Source: a bacterium (GTDB lineage Bacteria > Synergistota > GBS-1). Taken from it: DNA of 64,000 nucleotides. The translations under genes were made by a program, and so were the position numbers. Within the stretch, counting starts at the first letter, position 1, and each line of letters opens with the position of its first letter. Where the stretch lies: NCBI GenBank assembly GCA_030153785.1, contig JASKLF010000006.1, forward strand, positions 1-64,000, in the 5' to 3' direction. Under the pieces are notes generated by a model. That model was not told the DNA's origin. It saw only the letters and a program-made list of their open reading frames with translations, and ran no database searches. This document shows, in pieces, positions 1 to 64,000 of this stretch.

Positions 1-78
1 TGCACCACCCATAGATAAGACCTCTTGTCGCTTCCCCTCAAGCTCGTTAATAAGCTCCTCTATGGTCCTCTCAGACAT
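1..78 (-). CDS. 5' part of a probable acyl-CoA carboxyltransferase subunit (methylmalonyl-CoA decarboxylase alpha / propionyl-CoA carboxylase beta); runs off the window
   Basis: Manual translation from ATG at 78 gives MSERTIEELINELEGKRQEVLSMGGA. A helical N-terminus ending in GG is typical of this family, and the gene directly follows the epimerase. Only 26 codons are visible. Confidence 0.6.
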   Translation of the reverse strand, partial: MSERTIEELINELEGKRQEVLSMGGA

Positions 79-87
79 GTCTAACCC

Positions 88-492
88 CTACCCCCTTTCG
101 CAGATTTCTATTAACACTCCCCCTGTAGACTTAGGGTGAAGAAAAGCTATTCTCGCTCCACCAGCACCTTTTCTCGGCTGCTCATCTATTAAAACAATCC
201 CCCTTTTTTTCAATTCGCGGATGGCATCCTCCAAATTATCAACCCTGAAAGCAATGTGATGAATACCTTCTCCCCTTTTTTCTATAAACTTAGCAACTGG
301 CCCATCAGGTGATGTAGATTCCAAAAGCTCTATTTCCGTATCACCTGTTGGTAAAAAAGCGGTTTTGACCTTCTGTTCTAAAACTTCTTCTACTCCCTCA
401 CACTTTATACCTAAGATATCCTCGTAAAGTTTCAAAGCATCAGATATACTCTTTACTGCTATACCTATATGATCTATTTTGAGAGTTTTCAT
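88..492 (-). CDS. mce: Methylmalonyl-CoA epimerase (VOC family)
   Basis: [25 protein letters not shown] and [13 protein letters not shown] motifs; mutase operon context. Confidence 0.95.
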
Positions 493-507
493 TTCCTTAG
501 CCTCCTT

Positions 508-1443
508 TCAATAGAGATTATTTACTAACTCCTCAGCTATACTATAGGGGTCTCTCTTCCCATTAAGAACCAAGTCCACATAAAGATTCATCTGCTCCTT
601 GTTTAAGTTTTTAACTATTCTCTCTTTCAACATATCTTCAACTGCCTTACTTATTTCCTCTGCGATTCTCTTTCTTCTCCTTTTTTCCAACTCGCCACTC
701 TCGAGAAGATACTTTCTATGACCTTTCAACGCATTTATAAGCTTATCAACGCCCGTGCCGTTTTCAGCTATTGTCATCAAAACGGGAGGAACCCACGAGG
801 CACCTTTATATCCCAGTTCAATCCACGTTTCAAGTTCCCGCGTTAGCTTTTGAGCCCCCTCTTTATCAGACTTATTAACAACGAAAATATCACCTATTTC
901 CATTATACCCGCTTTAATTATTTGGACTTCGTCTCCCATTCCTGGCACAAGAACAATAATAACTGTATCCGCTGTCTTAACAATATCCACCTCACTTTGC
1001 CCAGCTCCTACCGTTTCCAAAATGATAAAATCAAACCCACAAGCATCAAGTAACTTTGCAACATAAGGCGCTGCTTTAGACAACCCACCTAAAGCACCCC
1101 TTGAGCCCATACTTCTTATGAAAACACCAGGATCGGTAGCGTGTCTTTGCATTCTTAACCTATCTCCTAAGAAAGCCCCGCCCGAGAAAGGACTAGATGG
1201 GTCTATAGCAATAACCCCTACTTTATATCCTTCCCCCCTCAGAAAACCCACCATTTTATCCACCAAGGTACTCTTACCAACACCAGGCGCACCAGTGATA
1301 CCTATGTAATAAGCTTTTCCTACTAAAGGAGCTATTTCCTTTAATAGTTCCCTTCTCTCTTCCCCCTCCTTTTCTAACACGCTTATCAGCTTACCTATGG
1401 CTACAAAATCACCCTTTAGCGCCCTCTCCAAAAGCTCCCTCAC
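508..1443 (-). CDS. meaB: Methylmalonyl-CoA mutase-associated GTPase MeaB
   Basis: [13 protein letters not shown]-loop, [31 protein letters not shown]. Confidence 0.95.
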
Positions 1444-1838
1444 TTCTTTACTACCTGCCTTATAAATTCTACCACCTTAGATATAGGAGTGCCAGGACCA
1501 AAAACTTCGGAAACTCCTATACTTTTCAACATAGACACATCCTCTGGAGGGATAACTCCACCCACAATTAAAACTATATCTGATATCCCCTTTTCCTTAA
1601 GAAGCTCAAGAACACGTCTACAATAGTATTCATGAGCACCTGACAAGATGCTCAAACCAATTACATCTACATCCTCTTGGATTGCGGTCTGAACTATTTG
1701 TTCAGGAGTCTGCCTCAAACCTGTATATATAACCTCTATACCCGCATCCCTAAGCCCCCTAGCTACAACCTTAGCCCCCCTATCATGGCCATCTAAACCT
1801 GGCTTAGCAATTAAAACCCTTATTCTTTCTTCAACCAT
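1440..1838 (-). CDS. Methylmalonyl-CoA mutase small, cobalamin-binding subunit
   Basis: [10 protein letters not shown] (DxHxxG B12 motif), SILSGAH, GGVIP. Start moved to ATG 1838 behind SD GAGGTGA. Confidence 0.93.
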
Positions 1839-1850
1839 CGTTCTCACCTC

Positions 1851-3536
1851 TTACAAAACAATTCTCTCTTCATAGACCCCAAAAACATCTCTAAGAACAT
1901 CACAGATTTCGCCCTCGGTTGCATAGGCTTTAACAGCTTCTAAAAAATAAGGCATAAGGTTAGTGCTATCATCAGCCGCCGCTTTTCTGAGATCTTCCAA
2001 AACTGATTTTACCCTCAAATTATCTCTTCTTTGCTTGAGCTCTTTTAGCCTTCTAATTTGCTTTTCAGCAATGGAAGGATCTACTTTGAGAAGCTCAAGG
2101 TTTCCTAAATCCTCTTCTATTTGGAACTTGTTTACGCCAACGATTATACGTTCTCCCTTTTCTATCTCAAGCTGATACCTATAAGCACTGTCTTGTATTT
2201 CTTTTTGAACAAATCCCTTTTCTATGGCCTCCACCATACCTCCAAGTTCATCTATCTTATTTATGAGCTTTTCAGCTTCCTCCTCTATCTTGTTAGTTAG
2301 CCACTCTATATAGTAAGAACCTGCCAAAGGATCAACCGTATTAGTAACTCCACTTTCATAAGCAATTATCTGCTGAGTTCTTAGCGCTATCCTTACCGAC
2401 TCTTCCGTCGGCAAGGCTAAAGCCTCGTCATAAGAATTTGTATGAAGCGACTGTGTCCCACCTAAGACAGCTGCAAGAGCTTGAATGGTAACCCTAATTA
2501 TGTTATTCAAGGGTTGTTGAGCTGTAAGAGTAGAACCACCTGTTTGGGTATGAAATCTCAACATCATCGCCCGCGGATTTGTAACGCCAAATCTTTCTTT
2601 CATTATCCTTGCCCATAACCTTCTTGCCGCTCTAAATTTCGCTATTTCCTCAAGAAAATCATTATGAGCGTTAAAGAAAAAGGAAAGCCTTTGACCAAAG
2701 ACATTTGGATCTAACCCTTTTTTAATAGCCGCTTCTACATAGGCGATTCCATCTGCAAGAGTAAAAGCTACTTCTTGAATAGCAGTAGCTCCTGCTTCCC
2801 TTATGTGATATCCACTAATGCTAATAGTATTCCACTTAGGAACATGCCGGCTTCCAAACTCAAAAGTATCAGTAATCAACCTCATAGAAGGTTTGGGTGG
2901 AAAAATATAAGTCCCTCTTGCAATGTATTCTTTTAGAATATCGTTCTGAATAGTTCCAGATAGTTTATCAAAAGACACCCCTTGCTTCTCTGCCACAGCC
3001 AGGTACATCGCCCATATAATAGCAGCGGGAGCATTTATAGTCATTGAAGTGCTAACTTTATCAAGAGGAATTCCATCAAACAGAATCTCCATATCTTCAA
3101 GCGAATCTATAGCTACTCCCACCTTACCAACTTCCCCTTGCGCTAAAGGATGATCAGAATCATATCCTATTTGTGTGGGCAAATCGAAAGCCACGCTCAA
3201 ACCTGTCTGTCCCTGCTTTAAAAGATATTTATATCTTTGGTTTGACTCCTCCGCAGTTCCAAAACCGGCATATTGACGCATAGTCCATAATCTACCCCTA
3301 TACATCGTAGGATGGATTCCACGTGTAAAAGGATATTCTCCAGGAAAACCAAGAGAATCAAGATAATCCATCTCACCAAGATCAACAGGAGTATAAACTC
3401 TGTCTACAGGAATATCAGAAATGGTCTTAAACTCCTCTTTCATCTCTGGAGCTTTAGCAGTAACCTTACTAAGCACATCCTTCTCCCATTTCCCCCGAGC
3501 AGCCTTAATTTTATCTAAAGCCTTCTGGTCAAACAC
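1851..3536 (-). CDS. Methylmalonyl-CoA mutase large, substrate-binding subunit (split type)
   Basis: [62 protein letters not shown]. Start moved to GTG 3536 behind a G-rich SD. Confidence 0.95.
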
Positions 3537-3643
3537 ATCTACCCCCCCCAAGTAAGATTTATAAAATTTAAAAGTCAATTTAATTTTTTACAGTACATCC
3601 TTTATAAAATCCATACCTCAAAACACACAAAATGTCAAGATAT

Positions 3644-3684
3644 AAAAAGAACAGGGCTGCTTCCGAATCTCTAGAAGCAGCCCC
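3644..3684 (-). terminator. Intrinsic terminator between rtcB and the mutase operon
   Basis: Minus-strand stem GGGGCUGCUUCU / GGAAGCAGCCCU (3673-3684 with 3653-3664) followed by GUUCUUUUU. Confidence 0.8.
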
Positions 3685-3783
3685 TTTCCCTTCCCTTAAA
3701 AGGCTAGGGCAACTTATTAAATCACCGGCAGCTCCCCCTCGGGCAACACCCTGGGAAACGATGTTGCCCTTTTTGGAGGGAAC
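3644..3783 (-). promoter_or_regulatory. Candidate cis-regulatory structured RNA (riboswitch/attenuator-like leader of the mutase operon)
   Basis: Nested hairpin 3731-3783, a second copy of its 3' arm at 3706-3713, an antiterminator helix (3698-3706 with 3678-3686) and a terminator. G-U pairs work only on the minus strand. Confidence 0.5.
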
Positions 3784-5226
3784 TTAACCCTTTATAACCC
3801 CAATCGGTCTTAACCTAACTACCTTTTTAGACAATCCCGCTCTATCAACTATGTCAACAACCTTATCTATATTCTTGTAAGCTTCCGGAGCTTCCTCATA
3901 AAGAGTTCCTTTCTCACGAGCTTTGACCTTTACCCCCTTTTCCTCAAGCTCGCCAGTAAGATCTTTCCCTCTAAGATCCCTTACAGCAGCATGCCTACTC
4001 ATAACTCTACCTGCCCCATGACACGTAGAAGCGAAAGCCTCCTCCTCCGCTCTCTTAGTTCCTAACAGAACATAAGAAGGTGTTCCCATACTGCCAGGAA
4101 TTATTACAGGTTGCCCAACATTCCTATATATCTCCGGAACATAGGGAGAATTAGGACCAAAAGCCCTCGTTGCACCTTTCCTGTGAACACAAACTTCTAT
4201 TTCCTTACCATCCCACTTATGCCTTTCTATATGAGCAATATTATGAGAAACATCGTAAAGAAGCTTTAGATGGGCATCTTTGCCAAAAACATCATAAAAG
4301 ACTTCCCTTACCCAATGAGTTATTACTTCCCTATTAGCAAATGCATAATTTGTTGCTGCCGACATCGCTTGAAAGTAATCCTCTCCCTCTCTAGAATTTA
4401 TAGGAACACACGCAAGTTGTTGATCAGGCACCTTTATTCCATAATCCTTCATCTTTTTTCTCATTAACCTTACATAATCATCACATACTTGATGCCCCAA
4501 TCCTCTTGATCCACAATGAATCATTACCGTAACCAAACCCTTTTTCAATCCCCATTTATTAGCAATATCCTCAAGATAAACTTCCTCGATATACTGGACT
4601 TCAAGAAAGTGATTGCCAGATCCCAGAGTTCCAAGTTGGGGAGCTCCCCGCTCCTTGGCTTTTTTACTAACCTTATCGGGGTTAGCTCTTTTCATCCTCC
4701 CCCCTTCCTCAATACATAAAAGATCTTCCTTATTTCCGTATCCCATCTCAACTGCCCAATGTGCCCCTTTGTAAAGAACTTCGTCTAACTCACTATGCTT
4801 CAACCTTATTCTTCCTGTCTCGCCAACTCCACAAGGTACAGCAGAGAAAAGCCTATTAACAAGCAAGTCTATGCGCGATTCTACTTCCTCTTTTTCAAGG
4901 GGACTTACAAGGAGCCTAACACCGCAAGAAATATCGTAACCAACTCCTCCCGGAGATATAACCCCGTCTTCGATTCGCATTGCAGCAACTCCACCTATGG
5001 GAAAACCATATCCCCAATGAATATCAGGCATACCATAGGAATACCCTATAATACCAGGAAGCGTAGCCACATTCGCAACCTGTTCGTAGACTCGCTCCTT
5101 TTCCAAACCCTTCAGTATTTCTCTATCAGCATATATGAGACCGGGAACTCGCATCCCACTTTTATAATCTTTCGGTAAAAGCCACCTAACATCATCTATC
5201 TTCTTTAGAATATTCTCCACTCCCAT
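3784..5226 (-). CDS. rtcB: RNA 2',3'-cyclic/3'-phosphate--5'-OH ligase RtcB
   Basis: MPDIHWGYGFPIGGV, GYDISCGVR, GSGNHFLE, HCGSRGLG, HNIA, HRKGAT, PGSMG, STCHGAGR, EEAPEAYK. Confidence 0.95.
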   Translation of the reverse strand: MGVENILKKIDDVRWLLPKDYKSGMRVPGLIYADREILKGLEKERVYEQVANVATLPGIIGYSYGMPDIHWGYGFPIGGVAAMRIEDGVISPGGVGYDISCGVRLLVSPLEKEEVESRIDLLVNRLFSAVPCGVGETGRIRLKHSELDEVLYKGAHWAVEMGYGNKEDLLCIEEGGRMKRANPDKVSKKAKERGAPQLGTLGSGNHFLEVQYIEEVYLEDIANKWGLKKGLVTVMIHCGSRGLGHQVCDDYVRLMRKKMKDYGIKVPDQQLACVPINSREGEDYFQAMSAATNYAFANREVITHWVREVFYDVFGKDAHLKLLYDVSHNIAHIERHKWDGKEIEVCVHRKGATRAFGPNSPYVPEIYRNVGQPVIIPGSMGTPSYVLLGTKRAEEEAFASTCHGAGRVMSRHAAVRDLRGKDLTGELEEKGVKVKAREKGTLYEEAPEAYKNIDKVVDIVDRAGLSKKVVRLRPIGVIKG

Positions 5227-5241
5227 AAAACAACACCTCCA

Positions 5242-6729
5242 TTACGATTTTACCACATCTTTCCAGGGAACTCCCACTTTACCATCTAAATACGGTTTAA
5301 GATCGACATACTTCTCCAAGGTCTTAGCTGAAACTTTCCCATCAAGCAAAGAAATAACCTTGCCCAACTTAGCATCTCCTCTTGCAATCAAAGCTTCAAG
5401 CTGAGCTTCCCTCAGGCCATCCATTCTAATACTCACACTACTAAGCTTTCTGATCAACTTGATTCTCTCATGAAGCTCACCTATAGACAAAAAAGGTTCT
5501 TCCTCAAAGGGAGTAAAGGGTTTCGGTATAAATGGACTTATGTTAACTATAAAATTAACATCCTTAAATGTTTTCTTCAAATATCCAACAAAGTCAACTA
5601 TGTCATTTACATCACTTATAGTCTCTTCAGGCAATCCTATCATGAAATAAAGCTTAATTTTTCTAAAACCGAAATTGTAGATCAACATTATCTTTTCTTC
5701 AATAAGTTCGTTAGAAAAATCCTTCCCTATCCTTTTTCTTAGATCTTCGTTACCTGTTTCTGGTGCCAATGTTAAAACGTTTTGTCCACTCAACTTGAGC
5801 AATTTGAGTAATTTTTCAGAAATACCTTCCACCCTAAAAGAACCAAACGAAACTTTTCTTCCCTCGTTCAAAAGATAATCCAATAAATCCTCAAAATGAG
5901 GATGATCTGAAGCAACAGAACTTATTAGACCAAGTCTAATTTGGGGAGAAACGTTTTCTAATAAACTTTTTATCGTATCCAAAGACACGACCCTGAATGG
6001 ACTATAACACTGTCGAACAGGACAAAAAAAACAAGATCTAACACAACCTCTATTTAATTCTATTAACAAGGCACCCCTGAATTGATTCAAAGGAGTCCAA
6101 AGAGGTGCAATCAGAGAATGTTCGTTTAAATCCCTAACCCACCTTCTAGAAGTACATTCCTTAATTCCAGGAACTAAAACACCCTCTACCTCGGATAACT
6201 TTTCTAATACTTTTTCTTTTGGTCTCCCCATAAGGCTTTTAAGTATTACAACAATTTCTTTTACTACCTCTTCCCCCTCGCCACATACGATAAAATCCGC
6301 TATGGGGAAAAGAGGTAGAGGATTCATTGTTGGGAAAATACCACCTACCCCAATGATTGGATATGAACTTCTGCTTCTTTCCTCTCTTAAAACGGGGATA
6401 CCAGCATTCTTAAGAATACGGACAACATTAAGAAAATCTAACTCGTAAGATAAAGAGAATGTAATCACGTCAAACTCCGATAAACTTCTACCTTCTTCAA
6501 AGGAAAGAGGAGGATATCCACCCCACTTAAAAAATCTGGAAACAAAGACTTCCTTGTCACTAGCTAAAATTCTATATATATGAAGAAAACCCAAATTAGA
6601 AATACCAACAGAATAGGAGTTAGGATACACTAAAGCCCACCGGAGATACCCCTCGGGTTTCCAAAGAGGCTTAAGCCAGTGCTCCTTTTCTTTATAACGT
6701 AACGTCTCCCTCCTCCACTCCCAAAGCAT
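5242..6729 (-). CDS. Radical SAM protein with N-terminal B12-binding-like domain, function unknown
   Basis: CxxxCxxC (RGCVRSCFFC), N-terminal YPNSYSVGISNLG, GEGE, LAPETG, YFMIGLPEET, FIPKPFTPF. Confidence 0.85.
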   Translation of the reverse strand: MLWEWRRETLRYKEKEHWLKPLWKPEGYLRWALVYPNSYSVGISNLGFLHIYRILASDKEVFVSRFFKWGGYPPLSFEEGRSLSEFDVITFSLSYELDFLNVVRILKNAGIPVLREERSRSSYPIIGVGGIFPTMNPLPLFPIADFIVCGEGEEVVKEIVVILKSLMGRPKEKVLEKLSEVEGVLVPGIKECTSRRWVRDLNEHSLIAPLWTPLNQFRGALLIELNRGCVRSCFFCPVRQCYSPFRVVSLDTIKSLLENVSPQIRLGLISSVASDHPHFEDLLDYLLNEGRKVSFGSFRVEGISEKLLKLLKLSGQNVLTLAPETGNEDLRKRIGKDFSNELIEEKIMLIYNFGFRKIKLYFMIGLPEETISDVNDIVDFVGYLKKTFKDVNFIVNISPFIPKPFTPFEEEPFLSIGELHERIKLIRKLSSVSIRMDGLREAQLEALIARGDAKLGKVISLLDGKVSAKTLEKYVDLKPYLDGKVGVPWKDVVKS

Positions 6730-7820
6730 TACTTTTGATCGATATTCGGTGGACTCCCTCCCTTTCTTCTCCTAAGGTATGGAGGAATATCTAAGTCCTC
6801 TGTATCTATTATTGGGCTAAAAACATCAAAATCCATTAAAGGTTTAACTCTACTTGACTTGGCTTCAAATCCAGTAGCTATTACAGTAATTCTTATTTCA
6901 TCACTCATTTCCTCTTTGATTACCGCTCCGAAGATGATATTTGCATCTCTATCAGCAACCTTAGTTATCAAATCAGCCGCATCATTAACCTCTTTAAGCG
7001 TCAAATCCATACCTCCAGAAATGTTGAGCAATATACCCTTAGCCCCTTCTATGGAATTTTCAAGAAGTGGACTCGATATGGCCGCTTTAGCAGCTTCCAA
7101 AGCTTTGTTTTCGCCTCTTCCGTACCCTACCCCCATTAAAGCTGAACCTGCATCTTTCATTATCGTTTGGACATCAGCAAAATCCACATTTACAAGCCCA
7201 GGAACCATTATAAGATCAGAAATGCCCTGAACCCCCTGTCTTAATACATCATCTGCCATTCTAAAAGCTTCTACAAGAGATGTATTTTTATCTGCAACAT
7301 CGAGAAGCCTATCATTCGGTATAACTATCAGAGCATCAACTTTCTCTTTGAGAGACTTTATACCTTCCTCAGCCTGAAGCATTCTTCTTCTTCCCTCAAA
7401 AGTAAAGGGCTTAGTTACTACACCTACTGTTAATATGCCCAATTCTTTTGCAATCTCAGCTATAATAGGAGAAGCCCCTGTACCCGTTCCGCCCCCCATG
7501 CCTGCAGTTATAAATACCATGTCTGCACCTTTCAAGATTTCAGATATTTTCTCTCTGTCTTCCTCAGCTGCCTTTCTTCCTATTTCAGGGTTAGCTCCAG
7601 CTCCTAAACCCCGTGTTAGCTTCTCTCCTATCTGAAGCTTAACGGGAGCTTTAGACAAACTTAAAGCCTGTAAATCGGTATTAACGGCAATAAACTTAAC
7701 CCCATTTAAACCAGCTTCTATCATTCGATTCAAAGCATTACTTCCTCCCCCGCCAACCCCTATTACCCTTATTTCGGCACCAATTTTCCTTCCTTCCTCA
7801 TCTTTCACAATTTCTATCAT
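6729..7820 (-). CDS. ftsZ: Cell division protein FtsZ
   Basis: [16 protein letters not shown] tubulin signature, NVDFADV, C-terminal LDIPPYLRR. Start moved to ATG 7820 (SD GGAGGGTG). Confidence 0.98.
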
Positions 7821-7850
7821 GTTAATCACCCTCCAACGTTTTACCAACCT

Positions 7851-9107
7851 TTAAAAGAACTCTACAAACATTCTTATTATTCGCTCTTTTAATCTATCAA
7901 ACCAACTCTCTCCACCAATAAGACTGCCTCTGTAATGCCTATCACCAGAAGTCCTTTGCTGAATACCATATTTAACCAAACCAACCGCTGTGGAAAAAAT
8001 TGGACTTGAAACCATCTCTGAAAGGCCCCCTACATCTCTCGGTCTACCAATTCGAACAGGTAAATCAAGCATCTTCATAGCCAAATCATCTATACCCTTT
8101 AACAAGGCAACTCCACCTGTCAAAACAACACCCGCAGGAAGATACATAGCACACTGCGATTTTCTTAGATTTTCCCTCACCAAAAAGAAAATCTCTGCTA
8201 CCCTCGCCTCAATGACATCACACAGTTCCCTATGAGATATCCTACTGTTCGAGGCTCCTTTACCCAAAGCCGTCTTGAGCTCAATGTCTAAACCGCTTTC
8301 AGCATAATCTACAGAGGCACAACCATATTTTATTTTAATCTCCTCAGCCATACTAAGGGGAATCTTAAATATGGCAGCTATATCACTCGTTATATGATCC
8401 CCTCCAACAGGGATAACCGCTGCATGACGTATATTACCCTCTAAAAACACAGCAATATCCGTAGTACCACCACCAATATCTATAACAAGAACCCCAAGCT
8501 CTTTTTCCGTAGGAGATAAAACAGCTTCCGCCGAAGCTATAGGTTCCAATAGCATTCCTTCAAGAACTAAACCCGCCCTTGTTACGCAATTTACCGTACT
8601 CTGTATAGATGTATAGGAACCTAATACTATGAGAACCTCGGTTTCCAATTTTATACCAGCCATACCTATAGGATCTTTTATCCCTCTTTGTCCATCAACT
8701 ATAAACTCCATAGGCAATACATGAATAGTCTTTTTATCTTGTGGAATGGAAACTGCCTGAGCTGCCTCCATAGCCCTGTTTACATCCCCAAGACTAATTT
8801 CTCGAGCCTCACCACTTACCAAAGTAACCCCTCTGTTCCTCAGTGTAGAAATATGAGAACCTGCTACTCCAACATAAACACTATTTATACTAACTCCTGA
8901 TCTCTGCGAAGCTTCCGATACAGCTTTATTAACACAATCTATAACCCCATCAAGGTCTACAATAACCCCCTTCCTCATTCCCTTTGACCTAACAAGACTT
9001 AAACCTTTTACCTCAAGATTTCCATCCTCGCCCGGCTCAGCAACAAGAGCACAAACCTTGGTGGTTCCTATATCAAGACCCACAATAGTCTCTGACTTTC
9101 CCTTCAT
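7851..9107 (-). CDS. ftsA: Cell division protein FtsA
   Basis: GLDIGTTKV, IDIGGGTTD, VLTGGVA and a C-terminal amphipathic helix ending in EFF. Confidence 0.97.
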   Translation of the reverse strand: MKGKSETIVGLDIGTTKVCALVAEPGEDGNLEVKGLSLVRSKGMRKGVIVDLDGVIDCVNKAVSEASQRSGVSINSVYVGVAGSHISTLRNRGVTLVSGEAREISLGDVNRAMEAAQAVSIPQDKKTIHVLPMEFIVDGQRGIKDPIGMAGIKLETEVLIVLGSYTSIQSTVNCVTRAGLVLEGMLLEPIASAEAVLSPTEKELGVLVIDIGGGTTDIAVFLEGNIRHAAVIPVGGDHITSDIAAIFKIPLSMAEEIKIKYGCASVDYAESGLDIELKTALGKGASNSRISHRELCDVIEARVAEIFFLVRENLRKSQCAMYLPAGVVLTGGVALLKGIDDLAMKMLDLPVRIGRPRDVGGLSEMVSSPIFSTAVGLVKYGIQQRTSGDRHYRGSLIGGESWFDRLKERIIRMFVEFF

Positions 9108-9823
9108 TTTTCTCTCTCCCTTACTATTACCATATCATTGAATCTCATGTCAAAAATCAGGTTCTTCGCTCTTTTCTTCTTAGAAAGTTCTTCAAGAACT
9201 TTTCTCAACTTAGATAAACTCATTGGTATACTTTCTCCCTTAGAAAAGAAAATATCATAGTCTCTACTTTTCACAAAAATATAATTCTCCTTAACATCTA
9301 TTTCCTCGATACCATTCATAGCAGAAAACAGATTTATCAACTCCCTTAAGTCAAAAGCTTCTACCTCTTTACCAGGAACCCAGACAATTTCCTTATAATA
9401 CTTCACAACACATAATCCTTTAGGGAGTTTTTTTACATCCAAAACGGGCCAAAGCAATCCTCTTAAACTCATCAGCCACAAACCATTAGGAGACTTAATA
9501 ACAGCAATTGGCAGTTGATCCTCTAACTCTATAATCACAGAAGAGGGATATTTTTTGACTATACGCACCACCTTTACAAACCATCTTTTCTCTATTTCAA
9601 AAACTAAATCTTCTTCGTTCACTAACCAAATGTTTTTCCCTATGGGTAGGATACCTGCTTTCTCCAAACTCTTTAGAGAAACAGCAGCAGATCCCTTCAC
9701 TTCACAGTAGTCTACCTTAAAAAAATCAGATTTAAAAACAAAGAAGTAGAAAGTCCAAACACAACTAACAGCAAAAACAATTTTAAAGATAAATCGCGAT
9801 TTCCGGCTCAAGTTCAACCCCAA
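9104..9823 (-). CDS. ftsQ: Cell division protein FtsQ/DivIB
   Basis: Single TM helix, POTRA-like segment (FFKVDYCEVKG...KKYPSSVIIELED), C-terminal DMRF; lies between murB and ftsA. Confidence 0.75.
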   Translation of the reverse strand: MGLNLSRKSRFIFKIVFAVSCVWTFYFFVFKSDFFKVDYCEVKGSAAVSLKSLEKAGILPIGKNIWLVNEEDLVFEIEKRWFVKVVRIVKKYPSSVIIELEDQLPIAVIKSPNGLWLMSLRGLLWPVLDVKKLPKGLCVVKYYKEIVWVPGKEVEAFDLRELINLFSAMNGIEEIDVKENYIFVKSRDYDIFFSKGESIPMSLSKLRKVLEELSKKKRAKNLIFDMRFNDMVIVREREK

Positions 9824-10682
9824 ATTTTTCCTTTACTTTCTCCTTTATAATTTCCATCAGCTGAAGAACATCCCTCGCTTTCGCGCCTCCTATATTTATT
9901 ATAAAATTTGCGTGACTCTCCGAAACTTTTGCTCCACCTATTACCATGCCTTTACACCCCGCTTGTTCTATAAGTCTGCCTGCATAGTCTCCTGGTGGAT
10001 TTTTAAATATGCAACCCGCACTTTGGCAAGAAAACGGTTGTTTCTTCCTTTTTTCCCAAAAGACTCTAATTCTTTTAGCTATTTCAGCAGGAGTCGAAGG
10101 CTCAAGACGCAAAACCGCTTTCCATATAAACCAGCTTTTTTCCTGAAAATTAGAGTAACGGTAAGAGAAAAACATATCTCCGTTACAAAGCCTTTTAATC
10201 TCGCCGTCTTCTTGGATCACAGTAACTTGTTCTACGAGGGAACCTATTGCGTGAGAGTTAGCCCCTGCATTTGTCCATATAGCTCCTCCAAGGGAACCTG
10301 GGATACCTATAGCAAATTCCAAGCCCGATAAACCTTTTTCTTGAGATAAATTTATAAGTCTTTTAAGAGGAACACCTGCTTGAACTTCCACCCTAAACTG
10401 GTCAAGAAAACAAATCCCTTGCAAATTTCTACCATCCACAAACTTCAAAACCACCCCTCTAAATCCCTCGTCACTTATAAGAACATTGCTACCCTGCCCA
10501 AGAAATAAGACCTCAATGCCAGCCTCCTTACAAAAAGCAATTACTCTTCTCACATCCTCAACATCTTCAGGGATTATGAAATAGTCAGCGGGACCTCCAA
10601 TACCTATAGAGGTATGATTAGATAAGGGCTCTCCTTTTAGCACTACCCCTTTTATTTTAGTGAGAAGACGTTCTATTTTCAT
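9783..10682 (-). CDS. murB: UDP-N-acetylenolpyruvoylglucosamine reductase
   Basis: HTSIGIGGPA, GQGSNVL, GIPGSLGGA, NAGA, SAGCIFKNP, HANFIIN, LEPEI. Start ATG 10682 overlaps the murC stop (ATGA). Confidence 0.95.
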   Translation of the reverse strand: MKIERLLTKIKGVVLKGEPLSNHTSIGIGGPADYFIIPEDVEDVRRVIAFCKEAGIEVLFLGQGSNVLISDEGFRGVVLKFVDGRNLQGICFLDQFRVEVQAGVPLKRLINLSQEKGLSGLEFAIGIPGSLGGAIWTNAGANSHAIGSLVEQVTVIQEDGEIKRLCNGDMFFSYRYSNFQEKSWFIWKAVLRLEPSTPAEIAKRIRVFWEKRKKQPFSCQSAGCIFKNPPGDYAGRLIEQAGCKGMVIGGAKVSESHANFIINIGGAKARDVLQLMEIIKEKVKEKFGVELEPEIAIYL

Positions 10683-12016
10683 TGGCAACCCTCCTTAATC
10701 TTAACAAGCAGGGTCCTTCCAAGCTTATAAATATCCCCAGCTCCCATAGTAATAAAAAGGTCTCCTTTTTTCAACTCTCTCAAAAAAAATTCTTGCACAT
10801 TTTGCATATCAGAGAAGAAAACGGAGTTTTGTTTCCCCGCTTCTTGTAAAACATCGTAAATAAGCTTACCACTCACACCTGGGATGGGAATCTCTGAAGC
10901 AGAATAGATTTCAGTAACAGCAACAAAATCAGCCAACATTAAAGCCCTTGCTATATCCCTATACATTCTCAACGTTCTAGAATATCGATGAGGCTGGAAA
11001 ACTACAACAAGCCTTCTATCTCTCCATTCTTTGCGCAAAGTTTCTAAAACCGCTTTTATCTCCGTAGGGTGATGAGCATAGTCATCAATAAAAAGAATAC
11101 CCCCCGCTTCTCCCAATACCTCCATTCTGCGTCTAACGCCCCTAAATTCTTTTAAAGAATTAACGACTCCCTCTTTGTCCAACCCTAACTCTTTAGCCAA
11201 CGCCATAACAGCTAAGGCATTATAAAGGTTATGTTCACCAGTCACTGACAAATTAACAGTACCAAAACCCTCAACATATAGTGAACGAGGTCCCTTTTTC
11301 ATCCCCCTAAAAGATCCGCTTTTAAAACCATATGATAGACCCTTTAACTTCATACTTATTAAAACAGGGTCATCGCTATTAAATAGCACAACCTGTGATG
11401 CTTCCGCCAATTTGGCGATTTTAACCTTAAGCTCATCGAACCCTCTGTAGTTTTCTATATGCTCCTCTTCTAAATTTGTAATTATCAAATAATCCAACCT
11501 TGACAAATGGAGAAAGCTCCCGTCGCTTTCATCAATTTCCGCAACAAAATACCCTCCTTTTCCAAGCCTATAGTTACCACCTATGTATGGATAATCACCC
11601 CCTATCACTCCCGATGGATCCAATCCCATGTCGATAAGAACTTTCATAACCATCGCCGTAGTAGTAGTTTTTCCGTGAGTTCCCGTAATTCCTATTCTCT
11701 TAAAGGAATCCATAATAATTTCTAGAAGCTCTGCTCTATGCATAATCCTCAAACCCTGCTTAATTGCAAAAAGCAACTCAGGGTTATCCTCTTTAATAGC
11801 CGAGGAAAAAACAATATATTTTGCATCTCCTATATTGGACGGTTCATGACGATTAAAAATCCTTACTCCCCTTTTTGATAAAGCATCCAAAAATGGGGAT
11901 TCTCCAACATCCGAACCAGAAACCTGGACTCCCATTTCGTGCAAAATAAAGGCTAAAGCACTCATACCTACGCCACCGATCCCTATAAAATGGCACTTAT
12001 CCCCTAATTTAAACAA
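10679..12016 (-). CDS. murC: UDP-N-acetylmuramate--L-alanine ligase
   Basis: HFIGIGGVGMS, GTHGKTTTT, EIDESD, DDYAHHPTE, FQPHRYSRT. Confidence 0.96.
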   Translation of the reverse strand: MFKLGDKCHFIGIGGVGMSALAFILHEMGVQVSGSDVGESPFLDALSKRGVRIFNRHEPSNIGDAKYIVFSSAIKEDNPELLFAIKQGLRIMHRAELLEIIMDSFKRIGITGTHGKTTTTAMVMKVLIDMGLDPSGVIGGDYPYIGGNYRLGKGGYFVAEIDESDGSFLHLSRLDYLIITNLEEEHIENYRGFDELKVKIAKLAEASQVVLFNSDDPVLISMKLKGLSYGFKSGSFRGMKKGPRSLYVEGFGTVNLSVTGEHNLYNALAVMALAKELGLDKEGVVNSLKEFRGVRRRMEVLGEAGGILFIDDYAHHPTEIKAVLETLRKEWRDRRLVVVFQPHRYSRTLRMYRDIARALMLADFVAVTEIYSASEIPIPGVSGKLIYDVLQEAGKQNSVFFSDMQNVQEFFLRELKKGDLFITMGAGDIYKLGRTLLVKIKEGCQ

Positions 12017-13097
12017 GGCTTAATACCACCTTTCCCAAACACTCTGTAGGGTTTACTCTGTGCTTTAGCCTGAAAGCACCACGAACTATGGTATTCTTTT
12101 TAAGTATAGAATAAAGCTCTAAAGGATTTAACTTGCTATCTTCAAGCACAATCGCTTGACCTTTTTTCTCTAAAATACGTGCATTAAAGAATTGGTGATT
12201 CGCTGTGCTATAAGGGTATGGAACAAGGATGGCTGGTAATCCCAAAGCTTCGAGCTCAGCTATGGTATTAGCTCCTGCTCTTGAGAGAACTAAATCCGCT
12301 GCCTCATAAGCATCCCATATATTATCTATATAGGGCAATATTTTAAAAGCTGGCGAATTGCCTCTATCCAAATCGGCAAGACTTTGTTTCACTTCTTTGA
12401 AGTTTTTTTTGCCCGTGATAAGAATAATTCCCCACTCATCCAAGACATCCTTATATGCTGGCTCTCTAATAAGCCCCAATACGGAATCGTTTATTGTCTT
12501 CGCTCCTAAACTCCCCCCGAAAGCAAGCAAAACTTTTTTCCCCTCAAATCCCCATTTCTTTTTCGCCTTTCCCGGAGTAACTCTTAAAATCTCCTCCCTA
12601 ACAGGATTTCCAGTAACTACACATTTTCCAACCACACTCTCCCTTAAGAACTGTAAGGTTTCTTCATAGGCTAATGATATCTTATCAACAAACCGAGCTA
12701 ACAATCTCGTTGAAAGTCCAGGTATCACATCTTGTTCATGAATAAGAGTTTTGATTCCCAAAAGCTTCCCCGCCAAAATAGGTGGAACCTCCCCATATCC
12801 TCCCATACCTAAAACTATATTTGGTTTAATTTGCATCAAAAGGCTAATGCACTGCAAAAAGGCAATTCCCAGCTTGAGCCCCCTAAGAACGTTCTGAAAA
12901 CAAAATCTTCTATAAAATCCCCGATAAGAAAGCTCTTTGTAAGTATAACCTTTTCGCTCCAAGATTTCTCTTTCTCCCCTATCAGATGTCAAGAAGAACA
13001 CTTCAGCTCCTTTACTTTTTAAAAAATCAGCTAACGCTATTGCAGGATAAACGTGTCCACCCGTACCAGCAGCAGCAATTAGCACCTTAATCCCCAT
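12009..13097 (-). CDS. murG: Lipid I N-acetylglucosaminyltransferase MurG
   Basis: GTGGHVYP, GMGGY, HEQ, TGNPVR, GGSLGA, SRAGA, HQFFNA. Confidence 0.95.
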   Translation of the reverse strand: MGIKVLIAAAGTGGHVYPAIALADFLKSKGAEVFFLTSDRGEREILERKGYTYKELSYRGFYRRFCFQNVLRGLKLGIAFLQCISLLMQIKPNIVLGMGGYGEVPPILAGKLLGIKTLIHEQDVIPGLSTRLLARFVDKISLAYEETLQFLRESVVGKCVVTGNPVREEILRVTPGKAKKKWGFEGKKVLLAFGGSLGAKTINDSVLGLIREPAYKDVLDEWGIILITGKKNFKEVKQSLADLDRGNSPAFKILPYIDNIWDAYEAADLVLSRAGANTIAELEALGLPAILVPYPYSTANHQFFNARILEKKGQAIVLEDSKLNPLELYSILKKNTIVRGAFRLKHRVNPTECLGKVVLSLV

Positions 13098-14190
13098 TCC
13101 TAACACTTCTTTTTGCTATGCTTAGCAATATCCCCACCGAGGACATGTTGATCAACATGCTTGAACCACCATAGCTTAAAAATGGCAAAGGTAGTCCTGT
13201 GCAAGGAATAAAATTCGTAACACCCCCTAAATTGATAAAAGCTTGAGATAATATCAAAAAGGTAACACCCATTCCCAAAAGTTTACCAAAAACGGTATTA
13301 GCCTTCTTCGCTATACAAAACCCAGACCAACCAACAATACAGTAAAGGAATATAATTAGAAAACTGCCAATTAATCCAAGCTCTTCTCCTACAACAGAAA
13401 ATATAAAATCTGTATAAGGAGCAGGAAGATAATAAAATTTTTGCAATCCTCTTCCTAACCCCGTTCCCCAAATGCCACCTATACCAAAAGCCAACAAGGA
13501 CTGTATTATCTGATACCCATACCCTTTAGGAGATGCCCATGGGTCCCAAAAAGCCAATATCCTTTCCCTTCTATAGGGCTCTAACCATATGAATAAAAGC
13601 CCTAATAATGCCAGTAAGGTTACAACACCCAATACTTTCAAAGTACTCATCCCTGCTACCCACCATAATATGATACTGATTACAACTATAACGATTGCGG
13701 TTCCTAAATCAGGTTGAAGAATTATTAAGCCCGCTATAGTAAGGGTAATTATTAAAAGAGGCAGTAAAGTCTCTTTTGAATTATTAATAATTTCTCTCTT
13801 TCTTGTTAAAAAAGAAGCGGTATAAATAATAATGCTTAGTTTGGCAAGCTCAGCTGGTTGAAAAGTAAATCCCCATCCAATGTTTATCCATCTATGGGCA
13901 CCCCATCTTGCTTCTCCACCATGAAATAATACATAAATTAGCAAAAAAATGGAAGCAAAAGTTAAAGGCTTACTTATTACAAAAAGCTTCTCATAATCTA
14001 TTCTTACAAATAAACTCATTACAAAAAGCCCTAATAGTATAGATATTATGTGTTTTTTAAAAAGAGTAAATCCCTCTTCCCCCCTGCATCCAGGAGGAGC
14101 CGTAGAGCTCAGTATTTCAAGAACACTTATAACTAAAAGGAGGGTTACACTACTTACTAAGAGTTTTTCTGGAGATTTAAAACCGCCCGT
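13087..14190 (-). CDS. ftsW: Peptidoglycan polymerase FtsW (SEDS family); 5' end extends beyond the ORF-track ATG at 14019
   Basis: RWI, FQPAELAKL, QPDLGT, GYQIIQS, LPAPYTDFIF, GLPLPFLSYGGSS. The frame is open upstream to a stop at 14212-14214 and encodes two further hydrophobic helices. Proposed ACG start at 14190 is uncertain. Confidence 0.9.
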   Translation of the reverse strand, partial: TGGFKSPEKLLVSSVTLLLVISVLEILSSTAPPGCRGEEGFTLFKKHIISILLGLFVMSLFVRIDYEKLFVISKPLTFASIFLLIYVLFHGGEARWGAHRWINIGWGFTFQPAELAKLSIIIYTASFLTRKREIINNSKETLLPLLIITLTIAGLIILQPDLGTAIVIVVISIILWWVAGMSTLKVLGVVTLLALLGLLFIWLEPYRRERILAFWDPWASPKGYGYQIIQSLLAFGIGGIWGTGLGRGLQKFYYLPAPYTDFIFSVVGEELGLIGSFLIIFLYCIVGWSGFCIAKKANTVFGKLLGMGVTFLILSQAFINLGGVTNFIPCTGLPLPFLSYGGSSMLINMSSVGILLSIAKRSVRNGD

Positions 14191-15515
14191 TTGAAAATCC
14201 TCCCTCGTTCCTCAAAGTTAGAAAACATATCAAAGCTCGCACAGGCAGGAGAAAGAAGGACTACCTCTCCTTCACGTGCAATAGAATAAGCCACTTCAAC
14301 AGCTTCATCCATGCTAGAAACTGAAAAAATGCTTTCCTCATAAAACCCTTCTTTCAAAACAGCATCTTTGATAATTGGACCATCTTCTCCCAAAAGAATA
14401 AGCGCACGCACCTTTTCTTTTATCTTCCTCGCAAGATCAGAATAACCAGTCTTCTTTCCTCTGCCCCCAGCTATCAAAATAATAGGAACATCAAAAGAAT
14501 CCAAAGCCATAAGAGTAGAAATTACATTTGTTCCCTTAGAATCGTTAATATAGGTAACCCCGTTAATTTCAGCAACAAATTCCATTCTATGTTCCAATCC
14601 AGAGAACTTCCTTAAGACGTTTGCTATTGCTTCTTTAGTTGCACCCGCTTGATAAGCTATTCCAGAAGCGCATAATGCGTTTTCTAAATTATGAGGACCC
14701 TTTAATTTGATTTCGTCGGTCTTTAGAATTTTTTCCCCCAAAACTATCACTAAACCCCTTTCAACACCGGCTCCAACTTCGGGTAAACCGTCCTTCCAAA
14801 AAAGATATCGTTGGGAAAGAAATTGTCTTTCTCTAAGGTTTTCATCGCTAGCATTAACCCATATTTTATCATCCTTCTTTTGATTTAAAGCTATACGAAG
14901 CTTGGTTTCAATATAATCTTCAAAATCCTTATAACGATCAAGATGATCAGGTGTTATATTAAGTATAGCTGCAATCTCAGGAGAAAATAAATCTATAGTC
15001 TCAAGCTGATAACTCGAAATTTCAAGTACATAACAGTCTGCATCTCCATGATCCAATACAGCTCTGGAAAAGGGATAACCTATGTTGCCAGCCAGCACAG
15101 AGCTTATACCAGAAGATTTAAGCATTAAGTCGATAAGAGTTACAGTCGTACTTTTGCCATTCGTACCCGTAACCGCATATACAGGAGCGCAAGAAAACCA
15201 AAAAGCTATTTCTACTTCCCCATATATAGGTATGCCCCTTTGCTTAGCTTCTAAAAGCACCGGAATGTTAGTTGGGACACCAGGGCTTACAGCTATGAAA
15301 TCAGCATCAAGAACTTTTTCGCTATGATATCCAAATTCGTAATCTACCCCCAATCTATCCAGCTCCGACGAAGAAATTCTTTTTTCCACAGAATTGTCAC
15401 TGACAAAAACCTTGGCTCCCTTTTCTCTAAGAAGCACAGCTAAACCCAGACCACTCCTTGATGCCCCTATAATAGACACTTTTTTCCCTTCTACACTTCT
15501 TCTCATCCCCATCAC
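14157..15515 (-). CDS. murD: UDP-MurNAc-L-Ala--D-glutamate ligase
   Basis: SPGVP, GTNGKSTT, EISSYQL, NITPDHLDRY, NDSKGTN, SPACASFDMF. Confidence 0.96.
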   Translation of the reverse strand: MMGMRRSVEGKKVSIIGASRSGLGLAVLLREKGAKVFVSDNSVEKRISSSELDRLGVDYEFGYHSEKVLDADFIAVSPGVPTNIPVLLEAKQRGIPIYGEVEIAFWFSCAPVYAVTGTNGKSTTVTLIDLMLKSSGISSVLAGNIGYPFSRAVLDHGDADCYVLEISSYQLETIDLFSPEIAAILNITPDHLDRYKDFEDYIETKLRIALNQKKDDKIWVNASDENLRERQFLSQRYLFWKDGLPEVGAGVERGLVIVLGEKILKTDEIKLKGPHNLENALCASGIAYQAGATKEAIANVLRKFSGLEHRMEFVAEINGVTYINDSKGTNVISTLMALDSFDVPIILIAGGRGKKTGYSDLARKIKEKVRALILLGEDGPIIKDAVLKEGFYEESIFSVSSMDEAVEVAYSIAREGEVVLLSPACASFDMFSNFEERGRIFKRAVLNLQKNS

Positions 15516-16462
15516 CCAAACCTATAAATTATCAGTCCTATACTTGAAAGTGCCAACTCTAAAGTCCAAAAAAATCTAACCACATTTTTTTCTTTCCATC
15601 CTTTAAGTTCAAAGTGATGATGAAGAGGACTCATTAGAAAAACCCTTTTCTTTCTCAGCTTATAACTCCCAACCTGAATCATAACACTAAGAGTTTCAAG
15701 CACAAAAATACCGCCGATGAATAAAAGAAGAACCTCAACCTTTAAGATGATACCCAAAGAGGCCAAAATGCCTCCTAAAAACATCGATCCTATATCTCCC
15801 ATAAACATTTTAGCAGGGTGTCGATTGTATAAAAGGAAACCCAAAAGACTTCCTATCAGGATCACAATCACAAAAGCAATTTCTACCTTCTCCTTCCATA
15901 AGGATATAATAAAAAAGGAAACCAAAGCTATTATAGAACTTCCACAGGCCAACCCATCAAGCCCATCAGTTATGTTTACCGCATTCATACAACCTAAAAA
16001 AAGAAATAAAGCAAAGAATGGATAGAAAACCGCGAGGTCAAATACCGAGAAGAAAGGAACGTAAACCTCTGTGGAATATAACCCTAACAGTCGAAGAAAA
16101 AGCAAACATAACAAAGAAAAGAGGAGCTGGAAACCAAACTTTGTTTTGGCCTTAACTCCATCGCTTCCTTTTCGGATTTTAATAACATCATCAAAGACCC
16201 CAACAATGGAGCATAAAAAACCTGCTCCCGCCACAAATGCTACCTCCGCCGTAATTTTTTCTAGTAAAGCAAAGCCTAAGATTATGTAGAATGTTAAAAT
16301 AAAGGAAAGCCCCCCCATCGTGGGAGTTCCTGATTTAGCAAAATGGTTGCGAGGACCATAAGCTTTTATAGGTTGCCACATTTTAAAAACGATGAGGAAT
16401 CTCCACACTATGTAACCTACGAGAAGAGAAATTAACAGTGACAAAATAAAAATTTCCAACAT
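15512..16462 (-). CDS. mraY: Phospho-MurNAc-pentapeptide translocase
   Basis: KSGTPTMGG, DD, NAVNITDGLDGL, FMGDIGS, PLHHHFE. Confidence 0.97.
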   Translation of the reverse strand: MLEIFILSLLISLLVGYIVWRFLIVFKMWQPIKAYGPRNHFAKSGTPTMGGLSFILTFYIILGFALLEKITAEVAFVAGAGFLCSIVGVFDDVIKIRKGSDGVKAKTKFGFQLLFSLLCLLFLRLLGLYSTEVYVPFFSVFDLAVFYPFFALFLFLGCMNAVNITDGLDGLACGSSIIALVSFFIISLWKEKVEIAFVIVILIGSLLGFLLYNRHPAKMFMGDIGSMFLGGILASLGIILKVEVLLLFIGGIFVLETLSVMIQVGSYKLRKKRVFLMSPLHHHFELKGWKEKNVVRFFWTLELALSSIGLIIYRFG

Positions 16463-16471
16463 CGTGATTCT

Positions 16472-17923
16472 TTACCTCTCCATCCCTAACAAAACCATCA
16501 CCACTTCTCTATCAGAAAAGTGACGCCTTTGTCCTCTTATTTCTAAGTAATCCTCATGCCCCTTCCCTGAAATTAGAACGACGTCTCCCGGAGAAGCCTC
16601 ATTTATAGCCTTCTCTATGGCCCTTCTCCTATTCAAAACAATCTCATATCTCCCGTTAACAGACTTACACCCTTCAGCTATCTGCTTAGCTATATCTATG
16701 GGGTTTTCCCAACGAGCATTATCCGAAGTTATAAAAACTTTATACGCTATCGATCCCGCTATCTTCCCCATAAGAGGTCTGTTTCCAGCAAACCTATTAC
16801 CACCTAAACCGAACACACTGAAGATTCTATTAGGCTTCAAATTCTTAACAGCCTCCAAAACCTTCTCAAGAGCATCAGGAGTGTGGGCATAATCTATAAC
16901 TACAGTAGGAAAACCATCCTTCCTGAAAACCTCCATCCTTCCAGGAACCCCCTTGAGAGCCTCTATACCATCTTTAATAATCTTTGGGCTAAAACCCAAA
17001 GCAACGCCAAAAGCAACAGCAGCTAAAATATTATAAACGTTAAACTTTCCTATAAGAGAACTTCTTATGGAAATTACTCCCAAAGGGGTTTCAATCTGCA
17101 GATCCATACCATCAAGCCTAAGGGAAGCATCCTTCAGCTTGATATCAGCAGAAGCGTCTTTTAAACCATAAGATATAACTGGAGCTTTAGAACACCCTTT
17201 CATAAAACCGAAGCTCTCGTCATCGGCATTTAAAATAGATGCTTTTTTAACCATCCTAAACAATTTTGCTTTTGCGTTCCTATAGTTTTCAAAAGTCCCA
17301 TGAAAATCAAGATGTTCGGGCGTTATATTAGTGAACACGCCCACATCAAAATCTAAAGAATCCACACGATGTAACTCAAGAGAGTGCGAAGAAACTTCCA
17401 TAACAAGAGAATCATTCCCATACGTTTTCCCCTCATTTATAAATTCCATAATATCAGGAGCTTCAGGCGTGGTTCTTGAAGCAGGGATCAGTTTGTCTCC
17501 AAATTTATACTCTACAGTACCAAATAACATCGGTTTATACCCTGCCCTTTCTAATATAGATTCGATTAGAAAAGTAGTAGTGGTCTTCCCATTGGTTCCC
17601 GTTACCCCTACACATAAAATGTTCTCAGAAGGATTTCCATAAACCCACGAAGCAAGCCAAGGAAGGACTTCCCTAACAGATTTAACCTTAATTTGGGGAA
17701 TATCACAATCACAAAATCTCTCCACAATAGCAGCCACTGCCCCTTTTCTCTTTGCATCCTCTATATACAAATGGCCATCGGTAGAAAAACCAGGCACACA
17801 GGCGAAAAGATACCCCTCTTTCACTTTCCTAGAATCATGAGTAATACCTCTTACATTTTTTGCCAATACATCACCTTTTACCTCTACATTTCCAAGTCTA
17901 TTAACTATCTCGACTAGCTCCAA
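16472..17923 (-). CDS. murE: UDP-MurNAc-tripeptide synthetase MurE
   Basis: DSRKV, GTNGKTTT, TTPEA, MEVSSH, FTNITPEHLDFH, DYAHTPDAL, GKGHE. Specificity motif reads DNAR. Confidence 0.93.
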   Translation of the reverse strand: MELVEIVNRLGNVEVKGDVLAKNVRGITHDSRKVKEGYLFACVPGFSTDGHLYIEDAKRKGAVAAIVERFCDCDIPQIKVKSVREVLPWLASWVYGNPSENILCVGVTGTNGKTTTTFLIESILERAGYKPMLFGTVEYKFGDKLIPASRTTPEAPDIMEFINEGKTYGNDSLVMEVSSHSLELHRVDSLDFDVGVFTNITPEHLDFHGTFENYRNAKAKLFRMVKKASILNADDESFGFMKGCSKAPVISYGLKDASADIKLKDASLRLDGMDLQIETPLGVISIRSSLIGKFNVYNILAAVAFGVALGFSPKIIKDGIEALKGVPGRMEVFRKDGFPTVVIDYAHTPDALEKVLEAVKNLKPNRIFSVFGLGGNRFAGNRPLMGKIAGSIAYKVFITSDNARWENPIDIAKQIAEGCKSVNGRYEIVLNRRRAIEKAINEASPGDVVLISGKGHEDYLEIRGQRRHFSDREVVMVLLGMER

Positions 17924-17929
17924 TATTTC

Positions 17930-19585
17930 TCACCTCCAACCATAAATATCAAGGATGGTTTTCCCTACCTCTGCAAAAACAGGAGCAGCAACCTCTCCAC
18001 CATAGTATTCTCCACTAGAGGGTCTGTCAATCGCTACTAAAACCGTCCATCTAGGATCTTCTACAGGGAAATATCCAACAAAAGAAGCAACATACTTACC
18101 CTTTACATATCCTCCCTTTTCCGCTATCTGAGCAGTTCCAGTTTTACCAGCAACTTTAATTCCAGGGATTTTTGCTTTCCTGCCTGTACCATTCTCAACC
18201 ACTTCTATAAGCATCTTCTCGAGCATCATACATGTATCTTCAGATAGAACCCTTCTATACTCAGTTCTCTTTACTTTGCGCACTGTCTTACCGTCACTTC
18301 TGAGCTCTTTAACCACGGCAGGTTTAAGCAAGAAACCCTTATTCGCAATCGCATTCATAGCACAAACAGCTTGAATCGGAGTAACTCCTATACTTTGCCC
18401 AATTCCTATAACAACTCTGCTTAAACCATCCCAGTAATCAGGTTCCCTTAGAATACCTTTTTCTTCACCGGGAAGGTCAATGCCTGTATAACATCCAAAA
18501 CCAAAGGCTTTTAAATATTTATAAATAAGATCCGGCGGTATCTTCGCCGTCAACTTGATCATCCCAACATTGCAGGATTCCTTTAAAACCTCCGATAGGG
18601 TCAATTCCCCATGTGCCTTGATATCCCCCACCCTTTTGCCAGCATAGACAATATACCCTGGGCAAGAAAATTTCATTGAAGGGTAAGCTATAGCTTCCTC
18701 TAAAGCAGTAGCTACTATAAAGGGCTTCAATATTGACCCAGGTTCGAAAATCCAGGAAACAGCCATATTTCTTTCTCTATTCGGTGGATAGACAGCCATT
18801 ACCAGAACCTCGGCTGTCCTTGAATCCAGAACTATAATACAACCTCCTTGAGCTCCATGCTCGATAACAGCCTTTTTTAACAAATCCTCGCAGAAGGATT
18901 GAAGAACTACATCAATCGTTAAAATAAGTTCCCTTCGAGAGCTACCAAGAGGAAGCTCCAATAATTTTTCATCAGGAATCGCACCTCCACCTGCATCCCT
19001 CTTTAAGAATATTTCCCTTCTATCGCCCATTAGAAAATCATCATAAGCATACTCTATACCCGCCAACCCCTGATCATCCACCCCTGTAAATCCCAACACG
19101 TTCAACATTAAATCCCCATTAGGATAAAATCGCCTATTCTCTTCAACAAAACCAAAACAACGCATTCTAATTTCCTTCAACTTGCCTCTTATTTTTTCCG
19201 CTACTTCCTTAGAAAGATGTCTCTGAATCCAGACGAACCGCTTCCCATCGCCTATTCTATTTTCAAGTTCCTGAACTGATACAGAAAGGAGTTTTGCTAT
19301 TTCACTAATTCCCTCTCTGTTAATAACACAAGCAGAAGAAGGATAAAAAAATAGAGAAAAGCTAGGAACACTTAAAGCTAGTATCTTACCTTTTCTATCG
19401 TAAATCTCTCCTCTTCTCGAAGAAAAAGAAACAACTGTGTTGTGTTCTTTCCAAGCATACAATCTCAGCTTCTCTGCTTCAAGAACTTGAAGTGTAAACA
19501 CATGACTCCCAACAATTCCAAGAAGCAGAAAAAAGAATAACAAGACAATACTTCCTCTTCTTACTATCTTTTTATCTCCGTTCAT
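17930..19585 (-). CDS. ftsI: Class B penicillin-binding protein (FtsI/PBP3-like)
   Basis: RGEIYDR, RFYP, GIE, EPGSILK (SxxK), SCN (SxN), KTGTAQ; dcw position. Confidence 0.88.
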   Translation of the reverse strand: MNGDKKIVRRGSIVLLFFFLLLGIVGSHVFTLQVLEAEKLRLYAWKEHNTVVSFSSRRGEIYDRKGKILALSVPSFSLFFYPSSACVINREGISEIAKLLSVSVQELENRIGDGKRFVWIQRHLSKEVAEKIRGKLKEIRMRCFGFVEENRRFYPNGDLMLNVLGFTGVDDQGLAGIEYAYDDFLMGDRREIFLKRDAGGGAIPDEKLLELPLGSSRRELILTIDVVLQSFCEDLLKKAVIEHGAQGGCIIVLDSRTAEVLVMAVYPPNRERNMAVSWIFEPGSILKPFIVATALEEAIAYPSMKFSCPGYIVYAGKRVGDIKAHGELTLSEVLKESCNVGMIKLTAKIPPDLIYKYLKAFGFGCYTGIDLPGEEKGILREPDYWDGLSRVVIGIGQSIGVTPIQAVCAMNAIANKGFLLKPAVVKELRSDGKTVRKVKRTEYRRVLSEDTCMMLEKMLIEVVENGTGRKAKIPGIKVAGKTGTAQIAEKGGYVKGKYVASFVGYFPVEDPRWTVLVAIDRPSSGEYYGGEVAAPVFAEVGKTILDIYGWR

Positions 19586-19881
19586 CGTCTGAAGTCAAAG
19601 GATTCAGCCTTTACAAGAGGTTTATCAACAATTTCTAAATAAACAACCTTATTTCCGTCAATAAATCTGAAATTATTATTCTCAATATATTCTTTTACCT
19701 TCTTAAACGAAGTCAATTCCCCTATAGTTAATAGAAGCTCTTGTCGTTTCTTAGCAAGAGCTTCTACTCTTTTCTGCAACGCATCAACCTCATAGCCTGC
19801 TTTAAGGCTTACAACTTGGAACAAAAGAACAATAACCCCGTTTAGAATCAAAAATAGTATAATTCTACCTAAAAAACCCAT
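19582..19881 (-). CDS. Probable FtsL-like division protein
   Basis: Small protein with one TM helix and a coiled coil, between rsmH and ftsI. Call is positional. Confidence 0.6.
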   Translation of the reverse strand: MGFLGRIILFLILNGVIVLLFQVVSLKAGYEVDALQKRVEALAKKRQELLLTIGELTSFKKVKEYIENNNFRFIDGNKVVYLEIVDKPLVKAESFDFRR

Positions 19882-19882
19882 T

Positions 19883-20764
19883 TCATTTTACCCTCCTCAC
19901 AGCTCTAAGTTTCGCACTTCTTGAGCGAGGGTTATGAATAACCTCCTCTTTGGCAGGACGTAAAACTTTTTTAAACAGAGGCTCTCCTTCACCACTCTCC
20001 CTCAACTTCTTAACAAACTCTTTCACTATTCTATCTTCTAAGGAATGATAAGATATCACACAGAGAATCCCTCCAACTTTTAAAAACTTAAAAGCCTTAT
20101 TCAATCCCCTTTCCAAACAGTCAAGTTCCTCATTGACAGCTATCCTTAACGCCTGAAAAACCTTTCTTGCCGGATGCTTTCCCATCTTTCTCTGAACAGG
20201 CTTGGGCAAAGTATTTCTTATAATTTCTACAAGCTCAGAGGTGGTTTCTATGGGTTTTTTAACCCTTCTATCTACTATTGCTTTGGCTATTATATATGCG
20301 TTTCTCTCCTCTCCATATTCCTTAAAAATCTTAACAAGTTCTTCTATTGATAATCTATTAACGATGTCCACGGCTCTTAAAGAAGCATCACTCCCCATTC
20401 GCATGTCCAAGGGACCATTTTTAAGAAAGCTAAAACCCCTTTCACTATCTTCGAGTTGAAGAGAAGATACGCCCAGATCGAACAACACTCCGTCAACTTT
20501 TCCAACAAAATCACGATTGACAAGCTCATCTATATTTCTAAAGTTTCCTTGCAAAAGTTTTACATTGTAATCCTTTAAAATATCAGCCGCAATTCTAAGC
20601 GCTTTTTCATCCCTATCTATGCCTATCAACAATCCTCGAGGGGATATCCTATCTGCTATAGCTTTTGCGTGACCACCAAGTCCAACAGTAGCATCAATAT
20701 AAATTCCACCAGGTTTTGGAGCTAAAACCTCTAAAACTTCCTTAAGCATTACAGGTATATGCAT
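19883..20764 (-). CDS. rsmH: 16S rRNA m4C1402 methyltransferase
   Basis: HIPVML, DATVGLGGH, DLGVSS, PLDMRM, FQALRIAVNEEL, SYHSLEDR, NPRSRSAKLR. Confidence 0.97.
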   Translation of the reverse strand: MHIPVMLKEVLEVLAPKPGGIYIDATVGLGGHAKAIADRISPRGLLIGIDRDEKALRIAADILKDYNVKLLQGNFRNIDELVNRDFVGKVDGVLFDLGVSSLQLEDSERGFSFLKNGPLDMRMGSDASLRAVDIVNRLSIEELVKIFKEYGEERNAYIIAKAIVDRRVKKPIETTSELVEIIRNTLPKPVQRKMGKHPARKVFQALRIAVNEELDCLERGLNKAFKFLKVGGILCVISYHSLEDRIVKEFVKKLRESGEGEPLFKKVLRPAKEEVIHNPRSRSAKLRAVRRVK

Positions 20765-21196
20765 TTAAGTAAAAATCTCCTCCGCTACTTCTTCAAACTT
20801 AAGGAGCATATCTTTCTCATAAACTGTCCATCTATCCTTGGCCCAAATTTCTATCCTGTTACCTACACCAATAACAGCAACTTCTTTTTCAAGCTTTGCA
20901 TATTCCCTAAGAAAGGACGGTATTTGAATCCTCCCTTGACCATCCACAGACACTAAAGAAGCCCCTGCCAAAAGAAGTCTTAAAAAAGCTCTAACTTCTT
21001 TCTTCGCAAAAGAAAGGGAATTAAAGCTACTAACTATCTTCTCCCATTCCTCTATTGGGAATAAGAACAAACATCTTTCAAGTCCTCGCGTAAGGACTCC
21101 TTCCCCACCTAAGGTTCCTCTCATACTTGCAGGAATAAAAAGCCTTCCTTTACTATCCACATTAAAAAAATACGAACCTACAAAAGTTTTCACCAC
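20765..21196 (-). CDS. mraZ: Transcriptional regulator MraZ
   Basis: Two DxxGR repeats (DSKGR, DGQGR), GVGNRIEIW. Confidence 0.95.
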   Translation of the reverse strand: MVKTFVGSYFFNVDSKGRLFIPASMRGTLGGEGVLTRGLERCLFLFPIEEWEKIVSSFNSLSFAKKEVRAFLRLLLAGASLVSVDGQGRIQIPSFLREYAKLEKEVAVIGVGNRIEIWAKDRWTVYEKDMLLKFEEVAEEIFT

Positions 21197-21229
21197 ATTC
21201 CCCCACTTTTACCCACAAAGTTATCCACA
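21193..21229 (-). promoter_or_regulatory. MraZ-binding GTGG repeats plus a perfect DnaA box
   Basis: GTGG (plus-strand CCAC) at 21193, 21203 and 21213, an exact 10-bp period, and again at 21225. TTATCCACA at 21221-21229. Confidence 0.7.
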
Positions 21230-21246
21230 TGTGGGCAAAAAAAATA

Positions 21247-21598
21247 AAAGGCGGAAGCAACCCGTAAGCCGAGTTCTGTTCTAGTAGCCATCTCTCTAGG
21301 GAACGGATCGCTCCGTTCCTCAAGCGGCCTACCCGAGGGAAGGGCGAGCAACCCTATATCCCTCCTATTTGGCCTTGCTCCGGACGGGGTTTGCCAAGCC
21401 TATCAGGTCGCCCTGATAGCTGGTGGGCTCTTACCCCACCTTTTCACCCTTACCCCGCTTATTAGCAGGGCGGTTTGTTTTCTGTGGCACTTTCCTTGGG
21501 GTCGCCCCCACTGGGTGTTACCCAGCGTCCCGCTCTGTGGAGCTCGGACTTTCCTCAAGGGCTTTTACCCTTGCGGCTACCCAGTTACTTCCGCCTTT
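21247..21598 (-). ncRNA. rnpB: RNase P RNA (bacterial type A)
   Basis: Reverse complement contains GAGGAAAGTCCGAGCTCCACAG, GGAAAGTGCCACAGAAA, GGGTGAAAAGGTGGGGTAAGAGCCCACC, GGCAAACCCCGTCCGGAGCAAG and ACAGAACTCGGCTTAC. The ends pair as P1. Confidence 0.97.
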
Positions 21599-21627
21599 CT
21601 TCACATCTCAAGGTTCTCCCATCAAAC

Positions 21628-21656
21628 ATGGTAAAGCGACCATTCCCCAATATCAA
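21628..21656 (-). promoter_or_regulatory. Probable sigma70 promoter of rnpB
   Basis: TTGATA-N17-TACCAT on the minus strand just upstream of rnpB. Confidence 0.55.
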
Positions 21657-21687
21657 GGGACAACAGTCCCATCCAACACTTATCTAT

Positions 21688-22431
21688 CTAATTTCCTATT
21701 TTTTCGGCTATTTCACCCAAAACATTTTTCTGAATCTCGATAATTCTTTTTATACCATTCCACGCCAAATCCAATAACTCATCTAACTTAGAACGAGAAA
21801 ACGTGTTATGTTCTGCAGTACCTTGAATTTCAATATAATCTCCTCTATCATTCATAACAACGTTAAGGTCAACCTCCGCTTTGAAATCTTCTTCAAAGCA
21901 AAGGTCCAATAAAAGGTCGCCCTCGACTATACCGACACTAACAGCAGCAACAAAGCTTCTAACAGGGAATTCTTCTATAACCCCATTCTTATAAAGCTTG
22001 TATAAAGCCTCCGTGAGAGCAACAAATCCCCCATTTATAGAGGCTGTACGGGTACCTCCATCCGCCTGCAAAACATCACAGTCTATCCAGATGGTTCTCT
22101 CTCCCAACTTGTCTAAAGCAACAGATGCTCTCAGCGCCCTTCCTATCATCCTCTGAATCTCAAATGTTCTACCAGAAGGTCTACCCTTCACCATTGAATC
22201 TCTTGGAGTCCTAACCTGGGTGGACCTCGGTAACATTGCATACTCAGCAGTTATCCAACCTTGCCCAGTACCCCTTAAAAAGGGAGGAACCTTATCTTCT
22301 AAACTTGCCGTACATATAACATCAGTATTTCCCATTTTAATTCTAACCGAACCCTCAGGGTAGATAAGACATCCCCTCTCTATAGTAATAGGTCTAAGCT
22401 CTTCAGGCTTTCTACCATCAATTCTCGACAC
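21688..22431 (-). CDS. rph: Ribonuclease PH
   Basis: [56 protein letters not shown]. Start moved to GTG 22431. Confidence 0.96.
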
Positions 22432-22438
22432 TTCACAA

Positions 22439-23059
22439 TCACTCTCCCATTCTAATTTTCCACATAGGTTCAATAGGAAAAGAAATATCAATGTGACCTT
22501 TGAGAGTCTCCATCACTTTTCCATCGACTAAGAATTGAACCATTTTAATTTCTGGAAAACTTTTACACAGAGAGTTAACTATACTATATATAGTCATAAC
22601 CTCAGCATTACTTCCACCAGGGTGATTTTCAATTATTTGAGAAGAAAAGTCTAAAAAAACGATCCCCCTACCTATAAAAACATGCTTCAGCTCCGTTCCC
22701 TGAGGAATAACTTTTGCCTTAGAATCGTATAACTCCTTAAAAACCTCTCTGATCATTTCCTCAAGACTGCTTTCAACTATTTCTTTCGATTCCTCAGTCA
22801 AATTTTCGTGGGCTGAGTCCGGGAGATATAGATAAACTACTTTCTTGGATATTTCAATTTTCCTTTCAGACACAAGAGGTTCCTTAACCATTTCTTCTCT
22901 CTTTAACATTTTCTCTTCCTTAAAGAAAAACTTTTGTTTGAGAAGATATCCTACAAGATGATACCCTCCCCATATCGTCACCAAAAGAACGACCACAGCT
23001 GCTATAACCCTTCCCCAAAGAATTCTTTTCCTATATTTTCTTCGTTCCGTTCTCCTCAT
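22439..23059 (-). CDS. GerMN domain membrane protein
   Basis: TM anchor; [19 protein letters not shown] and [14 protein letters not shown] GerMN pattern. Confidence 0.85.
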
Positions 23060-23074
23060 ATCTCCAACCCTCCA

Positions 23075-24703
23075 CTATCTGAGAGAAGATAGATAGCTGT
23101 TTACGCCTTTTGCTATAAGAGATGCTACTTTCCTCTGCCAAGAAGACGAGTTCAAAAGTTTCTCTTCTCTTGGATTACTTATGAAAGCAACTTCTACTAA
23201 AATAGCAGGCATCACAGCTCCTCTCAAGACAAAAAACGGAGCCTGAGCTATTCTTCGAACAGGTATCCCCAATTTACCATTACTCATCGAATCATATACT
23301 TCCTCTGCCAGTCTTGAACTTTCGTTTATCTTCGCGTTTTTCATCATGTCTTCCAATATCTTGACAAGCATGTCCGTTTTTCGCTTTACCTCCTCGCTTC
23401 CTAAACCAATTTCCATGTTTTCTCTTAAAGCTACAGCCATTGCAGAAGAATCGGTTGGCAACGCCATATAGTAAATCTCGCTACCCTTGGCAGAAGAAGA
23501 AAAACTTGCATTACAGTGTATGCTTAAGAAAAGATCTGCTTTCATTCTATTAGCCATTTTAGTTCTCTCCTCCAAAGGTAGGTAAATATCCTTATCTCTT
23601 GTCATAGCTACCCTATACCCCAACTTCATAAGTTCTTTTTTTAAATATAGAGAAATTCGCAGAACAATATCTTTTTCTCTCGTTCCCATTGGACCTATAG
23701 CTCCAGGATCTCTTCCTCCATGTCCTGGATCTATCATTACTAAAAGTTTGCCCCTCCCACTAACTTTGGGCACTTCGGGAGAAGGAACAATCGCCTTAGA
23801 AGAATCTTTTTTCTCAGAAGAGGGTTTTGTCCCAGCAATGGAAACAACACTATCCTTTGGTTTCTTTAAAACATCTAATACAAGACGGGGAGGGTTTTCC
23901 AATGTAAAATTCCTATAAGGAGGTGTCCCCTCAACCCCAATCTTTATTTTTGTATCTCCATCGCTTTTTAAAACCTCAACATCTTTCACAAGACCATCTC
24001 TTATTTTATACACTTCTTCCTTTGATGCTTTAACATCTTTCAAGATTACCACTAGGGTTTCGCCCTGAGTTGAAACTTCATATTCTGGAACCTTAGACAA
24101 ATCAAAAACTATCCTTGTGTACCTATCAGCAGAGTAATATCTAATCCTAGATAGAGAAATTTCAGACTTAGAACCCTCTGATACCATATTAACAGCAGGA
24201 ACCAAAGATGAAGTAGAAGGCGACTCCTCTTTTCCAGGTAAGGAAACAGTTTCTCTTTGAGAGACAGGCGCAGCGGGTAATTCACCGATAAAAAGTACCC
24301 TTTTATTGCTATCGAACTGTATCGCCGTATTCTCTAAAATAAAATTCAACGGCACAAAAATCTTATTACCTACAACTTTAGGAAAGCTATCAAGCAACCT
24401 AATTTTACCATCAACTAAAGCTGTTGGATTGTTTATTTGAAGCTGAAAATCCTTTTTCCCAATAGTAAAACTAAAAGTTCCATTTGCAGGGTTATATTTA
24501 AAACTGCCCCCTAAAGACCTTACCAGATCCTCGGGAGAGACATAAGTTATCCTATCAAAAACCATGAGAGGAATGTTACCCTTCTCTTCACCATTAACAA
24601 TCAAAGGTAAGTTTTGAGAAGAAGCTTGGGGCAAAAGGGTGAAAAATATAGAGAGAAAAACAAAAAATATTAAAAAAGCTCTTTTACTCAACAAAAAGAT
24701 CAC
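23075..24703 (-). CDS. N-acetylmuramoyl-L-alanine amidase (signal peptide, Cu-amine-oxidase-N-like, AMIN and Amidase_3 domains; AmiC-like)
   Basis: DPGHGGRDPGA, REK, SIHCN, LVEVAFISN zinc/catalytic motifs; TRIVFDL and NPPRLVLD AMIN motifs. Confidence 0.9.
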   Translation of the reverse strand: MIFLLSKRAFLIFFVFLSIFFTLLPQASSQNLPLIVNGEEKGNIPLMVFDRITYVSPEDLVRSLGGSFKYNPANGTFSFTIGKKDFQLQINNPTALVDGKIRLLDSFPKVVGNKIFVPLNFILENTAIQFDSNKRVLFIGELPAAPVSQRETVSLPGKEESPSTSSLVPAVNMVSEGSKSEISLSRIRYYSADRYTRIVFDLSKVPEYEVSTQGETLVVILKDVKASKEEVYKIRDGLVKDVEVLKSDGDTKIKIGVEGTPPYRNFTLENPPRLVLDVLKKPKDSVVSIAGTKPSSEKKDSSKAIVPSPEVPKVSGRGKLLVMIDPGHGGRDPGAIGPMGTREKDIVLRISLYLKKELMKLGYRVAMTRDKDIYLPLEERTKMANRMKADLFLSIHCNASFSSSAKGSEIYYMALPTDSSAMAVALRENMEIGLGSEEVKRKTDMLVKILEDMMKNAKINESSRLAEEVYDSMSNGKLGIPVRRIAQAPFFVLRGAVMPAILVEVAFISNPREEKLLNSSSWQRKVASLIAKGVNSYLSSLR

Positions 24704-26046
24704 TCCCCTCCAACCATCACATCCGATACAACCAAAGTAACTCCTCCCACAGTTCCGAAAAATGTAAGATCTTTCCCCACCTCTTCAAGCCTATTAAAAA
24801 ATTCCAAAAGATTGCCAGCAATGGTAACCCCTTTAACCGGAAAGGCAAATTCTCCATTTTCTATCCATATACCAGAAACACCCAAAGAAAAATCCCCAGA
24901 AATAAGGTTAACTGTATGAAGACCCATGACCTCTAAAATGTACAAACCTTTATTAACATTTTTCAATATCTCCTCAGGTTCTTTCTCTCCAGGCATTATA
25001 AACAGGTTAGTAATACCGACTGACGGAATAGAAGCATACCCTCTTACAGCATTTCCTGTGGTATCAACCCCATCCTTAGATGCCGTATAAAGATTATGAA
25101 GATACGTCTCCAAAATTCCATCTACTACTACCTCTTTCCTCTTAGTGGGAAAGCCTTCTGCATCAAATGGAGCACTTCCCATCCCTTTCTCCATTGTACC
25201 ATCATCTATCAAAGTAAATTTATCAGAAGCTATTTTCTTACCCAACCTACCACAAAGAAGAGATTTCCCCTTCTGAACATTCTCAGCAGATAGGAGAACA
25301 GAAAACAGAGAAATAAAATCCGCTGTAACTTCTGGGGCTAATATTATTGGAATTTTCTGACTCTTTACACGCTTGCCTCCTAATAAAGAAACAGCTCTAT
25401 CAATAGCCTTTCGGGAAACCTCGGACAAATCAAGTTCCTCAAAGAACCTTTTTTCCTGAGAGTAATAACCCATTTCTTTCTCATCTTTTTCAGAAGCTAA
25501 AACGGCGAGACTAACAGAAAAATAGGTTCCTTCCCTTTGAAGTAGTATTCCCAGGCTATTAGCCAAAATAACCTCATAAGCACCATCGTTATACTCCGCC
25601 TTTCTAACCTTCTCAAGCTTAGGATGTGCACCTTTAGTTATCCCATATAAATTTTCAGCAACAGCAATTTTCTGAGACTCAGTAATATGAGAGATAGTAT
25701 CGTCATAAACACAAACATCAGGATAAGTTCCTATAGGAGGAGAATATCTTCGAAAAGGGTCCGGAGAAGAAAAAGACAATCTGGCTAAAGCTTCATCAGC
25801 TGTCTTTTTCAGATCTTCAAAGGTGAGCGAATTTGTGTGAGCAAACCCCATCTTTCCATCCTCACTAAGAAGTCTTATACCCACTCCTCCACCTTTAGAT
25901 TTTTCAAGATGCTCAAGACCATCGTCTCCCAGGGAAACGGAAAAAGAATCCTCATATATAGCATAAAGCTCTGCAAAATAGGTTCTTTTAGATTTCAAAT
26001 AACTCAATATGTCTGTCAAAAGGTTCAAATCTATCCATCTCGCCAT
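24700..26046 (-). CDS. pmbA: TldD/PmbA family protein (PmbA/TldE type)
   Basis: GIRL, PFDAEG, TGNAVRG, SGDFSL, TIAGNL; no HExxxH motif. Confidence 0.85.
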   Translation of the reverse strand: MARWIDLNLLTDILSYLKSKRTYFAELYAIYEDSFSVSLGDDGLEHLEKSKGGGVGIRLLSEDGKMGFAHTNSLTFEDLKKTADEALARLSFSSPDPFRRYSPPIGTYPDVCVYDDTISHITESQKIAVAENLYGITKGAHPKLEKVRKAEYNDGAYEVILANSLGILLQREGTYFSVSLAVLASEKDEKEMGYYSQEKRFFEELDLSEVSRKAIDRAVSLLGGKRVKSQKIPIILAPEVTADFISLFSVLLSAENVQKGKSLLCGRLGKKIASDKFTLIDDGTMEKGMGSAPFDAEGFPTKRKEVVVDGILETYLHNLYTASKDGVDTTGNAVRGYASIPSVGITNLFIMPGEKEPEEILKNVNKGLYILEVMGLHTVNLISGDFSLGVSGIWIENGEFAFPVKGVTIAGNLLEFFNRLEEVGKDLTFFGTVGGVTLVVSDVMVGGE

Positions 26047-27080
26047 GATCCCTCAACCACCTCTTTTATGGCTTTCGCAGCTTCAATCACATCTTCCCTC
26101 GAAACATCTTTATGAGTAACGAGTCTTACCCTTCTCTTTGAGACGACGCTTATTTTTATCCCCCTTTCCAAAAGCTTTTTAGCCAGCTGAGGAGCATCTA
26201 TACCGCCCGGAAGAAGCATAAAATAGACCATATTAGTTCTAACCGCGACAGGTTCAACCACTATTCCTTTAACCTGAGAAAGTTCATTAGCAAGTAACTC
26301 TGCATTTTCGTGATCTTCTTTTAGCCTTTGCACCATCTTATTTAAAGCCACTATCCCACAAGCTGCTATAACTCCTGCCTGTCTCATTCCACCACCTAAA
26401 CGTTTCCTCATCTTTCTCGCCTTCTCAATGAAATCTTTTCTACCCACAATAACCGAACCAATAGGCGCACCAAGTCCCTTGGAAAGGCAAAACATTAGAG
26501 CATCTACACGCTCTACCATCTTCGATGGCTCAACCCCTAATGCAACGCATGCATTAAATATCCGAGCTCCGTCAAGATAAACCGGGATACCATGTCTATC
26601 AGCAATATCAACAACTTCATCAATATATTCCTTAGAAAGAGCTACCCCTCCTGCTCTGTTATGAGTATTTTCTAAGGTTATCAGCGCAGTTCTGGGAAAA
26701 TGGATGTTCTCAGGTCTTATAGCCTCTTCCAGTTCTACCAAGCTAAACATTCCATTCTCATCATTTATAGGCATAGCTTGAACGCCAGACAAAGCAGCAA
26801 TAGCGCCCACCTCATAATTGTAGATGTGAGAATTTCGCCCCACTATTATTTCATCTCCGCGCTGGGTATAGGTCATCACAGAAACTTGATTGGCCATGGT
26901 TCCAGAGACAACGAATAAAGCCGCTTCCTTTTTAAAAATAAAAGCCGCAAGTTCCTCAAGCTCATTAACTGTAGGGTCTTCTCTATAAACATCGTCACCA
27001 ACCTTTGCTTTCATCATGGCTTCCCTCATTTCATCTGTGGGAGTTGTAACCGTATCACTCCTGAGATCGATAATTTTCAT
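26031..27080 (-). CDS. ltaE: Low-specificity L-threonine aldolase
   Basis: DLRSDTVT, SGTMANQ, LENTHN, DGARIFNA, CLSKGLGAP, GGGMRQAG. Start ATG 27080. Confidence 0.95.
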   Translation of the reverse strand: MKIIDLRSDTVTTPTDEMREAMMKAKVGDDVYREDPTVNELEELAAFIFKKEAALFVVSGTMANQVSVMTYTQRGDEIIVGRNSHIYNYEVGAIAALSGVQAMPINDENGMFSLVELEEAIRPENIHFPRTALITLENTHNRAGGVALSKEYIDEVVDIADRHGIPVYLDGARIFNACVALGVEPSKMVERVDALMFCLSKGLGAPIGSVIVGRKDFIEKARKMRKRLGGGMRQAGVIAACGIVALNKMVQRLKEDHENAELLANELSQVKGIVVEPVAVRTNMVYFMLLPGGIDAPQLAKKLLERGIKISVVSKRRVRLVTHKDVSREDVIEAAKAIKEVVEGSWRDG

Positions 27081-28273
27081 TTTCTCACCCCCCACTTATC
27101 CTTTTCTACATCCGAAGGAAAATAATACTGCCGTTTTCTAATCATGTATTCCTGCTCCACATATCCACCAGCATAGTCATGAGGATATTTATACCCATCA
27201 GAACCCGGACGAAGGTGTTCAGGAACGCTTTGAATTTCTCCACTTCTAATATCCTCAAGCGCCATCTCTATTCCCTTATAGGCAGAATTGCTTTTCGGCG
27301 CTAAAGCCACATATAAAGCCGCCTGTGCCAAAGGTATTTTCCCCTCCGGCATTCCTATTCTTTCTACAGCTTCCATAGCCGCTGTAGCTACAACAAGAGC
27401 CATAGGATCTGCGTTCCCCACATCTTCAGAGGCACATATAACTATTCTTCTCGCTATAAACCTTGGATCCTCCCCTCCCGCTATTAACCTTCCTAACCAA
27501 TACAATGTGGCATCAGGATCACTACCTCTCATGCTCTTTATAAAAGCAGAAATTATAGAATAGTGCATGTCTGCATCTTTATCATAAAGTATATTAGCAC
27601 CAGAAGCAAGTTCCACATGAGATCTTTCTATTACTCTACTACCCTCCGATTTAGCAATATGAAACGATATCTCCAACCTCTGCAATAGAGCCCTTGCATC
27701 TCCTGCAGCTAACCTAACAAGAAGCTCACAAGCCTCTTCGCTTAAAGATATTCCTCTTCCTCCTAGTCCCCTTTTATCCTGCATAACTTGTTGAGCTAAT
27801 TTTCCTAAATCCTCCGGAGAAAGAGGCTCGAAATTGAAAACTATTACTCTCGAAATTATAGGAGCATTTATCTCAAAAAATGGATTATGGACTGTCGTGG
27901 CAATAAGAGTTACATCCCCCTTTTCAAGAAAAGGCATTAGAATATCTTGCTGAAGCTTGTTAAAATGATATATCTCGTCAACAAACAGGATAGAACCTAA
28001 CCCCATCTTTTTAACGGAAATAGCTTTTTCAATAGCCTCTCTGAGCTCTTTAACTCCTGAAGTTGCAGCATTAAGCTCAATAAGCTGGACACCAAGCTCA
28101 GAGGCCAAAACCCTTGCAGTTACAGTTTTTCCAACACCAGGAGGACCGTAAAAGACCATTGACGGCAAAAATCCCTGCGAAACAAAAGCTTTAAGTGCCT
28201 TTATAACTTTCTTTTGCCCCTTTATTTCGTCAAGCGTCTTCGGAACAAACCTACTCGGAAGAGGCTTTTCCAA
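27077..28273 (-). CDS. rarA: Replication-associated recombination protein A (RarA/MgsA AAA+ ATPase)
   Basis: GPPGVGKT, HYSIISAFIKSMRGSDPDA, ASEDVGNADP, PKSNS, YKYPHDY. Confidence 0.93.
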   Translation of the reverse strand: MEKPLPSRFVPKTLDEIKGQKKVIKALKAFVSQGFLPSMVFYGPPGVGKTVTARVLASELGVQLIELNAATSGVKELREAIEKAISVKKMGLGSILFVDEIYHFNKLQQDILMPFLEKGDVTLIATTVHNPFFEINAPIISRVIVFNFEPLSPEDLGKLAQQVMQDKRGLGGRGISLSEEACELLVRLAAGDARALLQRLEISFHIAKSEGSRVIERSHVELASGANILYDKDADMHYSIISAFIKSMRGSDPDATLYWLGRLIAGGEDPRFIARRIVICASEDVGNADPMALVVATAAMEAVERIGMPEGKIPLAQAALYVALAPKSNSAYKGIEMALEDIRSGEIQSVPEHLRPGSDGYKYPHDYAGGYVEQEYMIRKRQYYFPSDVEKDKWGVRK

Positions 28274-28297
28274 ACTTTTTCACCTCAATAGTAAAGC

Positions 28298-28465
28298 AAA
28301 ACCCCGCGGTGCCGTATGCGTGAGGTTTTGAACCCAGCCCCATAAAGTGGGTGCCCCTTCCGTTACTTCCGCGCCGGAACGCTTCCGTAACGGAAAGCAA
28401 GCTCCCTCTGGTTCTGGTGTTGGCTCAAAACCCTCAATCCCTACACACGAACACCGCAGGGACCA
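28298..28465 (-). ncRNA. ssrS: 6S RNA
   Basis: Ends pair into a long rod (CCCTGCGGTGTTCG...CGGCACCGCGGGG) with inner TTGAGCC/GGGTTCAA, GGGAGC and GGCACCCAC elements. Sits directly upstream of rarA, a common 6S neighbourhood, and has its own promoter. Confidence 0.88.
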
Positions 28466-28476
28466 ATCCTAAAAGA

Positions 28477-28505
28477 ATTTTAGCATATATTCTAAAATAT
28501 TGCAA
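28477..28505 (-). promoter_or_regulatory. Sigma70 promoter of 6S RNA
   Basis: TTGCAA-N17-TAAAAT with extended -10 TG. Confidence 0.7.
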
Positions 28506-28511
28506 GTAAAC

Positions 28512-29039
28512 TTATGCTTTCTGCCTCGCTACGCCAAAAACCTTTACCTTTTCAGCAATCACACTGGCTAAAAACGCTTTCGCCACATCTATTCCAACGA
28601 AAGGAACAACTCCTATATGAAACGCCTTATGAAAATCCCCGTGAAGGAAAAATCCCAAACGTGACCATCCTAAGAAATAAATGACACCTATTCCTACCAA
28701 ACCCCACAAAAGCTTTTTCAAAAAACCCTTTGCAGAAAAGGAAAATTTACTAACCATTAGAGAAGCTATCGGAAAAGACCAAAGATAACCTGCAGTAGGG
28801 CCATAAAGATGGGCGAGCCCCCCCTTAAATCCAGCAAAAACAGGCAAGCCTATTGCTCCCATCAGCAAGTAAATCAGCTGACTTGCCAACGCTAGTTTAG
28901 GTTCAAGAAGCATCCCACACAGAAGCACAAATAAAGCCTGTAAAGTAACAGGCACAGTTCCTATTGGGATAGATATCTGTGCACCTACCGCGGTTAAAGC
29001 TGCAAATAGAGCCACTTTAGTTATATTTTCAGCTTTCAA
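28512..29039 (-). CDS. bioY: Biotin ECF transporter S component BioY
   Basis: ALFAALTA, VPVTLQ, YLLMGAIGLPVFAG, GPTAGYL. Confidence 0.93.
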   Translation of the reverse strand: MKAENITKVALFAALTAVGAQISIPIGTVPVTLQALFVLLCGMLLEPKLALASQLIYLLMGAIGLPVFAGFKGGLAHLYGPTAGYLWSFPIASLMVSKFSFSAKGFLKKLLWGLVGIGVIYFLGWSRLGFFLHGDFHKAFHIGVVPFVGIDVAKAFLASVIAEKVKVFGVARQKA

Positions 29040-29042
29040 CGA

Positions 29043-30251
29043 TTACCCCCCCCTTACTTTCAAAAATCTTCTTTTACCTACCTGAATTACCCTTTCTTCC
29101 TCCAAATTTACCATATAAAAGGGGTCCTCTACCTTTAAACCGTCCACTTTAACTCCTCCTTGAGATAATAACCTTTTAGCTTCCCCCTTACTGGATGTTA
29201 AACCTCCTTCAACCAGTATATCTAAAATAATCTTCTCTTTTTCGGGAAAAACTTTAGAGGGAATCTCACTCGGAAGTTCCTTCTTGGAAAATACCCTATT
29301 GAACTCCTCCTGGGCTTTTAAAGCATCTTCCTCAGAATGGTAAGTCTTAACAATATTAAAAGCAAGCTTCATCTTAAGATCCTTGGGATGAATCCTACCG
29401 GATTTCAGTCCTTCTTTGAACTTTTCTATCTCATCCGTAGAGAAATCCGTTAAAAGTTCAAAATACTTTATCATAAGTGAATCGGGAATAGACATCAGTT
29501 TACCAAACATTTCTAAAGGAGGTTCGTCTATTCCCACATAGTTTCCTAAACTCTTGCTCATTTTTTGAACACCGTCAAGCCCCTCAAGTATTGGCATAAG
29601 AATAGCTATCTGTGGTTCCTGCCCAAAAAATCTTTGAAGCTCCCTTCCTACAAGAAGATTAAACTTTTGGTCCGTTCCACCCAATTCAACATCCGCCTTA
29701 AGAGCAACAGAATCATAAGCCTGAGCAATTGGATAGAGAAGCTCGTGTAATCCGATAGGTCTACCCTCGGCGAAACGCTTAGCAAAGTCTTCCCTCTCCA
29801 AAAACTGAGCCACTGTAAATTTTCCTGCCAGCCTTATTAAATCTGCAAAAGAAAGTTTCTCAAGCCACTCGCTGTTATACGCAACTACGGTTTTCTCTGG
29901 ATCAAGAACCTTAAAAAACTGCCTTTTATAGGTAGCGGAATTTTTCTCTATTTCTTCCGGAGTCAATGGCTTTCTTGTTTCGGACCTTCCGGAAGGATCT
30001 CCTATTCTAGCCGTAAAATCGCCTATCAGAAAAACGACTTTGTGCCCCAGCTCTTGAAAGTGCCTCATCTTTCTTAGAAGAACAGTATGCCCTAAGTGCA
30101 AATCAGGAGCTGTAGGGTCAAATCCTGCCTTCACAATTAAAGGAATTCCTTTCTCGAGCTTCTTCATGAGTTCCTCTTCATTTATTATCTCTACAGTTCC
30201 CCTTTTTATGAGCTTAAGCTGTTCTTGAGGGCTAAGCAAAACCCAAACCAC
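29043..30251 (-). CDS. tyrS: Tyrosine--tRNA ligase
   Basis: [32 protein letters not shown]-terminal S4 domain. Confidence 0.97.
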
Positions 30252-30260
30252 TCCCTTCTT

Positions 30261-30965
30261 TCAAGCATCTTCCTTATTAATTATAACATCGTCAAGCATT
30301 TCGATAGCTTTTTTAGCAGCATCTTTTTCAGCTTCTTTTCTACTTTTACCCACGCCCGTGCCTAAAATCTTTCCTCTAAAAACAACCTTAACTCTAAATA
30401 TAGGCTCATGATTTGGCCCTTCAATCGACATAAGTTCATACCGAGGAAGCTCCTTAAATCTTGCTTGAAGAATCTCCTGAAGCCTTGTCTTCGGATCCTT
30501 TATGGCAATAGAAATCTTATCAACCTCCTCTAAGAGTGACTCAATCAAAGGTAACAAAAACTCCCTTACCCTTTCCAAACCACCATCCAAGTAAATAGCT
30601 CCTATGAGAGCTTCAAAAACATTAGCTAACGTGGATTTTCTCTTTCTCACACCCTGCTTATCATCGCCATTTCCCAAAAGAATAAAGGGACCCAAGCCTA
30701 TCTTATCAGCAAGATACGCTAGGGTCCCCCTGCTCACTATCTTAGACTTAATTAAAGCAAGCTCCCCCTCTTTTTTCTCTGGATACCTCTTAAGCAAATA
30801 TTCGCTAACAATTAAGGAAAGAACAGCATCTCCTAAAAACTCCATTCTCTCGTTATCCTTGCTAAGTCCATGCTCATGTGCATAAGAAGAATGTATTAGA
30901 GCCTCTTTTAAAAGTTCAGGATTTGAAAATCGGTAAGACAACCTCTTTTCGAGTTCGTCTATCAT
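30261..30965 (-). CDS. rnc: Ribonuclease III
   Basis: [23 protein letters not shown], dsRBD (DPKTRLQE...AEKDAA). Confidence 0.97.
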
Positions 30966-32203
30966 ACCTTCTTCAACACTAGAACAGCATTATGTCCTCC
31001 AAAACCGAAAGAATTCTTTATGGCTACCCTAACATTTGATTCCCTTGCCTCATTGGGAACATAGTCAAGATCACACTCTGGGTCCGGAACCTCATAGTTA
31101 ATGGTAGGATGAATCACACCTCCGTAAATAGCTAACAATGTGGCTATAATTTCGGCAGCTGCCGCCGCCCCCAAAAGATGCCCAATCATTGACTTTGTTG
31201 AGCTTATAGGAATTTTATACGCCCTCTCTCCAAAAACCTGCTTTATAGCCAAAGTTTCGGTTTTATCATTAAGAGGTGTTGATGTTCCATGAGCGTTAAT
31301 ATAATCTACCTCGTCAGGAGATATGCCAGCCTTTTCCAGCGCTTTCAACATCGCCTTGACCGCACCTTCTCCATCAGGGGATGGAGCAGTAATGTGATAA
31401 GCATCACAATTTGCAGCATATCCTACAAGCTCGGCGTAAATTCTCGCGCCTCTCGCCTTCGCTCTCTCCATCTCCTCCAACACTATTACTCCCGCACCTT
31501 CCCCAATCACAAAACCATCCCTTAACTTGTCAAAGGGCCGAGACGCCTTGGCAGGTTCATCATTTCTTGTAGAAAGAGCCTTCATAGCGCAAAAACCAGC
31601 AACTCCAATAGGTGTAACCGCAGCCTCTGCCCCACCCGCAAGCATAATGTCGGCATCTCCTCTCCTTATTATCTCGAAAGCCTCACCAATTGAATGAGCA
31701 GCACTTGCGCAAGCACTTACCGGTGCATAGTTAGGTCCTTTTGCATTATATTTTGTAGCAACATAAGCACCACTCATGTTGATTATCATCATCGGAATGA
31801 AAAACGGGCTTATCTTAGATGGGCCTTTTTCTAATAGAACCTTTATCTGCTCGAAAGAGGTGATAATACCCCCTTGACCGCTTCCTATGCATACACCAAA
31901 ACGCTCCGGATTAAGTTCATCTACATTTAGCCCAGCATCTTTCATCGCAAGTTCAGAAGCCACAAGTGAAAACTGGATAACCCTATCAAGTCGTTTCTGC
32001 TCCTTCTTATCAAGATAGGGGGAGGGATCGAAATTTCTAACCTCCCCAGCTATCTGAGAATCAAGTCCAGAAGGATCGAAAGAGGTTATTCTTTCTATGC
32101 CGTTTTTCCCTTCCTTAAGAGCTTGCCAAAATTCTTCCACGCCTATTCCTATTGGAGAAACCACACCAGCACCTGTAATAGCAACCCTTCGCAAGAACGT
32201 CAC
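30962..32203 (-). CDS. fabF: 3-oxoacyl-ACP synthase II
   Basis: [31 protein letters not shown]. Confidence 0.97.
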
Positions 32204-32207
32204 CCCT

Positions 32208-32453
32208 TTAGTCTTCTATCCCAAGCTTATTTTTAATGTAGTCAACAGCAGCGCCTACGGTGGTTAGCTTTTCAGCATCCTCATCAGGGATCTCAATATC
32301 AAATTCTTCTTCTATTGCCATGATCAATTCTACAATATCAAGAGAATCCGCTCCCAGATCGTCGATAAAAGAAGCATCGGGTCTTATCTCAGATTCCTCT
32401 ACACCCAACCTTTCAACAACTATATTCTTGAGTCTTTCAAGGATATCTTCCAC
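32208..32453 (-). CDS. acpP: Acyl carrier protein
   Basis: [12 protein letters not shown] phosphopantetheine site. Start probably GTG 32453. Confidence 0.97.
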
Positions 32454-32470
32454 CTCGTTCACCCCCCTTC

Positions 32471-33214
32471 TTACATCACCATTCCACCGTCAATATTTAT
32501 AACCTGACCTGTTATGTAGCTTGCGTCCTCAGAAGCAAGAAAAGCCACCAATTTGGCCACCTCCTCGGGTTTTCCTATCCTTCGCAGAGCAATTTGCTCC
32601 AAAAAGCGTTCTTTCATCTCCGCTGGTAGAGAAGATGTCATATCTGTCTCTATAAAACCAGGGGCCACTGCGTTTACTGTAATTCCCCTGCTTCCGACCT
32701 CTTTTGCAAGCGCCTTCGTAAAACCTATCACCCCTGCTTTAGCTGCGGCATAATTAGTTTGACCGATATTGCCAATTTCCCCTATGACAGAAGTTATGTT
32801 TATTATCCTGCCCCATCTTTTCTTAAGCATACCCTTTACAGCTTCCCTCGAACACAAAAAAACCCCCGTTAAGTCCGTATCTATAACTTCCCGCCAATCC
32901 CTCAACTTCATTCTAAGTAAAAGAGTATCTCTAACTATCCCTGCATTGTTAACCAAGATATCCACACCACCAAATTCTGAAGAAACCTTCTTAAACATTT
33001 CTGCGACATCTTCTTCAAGAGCAACGTTTGCCTTTACCGCCATAGCTACACCGCCGTTTTTTAAAATACTATCGACAACTTCTTGGGCAAGCTTCTCACT
33101 TTTGGCATAATTAACAACAACTTTTGCACCACGATTGGCAAGCTCAATTGCTATTGCTCTCCCTATTCCTCGCGATCCTCCCGTAACAAGAGCCGTTTTC
33201 CCAAGCAAGCTCAT
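32471..33214 (-). CDS. fabG: 3-oxoacyl-ACP reductase
   Basis: [25 protein letters not shown]. Confidence 0.96.
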
Positions 33215-33215
33215 T

Positions 33216-34160
33216 TTAAATAACCCCCTCTAAAAAATCAAGGGTTTCCTTCAACGTTTTTTCATCCTCAACCCTAAGAAGCTTAACATTTCTGTTAATA
33301 GACTTTATAAGACCAGACAACACCTTCCCCGGGCCAACCTCGATGAAAGCTTCTACACCTTCTTCTACCATCTTGACCACAGAATCAACCCATTTAACAG
33401 GAGAAAAAGTTTGGTTTTTAAGCTTAAGCTTTATTTCATCACCCTTTACGGTTGGCAACCCATCCACATTCGTAACTATGGGAATCTGAGCATCTCTAAA
33501 TGAAATCCTCTGAAATTCTACCCAAAGCTTTTCTCCCACTTCTTTCATTAACTCACAATGAAAGGGGGCGCTTACATTAAGCTCGACTACTTTTTTAGCC
33601 CCTCTTTCCTTAGCTAAGCTCAACGCCCTTTTAACTGCCTCCTTATGACCAGAAATTACTATTTGAGACGGAGAATTAATGTTAGCACAAGACAGAATCT
33701 CTCCCATCGCGCTCTCAAGGCATATTTTCTCAACCTCTTCTATAGGAAGCCCAATAACGGCTCCCATCGCACCCACTCCTAAAGGAACAGCCTCTTGCAT
33801 CCACTCTCCTCTTTTTCGCACAAGTTTAATGGCGTCAGGAAATTCTAAAACTGAAGAAGCAACAAGCGCTGTATACTCTCCTAAACTATGACCAGCAAAA
33901 AAGGCAGGTTTTATTTCAGGCTTCATATCCTTAAGGAGCCTCCAAAAAGCCACAGAAACAGCCATTATAGCAGGTTGAGTATTATAGGTCTTGGATAACT
34001 CTTCTTCCGGTCCCTCAAAGCAAAGCTTCTTTATGGGAATACCTAAAACGCTATCCGCTTCATCTAAAGTCTCATCAACAATCGGATATTTCTCTGCAAG
34101 TTCTCTTCCCATACCTACATACTGAGAAGCCTGACCAGGAAAAACGACAGCATATTTCAT
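33216..34160 (-). CDS. fabD: Malonyl-CoA:ACP transacylase
   Basis: FPGQ, TQPAI, GHSLGE, SAPFH. Confidence 0.96.
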   Translation of the reverse strand: MKYAVVFPGQASQYVGMGRELAEKYPIVDETLDEADSVLGIPIKKLCFEGPEEELSKTYNTQPAIMAVSVAFWRLLKDMKPEIKPAFFAGHSLGEYTALVASSVLEFPDAIKLVRKRGEWMQEAVPLGVGAMGAVIGLPIEEVEKICLESAMGEILSCANINSPSQIVISGHKEAVKRALSLAKERGAKKVVELNVSAPFHCELMKEVGEKLWVEFQRISFRDAQIPIVTNVDGLPTVKGDEIKLKLKNQTFSPVKWVDSVVKMVEEGVEAFIEVGPGKVLSGLIKSINRNVKLLRVEDEKTLKETLDFLEGVI

Positions 34161-35125
34161 TAGGCTTCACCTCTTAAATATTTGGAGGATAAACCTTCCA
34201 AAACAGAATAAGCCTCCCTCATTATATCTTCTATTATTTCTTTAGCTGGCTTTATGTCTTTTATCAAACCAGATATCTGTCCTGCCATAACCGATCCCCA
34301 TTCCACATCACCTTCCACCACTGCTGACCTCAGTTTACCAACACCAAGCTTCTCAAACTCTTCAATAGAAGCCCTTTCCATCTCTAGTCTTTCGAATTCT
34401 TTTGTCAACTTGTTTTTAAGACACCTAACAGGATGTCCAGTTATACGCGCTGTAACTACCGTATCCCTGTCACCTGCATTTACTATTCTTTCTTTGTATT
34501 TTATATGAGCAGGACTTTCCAACGCACAAACAAATCTTGTTCCCATCTGGACTCCTTCCGCTCCCAAAGCTAAAGCAGCAACAAATCCTCTACCATCTCC
34601 TATTCCACCAGCAGCTATTACAGGAATACTAACAGCATCAACAACCTGAGGAACAAGCACCATGGTCGTTAGCTCCCCTATATGACCTCCTGACTCGGTT
34701 CCCTCAGCTACAACAGCATCGGCTCCCTGTTTTTCCACTCTCTTGGCATGAGCAACAGAGGCTATAACAGGGATAACCTTCGTACCCAGAGGTTTCAGAG
34801 CATCTATTACCTTCTGAGGGCTACCAGCACCAGTAGTCACAACAGGAACCCTTTCACGTTTCAAAAGCTCTATTACATCATCAACATACGGAGAAAGAAG
34901 CATTATATTGACCCCAAAGGGTTTATTAGTCAACTCTTTCGCTCTTTTTATCTCCTTCTCAAGCCAATCAGCCGGGGCATTACCGGCTCCTATTATTCCT
35001 AAACCACCGGCGTTTGATACTGCTGCTGCAAGATCTGCATTAGCAACCCACGCCATACCTCCTTGAAATATAGGATATTCCAAATTCAGCATTTCCGTTA
35101 TCCTAGTTTTAAACCTTATTACCAT
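34160..35125 (-). CDS. fabK: Enoyl-ACP reductase FabK
   Basis: QGGMAW, EGTESGGHIG, AAGGIGDGRG, GTRF, MAGQ; fab operon context. Confidence 0.93.
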   Translation of the reverse strand: MVIRFKTRITEMLNLEYPIFQGGMAWVANADLAAAVSNAGGLGIIGAGNAPADWLEKEIKRAKELTNKPFGVNIMLLSPYVDDVIELLKRERVPVVTTGAGSPQKVIDALKPLGTKVIPVIASVAHAKRVEKQGADAVVAEGTESGGHIGELTTMVLVPQVVDAVSIPVIAAGGIGDGRGFVAALALGAEGVQMGTRFVCALESPAHIKYKERIVNAGDRDTVVTARITGHPVRCLKNKLTKEFERLEMERASIEEFEKLGVGKLRSAVVEGDVEWGSVMAGQISGLIKDIKPAKEIIEDIMREAYSVLEGLSSKYLRGEA

Positions 35126-36096
35126 TCCAATATCACTCCCCCATAGGTCATTCCAGAACCGAAGCTAACAAACATTATCTTGTCTCCCTTTTTTATCCTT
35201 CCATCCCTAACAGCCTCATCCAGAGCAATAAAAACAGTAGCTGCCGAAGTATTACCATATTTATCTAGGTTAACGATGGCCTTCTCTTTACTCACGCCAA
35301 ATCTGTCTAACACAGCGTCTATTATTCTTAAGTTAGCCTGATGAAAAATATACCAATCTATATCTGCTGGAGTCATTCCATTCCTCTCCAGCAAAGATTT
35401 CATGAAAGCAGGGATCACTCTAACAACATACTTAAAAACTTCGTTCCCTTTCATATGCACGGTATGAAGCTTTTTCCTTACCGTTTCTTCCGTAGCTGGC
35501 ATAGCGGCTAATCCTGCTGGAAGCTCTATGTAATCAGCCTTCGTTCCATCAGACTTCAAATCGAAGTCAATTATTCCCCCATTTTCCACTGCTCTCATAA
35601 CTACAGCCCCGGCTCCATCTCCAAAAAGAACACATGTATTACGATCTTCCCAATTAACGATTCTAGACAAAACCTCCACACCTATAACCAATACATTTTT
35701 CCAATGCCCATTTTTAATACCAGGCTCAACAATAGCCATAGCATACACCGGGCTTGTACATCCCGCTTGCAAATCGAAGGCTCCAGCCCTTGAAGCTCCA
35801 AGCATAGCTTGAACTCTACACGCTGTTGCTGGGAAAAGGGTATCAGGAGAATTTGTAGCAACAACTATTAAATCTATATCTTCTGAAGAAAGCTTAGCGC
35901 TCTCCAACGCCTTTTTAGCAGCTTCATATGCAAGATGAGACGGATTCACCCCTTCAGGTGCTATTCTTCTCTCTCTGATGCCTGTCCGCGTCACAATCCA
36001 TTCGTCGGAAGTTTCCACCATCTTTTCGAGATCCTTGTTCGTAAGAACAACATCCGGAAGATAAGACCCTACCCCTACGATACCAACTCGATTCAA
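35119..36096 (-). CDS. fabH: 3-oxoacyl-ACP synthase III
   Basis: TSDEWIVTRTGI, AGCT, FGDGAGA, HQAN, GNTS. Start probably TTG 36096. Confidence 0.95.
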   Translation of the reverse strand: MNRVGIVGVGSYLPDVVLTNKDLEKMVETSDEWIVTRTGIRERRIAPEGVNPSHLAYEAAKKALESAKLSSEDIDLIVVATNSPDTLFPATACRVQAMLGASRAGAFDLQAGCTSPVYAMAIVEPGIKNGHWKNVLVIGVEVLSRIVNWEDRNTCVLFGDGAGAVVMRAVENGGIIDFDLKSDGTKADYIELPAGLAAMPATEETVRKKLHTVHMKGNEVFKYVVRVIPAFMKSLLERNGMTPADIDWYIFHQANLRIIDAVLDRFGVSKEKAIVNLDKYGNTSAATVFIALDEAVRDGRIKKGDKIMFVSFGSGMTYGGVILEW

Positions 36097-36097
36097 A

Positions 36098-37102
36098 CTA
36101 ACCACCACCTTCAAGACGCTTTTTTATTCGCTCAAGACCACCCTGTAACACAAACTCACGTGCTACCTTAATCGCATTAAAAATGGCCCTGCTTTTAGAC
36201 CTACCATGAGCTACAATTATCACTCCATCAACTCCCAAAAGGGGAGTGCCCCCGTATGCCTCATAGTCAAATTCCTGCCAAAGATCCCTAAGCATAGGAA
36301 GCATAAACAAAATACCTAACCGAGGAAGAAGCCTTTTCCCTATCTCTTCTTGAAGAAGCCTGTATACGGCCTCAGCAACCCCCTCTATAAACTTAAGCAT
36401 CACATTTCCAACAAATCCATCACAAACCACCACATCAGCTACCCCAAAAGGTATGTCCTTTCCCTCAACATTACCTATAAAGTTTATATTAGGCGCATTT
36501 TCCATTATTTCATAAGCTTCCTTTATAACTTCGTCTCCCTTTCCCCTCTCCTCTCCAACGGTTAAGAGCCCAACTTTGGGATTCTCTATTCCCAATATTG
36601 CAGACATATAAACGCTACCCATAACCGCAAATTGGTATAGGTTTTTTGGCTTACACCCAGCAGTCGCTCCCACATCAATCAAAAAAGCCCTACCTTTAAG
36701 GGTCGGAATTGCAACACCAAGAGCAGGCCTATCTATTCCCTCTATCCTCCCCAATCCCAACAATGCGCCCGCAACTATGGCTCCCGTGTTACCCGCGGAA
36801 ACGAACGCGTCTACTTTCTTTTCTTTAAGTAGCCTTATTGACTCCCATATCGAAGACTTCTTCTTTTTCCTAATTGCATCTACAGGAGATTCACCCATCC
36901 CTACACTTTCAGGGGCATGGTGTATCAAGATACCTTTCATTTTGTCCTTTTCAAGCCCAAGCCTATCTAAAGCCTCTCCGATAATAATTTCATTTCCTAC
37001 AAGAACAATCTCTTCTCCCAAATTTTTCACAGCCAAGAGGGCTCCTTTAATTACTTCCTCAGGAGCATAATCTCCTCCCATTGCATCCAACGCTATCTTC
37101 AT
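36098..37102 (-). CDS. plsX: Phosphate acyltransferase PlsX
   Basis: IALDAMGGD, SAGNTGA, DRPAL, DGFVGNVMLK, GGTPLLG, HGRS. Confidence 0.96.
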   Translation of the reverse strand: MKIALDAMGGDYAPEEVIKGALLAVKNLGEEIVLVGNEIIIGEALDRLGLEKDKMKGILIHHAPESVGMGESPVDAIRKKKKSSIWESIRLLKEKKVDAFVSAGNTGAIVAGALLGLGRIEGIDRPALGVAIPTLKGRAFLIDVGATAGCKPKNLYQFAVMGSVYMSAILGIENPKVGLLTVGEERGKGDEVIKEAYEIMENAPNINFIGNVEGKDIPFGVADVVVCDGFVGNVMLKFIEGVAEAVYRLLQEEIGKRLLPRLGILFMLPMLRDLWQEFDYEAYGGTPLLGVDGVIIVAHGRSKSRAIFNAIKVAREFVLQGGLERIKKRLEGGG

Positions 37103-37695
37103 GTCTTTTCTCCCCCCTTCTCCCGAGAAACAACAATAAAGTATCCCACAAAAACCTCAACGTCGTTAACATACGAATGAATAGATATTAGATACTTATT
37201 ACCCTTCTTCTTTGCAACCCTGCCCTGAGCAACTATTTTATCACCAACCTTAACGGGACGCTTAAAGCTTATCCTTGCTCTTCCTATTAAAACTTCTTCC
37301 GAACCTATTAAAGCCATTGCAAGAGAACTTGCTTGAGCAAAAGTATATACCTCTCTAATCACGTCACTGTTTTTAAAAGCCATCTCCTTAGTAGTTTCAA
37401 GAACAGAAATTCCTCTTTCATTCAGCCTCAGCTCTATAAGATCCCCTGTCATTTCATCGGGAGACATAGACCTAAGGACGCTTCTTGCCCTCTCGGCCAT
37501 CCTTCTCATACGCTCCCTAATCTCTGGAATACCCAGTCTTGCTCTATCAAATCGAATTGTAGATATGCTAACCTTTAATATCTCGGCAAGCTCCTCATCA
37601 GTAAGAAGAGGGTTACTTTCTACAAGCTTTTTCAAGCTTTCCTCTCTTTCCATCTTTTTAAGTTTTCTTAAAGAACTGTAAGTCCTCTTCCCCAA
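37099..37695 (-). CDS. fapR: Fatty-acid biosynthesis repressor FapR
   Basis: NPLLTDEELA..VSISTIRFDR..LGIPEIRER HTH, hot-dog domain with FAQASSLA; first gene of the plsX-fab operon. Confidence 0.9.
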   Translation of the reverse strand: MGKRTYSSLRKLKKMEREESLKKLVESNPLLTDEELAEILKVSISTIRFDRARLGIPEIRERMRRMAERARSVLRSMSPDEMTGDLIELRLNERGISVLETTKEMAFKNSDVIREVYTFAQASSLAMALIGSEEVLIGRARISFKRPVKVGDKIVAQGRVAKKKGNKYLISIHSYVNDVEVFVGYFIVVSREKGGEKT

Positions 37696-37708
37696 TTAAC
37701 AACACCTC

Positions 37709-37725
37709 ATAATACCTGCTAATAA
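37709..37725. promoter_or_regulatory. Probable FapR operator
   Basis: 17-bp imperfect palindrome TTATTAGCAGGTATTAT (minus) between the promoter and the fapR SD; resembles TTAGTACCxGGTACTAA-type FapR boxes. Confidence 0.5.
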
Positions 37726-37738
37726 TAGCTGCTCACAA

Positions 37739-37767
37739 ATTATACCAAAACACCATGCTTCCCTCAA
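37739..37767 (-). promoter_or_regulatory. Sigma70 promoter of the fapR-fab operon
   Basis: TTGAGG-N17-TATAAT with extended -10 TG. Confidence 0.7.
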
Positions 37768-37808
37768 GCCATTTTTAAAGCAAAAAATAACCCCTTTTCT
37801 CAAGCTTT

Positions 37809-37817
37809 TGGTATAAT
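37809..37817 (+). promoter_or_regulatory. Extended -10 promoter of the TAXI operon
   Basis: TGGTATAAT about 35 bp upstream of the start codon, followed by a G-rich SD. Confidence 0.55.
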
Positions 37818-37851
37818 GAAAGTATAAAAATCAGTAAAAGGGGGGAGTTAG

Positions 37852-38856
37852 ATGAAAAAAGGGCTTACATTTTTAATTCTCGCAATTCTTATTATAGGGA
37901 TCTGTGGAAGCGCTGTAGCAGCAACCGTATTCATAAGAATCACAACAGCAACAACGGGTGGAACTTATTATCCCGTAGGAGTAGGGATGGCAACCTTATG
38001 GACAGAAAAGCTAAAAAACGAAGGAATTGAAGCAAGGGCAATGTCATCTGCAGGATGGGTTGAAAATGTGGATATATTAAGAAAACACGAGGCAGAGATC
38101 GGAATAATGCAGGGACTTGCACAAGTTTTAGCGTGGGAGGGAAAAGACATTTTCCAAGGAAATCCCTACAAAGATATGCGATCTATGCTTGTCCTTTGGC
38201 CTAATGTTGATCATTTCGTTCTTGTGAAAGACAAAGTTAAAACTGGAACAGCAATAGATATAAAAGGAACACGCTTTTGCCCAGGCGCTACTGGAAGCGG
38301 AACGCTTATGTCAACCAAATATATAATGCAGGCTTTAGGAATAACCTTCAAAGATATTCAGCCAGAATTTGTAGGATACGCTGAAGCAGCAAGAGCAATT
38401 ATGGATGGAAGACTTGACGGCGGTTCCTTCATAGCAGGTCCGCCTGTTTCCGCCGTGACCGAGTTATTCGCAGCACCGGGAGGTCCCAAAGTCAAAATTT
38501 TAGAATTCACCGATGAACAGCTAAAGAAAGTTCAAGAGATTCTCCCCTTCTATTTCCGCTTCGTGATAGAACCCGGGACCTATCCTAACCAGAATGAACC
38601 TATAAAAACCATCGCTCAGCCTAACTGGCTTGCCGTGAGAAAAGATGTCCCCGCCGATGTAGTTTATAAACTAACCAAAACACTATGGGAAAATTTAGAC
38701 TACATGTTAAAGGTTCATAAAGCTTGTAGATATCTAAATCTAGAAAAAGCCTTAGATGGACTTACTGTTCCACTCCACCCTGGGGCATATAGGTACTATA
38801 AAGAAAAAGGTCTGTCCATTCCTGACCGCCTTATTCCTCCAGAAGAAAAGAAATGA
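37852..38856 (+). CDS. TAXI-family TRAP transporter solute-binding protein
   Basis: Signal peptide, TATTGGTYYPVG, GSGT, IEPGTYP, VPLHPGAYRYYKE. Confidence 0.93.
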   Translation: MKKGLTFLILAILIIGICGSAVAATVFIRITTATTGGTYYPVGVGMATLWTEKLKNEGIEARAMSSAGWVENVDILRKHEAEIGIMQGLAQVLAWEGKDIFQGNPYKDMRSMLVLWPNVDHFVLVKDKVKTGTAIDIKGTRFCPGATGSGTLMSTKYIMQALGITFKDIQPEFVGYAEAARAIMDGRLDGGSFIAGPPVSAVTELFAAPGGPKVKILEFTDEQLKKVQEILPFYFRFVIEPGTYPNQNEPIKTIAQPNWLAVRKDVPADVVYKLTKTLWENLDYMLKVHKACRYLNLEKALDGLTVPLHPGAYRYYKEKGLSIPDRLIPPEEKK

Positions 38857-38880
38857 GGCTTTAGAAAACAAAGCAAGACA

Positions 38881-38918
38881 AAAAGAAATGGGCTCGCCTG
38901 GCGAGCCCATTTCTTTTT
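38881..38918 (+). terminator. Intrinsic terminator or stabilising hairpin between the TAXI binding-protein and permease genes
   Basis: 17-bp inverted repeat AAAAGAAATGGGCTCGC / GCGAGCCCATTTCTTTT. Confidence 0.75.
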
Positions 38919-38940
38919 ACAGTTAGCAAAATAGGGGGGA

Positions 38941-40794
38941 TTGAAATTGAAGAGAGCCCTCAAGGGAAGGTACAGAACAATAGCAGCTATAATAGCTATC
39001 TCCTTTTCCGTGTTTGAGTTATGGGTCAATAGCTTTGGTATAATGCTCGACATAAAAAGAAACGCCCTACACCTTGGATTTCTACTAGCACTTGTGTTTT
39101 TACTCTATCCCGCATCCAAAAGGTCCGACTCGGAAAAACCAACGCTACTTGACACAACCTTATCCGTGCTAGGACTTTCCGTTGGACTTTATATCCTTTT
39201 TTTCTACGACGATCTCTTCACAAGGGCAGGCATCGCAATAACAAGAGATTACATATTCGCTATCGCATGTATCCTCTTAGTATTAGAGGCATCAAGAAGA
39301 AGCATAGGATGGATATTTTGCGGATTGGTAGCCTTCTTTCTCCTATATGCCGTTTATGGATACCTTTTTCCAGGGATTTTCAAGCATCCTGGTATAAGCT
39401 GGACAAGAACTCTATATAGAATGTATCTTACATATGAAGGGATATTAGGAGTAACCCTTTCGGTATCTTCAACCTTCATCTTCCTTTTTATCCTCTTCAG
39501 CGCTTTTCTTGAAGTCTGTGGAACAGCGGAATTTTTTAATGACCTAGCATTAGCCCTTGCAGGATCAAAACGCGGTGGACCCGCATTTGTAGCTGTTATA
39601 GCTAGTGCTCTCATGGGAACGCTAAGTGGAAGCGCTGTAGCAAATGTTGCTACCACAGGAAGTTTCACAATTCCCTTAATGAAAAAGATAGGATACAAGC
39701 CTCACTTTGCAGGCGCCGTGGAGGCCGCTGCTTCAACAGGGGGACAAATTATGCCCCCCATCATGGGTGCAGCAGCATTTCTAATGGCATCCTTCCTTCA
39801 GATATCTTATTTCAAGATAATAACCGCAGCTTTAATACCTGCTCTGCTCTATTATATTGCTATAGCAGCAAACGTCTACTTAGAAGCCAGAAGACTAAAC
39901 CTTCAAGGCATGCCTCCAGAAGATTTACCCTCGCTTAAAGAAGTCTTAACTAAAAGAGGTTTCATGATAACTCCTCTCATAGTAATAATATATTTGTTGC
40001 TAACAGGAAGAACTCCTTTAATGGCTGGCTTTGGAGGCATTATAACAACCATTTTAGTTAGTTTCATAAGAAGAGAAACACGCATTACCTTACAAAGGTT
40101 TCTCAAAGCCCTTGAAGAGGGAGCTTATTCAGCTACCCAAGTTGGAATAGCATGCGCCGCTTGTGGAATAATAGTAGGCGTAGCTGCCGTGACAGGCATT
40201 GGATCCACAATAGCTTACAGTCTTATACACTTGTCCGGAGGTATACCATTGGTTGCACTTTCCATGATCATGGCTACATGTATCATCCTCAGCATGGGAT
40301 TACCTTCCACAGCGCTTTACATAATAGTGGCAACGGTTGCAGCACCAGCAATGATCGACCTCGGCTTCCTCCCACTAGCAGCTCATTTCTTCGTCTTCTA
40401 TTTTGGAGCCCTCTCAAACCTTACTCCCCCAGTTGCATTAGCCTCATACACTGCAGCAGGATTAGCAGGATCTAATCCCACAATAACTGCCCTAACCGGA
40501 CTTAAACTAGCGTTGGCTGGTTTTATAATTCCTTTCGTATATACCTTTAATCCTGCCTTATTAGCTCAAAGCCCTACCGTATACTCGGTTTTCATTTCTG
40601 CAGGGGAATGCTTAGCCGGAGTTATAGCACTCGCAATAGGAACCGCAGGATATTTGCAGAAAAAGCTTAAAATTTGGGAAAGAAGCCTATTTATTTTATC
40701 GGCGATTCTACTGTTATTACCATTGAAAATGTCCTCTATTTATGGTATAGTTCCCCTTAGCCTACTTATAGTGAGAGAAAAATGGAAGCGTTAA
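38941..40794 (+). CDS. TRAP transporter fused 4TM/12TM permease (TAXI type)
   Basis: [54 protein letters not shown]. Confidence 0.93.
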
Positions 40795-41552
40795 GAGCCA
40801 TAAATATATCTAAAAAGTTTGGAGATCTTCACGTTCTTAAAGGAATAAGTATTTCTGTCAAAAAAGGAGAAGTCCTTTCCATTATAGGGCCTAGCGGTTC
40901 AGGAAAAAGCACCCTATTAAGATGTTTATGCGGCCTGGAACGAATAGACAGCGGTGAGATATACATAAACAACGAGCCTCTCTCTATTGGAAGATTCAGC
41001 CATAAAAATCTTGCAACGAAGATAGGAATGATATTTCAAAGCTTTAACCTTTTCCCCCATATGACCGCGCTTGAAAATGTTATGTTAGCTCCTATAAAGG
41101 TTAAGGGGTTAAGAAAAAGCGAGGCGGAAAAGCTGGCAAAAGACTTATTGGCACGAGTGGGATTAGAAGACAAGATAAACTATAGGCCGTCTCAGCTTTC
41201 CGGTGGCCAACAACAAAGAGTAGCTATAGCAAGAGCCTTAGCTATGCAACCTGATATCATGCTTTTTGACGAGCCAACTTCAGCCTTAGATCCAGAATTA
41301 GTTGGAGAGGTGCTGGATGTAATAGCCCAACTTGCAAAGGAAGGTATGACAATGATAATTGTGACTCATGAGATGCTTTTCGCCAAAGAAATATCTCATA
41401 GAGTCATCTTCATGGATGAAGGAGTCATCATCGAAGAGGGAAAGCCGGGTGAAATTTTCCTTCACCCTCAGAATCCGAGAACAAGAACTTTCCTAAAAAG
41501 GCTTTTGCCACACTTTGGGAGCTCACTGATAGAGGAAGAGATTAAGCCATGA
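40782..41552 (+). CDS. Polar amino-acid ABC transporter ATP-binding protein (GlnQ-like)
   Basis: [42 protein letters not shown]. Confidence 0.95.
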
Positions 41553-42202
41553 ATTTAGATTTTAGTATAGTCATACCGTATCTACCAATGTTCCTAAAAG
41601 GAACAAAAGCCACAATAGAAGCAAGTACCTTAGCAATTCTCATCGGTTTAGTTATAGGAACTATCGTAGGCATAGGGAGAGTTATTCCATCAAGACCTAT
41701 AAACTTTATAGCGTGGCTTTACGTATATGTGATAAGAGGAACTCCACTTTTAGTTCAGCTTTTTGTTATTTACTTTGGACTACCTTCCATAGGTATTGAA
41801 TTTGAAGCTTTTACTGCTGGCGTAATAGGCTTAGGTATAAATAGTGGTGGATATGTAGCGGAGATAGTCCGTGGAGGAATAGAAGCGGTCCCTAAAGGAC
41901 AAATTGAAGCTGCAAAGGTTCTTGGCTTGAGTTATCTACAAACTATGTGGTATATAATTCTTCCACAAGCAATCAGAAATATGCTACCAGCATTAGGAAA
42001 CGAATTTGTAACCTTGGTTAAGGAATCTTCCTTACTTTCTACTTTAGCCATAACTGAACTAACCATGGTAGGTCAACAAGTTAGAAGTGTAACCTTCGCT
42101 TCATTCGAGGTTTTTATAGTAGTCGCATTAATTTACCTATTCATAACTACAATAGTAAGTACATTAGTAAGACACATAGAAAGGAAGTGGCAAGTGAGAT
42201 GA
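41549..42202 (+). CDS. Polar amino-acid ABC transporter permease
   Basis: [37 protein letters not shown]. Confidence 0.95.
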
Positions 42203-43335
42203 TAAAATTAGCAGAACGGGTTATTAACCTTGAGGTACTGAACCTCCTAGAGGTATCCGCGGGAGCCCCCCCTGACTGTGTGAACTTAACCGTGGGAGAA
42301 CCTGACCTTCCACCAGATCCCTTAGTTAAAGAGGGAATTAAAGAAGCTCTTGACAAAAATCTTACTAAATATACCGCCGATGAAGGAATTTTAGAACTTC
42401 GAAAAGCTATTGCTGACGATCTTAAGGAGAGATACGGCGTCTCATACGACACCGATGAAATAATAATTACACAAGGAGGAGCAGGAGCAATATTTTCAAC
42501 CCTTTTAGCCCTTTTAAACGAAGGAGACAAAGCAATACTTCAATCTCCATGGTATTCTGGGCACTTAAGAGCCTTAAACCTCCTAAGAGCAAAAACTTTT
42601 CCCTTTAAAACCTTAGAGAAAGGAATTCCCGTAGAACCAAGGTTAGATAGCCTTCCAAAAGAAGCAAAAATAATCTTTCTCTGTTCTCCTAATAATCCAA
42701 CAGGAATGGTGCTAAAACATGAAGACTTGGAAAAAATATTATTCTTCGCCAAACAAAACGACCAAATAATACTTATAGACATCGCCTATGAAGCTTTAAC
42801 GAACGACGGGAAAGTGCCCTTACCTATCGAATTTAAAGGCGGAAAAGATCAAACAGTGATTTTAGGCTCTTTCTCAAAGTGTTACTCTATAACAGGCTTA
42901 AGAATAGGGTATGTGGCAGCTCCTAAAGAAATTGCAGTAGGAATTAAGAAGGCCATCTCTACCTTTAGTTTCTGTGCTAACTCTATAACGCAGTATGGAG
43001 TACTAAATGCTTTCAAAAAGGGAAATCCCAACTTCCCTTCGTTAAGGAAAGAATTTAGAAAAAGAAGAGAAATAGCCTTTGAAATACTATCAAAAGGCAA
43101 TAGGCTTACACTTTCGAAACCTGAGGGAGGCTTTTTTATCTTCCCTTATTTTGAGGATGGAAAGGAAGATGTGGAACGCGCAAAATTATTAGTGAGAAAA
43201 GCGAAAGTTATTACCGTTCCAGGCTATCCCTTCTTTGGGCCTGATGGGAAAGGACACTTAAGAATTGCCTTAACCCAACCTGTAGAGATATTAAAAGAAG
43301 CTCTAGAAAAAATTATATCCGTCCTTGAAAGTTAA
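42199..43335 (+). CDS. PLP-dependent aminotransferase, class I/II
   Basis: GEPD, SPNNPTG, DIAY, SFSKCYSITGLRIGY, LRIAL. Start ATG 42199 overlaps the permease stop (ATGA). Confidence 0.9.
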   Translation: MIKLAERVINLEVLNLLEVSAGAPPDCVNLTVGEPDLPPDPLVKEGIKEALDKNLTKYTADEGILELRKAIADDLKERYGVSYDTDEIIITQGGAGAIFSTLLALLNEGDKAILQSPWYSGHLRALNLLRAKTFPFKTLEKGIPVEPRLDSLPKEAKIIFLCSPNNPTGMVLKHEDLEKILFFAKQNDQIILIDIAYEALTNDGKVPLPIEFKGGKDQTVILGSFSKCYSITGLRIGYVAAPKEIAVGIKKAISTFSFCANSITQYGVLNAFKKGNPNFPSLRKEFRKRREIAFEILSKGNRLTLSKPEGGFFIFPYFEDGKEDVERAKLLVRKAKVITVPGYPFFGPDGKGHLRIALTQPVEILKEALEKIISVLES

Positions 43336-43368
43336 AGGGGGGCTAAAGCTTAGCCCCCCTCTTCTTTT
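43336..43368. terminator. Terminator hairpin between convergent genes
   Basis: AGGGGGGCTAA-agc-TTAGCCCCCCT followed by CTTCTTTT. Confidence 0.75.
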
Positions 43369-44125
43369 ACTGCTTGAACCACTTGTCTATCAGTGCCTGA
43401 AGTTCTCCGCTTGCCTTCATCTCCTCTAAAACCTTATTGATTGCCTGTAGCAGTTTTGTATCTTCCTTCCTCAAAGCTAAGGCCTTTCCAGCTTCCGTTA
43501 TAACCTGATCGAAAGCTATCTTTACCTTACCCTTAAAATCCTTGCTCTCGCAGAACTTCACAGCAACAGGCTTATCCATTAAGGTAGCATCGGCTCGCCC
43601 AAGAACCACTTCTCTAACACAATCATCAAACTTTTGGAATCTCTTCATCGTAACACCAGGAATTTTCGAACAAAAGGTATCTTGAACCGTACCAAGCTGA
43701 ACAGCAATTGTCTTACCTTTCAAATCGTCAAGAGTCTTTATAGAATTATCATCCGCTCTAACCACAAAAGAGCTGAGACTTATGTAATAAGGGATAGAGA
43801 AAGCTACCTTTTTCGCTCTCTCTTCCGTAGCAGACATGCCAGCAGCAATTATGTCGATCTTTCCTGCTAGAAGAGCCGGAATAAGCGAATCGAAAGGCAT
43901 ATCAACCCATTCTATCTTTTTGCCTATCCTTTTAGCTATCGTCTCCATAAGTTCAATATCAAACCCTACAAGATTGTTATTTTTGTCCCTAAATTCAAAA
44001 GGAGGATAAGTACTTTCCGTTCCCACCTTCAAAACATCCTTATCCATAGCATCCCCAAAGGCAATTCCTAATCCAGAGAAACCAACTAAAGAAACAACCA
44101 AAAGCACTATTAAACACTTCTTCAT
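43367..44125 (-). CDS. Polar amino-acid ABC transporter substrate-binding protein (family 3)
   Basis: Signal peptide, YPPFEF, GFDIEL, FDSLIPAL, AGMSATEER, VQLGTVQ. Confidence 0.94.
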   Translation of the reverse strand: MKKCLIVLLVVSLVGFSGLGIAFGDAMDKDVLKVGTESTYPPFEFRDKNNNLVGFDIELMETIAKRIGKKIEWVDMPFDSLIPALLAGKIDIIAAGMSATEERAKKVAFSIPYYISLSSFVVRADDNSIKTLDDLKGKTIAVQLGTVQDTFCSKIPGVTMKRFQKFDDCVREVVLGRADATLMDKPVAVKFCESKDFKGKVKIAFDQVITEAGKALALRKEDTKLLQAINKVLEEMKASGELQALIDKWFKQ

Positions 44126-44167
44126 TATATCTACCTCCTTCTCTAAGTTTTATTCTGTTTCGAGTTA

Positions 44168-44196
44168 ATTATAACATACAAGTGGTTCTGATATAA
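44168..44196. promoter_or_regulatory. Back-to-back divergent extended -10 promoters
   Basis: Minus TGTTATAAT (44168-44176) and plus TGATATAAT (44188-44196). Confidence 0.6.
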
Positions 44197-44227
44197 TAGA
44201 AAGGACAAAGCAAAAGCACAAAGGAGG

Positions 44228-44830
44228 GTGATAAAATTGAGAAAAACTTTAACGATTTTGCTTTTCTCCCTTTTCCTCGCAATTGCCAATATTTCTTGGG
44301 CTCAAACGGAAAATCAAAACATCAATTCTTTAGCTGAAGAAATCAAACAGTTGTTTTCAAAGGGAGACTATAAAGCCGCTTTAATAAAATCACGAGAGCT
44401 CTACTTAGCTATCTGGAACAAATCGCCACTATTTTATTCAAAGGCAGTTTTAGTAGAAAACGAACCAGAAGGTGTAGGGCTATATGTGGAAAGGAAAAAC
44501 AACAAGTTCACAGAAGGAGACCCAATATATATTTACGTCGAACCCATGGGATACACCGTAGTCAAAAAGGGAGACAATTATTCCTTTGGACTTGCAGCAG
44601 ATTTCGCAATATTAGACAGTGAGGGGAATCACCTTTACGAAAAGAAAAACTTTGGAACCTGGAGCATGGAATCAAAAAACTTCAACACAGAGTTCTTCCT
44701 CTTTCTAAGGTACTCATTCACAGGCATAAGACCTGGAAAGTATAGAATCATAACGACCCTAAGAGACATAAACGACCCCAATAAGAAAATGGAGGTAGAC
44801 GTACCCATAGAAATTGTTCCAAGCCAGTAA
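44228..44830 (+). CDS. Secreted hypothetical protein, beta-rich C-terminal domain
   Basis: SD AGGAGG, signal peptide ending in SWA, 200-aa ORF; no family I can name. Confidence 0.8.
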   Translation: MIKLRKTLTILLFSLFLAIANISWAQTENQNINSLAEEIKQLFSKGDYKAALIKSRELYLAIWNKSPLFYSKAVLVENEPEGVGLYVERKNNKFTEGDPIYIYVEPMGYTVVKKGDNYSFGLAADFAILDSEGNHLYEKKNFGTWSMESKNFNTEFFLFLRYSFTGIRPGKYRIITTLRDINDPNKKMEVDVPIEIVPSQ

Positions 44831-44835
44831 AGTAT

Positions 44836-45591
44836 TCAAACCTTAGCAATAGCTTTAAGGTAAGCAATAGCTTCATTCTTCGTTCTTATAATACCTTTCA
44901 GCTGAGCCTCATACAAACTTTCCTTTAAAACACCAACCCTTTTACCAGGAGGAATGCAAAGGTAAGCCATTATTTCATAACCGTTCAAAAGAGGAAAAGG
45001 TTTAGCTTTTTCCTTTTCCCATCTATCTTTAAGGAGCTCCATTTTTCTTTTATTTTCAAGGAAGACTTCAGAATACCCGATACTTCCCTTTAAATCCACC
45101 TCGGTTAATAAAAGAAGATCTTCGAGATAGGGATATTCTCTTACGAGCTTTAAAAGCTTTTTTTCGCTCAAAGGCTGATGTAACTTCATATGGTCTAATA
45201 CAAGTTTCTTTACCTTTTTAACTACATTTCTAAGGAGTGGATATTTAAAGAAAAACTTAACAACCCTTTTCGCCCCCTCCTTCTCGTGCCCCCAAAAGTT
45301 GTTCCCATCAAAGACCACGCATTTACCAACATCGTGAAACAGAGAAGCTAAAACTATGGTAAAAGGATATCTCTCTTCTTCAGCAATACCCACGCATTTA
45401 AGGGTATGATTCCAAACACTTCCTTCAGGGTGGTAATGAGGATCTTGAGAAATTCTTTCGAGACATTCAAACTCTCTAAGATAGGAGGGCAATATTCTAT
45501 TTGCCCTCAATTTTTTCAAAAACAGCTTTAATTTGCGACGTCTCAGATGCCTAACGAAAAGTCTCCTCTTACAAGACTTTACTCTCCTCAT
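44836..45591 (-). CDS. HD-domain phosphohydrolase resembling the C-terminal half of class II CCA-adding enzymes
   Basis: QDPHYHPEGSVWNHT, LFHDVGK, FWGHE, HM, D, and tail LLNGYEIM..IPPGKRVG...EAQLKG. No nucleotidyltransferase head. Confidence 0.8.
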   Translation of the reverse strand: MRRVKSCKRRLFVRHLRRRKLKLFLKKLRANRILPSYLREFECLERISQDPHYHPEGSVWNHTLKCVGIAEEERYPFTIVLASLFHDVGKCVVFDGNNFWGHEKEGAKRVVKFFFKYPLLRNVVKKVKKLVLDHMKLHQPLSEKKLLKLVREYPYLEDLLLLTEVDLKGSIGYSEVFLENKRKMELLKDRWEKEKAKPFPLLNGYEIMAYLCIPPGKRVGVLKESLYEAQLKGIIRTKNEAIAYLKAIAKV

Positions 45592-46411
45592 CTAAAATAT
45601 CCTCCAGGAAACAAGCAACACCATCACTTGCATTCGAAGGGATTATCATATCTGCTTCCCTTTTTACTTCCTCCGGTGCATTATCCATGGCTACCCCCAA
45701 ACCTGCACACCTTATAGCATCAATATCGTTAAGATTATCACCTACGAAAACTATTTTTTCCAAAGGCACTCCATAAAATTCAGAAAAGTAGCGTAAAGAA
45801 ATTTCCTTAGAACAACCGGGACCGTAAACTTCAAGAAAAGCTTCTCCCCCAGCTTTAGAGTTAAGGATCAAGCTCACATCTCTCCCCTGAAAAGTATTGA
45901 CAAACTCCACTACTTTCTCCGTCTTACCAACGAGAACTACTTCATTGAATGAAAGGGACCAATTCAATGCTTCTATAATATTATCTACCAAAAAAGCATT
46001 GGGAAGAGATTTTTCAAAATAAAAAAGGAATGGAGAATTTGATGGAAATTCCTTCTCCATCACAATATATGGAGGAGTAAAAGATGGTGTAAAAAGCATG
46101 GGGAACAATCCAAGTTCCTTCGCAGTCAAGAGAACCTCAAGAAGCCTCTCCCGCGGAAAGTTAACAAGCCTGTAAACTTCTAAAGGGTCAAAGGAAAGCA
46201 TTAAAGCACTATTCTGGAAAGAAACAAGCCCTTTAATGCCTAAGGCTTCCACGTAGGGCTTAGCTGACGGAAAAGTCCGACCTGTAGAAATGGTAACTTT
46301 CAAGCCACAGGCAAATGCACTTTTTATAGCTTTAAGAGCCCTCGATGTTATAGTCTTTGCAGGATCTAAAAGTGTTCCATCTAAATCAAAAACGATTAAC
46401 TCGTATTTCAT
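45569..46411 (-). CDS. Cof-type HAD-IIB phosphatase
   Basis: FDLDGTLL, STGR, SK, GDNLND, GVAMDNA. Start ATG 46411. Confidence 0.93.
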   Translation of the reverse strand: MKYELIVFDLDGTLLDPAKTITSRALKAIKSAFACGLKVTISTGRTFPSAKPYVEALGIKGLVSFQNSALMLSFDPLEVYRLVNFPRERLLEVLLTAKELGLFPMLFTPSFTPPYIVMEKEFPSNSPFLFYFEKSLPNAFLVDNIIEALNWSLSFNEVVLVGKTEKVVEFVNTFQGRDVSLILNSKAGGEAFLEVYGPGCSKEISLRYFSEFYGVPLEKIVFVGDNLNDIDAIRCAGLGVAMDNAPEEVKREADMIIPSNASDGVACFLEDILDEESKVL

Positions 46412-46701
46412 TTCACTCTCTCCACTTCCCAAAAGAATATTTCCAATCCCTCCTCTTTAACTTCACTTTTATTCTTTAACTCCGTAAGAGCTCTTAGAAG
46501 AAGAGCCTCCTTTTCCCCATCGGTTACTACTAAAAAAACCTCGTTCATTGCAGGCCACACTGGAGTGCCTAAGCGAAAACCCTTTCCGCCCTTACCTTTA
46601 ACTAAACTCCACTGAGTATAACCGTCTACTCCCGCTTTTTCCAGAATCTCTTTTAAATCCTCTTCCAATGTTGAATTTCCTACTATCAGAAAAGCTTTCA
46701 A
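46408..46701 (-). CDS. PII-like small protein (PG0541-type)
   Basis: From TTG 46701 (SD GGAGGG): LKAFLIVGN...GYTQWSLVKGKGGKGFRLGTPVWPAMN, 97 aa, PII-fold pattern. The ORF track over-extends the 5' end. Confidence 0.75.
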   Translation of the reverse strand: MKAFLIVGNSTLEEDLKEILEKAGVDGYTQWSLVKGKGGKGFRLGTPVWPAMNEVFLVVTDGEKEALLLRALTELKNKSEVKEEGLEIFFWEVERVK

Positions 46702-46738
46702 ATTTATCCCTCCAATTAAAAATGTTATAATAATACTC

Positions 46739-48208
46739 ATGAAAAGGTCATCGAGGCTCATCTTAATTATAGCACTCTTATCACTTCTATATCCTCTTCC
46801 CCTATATGCTAAAGCAGTCTCATGGGAAAAGTTCGTAAAAGACCTAACAGTTGTATCTAAAATCCATTTAAATCTACCCCTGACAAAATCAGCCTTAAGG
46901 GACTCCAAAAATCGACCTATATCCCGAGGAGAAGCCATTTTTCTAACGATAGAAGCTTTAGGATTGGGTTTTGAATCTTTCCTGCTCCAAGAAAAAAGCG
47001 TATTTAAGAGCACAGGCCTACCCTCCACTCTTGAAAGAGCTATTAAGCTGTCCTTCTACATGGAACCACCCCTATTTGAACCATCCAAGCTAAAATCCAT
47101 TCAATGGCTTAAAGGAAACCTAACTGAAAAAGAAGCAAAAGCTCTTATACAAAAAGCCTTTTACATAAAAAATCGTGAAGGAAAGGTTAGCTTTAAAGAA
47201 CAGATAAACGAAGACCTCGAACTTTATTGGGAGAGGAACTTAAATCCAAATTTTTACATGGCATATCTCAAATTCAATCCGAAATCAAACAAACTAACTT
47301 TGAGAGTAGGTCTTGCGGGCAACCAAGTTCAAAACAGAGAAAGGCTCAGCGATATATGTGCAAGGTTAAACGCCATAGGAGGAATAAATGGTGGATTTTT
47401 TAAAGCAGATGGGGATCCTGTAGGAGCCCTTATGATAGACGGATTTTTAATAAGTGAACCTTTTCAAAATAGAGGATGCTTTGGATGGAACGAAAAGGGA
47501 GATTTTATATTTGGTAGAGTGAGCTGGGAAGGCATGTTAGAAACGCAAAGCGGAATTGTTCTCAGTATAGACGGCTTAAACAGAAAGCCATCTGGGGAAG
47601 AAATAATTATCTACACACCTTTTTACGGAGAATATCTAAAACTTGAAACTGAAACCAAAATTGCGATAATAAGAAATTGGAAAGTAACCGAAATAAAAAA
47701 TGGACATCAGGAGTTTATCCCTCAAGATGGATTCATTGTCGTTGGATATGGAGAAAAAGAGCGAGAGATAGAATCATTAAGAATTGGCGAACAAGTCTCC
47801 CTAAAAGCTTATCTGATCCCTGAAAAGAAAGACACTAAGTGGAGAAAAATAACCTTTCTTATCCAAGGAGGACCGATGCTAATAGAAAACGGTGAAATAG
47901 TTAACCAAGATGAGGGCTTCAGCGAAGAATTATTGAACAAAAAGCACCCAAGAACAATCATAGGAGAAACGCAGGATGGAAAGCTCCTTCTAATGGTCGT
48001 AGACGGTAGAAACCCTATTAGGGGGGAGGGTTTAACGATAGAAGAGCTCAAAACCATCCTTAAGAAGTTAAAACTAAAGAACGCCCTTAACTTAGACGGA
48101 GGGGGCTCAACAACCCTTTATCTTAAAGGAAAGCTCTATAATATGCCCTCTGATGGAAAGGAAAGAGAAATAAGCTATGCATTAGTTATTTTAAATAGAA
48201 AAAGGTGA
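46739..48208 (+). CDS. Secreted phosphodiester glycosidase (NAGPA-like) family protein
   Basis: Signal peptide, INGGFF, GGPML, HPRTIIG, VVDGR, ALNLDGGGSTT. Confidence 0.9.
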   Translation: MKRSSRLILIIALLSLLYPLPLYAKAVSWEKFVKDLTVVSKIHLNLPLTKSALRDSKNRPISRGEAIFLTIEALGLGFESFLLQEKSVFKSTGLPSTLERAIKLSFYMEPPLFEPSKLKSIQWLKGNLTEKEAKALIQKAFYIKNREGKVSFKEQINEDLELYWERNLNPNFYMAYLKFNPKSNKLTLRVGLAGNQVQNRERLSDICARLNAIGGINGGFFKADGDPVGALMIDGFLISEPFQNRGCFGWNEKGDFIFGRVSWEGMLETQSGIVLSIDGLNRKPSGEEIIIYTPFYGEYLKLETETKIAIIRNWKVTEIKNGHQEFIPQDGFIVVGYGEKEREIESLRIGEQVSLKAYLIPEKKDTKWRKITFLIQGGPMLIENGEIVNQDEGFSEELLNKKHPRTIIGETQDGKLLLMVVDGRNPIRGEGLTIEELKTILKKLKLKNALNLDGGGSTTLYLKGKLYNMPSDGKEREISYALVILNRKR

Positions 48209-48214
48209 ATAGCT

Positions 48215-50608
48215 ATGAATAAATTTATATGTGTTCACGGGCATTTCTACCAACCACCAAGGGAAAACCCATATTTCGAAGAAATTTTTAAACAAAAGGA
48301 AGCTTCTCCCTTCCATGATTGGAATGAAAAAATATATAACGAGAGTTACCTGCCCAATACAGCGTCGAGGGTTTTAGACGAAAACAACAGAATCTTGGAT
48401 ATAGTTAACAATTACAAATACCTGAGTTTCAATTTTGGCCCAACCCTTATAGCGTGGCTCAAAAGAAAACATCCTGAACTTATAGAAAGTTTGAAAGAGG
48501 CAGATCAAGAAAATATCAGAACCTTTGGTGGCTTTGGTAATGCAATAGCACAAGCCCATAGCCACATGATAATGCCTCTTGCGAAAGAATTAGATATGAG
48601 AATCCAAATAGTTTGGGGAATAAAATCCTTTGAAAATACCTTCGGAAGAAAACCAGGGGGAATGTGGTTGCCCGAAACAGCGGTAGATCTAAAGACCTTA
48701 AAAATCCTATCGGAAGAAGGCATAAAGTTTACAATCCTGGGAGCCCACCAGTGTGAGAAAGTAAAATCTCCCGATGGCAAGTGGATCGACGTAGACGAAG
48801 GCTCCTTAGATGTAACAAGACCTTATAAGGTCTCAATTAGTGATAACGCTTGTATATGGATATTCTTCTTCCATCGTGCCTTATCAGGAAACCTTTCCTT
48901 TGGAAACATGCTCCGGAATGGAGACGCCATGGGAGAAAGGCTAATTCAGGAAATTTTAAAATCAAGCTTATCTCCAGCAATTCTACTTTTAGCTTGTGAC
49001 GGAGAAACCTTTGGGCATCATCATAAGTTTGGAGAAATGGCTCTCTCCAGAGCTATTAAAAGAATAAAGCTTGACAATTCGGTAAGCATAGCTCCACTCG
49101 AATACATACTAACCCTCTTTGAGAATCAACCCTCATGGGAAGCAAAAATCAAAGAAAACACATCTTGGTCTTGTGCCCATGGAATAAAGAGATGGCAAGA
49201 AGATTGCGGTTGTTCCACGGGAGGAGAACCGGGATGGCACCAAAAATGGAGAGGTCCCTTAAGAGAAGCAATAAATTTCTTGATAGACAAATTTGACGAA
49301 CTTTTTGAAGCTCTGTCCCCAAAGCTCTTCAAGGATCCTTTACGAGCTTTAGAAGACTATATAGACCTGATCGAAAACAAGGTAAGCTACCAAGACTTCT
49401 TGCAAGAGCATATTAAAAAACCAGAAACAAATGCATCATTATGTCTAAAACTTCTTGAACTACAAAGAATGAAGATGTTTTCCCAAACTTCTTGCGGATG
49501 GTTCTTTAGCGATATATCCGGAGTCGAAACGGTTCAAATCCTCTTATATGCATCAAGAGGAATGCTACTATACAAAGAAATTAAAGGGATAGATTTGGAA
49601 CCCAAATTCAAGGAAATATTAGAAAAAGCTCCTGGAAACAGGCCTAACTTTCCTACAGGAAAAGCTGTTTATGAAAAACTGGTTACCCCCGCTATATACA
49701 ACAAGGACAAATTATTAGCAAGCCTGGCCTTTCTATCAAAGATAAAAGGGAAGAACTTTAAAATTGGAGCCTTTAAGGTAAACTCCGAAATTTTGTCTTT
49801 TCCTACCCTAAACGAAAATTCTTTAACATCGGGGAAAATAGAAGTCTCAGATTTAAGAACTCAAGAGAGCTATGGTTCTTTCTTCATAAATATAAAGCTT
49901 AAGAATCTGCAACAGTTAACCTTCCTCCTTGACGTAGAACCAGAGCAGGAAAAAAGCACAAACGAAAAGCTAACGCAAATTAATATGTCCTCTCGCTCAA
50001 ATAAGGAGATAATAGAGTTCATAAAAAGCTTCAAACCTTATGCAATGTTTGATATGAAAATATTACCAAGCGACTACATAGAAGAGGTTATGTCTAAAGA
50101 CATACTGGAGCTAAAACAAAAGCTGTTAGATATGGCAGAGATCATTTACAGAGAAGCAAGGGAAAGTATCATGACAATGAAGGAAATGGGGATAGAAATT
50201 CATCCATTGATAAAAGAATCCCTAAATCTATTTTTCGAAAATCTAATACTCAACACCCTTGAGAAATATAGTGAATCTCTATGGTCACCAGGGTATACAA
50301 ACACTCTTCTTTCTGTCATAAAAGAAGCCTCAACCTTAGGAGCAACCCCACGGTTAGAAAAGGCAAACCTGGCGATTGAAAATCGTTATAGAAATCTGCT
50401 TAACCTTTATCTTAAAACCCGAAAACGAAATTACTTAGAGGAGATAAAAGATACAATAAAGGTTGCCTTTCAGCTTAAGCTTTACCCGAGCTTGTGGATT
50501 ATGCAAAATGAAACTTATAAAATTTATGAGCAAATAAAAGAGGAGCTCAGGGAAATCCTATTAATTCTGGGGTTTTCAAATAAACTAACGAACAAGGGGG
50601 AGGGATAG
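48215..50608 (+). CDS. GH57 glycoside hydrolase, DUF3536 type
   Basis: HGHFYQPPRENP, SFNFGPTL, WLPETAVD, DGETFGHH, SWSCAHG, TSCGWFF. Confidence 0.9.
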   Translation: MNKFICVHGHFYQPPRENPYFEEIFKQKEASPFHDWNEKIYNESYLPNTASRVLDENNRILDIVNNYKYLSFNFGPTLIAWLKRKHPELIESLKEADQENIRTFGGFGNAIAQAHSHMIMPLAKELDMRIQIVWGIKSFENTFGRKPGGMWLPETAVDLKTLKILSEEGIKFTILGAHQCEKVKSPDGKWIDVDEGSLDVTRPYKVSISDNACIWIFFFHRALSGNLSFGNMLRNGDAMGERLIQEILKSSLSPAILLLACDGETFGHHHKFGEMALSRAIKRIKLDNSVSIAPLEYILTLFENQPSWEAKIKENTSWSCAHGIKRWQEDCGCSTGGEPGWHQKWRGPLREAINFLIDKFDELFEALSPKLFKDPLRALEDYIDLIENKVSYQDFLQEHIKKPETNASLCLKLLELQRMKMFSQTSCGWFFSDISGVETVQILLYASRGMLLYKEIKGIDLEPKFKEILEKAPGNRPNFPTGKAVYEKLVTPAIYNKDKLLASLAFLSKIKGKNFKIGAFKVNSEILSFPTLNENSLTSGKIEVSDLRTQESYGSFFINIKLKNLQQLTFLLDVEPEQEKSTNEKLTQINMSSRSNKEIIEFIKSFKPYAMFDMKILPSDYIEEVMSKDILELKQKLLDMAEIIYREARESIMTMKEMGIEIHPLIKESLNLFFENLILNTLEKYSESLWSPGYTNTLLSVIKEASTLGATPRLEKANLAIENRYRNLLNLYLKTRKRNYLEEIKDTIKVAFQLKLYPSLWIMQNETYKIYEQIKEELREILLILGFSNKLTNKGEG

Positions 50609-50614
50609 AAGAAA

Positions 50615-52369
50615 ATGAATCAAGACCCAAGAAGGGCTACATTGGGTAAAACATTAATGGACATATGGGCAAACGATCCATACTTTAGGTCTATAGCTTA
50701 TTTCTCAATGGAAATCGGGGTAGACCCTAAAATCCCAACATATGCAGGAGGACTTGGGATACTAGCGGGAGATTTATTAAAGTCAGCAGCAGATTTAAAC
50801 ATACCAATAGTTGGGGTTACCCTTCTTTACAGAAAGGGCTACTTTAAGCAAAAAATAGATAAAGATGGTGTTCAACACGAACTTCCAGAAACATGGTACC
50901 CTGAAGAAAGATTGCATCTACTTCCAAACGAGGTAAGTATCACCATAGAAAACAGAACCGTCAAAATAAGAGCATGGGAATATACGATAATAGGAGCTAC
51001 AGGATATAGAGTACCGGTATACTTTTTAGACACAGATTATGAAGCCAATCATCCTGAAGATAGAAAACTCTCATGGTACCTTTATGGAGGAGATTTACGC
51101 TACAGGCTTTGTCAAGAATTAGTATTAGGAGTTGGAGGCCTAAGGATGCTAAGAGATTTGAGATACAACAATATCAAGACATTTCACCTCAATGAAGGAC
51201 ATGCGGCCTTCATAACTTTAGAGCTTTTGAGAGAACAAGGACATGAAGACTACAATAAGATAAGAGAAAAGTGCGTTTTCACCACTCACACACCCGTAGC
51301 CGCAGGCCATGACTTCTTCCCCTATGATTTAATAGACAAGGTTATGCGTCCACCATTTCCCGAACATCTTAAAAATATGCTTGGAGGAGAAGGAGTAAGC
51401 ATGTCAGACCTTGCCTTTAAATATAGTAGATACACTAACGCTGTGAGCGAAAAACACAGAGAAGTAACAAAAAAGATATTTAACGTGGAAAACGTGGATT
51501 ACATAACTAACGGCATCCATTCCTATACGTGGGTTTGCCCAGGATTGAAAAATACCTTCTCAAAATACATAAGAGGATGGGAAAACGATCCAACAAGGTT
51601 GGTTAGAGCCTTCTCTATTCCCGACGAAGAACTGTGGAAAGCTCACCAAGCAGCAAAGCTCAAGCTTTTTGCTCATGTCCTTGAGACAACCGGCGTTGAG
51701 CTCGACCCCGACATATTAACGATCGGAGCAGCCAGACGTGCCACAGGATACAAAAGGTTAGATCTTATATTCAAAGATATAAAACGCTTAGTAGATATCT
51801 GCGCAGGAAAAGTCCAGTTCATATTTGCAGGCAAAGCACATCCTAAAGACGAGGAAGGAAAGAAAATAATTCAAAACTTAATAAAAACGGCCTCCGAGCT
51901 TTCAGACGTTGTTAAGATAGTCTTCCTTGAAAACTACAACATGGAACTTGCCGCTTTACTTACAGCAGGCGTAGATGTATGGCTTAACACACCTAAAAGA
52001 CCACTTGAAGCATGCGGAACAAGCGGTATGAAAGCCTCTGTAAACGGCGTTTTGAACTTCAGCGTTCTCGACGGATGGTGGATAGAAGGATGCAGGGAAG
52101 GCTTCACAGGATGGTCAATAGGACCATACCCCAACGAAGTAGATTTAATGGGATACGATGAAACTTTAGATGCCGAAAGCTTTTACGAGAAACTTGAAAA
52201 AGAAGTTATTCCCACATACTACGAAAAAAGAGATAGATGGATACAGATGATGAAATACTCCATAGCACTAAATGGGTCTTACTTCAACACTCATAGAATG
52301 TTAAGGGAATATGTAGAAAGGGCTTATCAAATAAAAAGACTTGTAATGGAAGGGTTTGCTCAAATATAG
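50615..52369 (+). CDS. glgP: Alpha-glucan phosphorylase (short form)
   Basis: AYFSME, GGLGILAGD, HLNEGH, FTTHTP, ARRATGYKR, EACGTSGMK (PLP lysine). Confidence 0.93.
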   Translation: MNQDPRRATLGKTLMDIWANDPYFRSIAYFSMEIGVDPKIPTYAGGLGILAGDLLKSAADLNIPIVGVTLLYRKGYFKQKIDKDGVQHELPETWYPEERLHLLPNEVSITIENRTVKIRAWEYTIIGATGYRVPVYFLDTDYEANHPEDRKLSWYLYGGDLRYRLCQELVLGVGGLRMLRDLRYNNIKTFHLNEGHAAFITLELLREQGHEDYNKIREKCVFTTHTPVAAGHDFFPYDLIDKVMRPPFPEHLKNMLGGEGVSMSDLAFKYSRYTNAVSEKHREVTKKIFNVENVDYITNGIHSYTWVCPGLKNTFSKYIRGWENDPTRLVRAFSIPDEELWKAHQAAKLKLFAHVLETTGVELDPDILTIGAARRATGYKRLDLIFKDIKRLVDICAGKVQFIFAGKAHPKDEEGKKIIQNLIKTASELSDVVKIVFLENYNMELAALLTAGVDVWLNTPKRPLEACGTSGMKASVNGVLNFSVLDGWWIEGCREGFTGWSIGPYPNEVDLMGYDETLDAESFYEKLEKEVIPTYYEKRDRWIQMMKYSIALNGSYFNTHRMLREYVERAYQIKRLVMEGFAQI

Positions 52370-52384
52370 GAAGGAGTTATATTT

Positions 52385-54361
52385 ATGAAACTTGTATTTG
52401 GGGTTCACGCACACCAACCTGTAGGAAATCCTGATGAAATCATAGAGAAAGCCTTTGATAAATGTTATATGCCTTTTTTAGAAACCCTTGCAAATTTCCC
52501 AAGGGTAAAGATTGCCTTCCATATTAGCGGTCACCTAATGGAATGGGCACTGGAGAAAAGGGAACACTTTATAGAGCTCTTAAAAGAGCTTCATAAAAGA
52601 GGGAATGTAGAACTTCTAGGAGGGGGGCTTTATGAGCCTATACTATCTTCCATTCCAAAAGAGGACGCAATTGATCAACTAAAACTATTCTCAGAATTTA
52701 TAGAAAGCGTCTTTGGAGAAAGGCCAAAAGGAGCTTGGCTTACAGAGCGAGTATGGGACTCCTTCATACCTTCAATATTTAAGGAGGCAGGCATAACCTA
52801 CACATTTGTTGATGACTACCACTTTTTATGCACAGGTCTCGACGAAGAAAATCTAAACGGATTTTACCATACGGAACATGAAGGATATAAACTCTATCTA
52901 TTCCCTACTAACCAAAAATTGAGATATCTGATCCCATTCAGAAGCACATCTTCCGTTAGCCAATTTCTAAGGGCTTTAAATGGGCCAGGTATAATATTTG
53001 ACGATTATGAAAAATTTGGTCTCTGGCCAGAAACCTATGAATGGGTATATGAAAAGGGATGGTTAAAAGAGTTCTTCAATATAATAAACCAGGGAGAGAT
53101 AACAACACTTCTACCTTCGGAACTTTTAGATCAAGGAAACTCTTTAGGTTTGGTATATCTCCCTACTGTAAGCTATTTCGAAATGGGCGAATGGTCCCTA
53201 CCAGCAAAGAAGGCTTTTCTATTTAAAGAGTTTACAACTTTCCTTGAAAAAGAAAATCTACTTCAAAAATATAAGGGACTGGTAAGAGGGGGACAGTGGA
53301 AAAACTTTTTTATAAAATACCCCGAGTCAAACTACATGCAAAAGAAAATGATTTTTATAAGCAAGAGGATCAGGGAATTGCCAGAAGGACCTAGCAAAGA
53401 AAAAGCCAAAAGATGCCTCTACCGAGCTCAATGTAACGATGCCTATTGGCATGGAATATTTGGAGGAATTTACTTTCCTCACCTAAGAGAAAGCATCTTT
53501 AAAGAGCTTTCACGGGCAGAAAGTTTACTTTTTGGGAACAGGACAGAAGTATTTATAGAAGACATTGATTTGGATGATTCGAAGGAAATATACATATATA
53601 CGCCCCAGCTAACATGTATAATTAAACCCAATCTTGGAGGTTCGATAAGAGAGCTAACCTTTCACCCTAACCACATAAATCTGGTAAACACTCTTTCGAG
53701 AAAAAAAGAACATTACCACATGATTCAAAGAGCACAAAACAACGCTAAAAGGGAAGAAAACAGCATCTCCACCATTCACGAAAGGATTTATAAGCTCGAT
53801 ACCAATTCTATTGAGTTTGACCTCCATGAACGCACCTTTGGATATGAGGAAGTGAGCTTTGACGGAGGAAAAACATGGGTAAGTCTTATAAGTGAAAAAT
53901 TTGAGATAGAATCAATTGAAGGCCTTTCCTTCACATTAAGAAAAGAGATCGCAGTTTCATCTAAAAAAGAAGTAGCCTTCAGAAAGAAAATAGAATTGGT
54001 TGACAACTTTTTAAAGATAATGTATCCTTTAATTGGGGAAACACCACTCGATCTAAGGGTTTTTCTTAATATTAAATTAACTTCCATAGACTTCACCTCT
54101 TTAAAGATAGACAGGAAAGCTTTACAAGTTAAGGAAGAAAATCTATCGGAAGGAAATGAAATAGAAATAGAGGATAAGATATCCAAAACAAAGCTTCTCA
54201 TTAAAGCAAATCAGTATAGTAAGATATCAATTAAACAAATTTATACCTTTTCCCAAACGGAAGAGGGATATGACAGGATATACCAAGCCACAGAAATCGC
54301 TCTAACCCCCCTTGAGCTGAAAGAAGCGTTTTCTATCCTCTTTAAGGTAGAAAAGAGTTAA
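52385..54361 (+). CDS. GH57 4-alpha-glucanotransferase / alpha-amylase
   Basis: HAHQPVGN, YEPIL, WLTERVW, DDYEKFG, SYFEMGEW, QCNDAYWHGIFGGIY. Confidence 0.9.
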   Translation: MKLVFGVHAHQPVGNPDEIIEKAFDKCYMPFLETLANFPRVKIAFHISGHLMEWALEKREHFIELLKELHKRGNVELLGGGLYEPILSSIPKEDAIDQLKLFSEFIESVFGERPKGAWLTERVWDSFIPSIFKEAGITYTFVDDYHFLCTGLDEENLNGFYHTEHEGYKLYLFPTNQKLRYLIPFRSTSSVSQFLRALNGPGIIFDDYEKFGLWPETYEWVYEKGWLKEFFNIINQGEITTLLPSELLDQGNSLGLVYLPTVSYFEMGEWSLPAKKAFLFKEFTTFLEKENLLQKYKGLVRGGQWKNFFIKYPESNYMQKKMIFISKRIRELPEGPSKEKAKRCLYRAQCNDAYWHGIFGGIYFPHLRESIFKELSRAESLLFGNRTEVFIEDIDLDDSKEIYIYTPQLTCIIKPNLGGSIRELTFHPNHINLVNTLSRKKEHYHMIQRAQNNAKREENSISTIHERIYKLDTNSIEFDLHERTFGYEEVSFDGGKTWVSLISEKFEIESIEGLSFTLRKEIAVSSKKEVAFRKKIELVDNFLKIMYPLIGETPLDLRVFLNIKLTSIDFTSLKIDRKALQVKEENLSEGNEIEIEDKISKTKLLIKANQYSKISIKQIYTFSQTEEGYDRIYQATEIALTPLELKEAFSILFKVEKS

Positions 54362-54375
54362 AAAGGGGTGGTTTT

Positions 54376-56088
54376 ATGAAAAGAGGTTTCTTTCACTTAG
54401 CCCTTCATGGTCACGTGCCCTACGTAGTAAATCACGGCACTTGGCCACATGGTGAAGTTTGGCTTCAAGAGGCAGCATGGGAAACTTACATACCATTGAT
54501 TAAAACCTTAACGGAATGTAGAAATCAAAACCATAAAGCAAAGTTGACCCTCAACCTGTCTCCCATTTTGCTTGAACAGCTATCAAATCCTACTTTTATC
54601 AAAAACTTAGAAGCCTATATAGAAGACCAAATCAGGTATGCAAGGAAAGAAGAAGAGGAATACAAAACAAAAGAACCAAAGAGATCTGAGTTGGCTAAGT
54701 ATTGGGTCTCCGTGCTTGAGGATAGGAAGAGTTTTTTTGAAAACATTAGCGGAGATATCGTTAGTGCCTTCAGGAAGCTTGTTGAAGAAGAGACGATCGA
54801 GATAATTTCCTGCGCAGCTACTCATGGATACCTCCCTCTTTTAGGATATGATGAATGCGTAGAAGCCCAAATAAAAATTGGTATAACGACGTCTAAAAAA
54901 TACTTTAACAACACTGAAATAAAAGGATTCTGGCTACCTGAATGCGCCTATAGATCTTCATACCAATGGACTAATCCTTTAACGGGAGAATCATTCTTCA
55001 GAAAGGGTCTCGAGATGATCCTAAACGACAATGAAGTTAGCTTCTCATACACAGACTATCATCTGCTTGTAGGACAAGAAAAGGTAGGAACAGTTAAATC
55101 TCCCTATGAGACCAAAGAATGGAAGGATTCTAAAGAAAGAAGGAAGATAAGCGAAAATAATGAATATGCTCAAAAGGTACTTCCTTTAAAACCCTATTAT
55201 TGTGTCTCTCCCGGCTATGAGAAAGGAATTATCTTCCTTGTGAGAGATCCTATAGGAACAGCAAGGGTCTGGAGCCGTGACATGGGTTTCCCGGGAAACG
55301 GAAGATATCTCGAATTTCACAAAAGGGCCTTTCCCGGCGGACACAGATTTTGGAGAGTAACCGACAGAAAGCTTGGTTTAGGTGCAAAAGAATACTATGA
55401 GCCCCAAAAAGCGATTGAAGCGATAAACGAGCACGCTGAGGCATTTGTAAACATGCTAAAAGGTAGATTAAGGGAAGCTACTTCCGACACAGATATTCCT
55501 CCTATCTTCGTTGAAGTCTTTGACGCAGAGCTTTTCGGACACTGGTGGTATGAAGGAACTTTATGGCTGAAGGAAATCTTTAAACTTATGGATCTTAACG
55601 AAGAAATTAAACCCATATTCGGAAGGGAGGTTCCCAAAGTATATGAAAAATTAGAAATAACACACCTATGGGAAGGGTCATGGGGTGCAGGAGGAGACCA
55701 CAGAATTTGGTTTAACGAAGAAACAAAATGGATGTGGAAAAAGATATATGAATGCGAAAGAAAAATGGTCTATGAATTATCAACCATGGAACCTAAAAGT
55801 GACCTCCACCTATTGGCACTAAACCAAGCTGCTAAGGAACTCCTGCTTTTAGAAGCATCCGACTGGGAATTTCTATATACGACGTGGCAAGCTCGCGATT
55901 ATGCAGAACAAAGGTTTGAAAGACACTACGAATTCTTTCAAAAAGCTTATACTATATCGAAGCTTATAAATGAGGGCTTGTCACTTGAAGGAAGGGACAA
56001 AGATATTGAGACTCTCCAAAAGATAGCTACAACCGATAATATATTTACAGGGGTGGAATATAGATTTTGGAAACCCAAAGAGCAATAG
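54376..56088 (+). CDS. GH57 1,4-alpha-glucan branching enzyme (DUF1957 type)
   Basis: LHGHVPYV, ATHGYLPL, WLPECAY, YLEFHK, FDAELFGHWWYEG, SWG, SDWEF. Confidence 0.9.
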   Translation: MKRGFFHLALHGHVPYVVNHGTWPHGEVWLQEAAWETYIPLIKTLTECRNQNHKAKLTLNLSPILLEQLSNPTFIKNLEAYIEDQIRYARKEEEEYKTKEPKRSELAKYWVSVLEDRKSFFENISGDIVSAFRKLVEEETIEIISCAATHGYLPLLGYDECVEAQIKIGITTSKKYFNNTEIKGFWLPECAYRSSYQWTNPLTGESFFRKGLEMILNDNEVSFSYTDYHLLVGQEKVGTVKSPYETKEWKDSKERRKISENNEYAQKVLPLKPYYCVSPGYEKGIIFLVRDPIGTARVWSRDMGFPGNGRYLEFHKRAFPGGHRFWRVTDRKLGLGAKEYYEPQKAIEAINEHAEAFVNMLKGRLREATSDTDIPPIFVEVFDAELFGHWWYEGTLWLKEIFKLMDLNEEIKPIFGREVPKVYEKLEITHLWEGSWGAGGDHRIWFNEETKWMWKKIYECERKMVYELSTMEPKSDLHLLALNQAAKELLLLEASDWEFLYTTWQARDYAEQRFERHYEFFQKAYTISKLINEGLSLEGRDKDIETLQKIATTDNIFTGVEYRFWKPKEQ

Positions 56089-57536
56089 AAATACTACACG
56101 TCTGTTCAGAAATCCATCCTCTAAATAAAGTAGGAGGATTGGGAGATGTTACATATGAACTCCCCAAAGCCATAAATGGGAGCGGTGAGGGAAAGTGTGT
56201 AGTGATAGCCCCACTTAACAAACCAGCAAAAACCAACATCGAAAAACTTTCCCTTGAAATTGAAAAAATAGGTGAAGTATGTGTACCACTCAATTGGAGG
56301 TGTTATAAGCTACCTATCTTTAAACTCTCGTTGGACGAAAAGCTCAACATATACCTCATCGGAGGAGATATTATAGAAAATAGTCCTCCTTACCCGGAAA
56401 AGGAGGAGGTTTCATATAAACTATCTTTTCCCCTTCTGTGTCTTGGAGCCATAGAAGGAATAAAAGAGAGGTTATTCGAGATAACTCCACATCTAATTCA
56501 TGTTCATGATTGGCCCACCTCATTAATCCCCATCTTCAAGTACTTTCATAGATACTATAGGGAAATCCCCATGCCCCCAACGATTCTATCCATTCACAAC
56601 ATCGCCCATCAAGGTATTTACGAACCCGAAGTTATAGACCAATGGTACCTACTTTCAACATCCTTTGATATAAGCTACCTTGAATTTTGGGGAAAAGTGA
56701 ATCTATTAAAGGGCGGGATTATCCTCTCAGATGCTATAGTAACCGTTAGCCAATCTTATGCTGAAGAAATTCAAAAACCTGAATATGGCTTCGGGTTAGA
56801 TGGAGTAGTTAGAGAACAAACTCACAAGCTATACGGAATAACAAACGGTATAGATGAGGAAAGATGGAATCCTGCTACAGACGAATTTATTCCTTTCAGA
56901 TATGATGATAAAAATATGGAAGGGAAGAAAAGATGTAAAAAGGCATTGCTTAAAGAGCTTGCTCTCGAAGAAAAAACTGAAAAACCACTAATAAGCATGA
57001 TATCGCGAATAGCCTCACAAAAAGGCTTCGATATTTTAATCCCAGCAATCCCAGAAATATTGAAAATGGAAACTCAATTAGTTATATTGGGCAAAGGAGA
57101 CCCTTACTTTTCGAAAGAGCTCGCTACGCTCGAAAGAGGGTATGCTCATTGTTATAGATTTATCAACGACTTTGATGAATCCCTGGCGCGAAGGATATAT
57201 GCTGGTTCGGATATGCTACTTATGCCATCCCTATACGAACCTTGTGGTATAACTCAAATGATAGCTCTCAGATATGGAACGCTTCCTATCGCCAGAAGAG
57301 TGGGAGGATTAAAGGACACGATAAAGGATATAGATGATGATGGATGGGGCTTTCTGTTCGACGAATACAGCCAATCAGCATTAATCGAAGCCGTGAGAAA
57401 GGCCATTAACATCTACAGAAACGAGAAGACCAAATTCAATGAGGCTATCAGAAAAGCTATGCGTCTTGATTTTTCGTGGTCAAGTAGAGCAAAGCTTTAT
57501 TTAGAGGTTTATAGAAAGGTAGCAAAAAAGAGGTGA
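56067..57536 (+). CDS. glgA: Glycogen synthase (ADP-glucose)
   Basis: KVGGLGDV, HVHDW, HNIAHQG, TVS, RIASQKG, MPSLYEPCG, GGLKDT. Confidence 0.93.
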   Translation: METQRAIEILHVCSEIHPLNKVGGLGDVTYELPKAINGSGEGKCVVIAPLNKPAKTNIEKLSLEIEKIGEVCVPLNWRCYKLPIFKLSLDEKLNIYLIGGDIIENSPPYPEKEEVSYKLSFPLLCLGAIEGIKERLFEITPHLIHVHDWPTSLIPIFKYFHRYYREIPMPPTILSIHNIAHQGIYEPEVIDQWYLLSTSFDISYLEFWGKVNLLKGGIILSDAIVTVSQSYAEEIQKPEYGFGLDGVVREQTHKLYGITNGIDEERWNPATDEFIPFRYDDKNMEGKKRCKKALLKELALEEKTEKPLISMISRIASQKGFDILIPAIPEILKMETQLVILGKGDPYFSKELATLERGYAHCYRFINDFDESLARRIYAGSDMLLMPSLYEPCGITQMIALRYGTLPIARRVGGLKDTIKDIDDDGWGFLFDEYSQSALIEAVRKAINIYRNEKTKFNEAIRKAMRLDFSWSSRAKLYLEVYRKVAKKR

Positions 57537-57543
57537 AGATACT

Positions 57544-58827
57544 TTGTTTTATGGGGAATACGGTAAAGTCTTAGCAATGGTTTTAGCCGGTGGGAAAGGA
57601 ACGAGGCTATACCCTTTAACTAAATGCAGAACGAAGCCAGCAGTATATTTCGCAGCAAAGTATAGAATCATTGACTTTGCTCTATCAAACCTCGTGAACT
57701 CCGGTTTCCTCTCCATATATGTGCTTGTTCAATTTAAAAGCCAATCTCTAAACGAACATATATCAAGAGGCTGGCAACTTGGTGGAGCTCTAAGGGATAG
57801 AAACATATTTATATCTACTGTGCCACCCCAAATGTGGACTGGTGAGCATTGGTATAAGGGAACAGCCGATGCTATCTACCAAAATATCCATTTAATAACT
57901 ACCTTCGATGCTGACAGAATAATCATTCTTGCAGCTGACCACGTTTACAAAATGGATGTAAGACAATTCATGGAGTTTCACTTAAAAAACAAGGCAGATA
58001 TAACCATATGCGCCACGGTAGTTCCCAAAGAAGAGGCAAGGTCCTTTGGAGTCATTCAAGTAGACGAAAAAAACAGGGTCATCGGTTTTCACGAAAAGGT
58101 TGCAGACCCTCCTGAAATACCTGGAAAGAAAGGCTTTTGCTTTGCATCTATGGGGAATTACATCTTCGAAAGAGAAGTTATAGAAGAAGTACTACTTGAG
58201 GACGCACATGACCCATTAAGCAGCCATGATTTCGGTAAGGATATATTTCCAAAGGCATACAAGAAATACAAAGTTTATGCTTATGATTTCACCACCAACA
58301 AAATTCCTGGAAATGACAAACCCTATTGGAGGGACGTAGGTACAATTCAATCCTACTGGACAGCTCACATGGATATTCTCCGCCCCGATCCCGAGTTAAA
58401 TCTCTATAACTTTCAATGGCCCATAAAAACGGTAAGCTACGGCGATCCCCCCGCTTACATATATCCAGCAGATGGATATAAACCACTCGTAGTGGAAACT
58501 CTGCAAGCTGAAGGTAGTAGAGTATTAGGAGCAACGGTAATAAGGTCAGTATTGGGAAGAAACTGTATAATTAACCCTGGAGCCAAAGTTGAAGAATGTA
58601 TAATAGGGAAAATGTCTATTATAGGAGAGAAATGTAAATTAAGAAGGGTCATTGTAGATGCGAATGTTTACATACCGCCAAAAACGGTAATAGGATATGA
58701 CTTAGAAGAAGATGCAAATCGCTACTACCTTGACGAAAGTGGAATAGTAGTAGTAGCCATGCCGTCTATCTTCCTCAGGTCAGAGAAGAAATACTACACC
58801 TACGGATGGGAAGAAATCGCCATATAA
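57544..58827 (+). CDS. glgC: Glucose-1-phosphate adenylyltransferase
   Basis: LAGGKGTRL, KPAV, WYKGTADA, DHVYKMD, ASMGNY, DFGKD, YWRDVGT. Confidence 0.95.
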   Translation: MFYGEYGKVLAMVLAGGKGTRLYPLTKCRTKPAVYFAAKYRIIDFALSNLVNSGFLSIYVLVQFKSQSLNEHISRGWQLGGALRDRNIFISTVPPQMWTGEHWYKGTADAIYQNIHLITTFDADRIIILAADHVYKMDVRQFMEFHLKNKADITICATVVPKEEARSFGVIQVDEKNRVIGFHEKVADPPEIPGKKGFCFASMGNYIFEREVIEEVLLEDAHDPLSSHDFGKDIFPKAYKKYKVYAYDFTTNKIPGNDKPYWRDVGTIQSYWTAHMDILRPDPELNLYNFQWPIKTVSYGDPPAYIYPADGYKPLVVETLQAEGSRVLGATVIRSVLGRNCIINPGAKVEECIIGKMSIIGEKCKLRRVIVDANVYIPPKTVIGYDLEEDANRYYLDESGIVVVAMPSIFLRSEKKYYTYGWEEIAI

Positions 58828-58843
58828 AGGAGGAAAATATCTC

Positions 58844-60568
58844 TTGAAAGGTGCAAGAGCCATATTAGAAACCCTTAAAGAATATAACGTCAAGCACGTC
58901 TTTGGATTACCAGGGGAAACTTCAATATCCTGGTATTTAGAATGGCAAAACTTTCCAGAGATAAAACATGTACTTACGAGAGATGAAAGAAGCGCGTGCT
59001 TCATGGCTGATGGATACGCCAAGGTAAGCTTTAAGCCTGGCATATGTGAAGCTCCGAGTGTTGGAGCAACCCATGTAATACCTGGGATTGTCGAAGCGAA
59101 CAAGTCATCAACACCTCTAATAGTGATAACAACAGATGTACCCTTGAACGTGGAAAAGAAAAACATGCTAACAGGATTTGACCAAACCCCTCTATTCCAA
59201 TCCATTACTAAGGAGAGTATAATGATCTATAAAGCTTCAGATATACCTTTTGCCTTTAGAAGAGCCTTTAGGTTAGCAACCACAGGCAAAACTGGTCCTG
59301 TCCATTTAAGAATTCCAATGAACATTTTAGAAGAAGACTTCCCAGGCAATAACTTAGAAGTTCAAAGAGAGTTCTCAACTTACCCCAGCCACAGATTCTG
59401 TGCAAACATAGAAGAGATAAGAAAGGCTATAAAGCTTATCCTAAAAAGTGAAAAACCTTTGATAATTTGCGGGCAGGGGGTATTATACTCTTCCGCATGG
59501 GAAGAGGTGCAAAGATTAGCCGAAACACTTGATATACCTGTTGGAACTACAATCTCAGGGAAAGGAAGCTTCCCAGAAACTCACCCTTTATCTATAGGCG
59601 TGGTAGGTATCAGAGGAGGAACTCCTTTATCTAACAAAATAGTAGAGGAATCTGACTTAATCTTTTACATCGGCTGTAATACGGACTATGTTACTACAGA
59701 TGGTTGGGAACTTCCAAGCGCCAATTCAAACAAAAAGATCATACACCTTGACATAAGCGAAACGGAAGTCTCCAACAACTATGTAACTGAAGTAATACTC
59801 ATAGGAGACGCTAAAAGCTCCTTAGGGATGATGCTAAAAACTTTTCAAGAAGAGTTTAATAAGATACAAAGCCAAGCAAGAAAACAATGGGCAGAGGGGG
59901 TTACCAAAAAACTCAAGCTTTACAGAAACGAACTAAAAGAGAAGGCAAGTTTACCTTCTCCTAAAGGACTGAATCCGCTTTCGGCCATAGAAATTCTCAA
60001 CGAAATGCTTAACGAAAGCGTTGTCATGGCTATAGACCCAGGAACAAGCGCAATTTATTCCTCTGCCTTTCTTAAAGCCAAAAAGGCCGGCAGAAGCTTT
60101 CTTTTTAACTTCTCCTTAGGGGCGCTAGGATACGCTATACCCGCTGCCATAGGAGCTTATTACGCAAATCCCGATCTAACAATAATCGCTTTAACAGGAG
60201 ACGGAAGTTTGGGGTTTACTCTTGGAGAGCTAGAAACTATTGCAAGAGAAGAATGTAACATAAAAATAATCTTATTCAAGAACGACAGTTTTGGATGGAT
60301 AAGAGCTACTATGAAACTTTCCTACGGCAATAAGCACTTCTCGACCGAATTTAAGGAAATAGAATATTATAAGGTAGCACAAGCCTTTGGTATAGATTCT
60401 TACAAAGCCGAAACTCCTCATGAATTTAAACTACTGATAGAAAAGGCACTTAAAGTCAAAAAACCCTTCTTTATAGAAATAAATACACCAACTGAGGATG
60501 AACTTGTCCCCCCTGTTCCTTCCTGGCTTAAGAAAGCTAAAGAATTAGGATTACCGTATGTAGTATAA
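58844..60568 (+). CDS. Thiamine diphosphate-dependent enzyme (acetolactate synthase-like fold), substrate unknown
   Basis: FGLPG, RDE (catalytic Glu), MADGYA, GPVHL, GDGS...NDSFG ThDP motif. Confidence 0.88.
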   Translation: MKGARAILETLKEYNVKHVFGLPGETSISWYLEWQNFPEIKHVLTRDERSACFMADGYAKVSFKPGICEAPSVGATHVIPGIVEANKSSTPLIVITTDVPLNVEKKNMLTGFDQTPLFQSITKESIMIYKASDIPFAFRRAFRLATTGKTGPVHLRIPMNILEEDFPGNNLEVQREFSTYPSHRFCANIEEIRKAIKLILKSEKPLIICGQGVLYSSAWEEVQRLAETLDIPVGTTISGKGSFPETHPLSIGVVGIRGGTPLSNKIVEESDLIFYIGCNTDYVTTDGWELPSANSNKKIIHLDISETEVSNNYVTEVILIGDAKSSLGMMLKTFQEEFNKIQSQARKQWAEGVTKKLKLYRNELKEKASLPSPKGLNPLSAIEILNEMLNESVVMAIDPGTSAIYSSAFLKAKKAGRSFLFNFSLGALGYAIPAAIGAYYANPDLTIIALTGDGSLGFTLGELETIAREECNIKIILFKNDSFGWIRATMKLSYGNKHFSTEFKEIEYYKVAQAFGIDSYKAETPHEFKLLIEKALKVKKPFFIEINTPTEDELVPPVPSWLKKAKELGLPYVV

Positions 60569-60576
60569 TATCCCAC

Positions 60577-61722
60577 ATGAAAAACATAATCACACTAACC
60601 ATAACCATTAACATTCTTGTCTGCTCTCTCTTTTCATGGTACTTCCTCCTTCCGGTATACCTTAAAACCTTGGGAGCCTCAGAGAAAGTAATTAACATCG
60701 CTTACTTTCTCTTTAACCTAACCTTTTATATCGGGCAGATACCGGGCGGGGTATTAAGCGACAAGCTCGGAAGAAAACCGGTAATAGTGGCAACAACACT
60801 TCTTTATGCTCTCTCAGGATATGGCATGTATCTCTCCTCAAACTGGTTAGAAGCTTCCATATTTTATTCCCTGGCCTGTATTTCAAGTTCCGTTCAACTA
60901 CCTGCCATATACGCCATGATATTCGAATCTCAAAAGCGGAGGGGGTTTTCCTTTGGTATGACAAGCTTTTCTTATAACCTCGGAATAGCATTAGGACCAC
61001 TTCTCGGGGCATTCCTTATTAAAAAAGGAAACATCAGAGACCTGCTTCTCTTATACTCCGTAACTGCTCTAATTGTAAGCATCCTTCGCTTGACCTTCCT
61101 GGAAGAAACCCTTTCCCGACAACAAAAACTGAAGGAAAAAGACAAAATTAAAATAGGAAGGCAAGAGCTTCTTATACTTACGGGTGGGATATTTTTCTTT
61201 CTGAGCGTAAGCCTTACCATTAACGGACCTTACATATCTCTCTTTCTAAAAGAAGGGCTTTCTTTATCAGAACAAGAAATAAATCTGACCTTCACAAAAA
61301 TAGGAATCGCAACAGCACTTACATGTTTAGTTCTTGGAAAAATAATAGACTTCGTAGACTCAGCAAAAACATGGGCTATAACATCTTTCCTTCACCCTCT
61401 AACTCTATTCTTATGGAGCTACTACTTTAAATTATCTATGGGAATCCTTATAATATCATGTATATTAGCTGAAGCTGCATACATAGCTCATCCTATACTG
61501 GTTTCCAGAATGTTCCCGAAGGAGCAAAGAGGAAAAGGCTTAGGATTTTTCGGCTTCATAACAGGTAGCATTGGGTCAGTTTCTCCACTGTTGGTAAACC
61601 TATTTGACGACAAAAAGAGTCTATACACACCTTTCGTTCTGGCAACCCTCTTTGGTTTCTTAAGTTTCTGGTTTATAATAAAATCAGGAGGTGGTCTTAA
61701 AAATGAACCGCAGCAAAAGTAG
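60577..61722 (+). CDS. MFS transporter
   Basis: About 12 hydrophobic segments; motif A GVLSDKLGRK. Confidence 0.9.
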   Translation: MKNIITLTITINILVCSLFSWYFLLPVYLKTLGASEKVINIAYFLFNLTFYIGQIPGGVLSDKLGRKPVIVATTLLYALSGYGMYLSSNWLEASIFYSLACISSSVQLPAIYAMIFESQKRRGFSFGMTSFSYNLGIALGPLLGAFLIKKGNIRDLLLLYSVTALIVSILRLTFLEETLSRQQKLKEKDKIKIGRQELLILTGGIFFFLSVSLTINGPYISLFLKEGLSLSEQEINLTFTKIGIATALTCLVLGKIIDFVDSAKTWAITSFLHPLTLFLWSYYFKLSMGILIISCILAEAAYIAHPILVSRMFPKEQRGKGLGFFGFITGSIGSVSPLLVNLFDDKKSLYTPFVLATLFGFLSFWFIIKSGGGLKNEPQQK

Positions 61723-62197
61723 AAAAATAGCAATGCTATCCATCTATAGTGCCCTTGTATGTGTTGCCACATTCATTCACGTTCCAATCCCGGGCTACAA
61801 AATATACTTTAATTTAGGAGAAGGAGCTATATACACAATAGCTCTTCTCTTTGGGGGGATTGCTGGAGGCATTGCTGGGGGATTAGGTTCTGCTTTAGCT
61901 GATTTAATCTTGGGCTACCCTTTATGGGCTCCATTTACCCTTATCATAAAAGGAACGGAGGGCTTTGTAGTAGGTAAGATAGGAAGAAAGAACAGAACGT
62001 TGGCTTTAATGATTGGACCTGCAATTATGATAGCAGGATATGCATCCTCTGCCGGGCTTCTCTATGGAATGGGAGCCGTACCAATAGAAGCTTTAACGGA
62101 CATAGTTCAATGTTCTGTAGGAGTTCTAGTAGCTATCCCTCTTGTAAGAGTTCTACATAAAAGTGCCTTAGAAGAGAAGTTCAACCCTCATCTATGA
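61703..62197 (+). CDS. ECF transporter S component, substrate unknown
   Basis: SALVCVAT, YFNLGE, GGLGSALADL, WAPFTLIIKG. Start ATG 61703 (SD GGAGGTG). Confidence 0.85.
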   Translation: MNRSKSRKIAMLSIYSALVCVATFIHVPIPGYKIYFNLGEGAIYTIALLFGGIAGGIAGGLGSALADLILGYPLWAPFTLIIKGTEGFVVGKIGRKNRTLALMIGPAIMIAGYASSAGLLYGMGAVPIEALTDIVQCSVGVLVAIPLVRVLHKSALEEKFNPHL

Positions 62198-63893
62198 CAA
62201 TACCTATACTCTTCTCGCCATTAAGATAAGCAGAAAAACAACCCTTATATACCCTAATGGCTGGGTGTTTCCCCAACTCGTAGGGTTTACTTTCAAACCA
62301 ATCTTTATTAAAGACATTGCCATCCGCACCAACAAATACAGGAAGGTAAAAAATTCCATCAACATCTAAATCGGCAAAGAAGTGAGTTCCATATGAAAGC
62401 TCTGGTGTAAAACCCTTTTCAAGGATACCAATTTCTACTATTAATCCACAATTAGATATTTCACTATATTCAACAGGAACTCCCTGATAAGGATTAGTGC
62501 TTCCCCATCTCCCTGGCCCTATTAATATAAAGCTTTCTCCTTCCAAACTCCTATTAATTTTCCCTATCTCGCGAGCAACCACAAAGGGATCAAAAAATTC
62601 TACATATTTCCAGGGATCAACATAAACGATATGACGAACCTTTTCTAAAATACCATTTGTAAGCATCTTGTTACCTCGAAGTATAATCCTTTCCTCAGGA
62701 ACCCCCCTTGGCAAAGCCACAGGTCTGTAAGACTCGTAACTCGATAAAGGTCTTAACTGAACTAATGCGAAAAAGCTCTCTCGAGGCTCCGAAGCAAACT
62801 CTATATCAACAGGCATTCCCATTTCTCTCTCAAACAACTTAAATAGAAAGCCCACCAACCTAAAGAAATTGGGGTAAGCTTTAGGAAAACCATCAAAGGT
62901 GAATATTATTTTGCCTTCGCTGAAAAGAGAAAAATTCGTTATCATCCCAGACTCAAAAGAAAAAACGCTTGCTATTTTCCCAAAATTGGGATGATATTTT
63001 ATTAAATCTTTCCTTTCATTTATGTTATAGGTCTTAAACTCTCCCGTCTCAAGATCGATAAGATCGAAATTCTCTTGTGAGTACCTCATTATCTCATAAG
63101 GATTATTGCCTTCCGGCCTAAGAGCAAGATTAGAAAGGGAAAATATCCTTGCATAGTTCCTGCCTGTACATCTTGTGCCTAATCCGAAAACAATTCTAAT
63201 AACCCCATCTTCAATCCGAATTCTTTCCGTCCATCTACGATAATTACGAGAAAAGCCTACCCCCGCAACTTCTGGATAAAACTCTTTCCCACGTGGCCTT
63301 CCTATAAGCTGTTGAACTATTACACCCATCCTCTCACCGCTTAGTGATCTTTTCCTTCTATACTCATTAGCAGCAGGGTTATAAGTACTGGCATAGATTT
63401 TCTTTATAGCAAGAGTTAATTCCCGCAATCTTTCCTCCAAGCTACCCCTATTGGAAACGAAGAGAGTAAGATACTTTCCCGCAAAGGAATATTTTATGCT
63501 ATCCTCAAGCAATGAGGAAGAACGAATGGCCAAGGGGTAATTCATTTCGCCCAACCATTTTTTGAAATCTTCAACTACTGAATTTGGGAAAGTGGCTTTT
63601 AAAAAAGCCTCTTTTATCTCATCCCAATCACTACCTTCTATTACATCTTCCAATGAATTAACTCTGATGAATTCTTCGAAAATTTCTGTGCTTATAAACC
63701 TGCTAGGAGGGATGTATACCGGCCAGGGAGGGATCTCACTAACATTCTCGAGAACAAACTTAGCAAAGAGCAATCCCTTTGCTTTCCCCCCCAAGCTTCC
63801 CTCCCCCAAAATGAAGTTTTTTTCTTCTACATAATCCCTTGGATTAAAATCCAAGTAATTTTTAACCTTAGTCCCATTAAACAAAAATATCAC
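62181..63893 (-). CDS. PEP/pyruvate-binding (PPDK_N ATP-grasp) domain protein
   Basis: GGKAKGL, AIRSSSLLED, FAGKY, VFGLGTR, VDIEFA, QLRP, GPGRWGS, SYGTHFF. Confidence 0.88.
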   Translation of the reverse strand: MIFLFNGTKVKNYLDFNPRDYVEEKNFILGEGSLGGKAKGLLFAKFVLENVSEIPPWPVYIPPSRFISTEIFEEFIRVNSLEDVIEGSDWDEIKEAFLKATFPNSVVEDFKKWLGEMNYPLAIRSSSLLEDSIKYSFAGKYLTLFVSNRGSLEERLRELTLAIKKIYASTYNPAANEYRRKRSLSGERMGVIVQQLIGRPRGKEFYPEVAGVGFSRNYRRWTERIRIEDGVIRIVFGLGTRCTGRNYARIFSLSNLALRPEGNNPYEIMRYSQENFDLIDLETGEFKTYNINERKDLIKYHPNFGKIASVFSFESGMITNFSLFSEGKIIFTFDGFPKAYPNFFRLVGFLFKLFEREMGMPVDIEFASEPRESFFALVQLRPLSSYESYRPVALPRGVPEERIILRGNKMLTNGILEKVRHIVYVDPWKYVEFFDPFVVAREIGKINRSLEGESFILIGPGRWGSTNPYQGVPVEYSEISNCGLIVEIGILEKGFTPELSYGTHFFADLDVDGIFYLPVFVGADGNVFNKDWFESKPYELGKHPAIRVYKGCFSAYLNGEKSIGIVIDEG

Positions 63894-63896
63894 TCC

Positions 63897-64000
63897 CTAA
63901 TTATTAAAACTTGACAAAGGAGGAGGAATCCTTCCTCCACGGCGTATAAAGCTTTTCACCTCACCCACCTCTACGGAAATTATAGGTGCTTCTCCAAGCA
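63897..64000 (-). CDS. 3' end of a UPF0210/DUF711 (PFL-like) family protein; starts outside the window
   Basis: Manual translation ...LGEAPIISVEVGEVKSFIRRGGRIPPPLSSFNN* matches the FIxRGGRIPxP...N C-terminus I recognise for this family. Confidence 0.7.
   Translation of the reverse strand, partial: LGEAPIISVEVGEVKSFIRRGGRIPPPLSSFNN

Follow-up and report, generated by a model that had tools for sequence, protein, structure and literature searches.

The minus strand of the window (the whole 64,000-nucleotide stretch of DNA analysed here) carries a structured RNA element between an rtcB gene and a methylmalonyl-CoA mutase operon. It belongs to an RNA family of six members, located before mutase operons and before succinate CoA-transferase genes. 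The family is best read as new and lineage-restricted, and it is matched by no Rfam family. We propose that the element is a regulated, ON-type transcription attenuator of succinate-pathway genes, in which two hairpins would be docked by a loop–loop kiss; judging from the predicted folds and their conservation, the probability of this reading is roughly 0.6. The sequence-only reading of the window had already described a switch-shaped cis element with an antiterminator overlapping a terminator and a predicted ON logic, and this description holds as a conserved feature, the antiterminator being kept in 6/6 members.

All parts of the element are on the minus strand. The rtcB-family RNA ligase gene (3784..5226) closes an upstream mur/fts run, and its stop codon abuts stem P1 of hairpin 1 (3731..3783). 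This hairpin consists of P1 (3783-3776/3738-3731), an asymmetric 6x2 internal loop and P2 (3769-3760/3750-3741). Both stems lie where the sequence-only reading had placed them, with P1 starting at the rtcB stop; the CAG that it had noted at the end of the loop is not conserved among the members. Loop L2 (3751..3759) contains the predicted kissing strand UUCCC at 3757-3753. A variable linker follows (3716..3730), which has 15 nt in the window and about 7-20 nt across the family. The antiterminator strand C (3706..3715) pairs with segment E (3675..3684), the left arm of the terminator, in 6/6 members, and E is thus common to antiterminator and terminator. The C:E pairing encloses the inner hairpin H3 (3688..3703) to form hairpin 2, and GGGAA at 3695-3691 in H3 is the predicted kissing partner of L2. 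The intrinsic terminator (3644..3684) was confirmed, with a stem of 12 pairs at 3684-3653 and a U-rich tail reaching 3644. It is followed by a conserved promoter-like site, TTGACA-17-TATGGA (3610..3638), whose −10 box lacks the last T. The mutase operon, also on the minus strand, comprises the genes for the large (N-terminal) mutase subunit (1851..3536, likely GTG start at 3536), the B12-binding subunit (1440..1847), a MeaB GTPase (508..1443) and methylmalonyl-CoA epimerase (88..492), and ends with the first codons of an mmdA-like decarboxylase gene (1..87), which is cut by the contig end.

The segment 3630-3800 (171 nt) has a minimum free energy of −73.5 kcal/mol (z −4.77), and none of 200 shuffles was as good. 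The number of terminator-type sites in 3300-4300 is ordinary by itself, one being found and 1.0 expected in shuffles, and 26 of the 272 terminator-like hairpins in the genome of the window (G000) have an equally good upstream competitor for the terminator arm. The element is considered to stand above chance because it is conserved in relatives, and not because of terminator or competitor counts in one genome. It is present in a single copy in G000 according to blastn, and a repeat or mobile element was therefore rejected.

The family was traced with covariance models in the four genomes of the class, which belongs to the Synergistota (G000 and its relatives G001, G002 and G003), every one of which has at least one copy. 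Three members precede mutase operons and three directly precede succinate CoA-transferase genes. A model built from the window element only scored 44.7 bits in G001 and 32.0 bits in G003, its best score in G002 being 8.5 bits. The layout upstream of the mutase is kept in G001 and G003, with a much changed sequence. No element was found in G002 between the rtcB stop and the promoter-like site before the mutase. A three-sequence model detected an intergenic match in G003 directly before a CoA-transferase gene, which represents an unlinked paralogue (34.2 bits, E 2.3e-4); two weaker matches of this model were coding and were rejected. The element stands before 3/5 CoA-transferase genes of G001-G003 (44.0, 34.1 and 29.6 bits) and is missing from 2/5. 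The CoA-transferase gene of G000 is cut by an assembly gap, and its leader is outside this count. The full G002 CoA-transferase protein scores above the cut-offs for succinate CoA-transferase and ScpC, and its gene is followed by that of a DASS-type symporter, which scores 198.5 against a cut-off of 198.6. Identity among the six members ranges over 38-67%. A tree of RtcB and mutase from nine genomes (1006 columns) groups the class as ((G000,G001),G003),G002 with supports of 79, 89 and 100. The mutase copy was either gained after the G002 split or lost in G002.

Outside the class, model R2 gave no member in 147 sampled genomes of the phylum. These genome searches scored 20 candidates per genome, and even a run with 150 candidates missed a member of 44 bits; the filters are lossy, and members outside the class may have escaped this search. 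Model R3, applied to 56 sources, mainly mutase and rtcB loci, returned the window and two weak matches only, and it had 0 matches in 28 CoA-transferase loci of other families. The one match of R3 outside the class, in genome G061 (24.2 bits), lies inside a coding frame and was rejected, as were 23 of the 27 weaker R3 matches in the class, which on inspection proved to be coding, plain terminators or a trp leader. A fold-and-kiss scan of the 272 terminators of G000 passed 65 on fold, with no convincing paralogue by eye among the matches listed, and no member was found at the 20 of 28 contig ends of G000 that were searched. A metagenome scan with an rtcB pattern yielded three loci but no new diversity: two of them are nearly the same as G003, and the third breaks off 43 nt into the element.

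Hairpin 1, the C:E antiterminator and the terminator are conserved across the family. When transcripts were cut just after E and folded at 60 °C, two long hairpins formed in 6/6 members, a 5′ hairpin of 17-21 pairs and a second one in which C:E encloses H3. A covariation check among relatives, which had been proposed for this locus, supports the fold as far as it goes: both-sided (compensatory) changes occur in 27/33 pairs, and 96.9% of the cells pair (0/500 shuffles), in a model-fitted alignment that leans towards its own structure, with counts that ignore relatedness. Within C:E, 5/9 pairs show such changes in the same model-fitted alignment. Six sequences from four related genomes provide no independent covariation statistic. 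The energy of C:E is −12.3 to −14.8 kcal/mol in 6/6 members and is reached by 1-26 of 1000 mononucleotide shuffles. Dinucleotide shuffles reach it in 457, 26, 1, 111, 57 and 13 of 1000 cases, which makes it weak in some members. We count C:E as evidence because it is kept through such divergence, though 26 of 272 terminators match it in a single genome. An antiterminator had been proposed earlier in a different register, UAGCCUUUU (3706-3698) with AAGGGGCUG (3686-3678). The strands were found where proposed, and the register is 8.4 kcal/mol weaker than the C:E and H3 fold of the family (−37.4 vs −45.8 kcal/mol at 37 °C).

A further part of the sequence-only reading was an anti-antiterminator, in which a second GUUGCCCU (3713-3706) would compete for the AGGGCAAC arm (3770-3763). 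Such a second option, the pairing of strand C (3706..3715) with the 5′ arm of P2, is possible in G000, where it is strong (−15.2). It is modest to marginal in G001 (−8.7, 59/1000 shuffles), and in the remaining four members it does not rise above shuffle level. In an earlier comparison, with windows picked by hand, the two pairings of the three mutase copies were reached together in 12, 1 and 0 of 2000 shuffles, a result that uniform windows overturned. The anti-antiterminator was therefore rejected as a family feature or switch; it holds only in the genus of the window.

Only 14/178 columns are invariant, and just three of these are unpaired positions upstream of the terminator. So few invariant unpaired bases weaken the case for a small-molecule aptamer. 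The P1/P2 internal loop is asymmetric and A-rich, being 6x2 or 6x3 in three of the 60 °C folds and in other registers in three. A kink-turn is described in the consulted part of PMC10004510 as a 3-nt bulge followed by 2-3 G-A pairs; the canonical G-A/A-G tandem at the P1/P2 loop is not consistent across members.

The loops L2 of hairpin 1 and L3 of H3 are predicted to pair over 4-7 bp in 6/6 members. In each case a C-rich strand would meet a G-rich one, and the flanking pairs differ (U-A, G-C, A-U and U-G). The summed L2:L3 energy is reached by shuffled loops in 3/5000 cases, and in 0/1000 under three window choices, the windows having been picked after the sequences were seen. The same test on control regions gave 57 (linker), 67 (E) and 649 (terminator loop) of 1000 shuffles. 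Whether each loop prefers its own partner is less firm and depends on the window: swapped loops match the cognate ones by energy in 13, 126 or 2 of 720 permutations, according to the window, and by run score in 106 of 720. The kissing bases compete with local pairs in several members, and in the window element H3 would have to give up the weak pairs at its top for the kiss to form. Neither the loop–loop pairing nor the CoA-transferase paralogues appeared in the sequence-only reading. In contigs of four sequencing runs from a single study, which are probably DNA, one contig carries a change at 3754 that would turn a kissing C-G into U-G, at a depth (4.85) too shallow to count.

The surroundings of the copies bear on how they could be transcribed. 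Both G003 copies have a sigma-70-type promoter immediately 5′, with no gene between; that of the mutase copy matches 10/12 positions with an extended −10 at a place equivalent to the TATAAA of the window, and that of the CoA-transferase copy matches 11/12. The TATAAA itself (3791..3796, minus strand) is a weak −10 candidate within the final rtcB codons. It is positioned as previously noted, and no −35/−10 pair passes there, in agreement with the failure to see a good −35. The other four copies, with no evident promoter of their own, have their starts at, or close to, the stop codon of an upstream gene, from which read-through would reach them. The terminator tail of the CoA-transferase copies ends 15-21 nt before the start codon, which leaves no room for a separate promoter. 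All three mutase copies have a TTGACW-17-TATRRA site 3′ of the terminator with TATGGA as the −10, the TTGACA of the window being at 3638-3633 as noted before, and G002, elementless at the mutase, has TTGACA-17-TATAAA at that place. Transcription of the mutase only from a promoter downstream of the terminator had been named as a finding that would speak against a switch, and the presence of the promoter-like site bears out part of this objection. We regard the downstream TTGACW-17-TATGGA site as a probable weak basal promoter because its −10 box lacks the usual last T; at 134 comparable genome sites this base is T in 81 and A in 17.

The mutase operon in G001 and G002 goes on with mmdA-like, biotin-carrier and Na+-pump beta-subunit genes. 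The G002 beta subunit is above the cut-off for Na+-translocating decarboxylase, while mmdA and mmdC, for all their high scores, stay under their own cut-offs. The association with a Na+-pumping pathway, suggested from the window alone, is borne out by these genes. The CoA-transferase and the products of this operon catalyze the steps of the decarboxylation of succinate to propionate with Na+ pumping.

We propose the following course of events. Before the 3′ arm of the terminator is made, hairpin 1 and hairpin 2 (C:E around H3) are predicted to be favoured. Once this arm has been transcribed, the terminator fold would be the more stable one and C would be displaced by strand invasion, giving termination by default. 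Any factor that stabilises the docked two-hairpin form would delay the invasion and allow read-through, so that the gene is ON. The kiss together with the bound effector may hold the antiterminator shut, an ON type as proposed for guanidine-IV. In the CoA-transferase copies antitermination would be the sole route into the gene. In the mutase copies inducible read-through would be added to the basal downstream promoter; it would originate in the rtcB operon for G000 and G001, and at the element's own promoter for G003. Further observations stand against the attenuator. The terminator fold has a large advantage in stability over the two-hairpin fold, 12.8-21.4 kcal/mol at 37 °C, which would have to be made up; two of the five CoA-transferase genes and the G002 mutase do without the element; and the mutase copies sit upstream of a promoter-like site that is found also in G002. 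In its favour, the CoA-transferase gene is preceded by attenuators in other families of the phylum as well, namely by cobalamin riboswitches in two loci of family f6, L134 and L143.

The input of the attenuator would most likely be a pathway signal, succinate or succinyl-CoA, since the two target genes share a function. Other possible inputs would be Na+ and B12; B12 is considered on account of the cobalamin riboswitches that stand before this CoA-transferase in the two f6 loci. If the element is an attenuator, direct binding of a small molecule or ion has somewhat less than an even chance. A bound protein appears doubtful, and purely physical or kinetic tuning slightly more so. It is distinctly unlikely that the docked fold acts as an aptamer in the strict sense, binding succinate or succinyl-CoA and thereby switching on CoA-transferase and the mutase/Na+-pumping decarboxylase operon. 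Candidate antiterminator proteins were surveyed in genomes of 94-99% completeness. CAT_RBD (BglG/LicT type) was found in 0/5 genomes, with the positive control detected; GlpP in 3/5, not in G001; HutP in 3/5, not in G002; and ANTAR in 0/4, with a control that gave no signal anywhere. As far as these searches show, none of the four tracks all four element-bearing genomes.

The main alternative, an unlikely one, is a leaky end-of-operon terminator, either constitutive or physically tuned, in which the antiterminator sets a fixed or a temperature- or Mg2+-dependent read-through and hairpin 1 stabilises the structure. It is consistent with the conservation of structure and not of sequence, with the start of 4/6 members within about 10 nt of an upstream stop codon or over it, and with the promoter-like site kept 3′ of the mutase copies. 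The advantage of the terminator fold also shrinks with temperature, to 6.1-12.6 kcal/mol at 65 °C. Both G003 copies, however, follow their own promoter and have no upstream gene to terminate, and the duplication of the element, which placed it before two genes of a single pathway, speaks for a common signal.

A switch coupled to translation is quite improbable. Here a ribosome at the upstream stop would melt P1, and the freed strands would capture C, leading to termination. The position of P1 argues for it, since in G000 and G001 the rtcB stop is where P1 starts, and in the CoA-transferase copies of G001 and G002 P1 lies at or over the upstream stop. The G003 mutase copy argues against it, with about 25 nt between the rtcB stop and the element. 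Blocking the 5′ arm of P1 in silico lowers the expected C:E pairs of G000 from 8.1 to 1.2. The same block at 37 °C, however, leaves C:E largely intact in the G003 mutase copy (9.4 pairs) and in the CoA-transferase copies of G001 (7.9) and G002 (7.5), and lowers it just partly in the remaining two, which limits the in silico effect to the window. Nor was a conserved leader peptide, as expected of a leader-peptide attenuator, seen by eye in the member sequences; the linkers of the mutase copies hold start codons, and frame, length and peptide differ.

It is very improbable that the element senses Na+ as a diverged relative of the Na+-I (DUF1646) or nhaA-I riboswitches. It is like Na+-I (PMC9337991, consulted in part) in several respects: two hairpins with a variable linker, the second overlapping the terminator, the same ON logic, and Na+-linked genes downstream, here including the Na+-pump beta subunit and the DASS symporter. 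The resemblance to the DUF1646 motif raised in the sequence-only reading does not extend to the required core. Tested constructs carry GGUUG..UUCAAGA, and according to the same part of PMC9337991 neither the AA at the base of P1 nor the GG of the P2 loop is dispensable; UUCAAGA occurs in 0/6 members and GGUUGR in 1/6. The P2-loop motif GGGU(G/A) is present in the 3′ hairpin loop of 1/6 members, as AGGGUG like a tested construct, and this loop differs in the other five. The element is, moreover, roughly double the length of Na+-I, and its hairpins are predicted to form a Watson-Crick kiss. RF03071 (cut-off 40.5 bits) has no match at E≤10 in 3300-4200, nor does it match any of the remaining five members at E≤1; in the G000 genome 0/12 of its matches are above the cut-off and none is at the element, with 150 of 588 candidates scored. 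For nhaA-I (Li+-I / Na+-II) no Rfam match was obtained, and the words GGGCCGC and CAGGUU of its tested construct (PMC9646797) occur in 0/6 and 1/6 members.

The least probable alternative is an independent trans-acting small RNA gene of about 145 nt with its own terminator, upstream of these genes by chance. In its favour, both G003 copies form a complete unit of promoter, structured RNA and terminator. Against it, each of the six copies has the sense orientation and immediately precedes a gene of the same pathway, and the antiterminator has been conserved. A promoter of its own is not evident for four of the copies, and in the CoA-transferase copies the stretch behind the terminator is too short for a separate one.

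With a terminator 5′ of a gene and a conserved competing antiterminator, the proposed attenuator has the general make-up of its kind, and it was compared with further known classes. An Rfam scan of 3300-4200 gave eight chance-level matches at E≤10, all below the cut-offs, and genome searches with RF00013 and RF00174 gave no match to it. That it is not a cobalamin riboswitch, as the missing core had indicated, is confirmed by the lack of an RF00174-clan match and of two core words (0/6 members); the actual cobalamin riboswitches of these genomes were located at other sites. Cobalamin riboswitches (PMC9600662, in the part consulted) also couple an upstream domain to the expression platform by a kissing loop and precede mutA in other bacteria. 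Their kiss is L5-L13, whereas the predicted kiss here joins different elements. The guanidine-IV riboswitch (GGAM-1) is likewise an ON switch on an intrinsic terminator, with two hairpins and a loop–loop pseudoknot, and its authors propose that rigid kissing hairpins prevent the terminator (PMC7736828, consulted in part). It has many near-invariant loop bases and guanidine-related genes, whereas our element is poorly conserved in sequence, has a separate antiterminator strand C and has no Rfam match. The sucC-II motif (PMC8632094), set beside the element by its description alone, is another six-member, lineage-restricted candidate before a succinyl-CoA enzyme with no ligand assigned in the text consulted; it differs in belonging to Leptospira and preceding sucC only. 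The zipper-type attenuator cATT-pLS20 (PMC13401043) likewise acts through structure: a long imperfect stem is enclosed by the pairing of the terminator arm with a strand upstream of it. It belongs to plasmid conjugation operons, and the abstract mentions no separate 5′ hairpin with a kissing loop. No description of the element was found in the consulted parts of the literature, including two genome-wide surveys (PMC6429828 and PMC8632094), one of which covers a Synergistetes genome; this search leaves out the motif supplements of PMC5737381 (224 motifs) and PMC8632094, either of which could hold a related non-Rfam motif.

The finding adds a family of cis-regulatory RNAs that had not been catalogued. 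Its regulon of two genes makes a guess at the ligand testable on a short list: succinate, succinyl-, methylmalonyl- and propionyl-CoA, Na+ and B12. The sensing of acyl-CoAs is a gap that has been named for riboswitches. As stated in the consulted part of a 2022 review, no riboswitch class had been validated for CoA or acyl-CoAs such as succinyl-CoA (PMC10043782). An aptamer for succinate or succinyl-CoA, if true, would make this the first class of riboswitch to recognise a dicarboxylate or an acyl-CoA. Even with a protein or a physical cue, the element would be a third regulatory solution on the same pathway in one phylum, next to the cobalamin riboswitches and a different leader of family f3. 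Its reach is narrow, one class with six copies. The f3 leaders consist of promoter, nested hairpins and terminator in a different layout and precede both CoA-transferase and mutase. They score ≤12.7 bits with the family model and are at most candidate homologues of the element. Two other structured RNAs, the 6S and RNase P RNAs, sit elsewhere in the window according to Rfam scans.

In family f3 of the phylum, the succinate CoA-transferase and mutase genes of the succinate-to-propionate pathway are each preceded by a leader composed of a promoter, a nested hairpin and a terminator. These leaders are located at positions 310–440 of locus L146, 240–400 of L147 and 290–470 of L148, all on the minus strand, and at 1770–1950 of L149 on the plus strand, and they are kept in both f3 genomes, G007 and G005, from which this set derives. 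In the leaders of the CoA-transferase genes, a 5′ GGGUUA is able to pair with the terminator arm and thereby encloses the hairpin. The f3 leaders are an uncatalogued second type of attenuator for the succinate pathway.

Cobalamin riboswitches lie directly 5′ of succinate CoA-transferase homologues in family f6, one at L134 1186–1348 and a tandem pair at L143 897–1049 and 1167–1353. Sequence resembling these riboswitches, as judged by eye, is also present in L136, L141 and L145.

The rtcB gene (window 3784–5226, minus strand) is the final gene of a mur/ftsQAZ/radical-SAM run and adjoins the mutase gene in each of the class's four genomes. An identical 5′ end of an mmdA-like decarboxylase gene is found at two contig ends of the source genome, at window positions 1–60 and at the 3′ end of contig C12, and no further match to mmdA–D was found in this genome. 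Since the same 5′ end terminates two contigs, the decarboxylase genes lie within an unassembled repeat.

Contig C12 also carries a gene of the HutP family and, 3′ of it, a conserved terminator leader (48040–48674, L182; counterparts L180 and L181). The next gene is mmdA-like in the source genome and in G001, and another ORF in G003. This arrangement is likely to represent a HutP-type antiterminator outside a hut operon.

The two-terminator leader 5′ of a trpE-like gene (source-genome contig C9, 70247–70383, L093; also L104 and L107) is a false match of the covariance model of the two-hairpin attenuator family, and not a member of that family.

ARAGORN reported no tmRNA and 43 tRNAs across all contigs of the source genome. 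The window itself encodes RNase P RNA (21249–21592) and 6S RNA (28297–28465), both on the minus strand.
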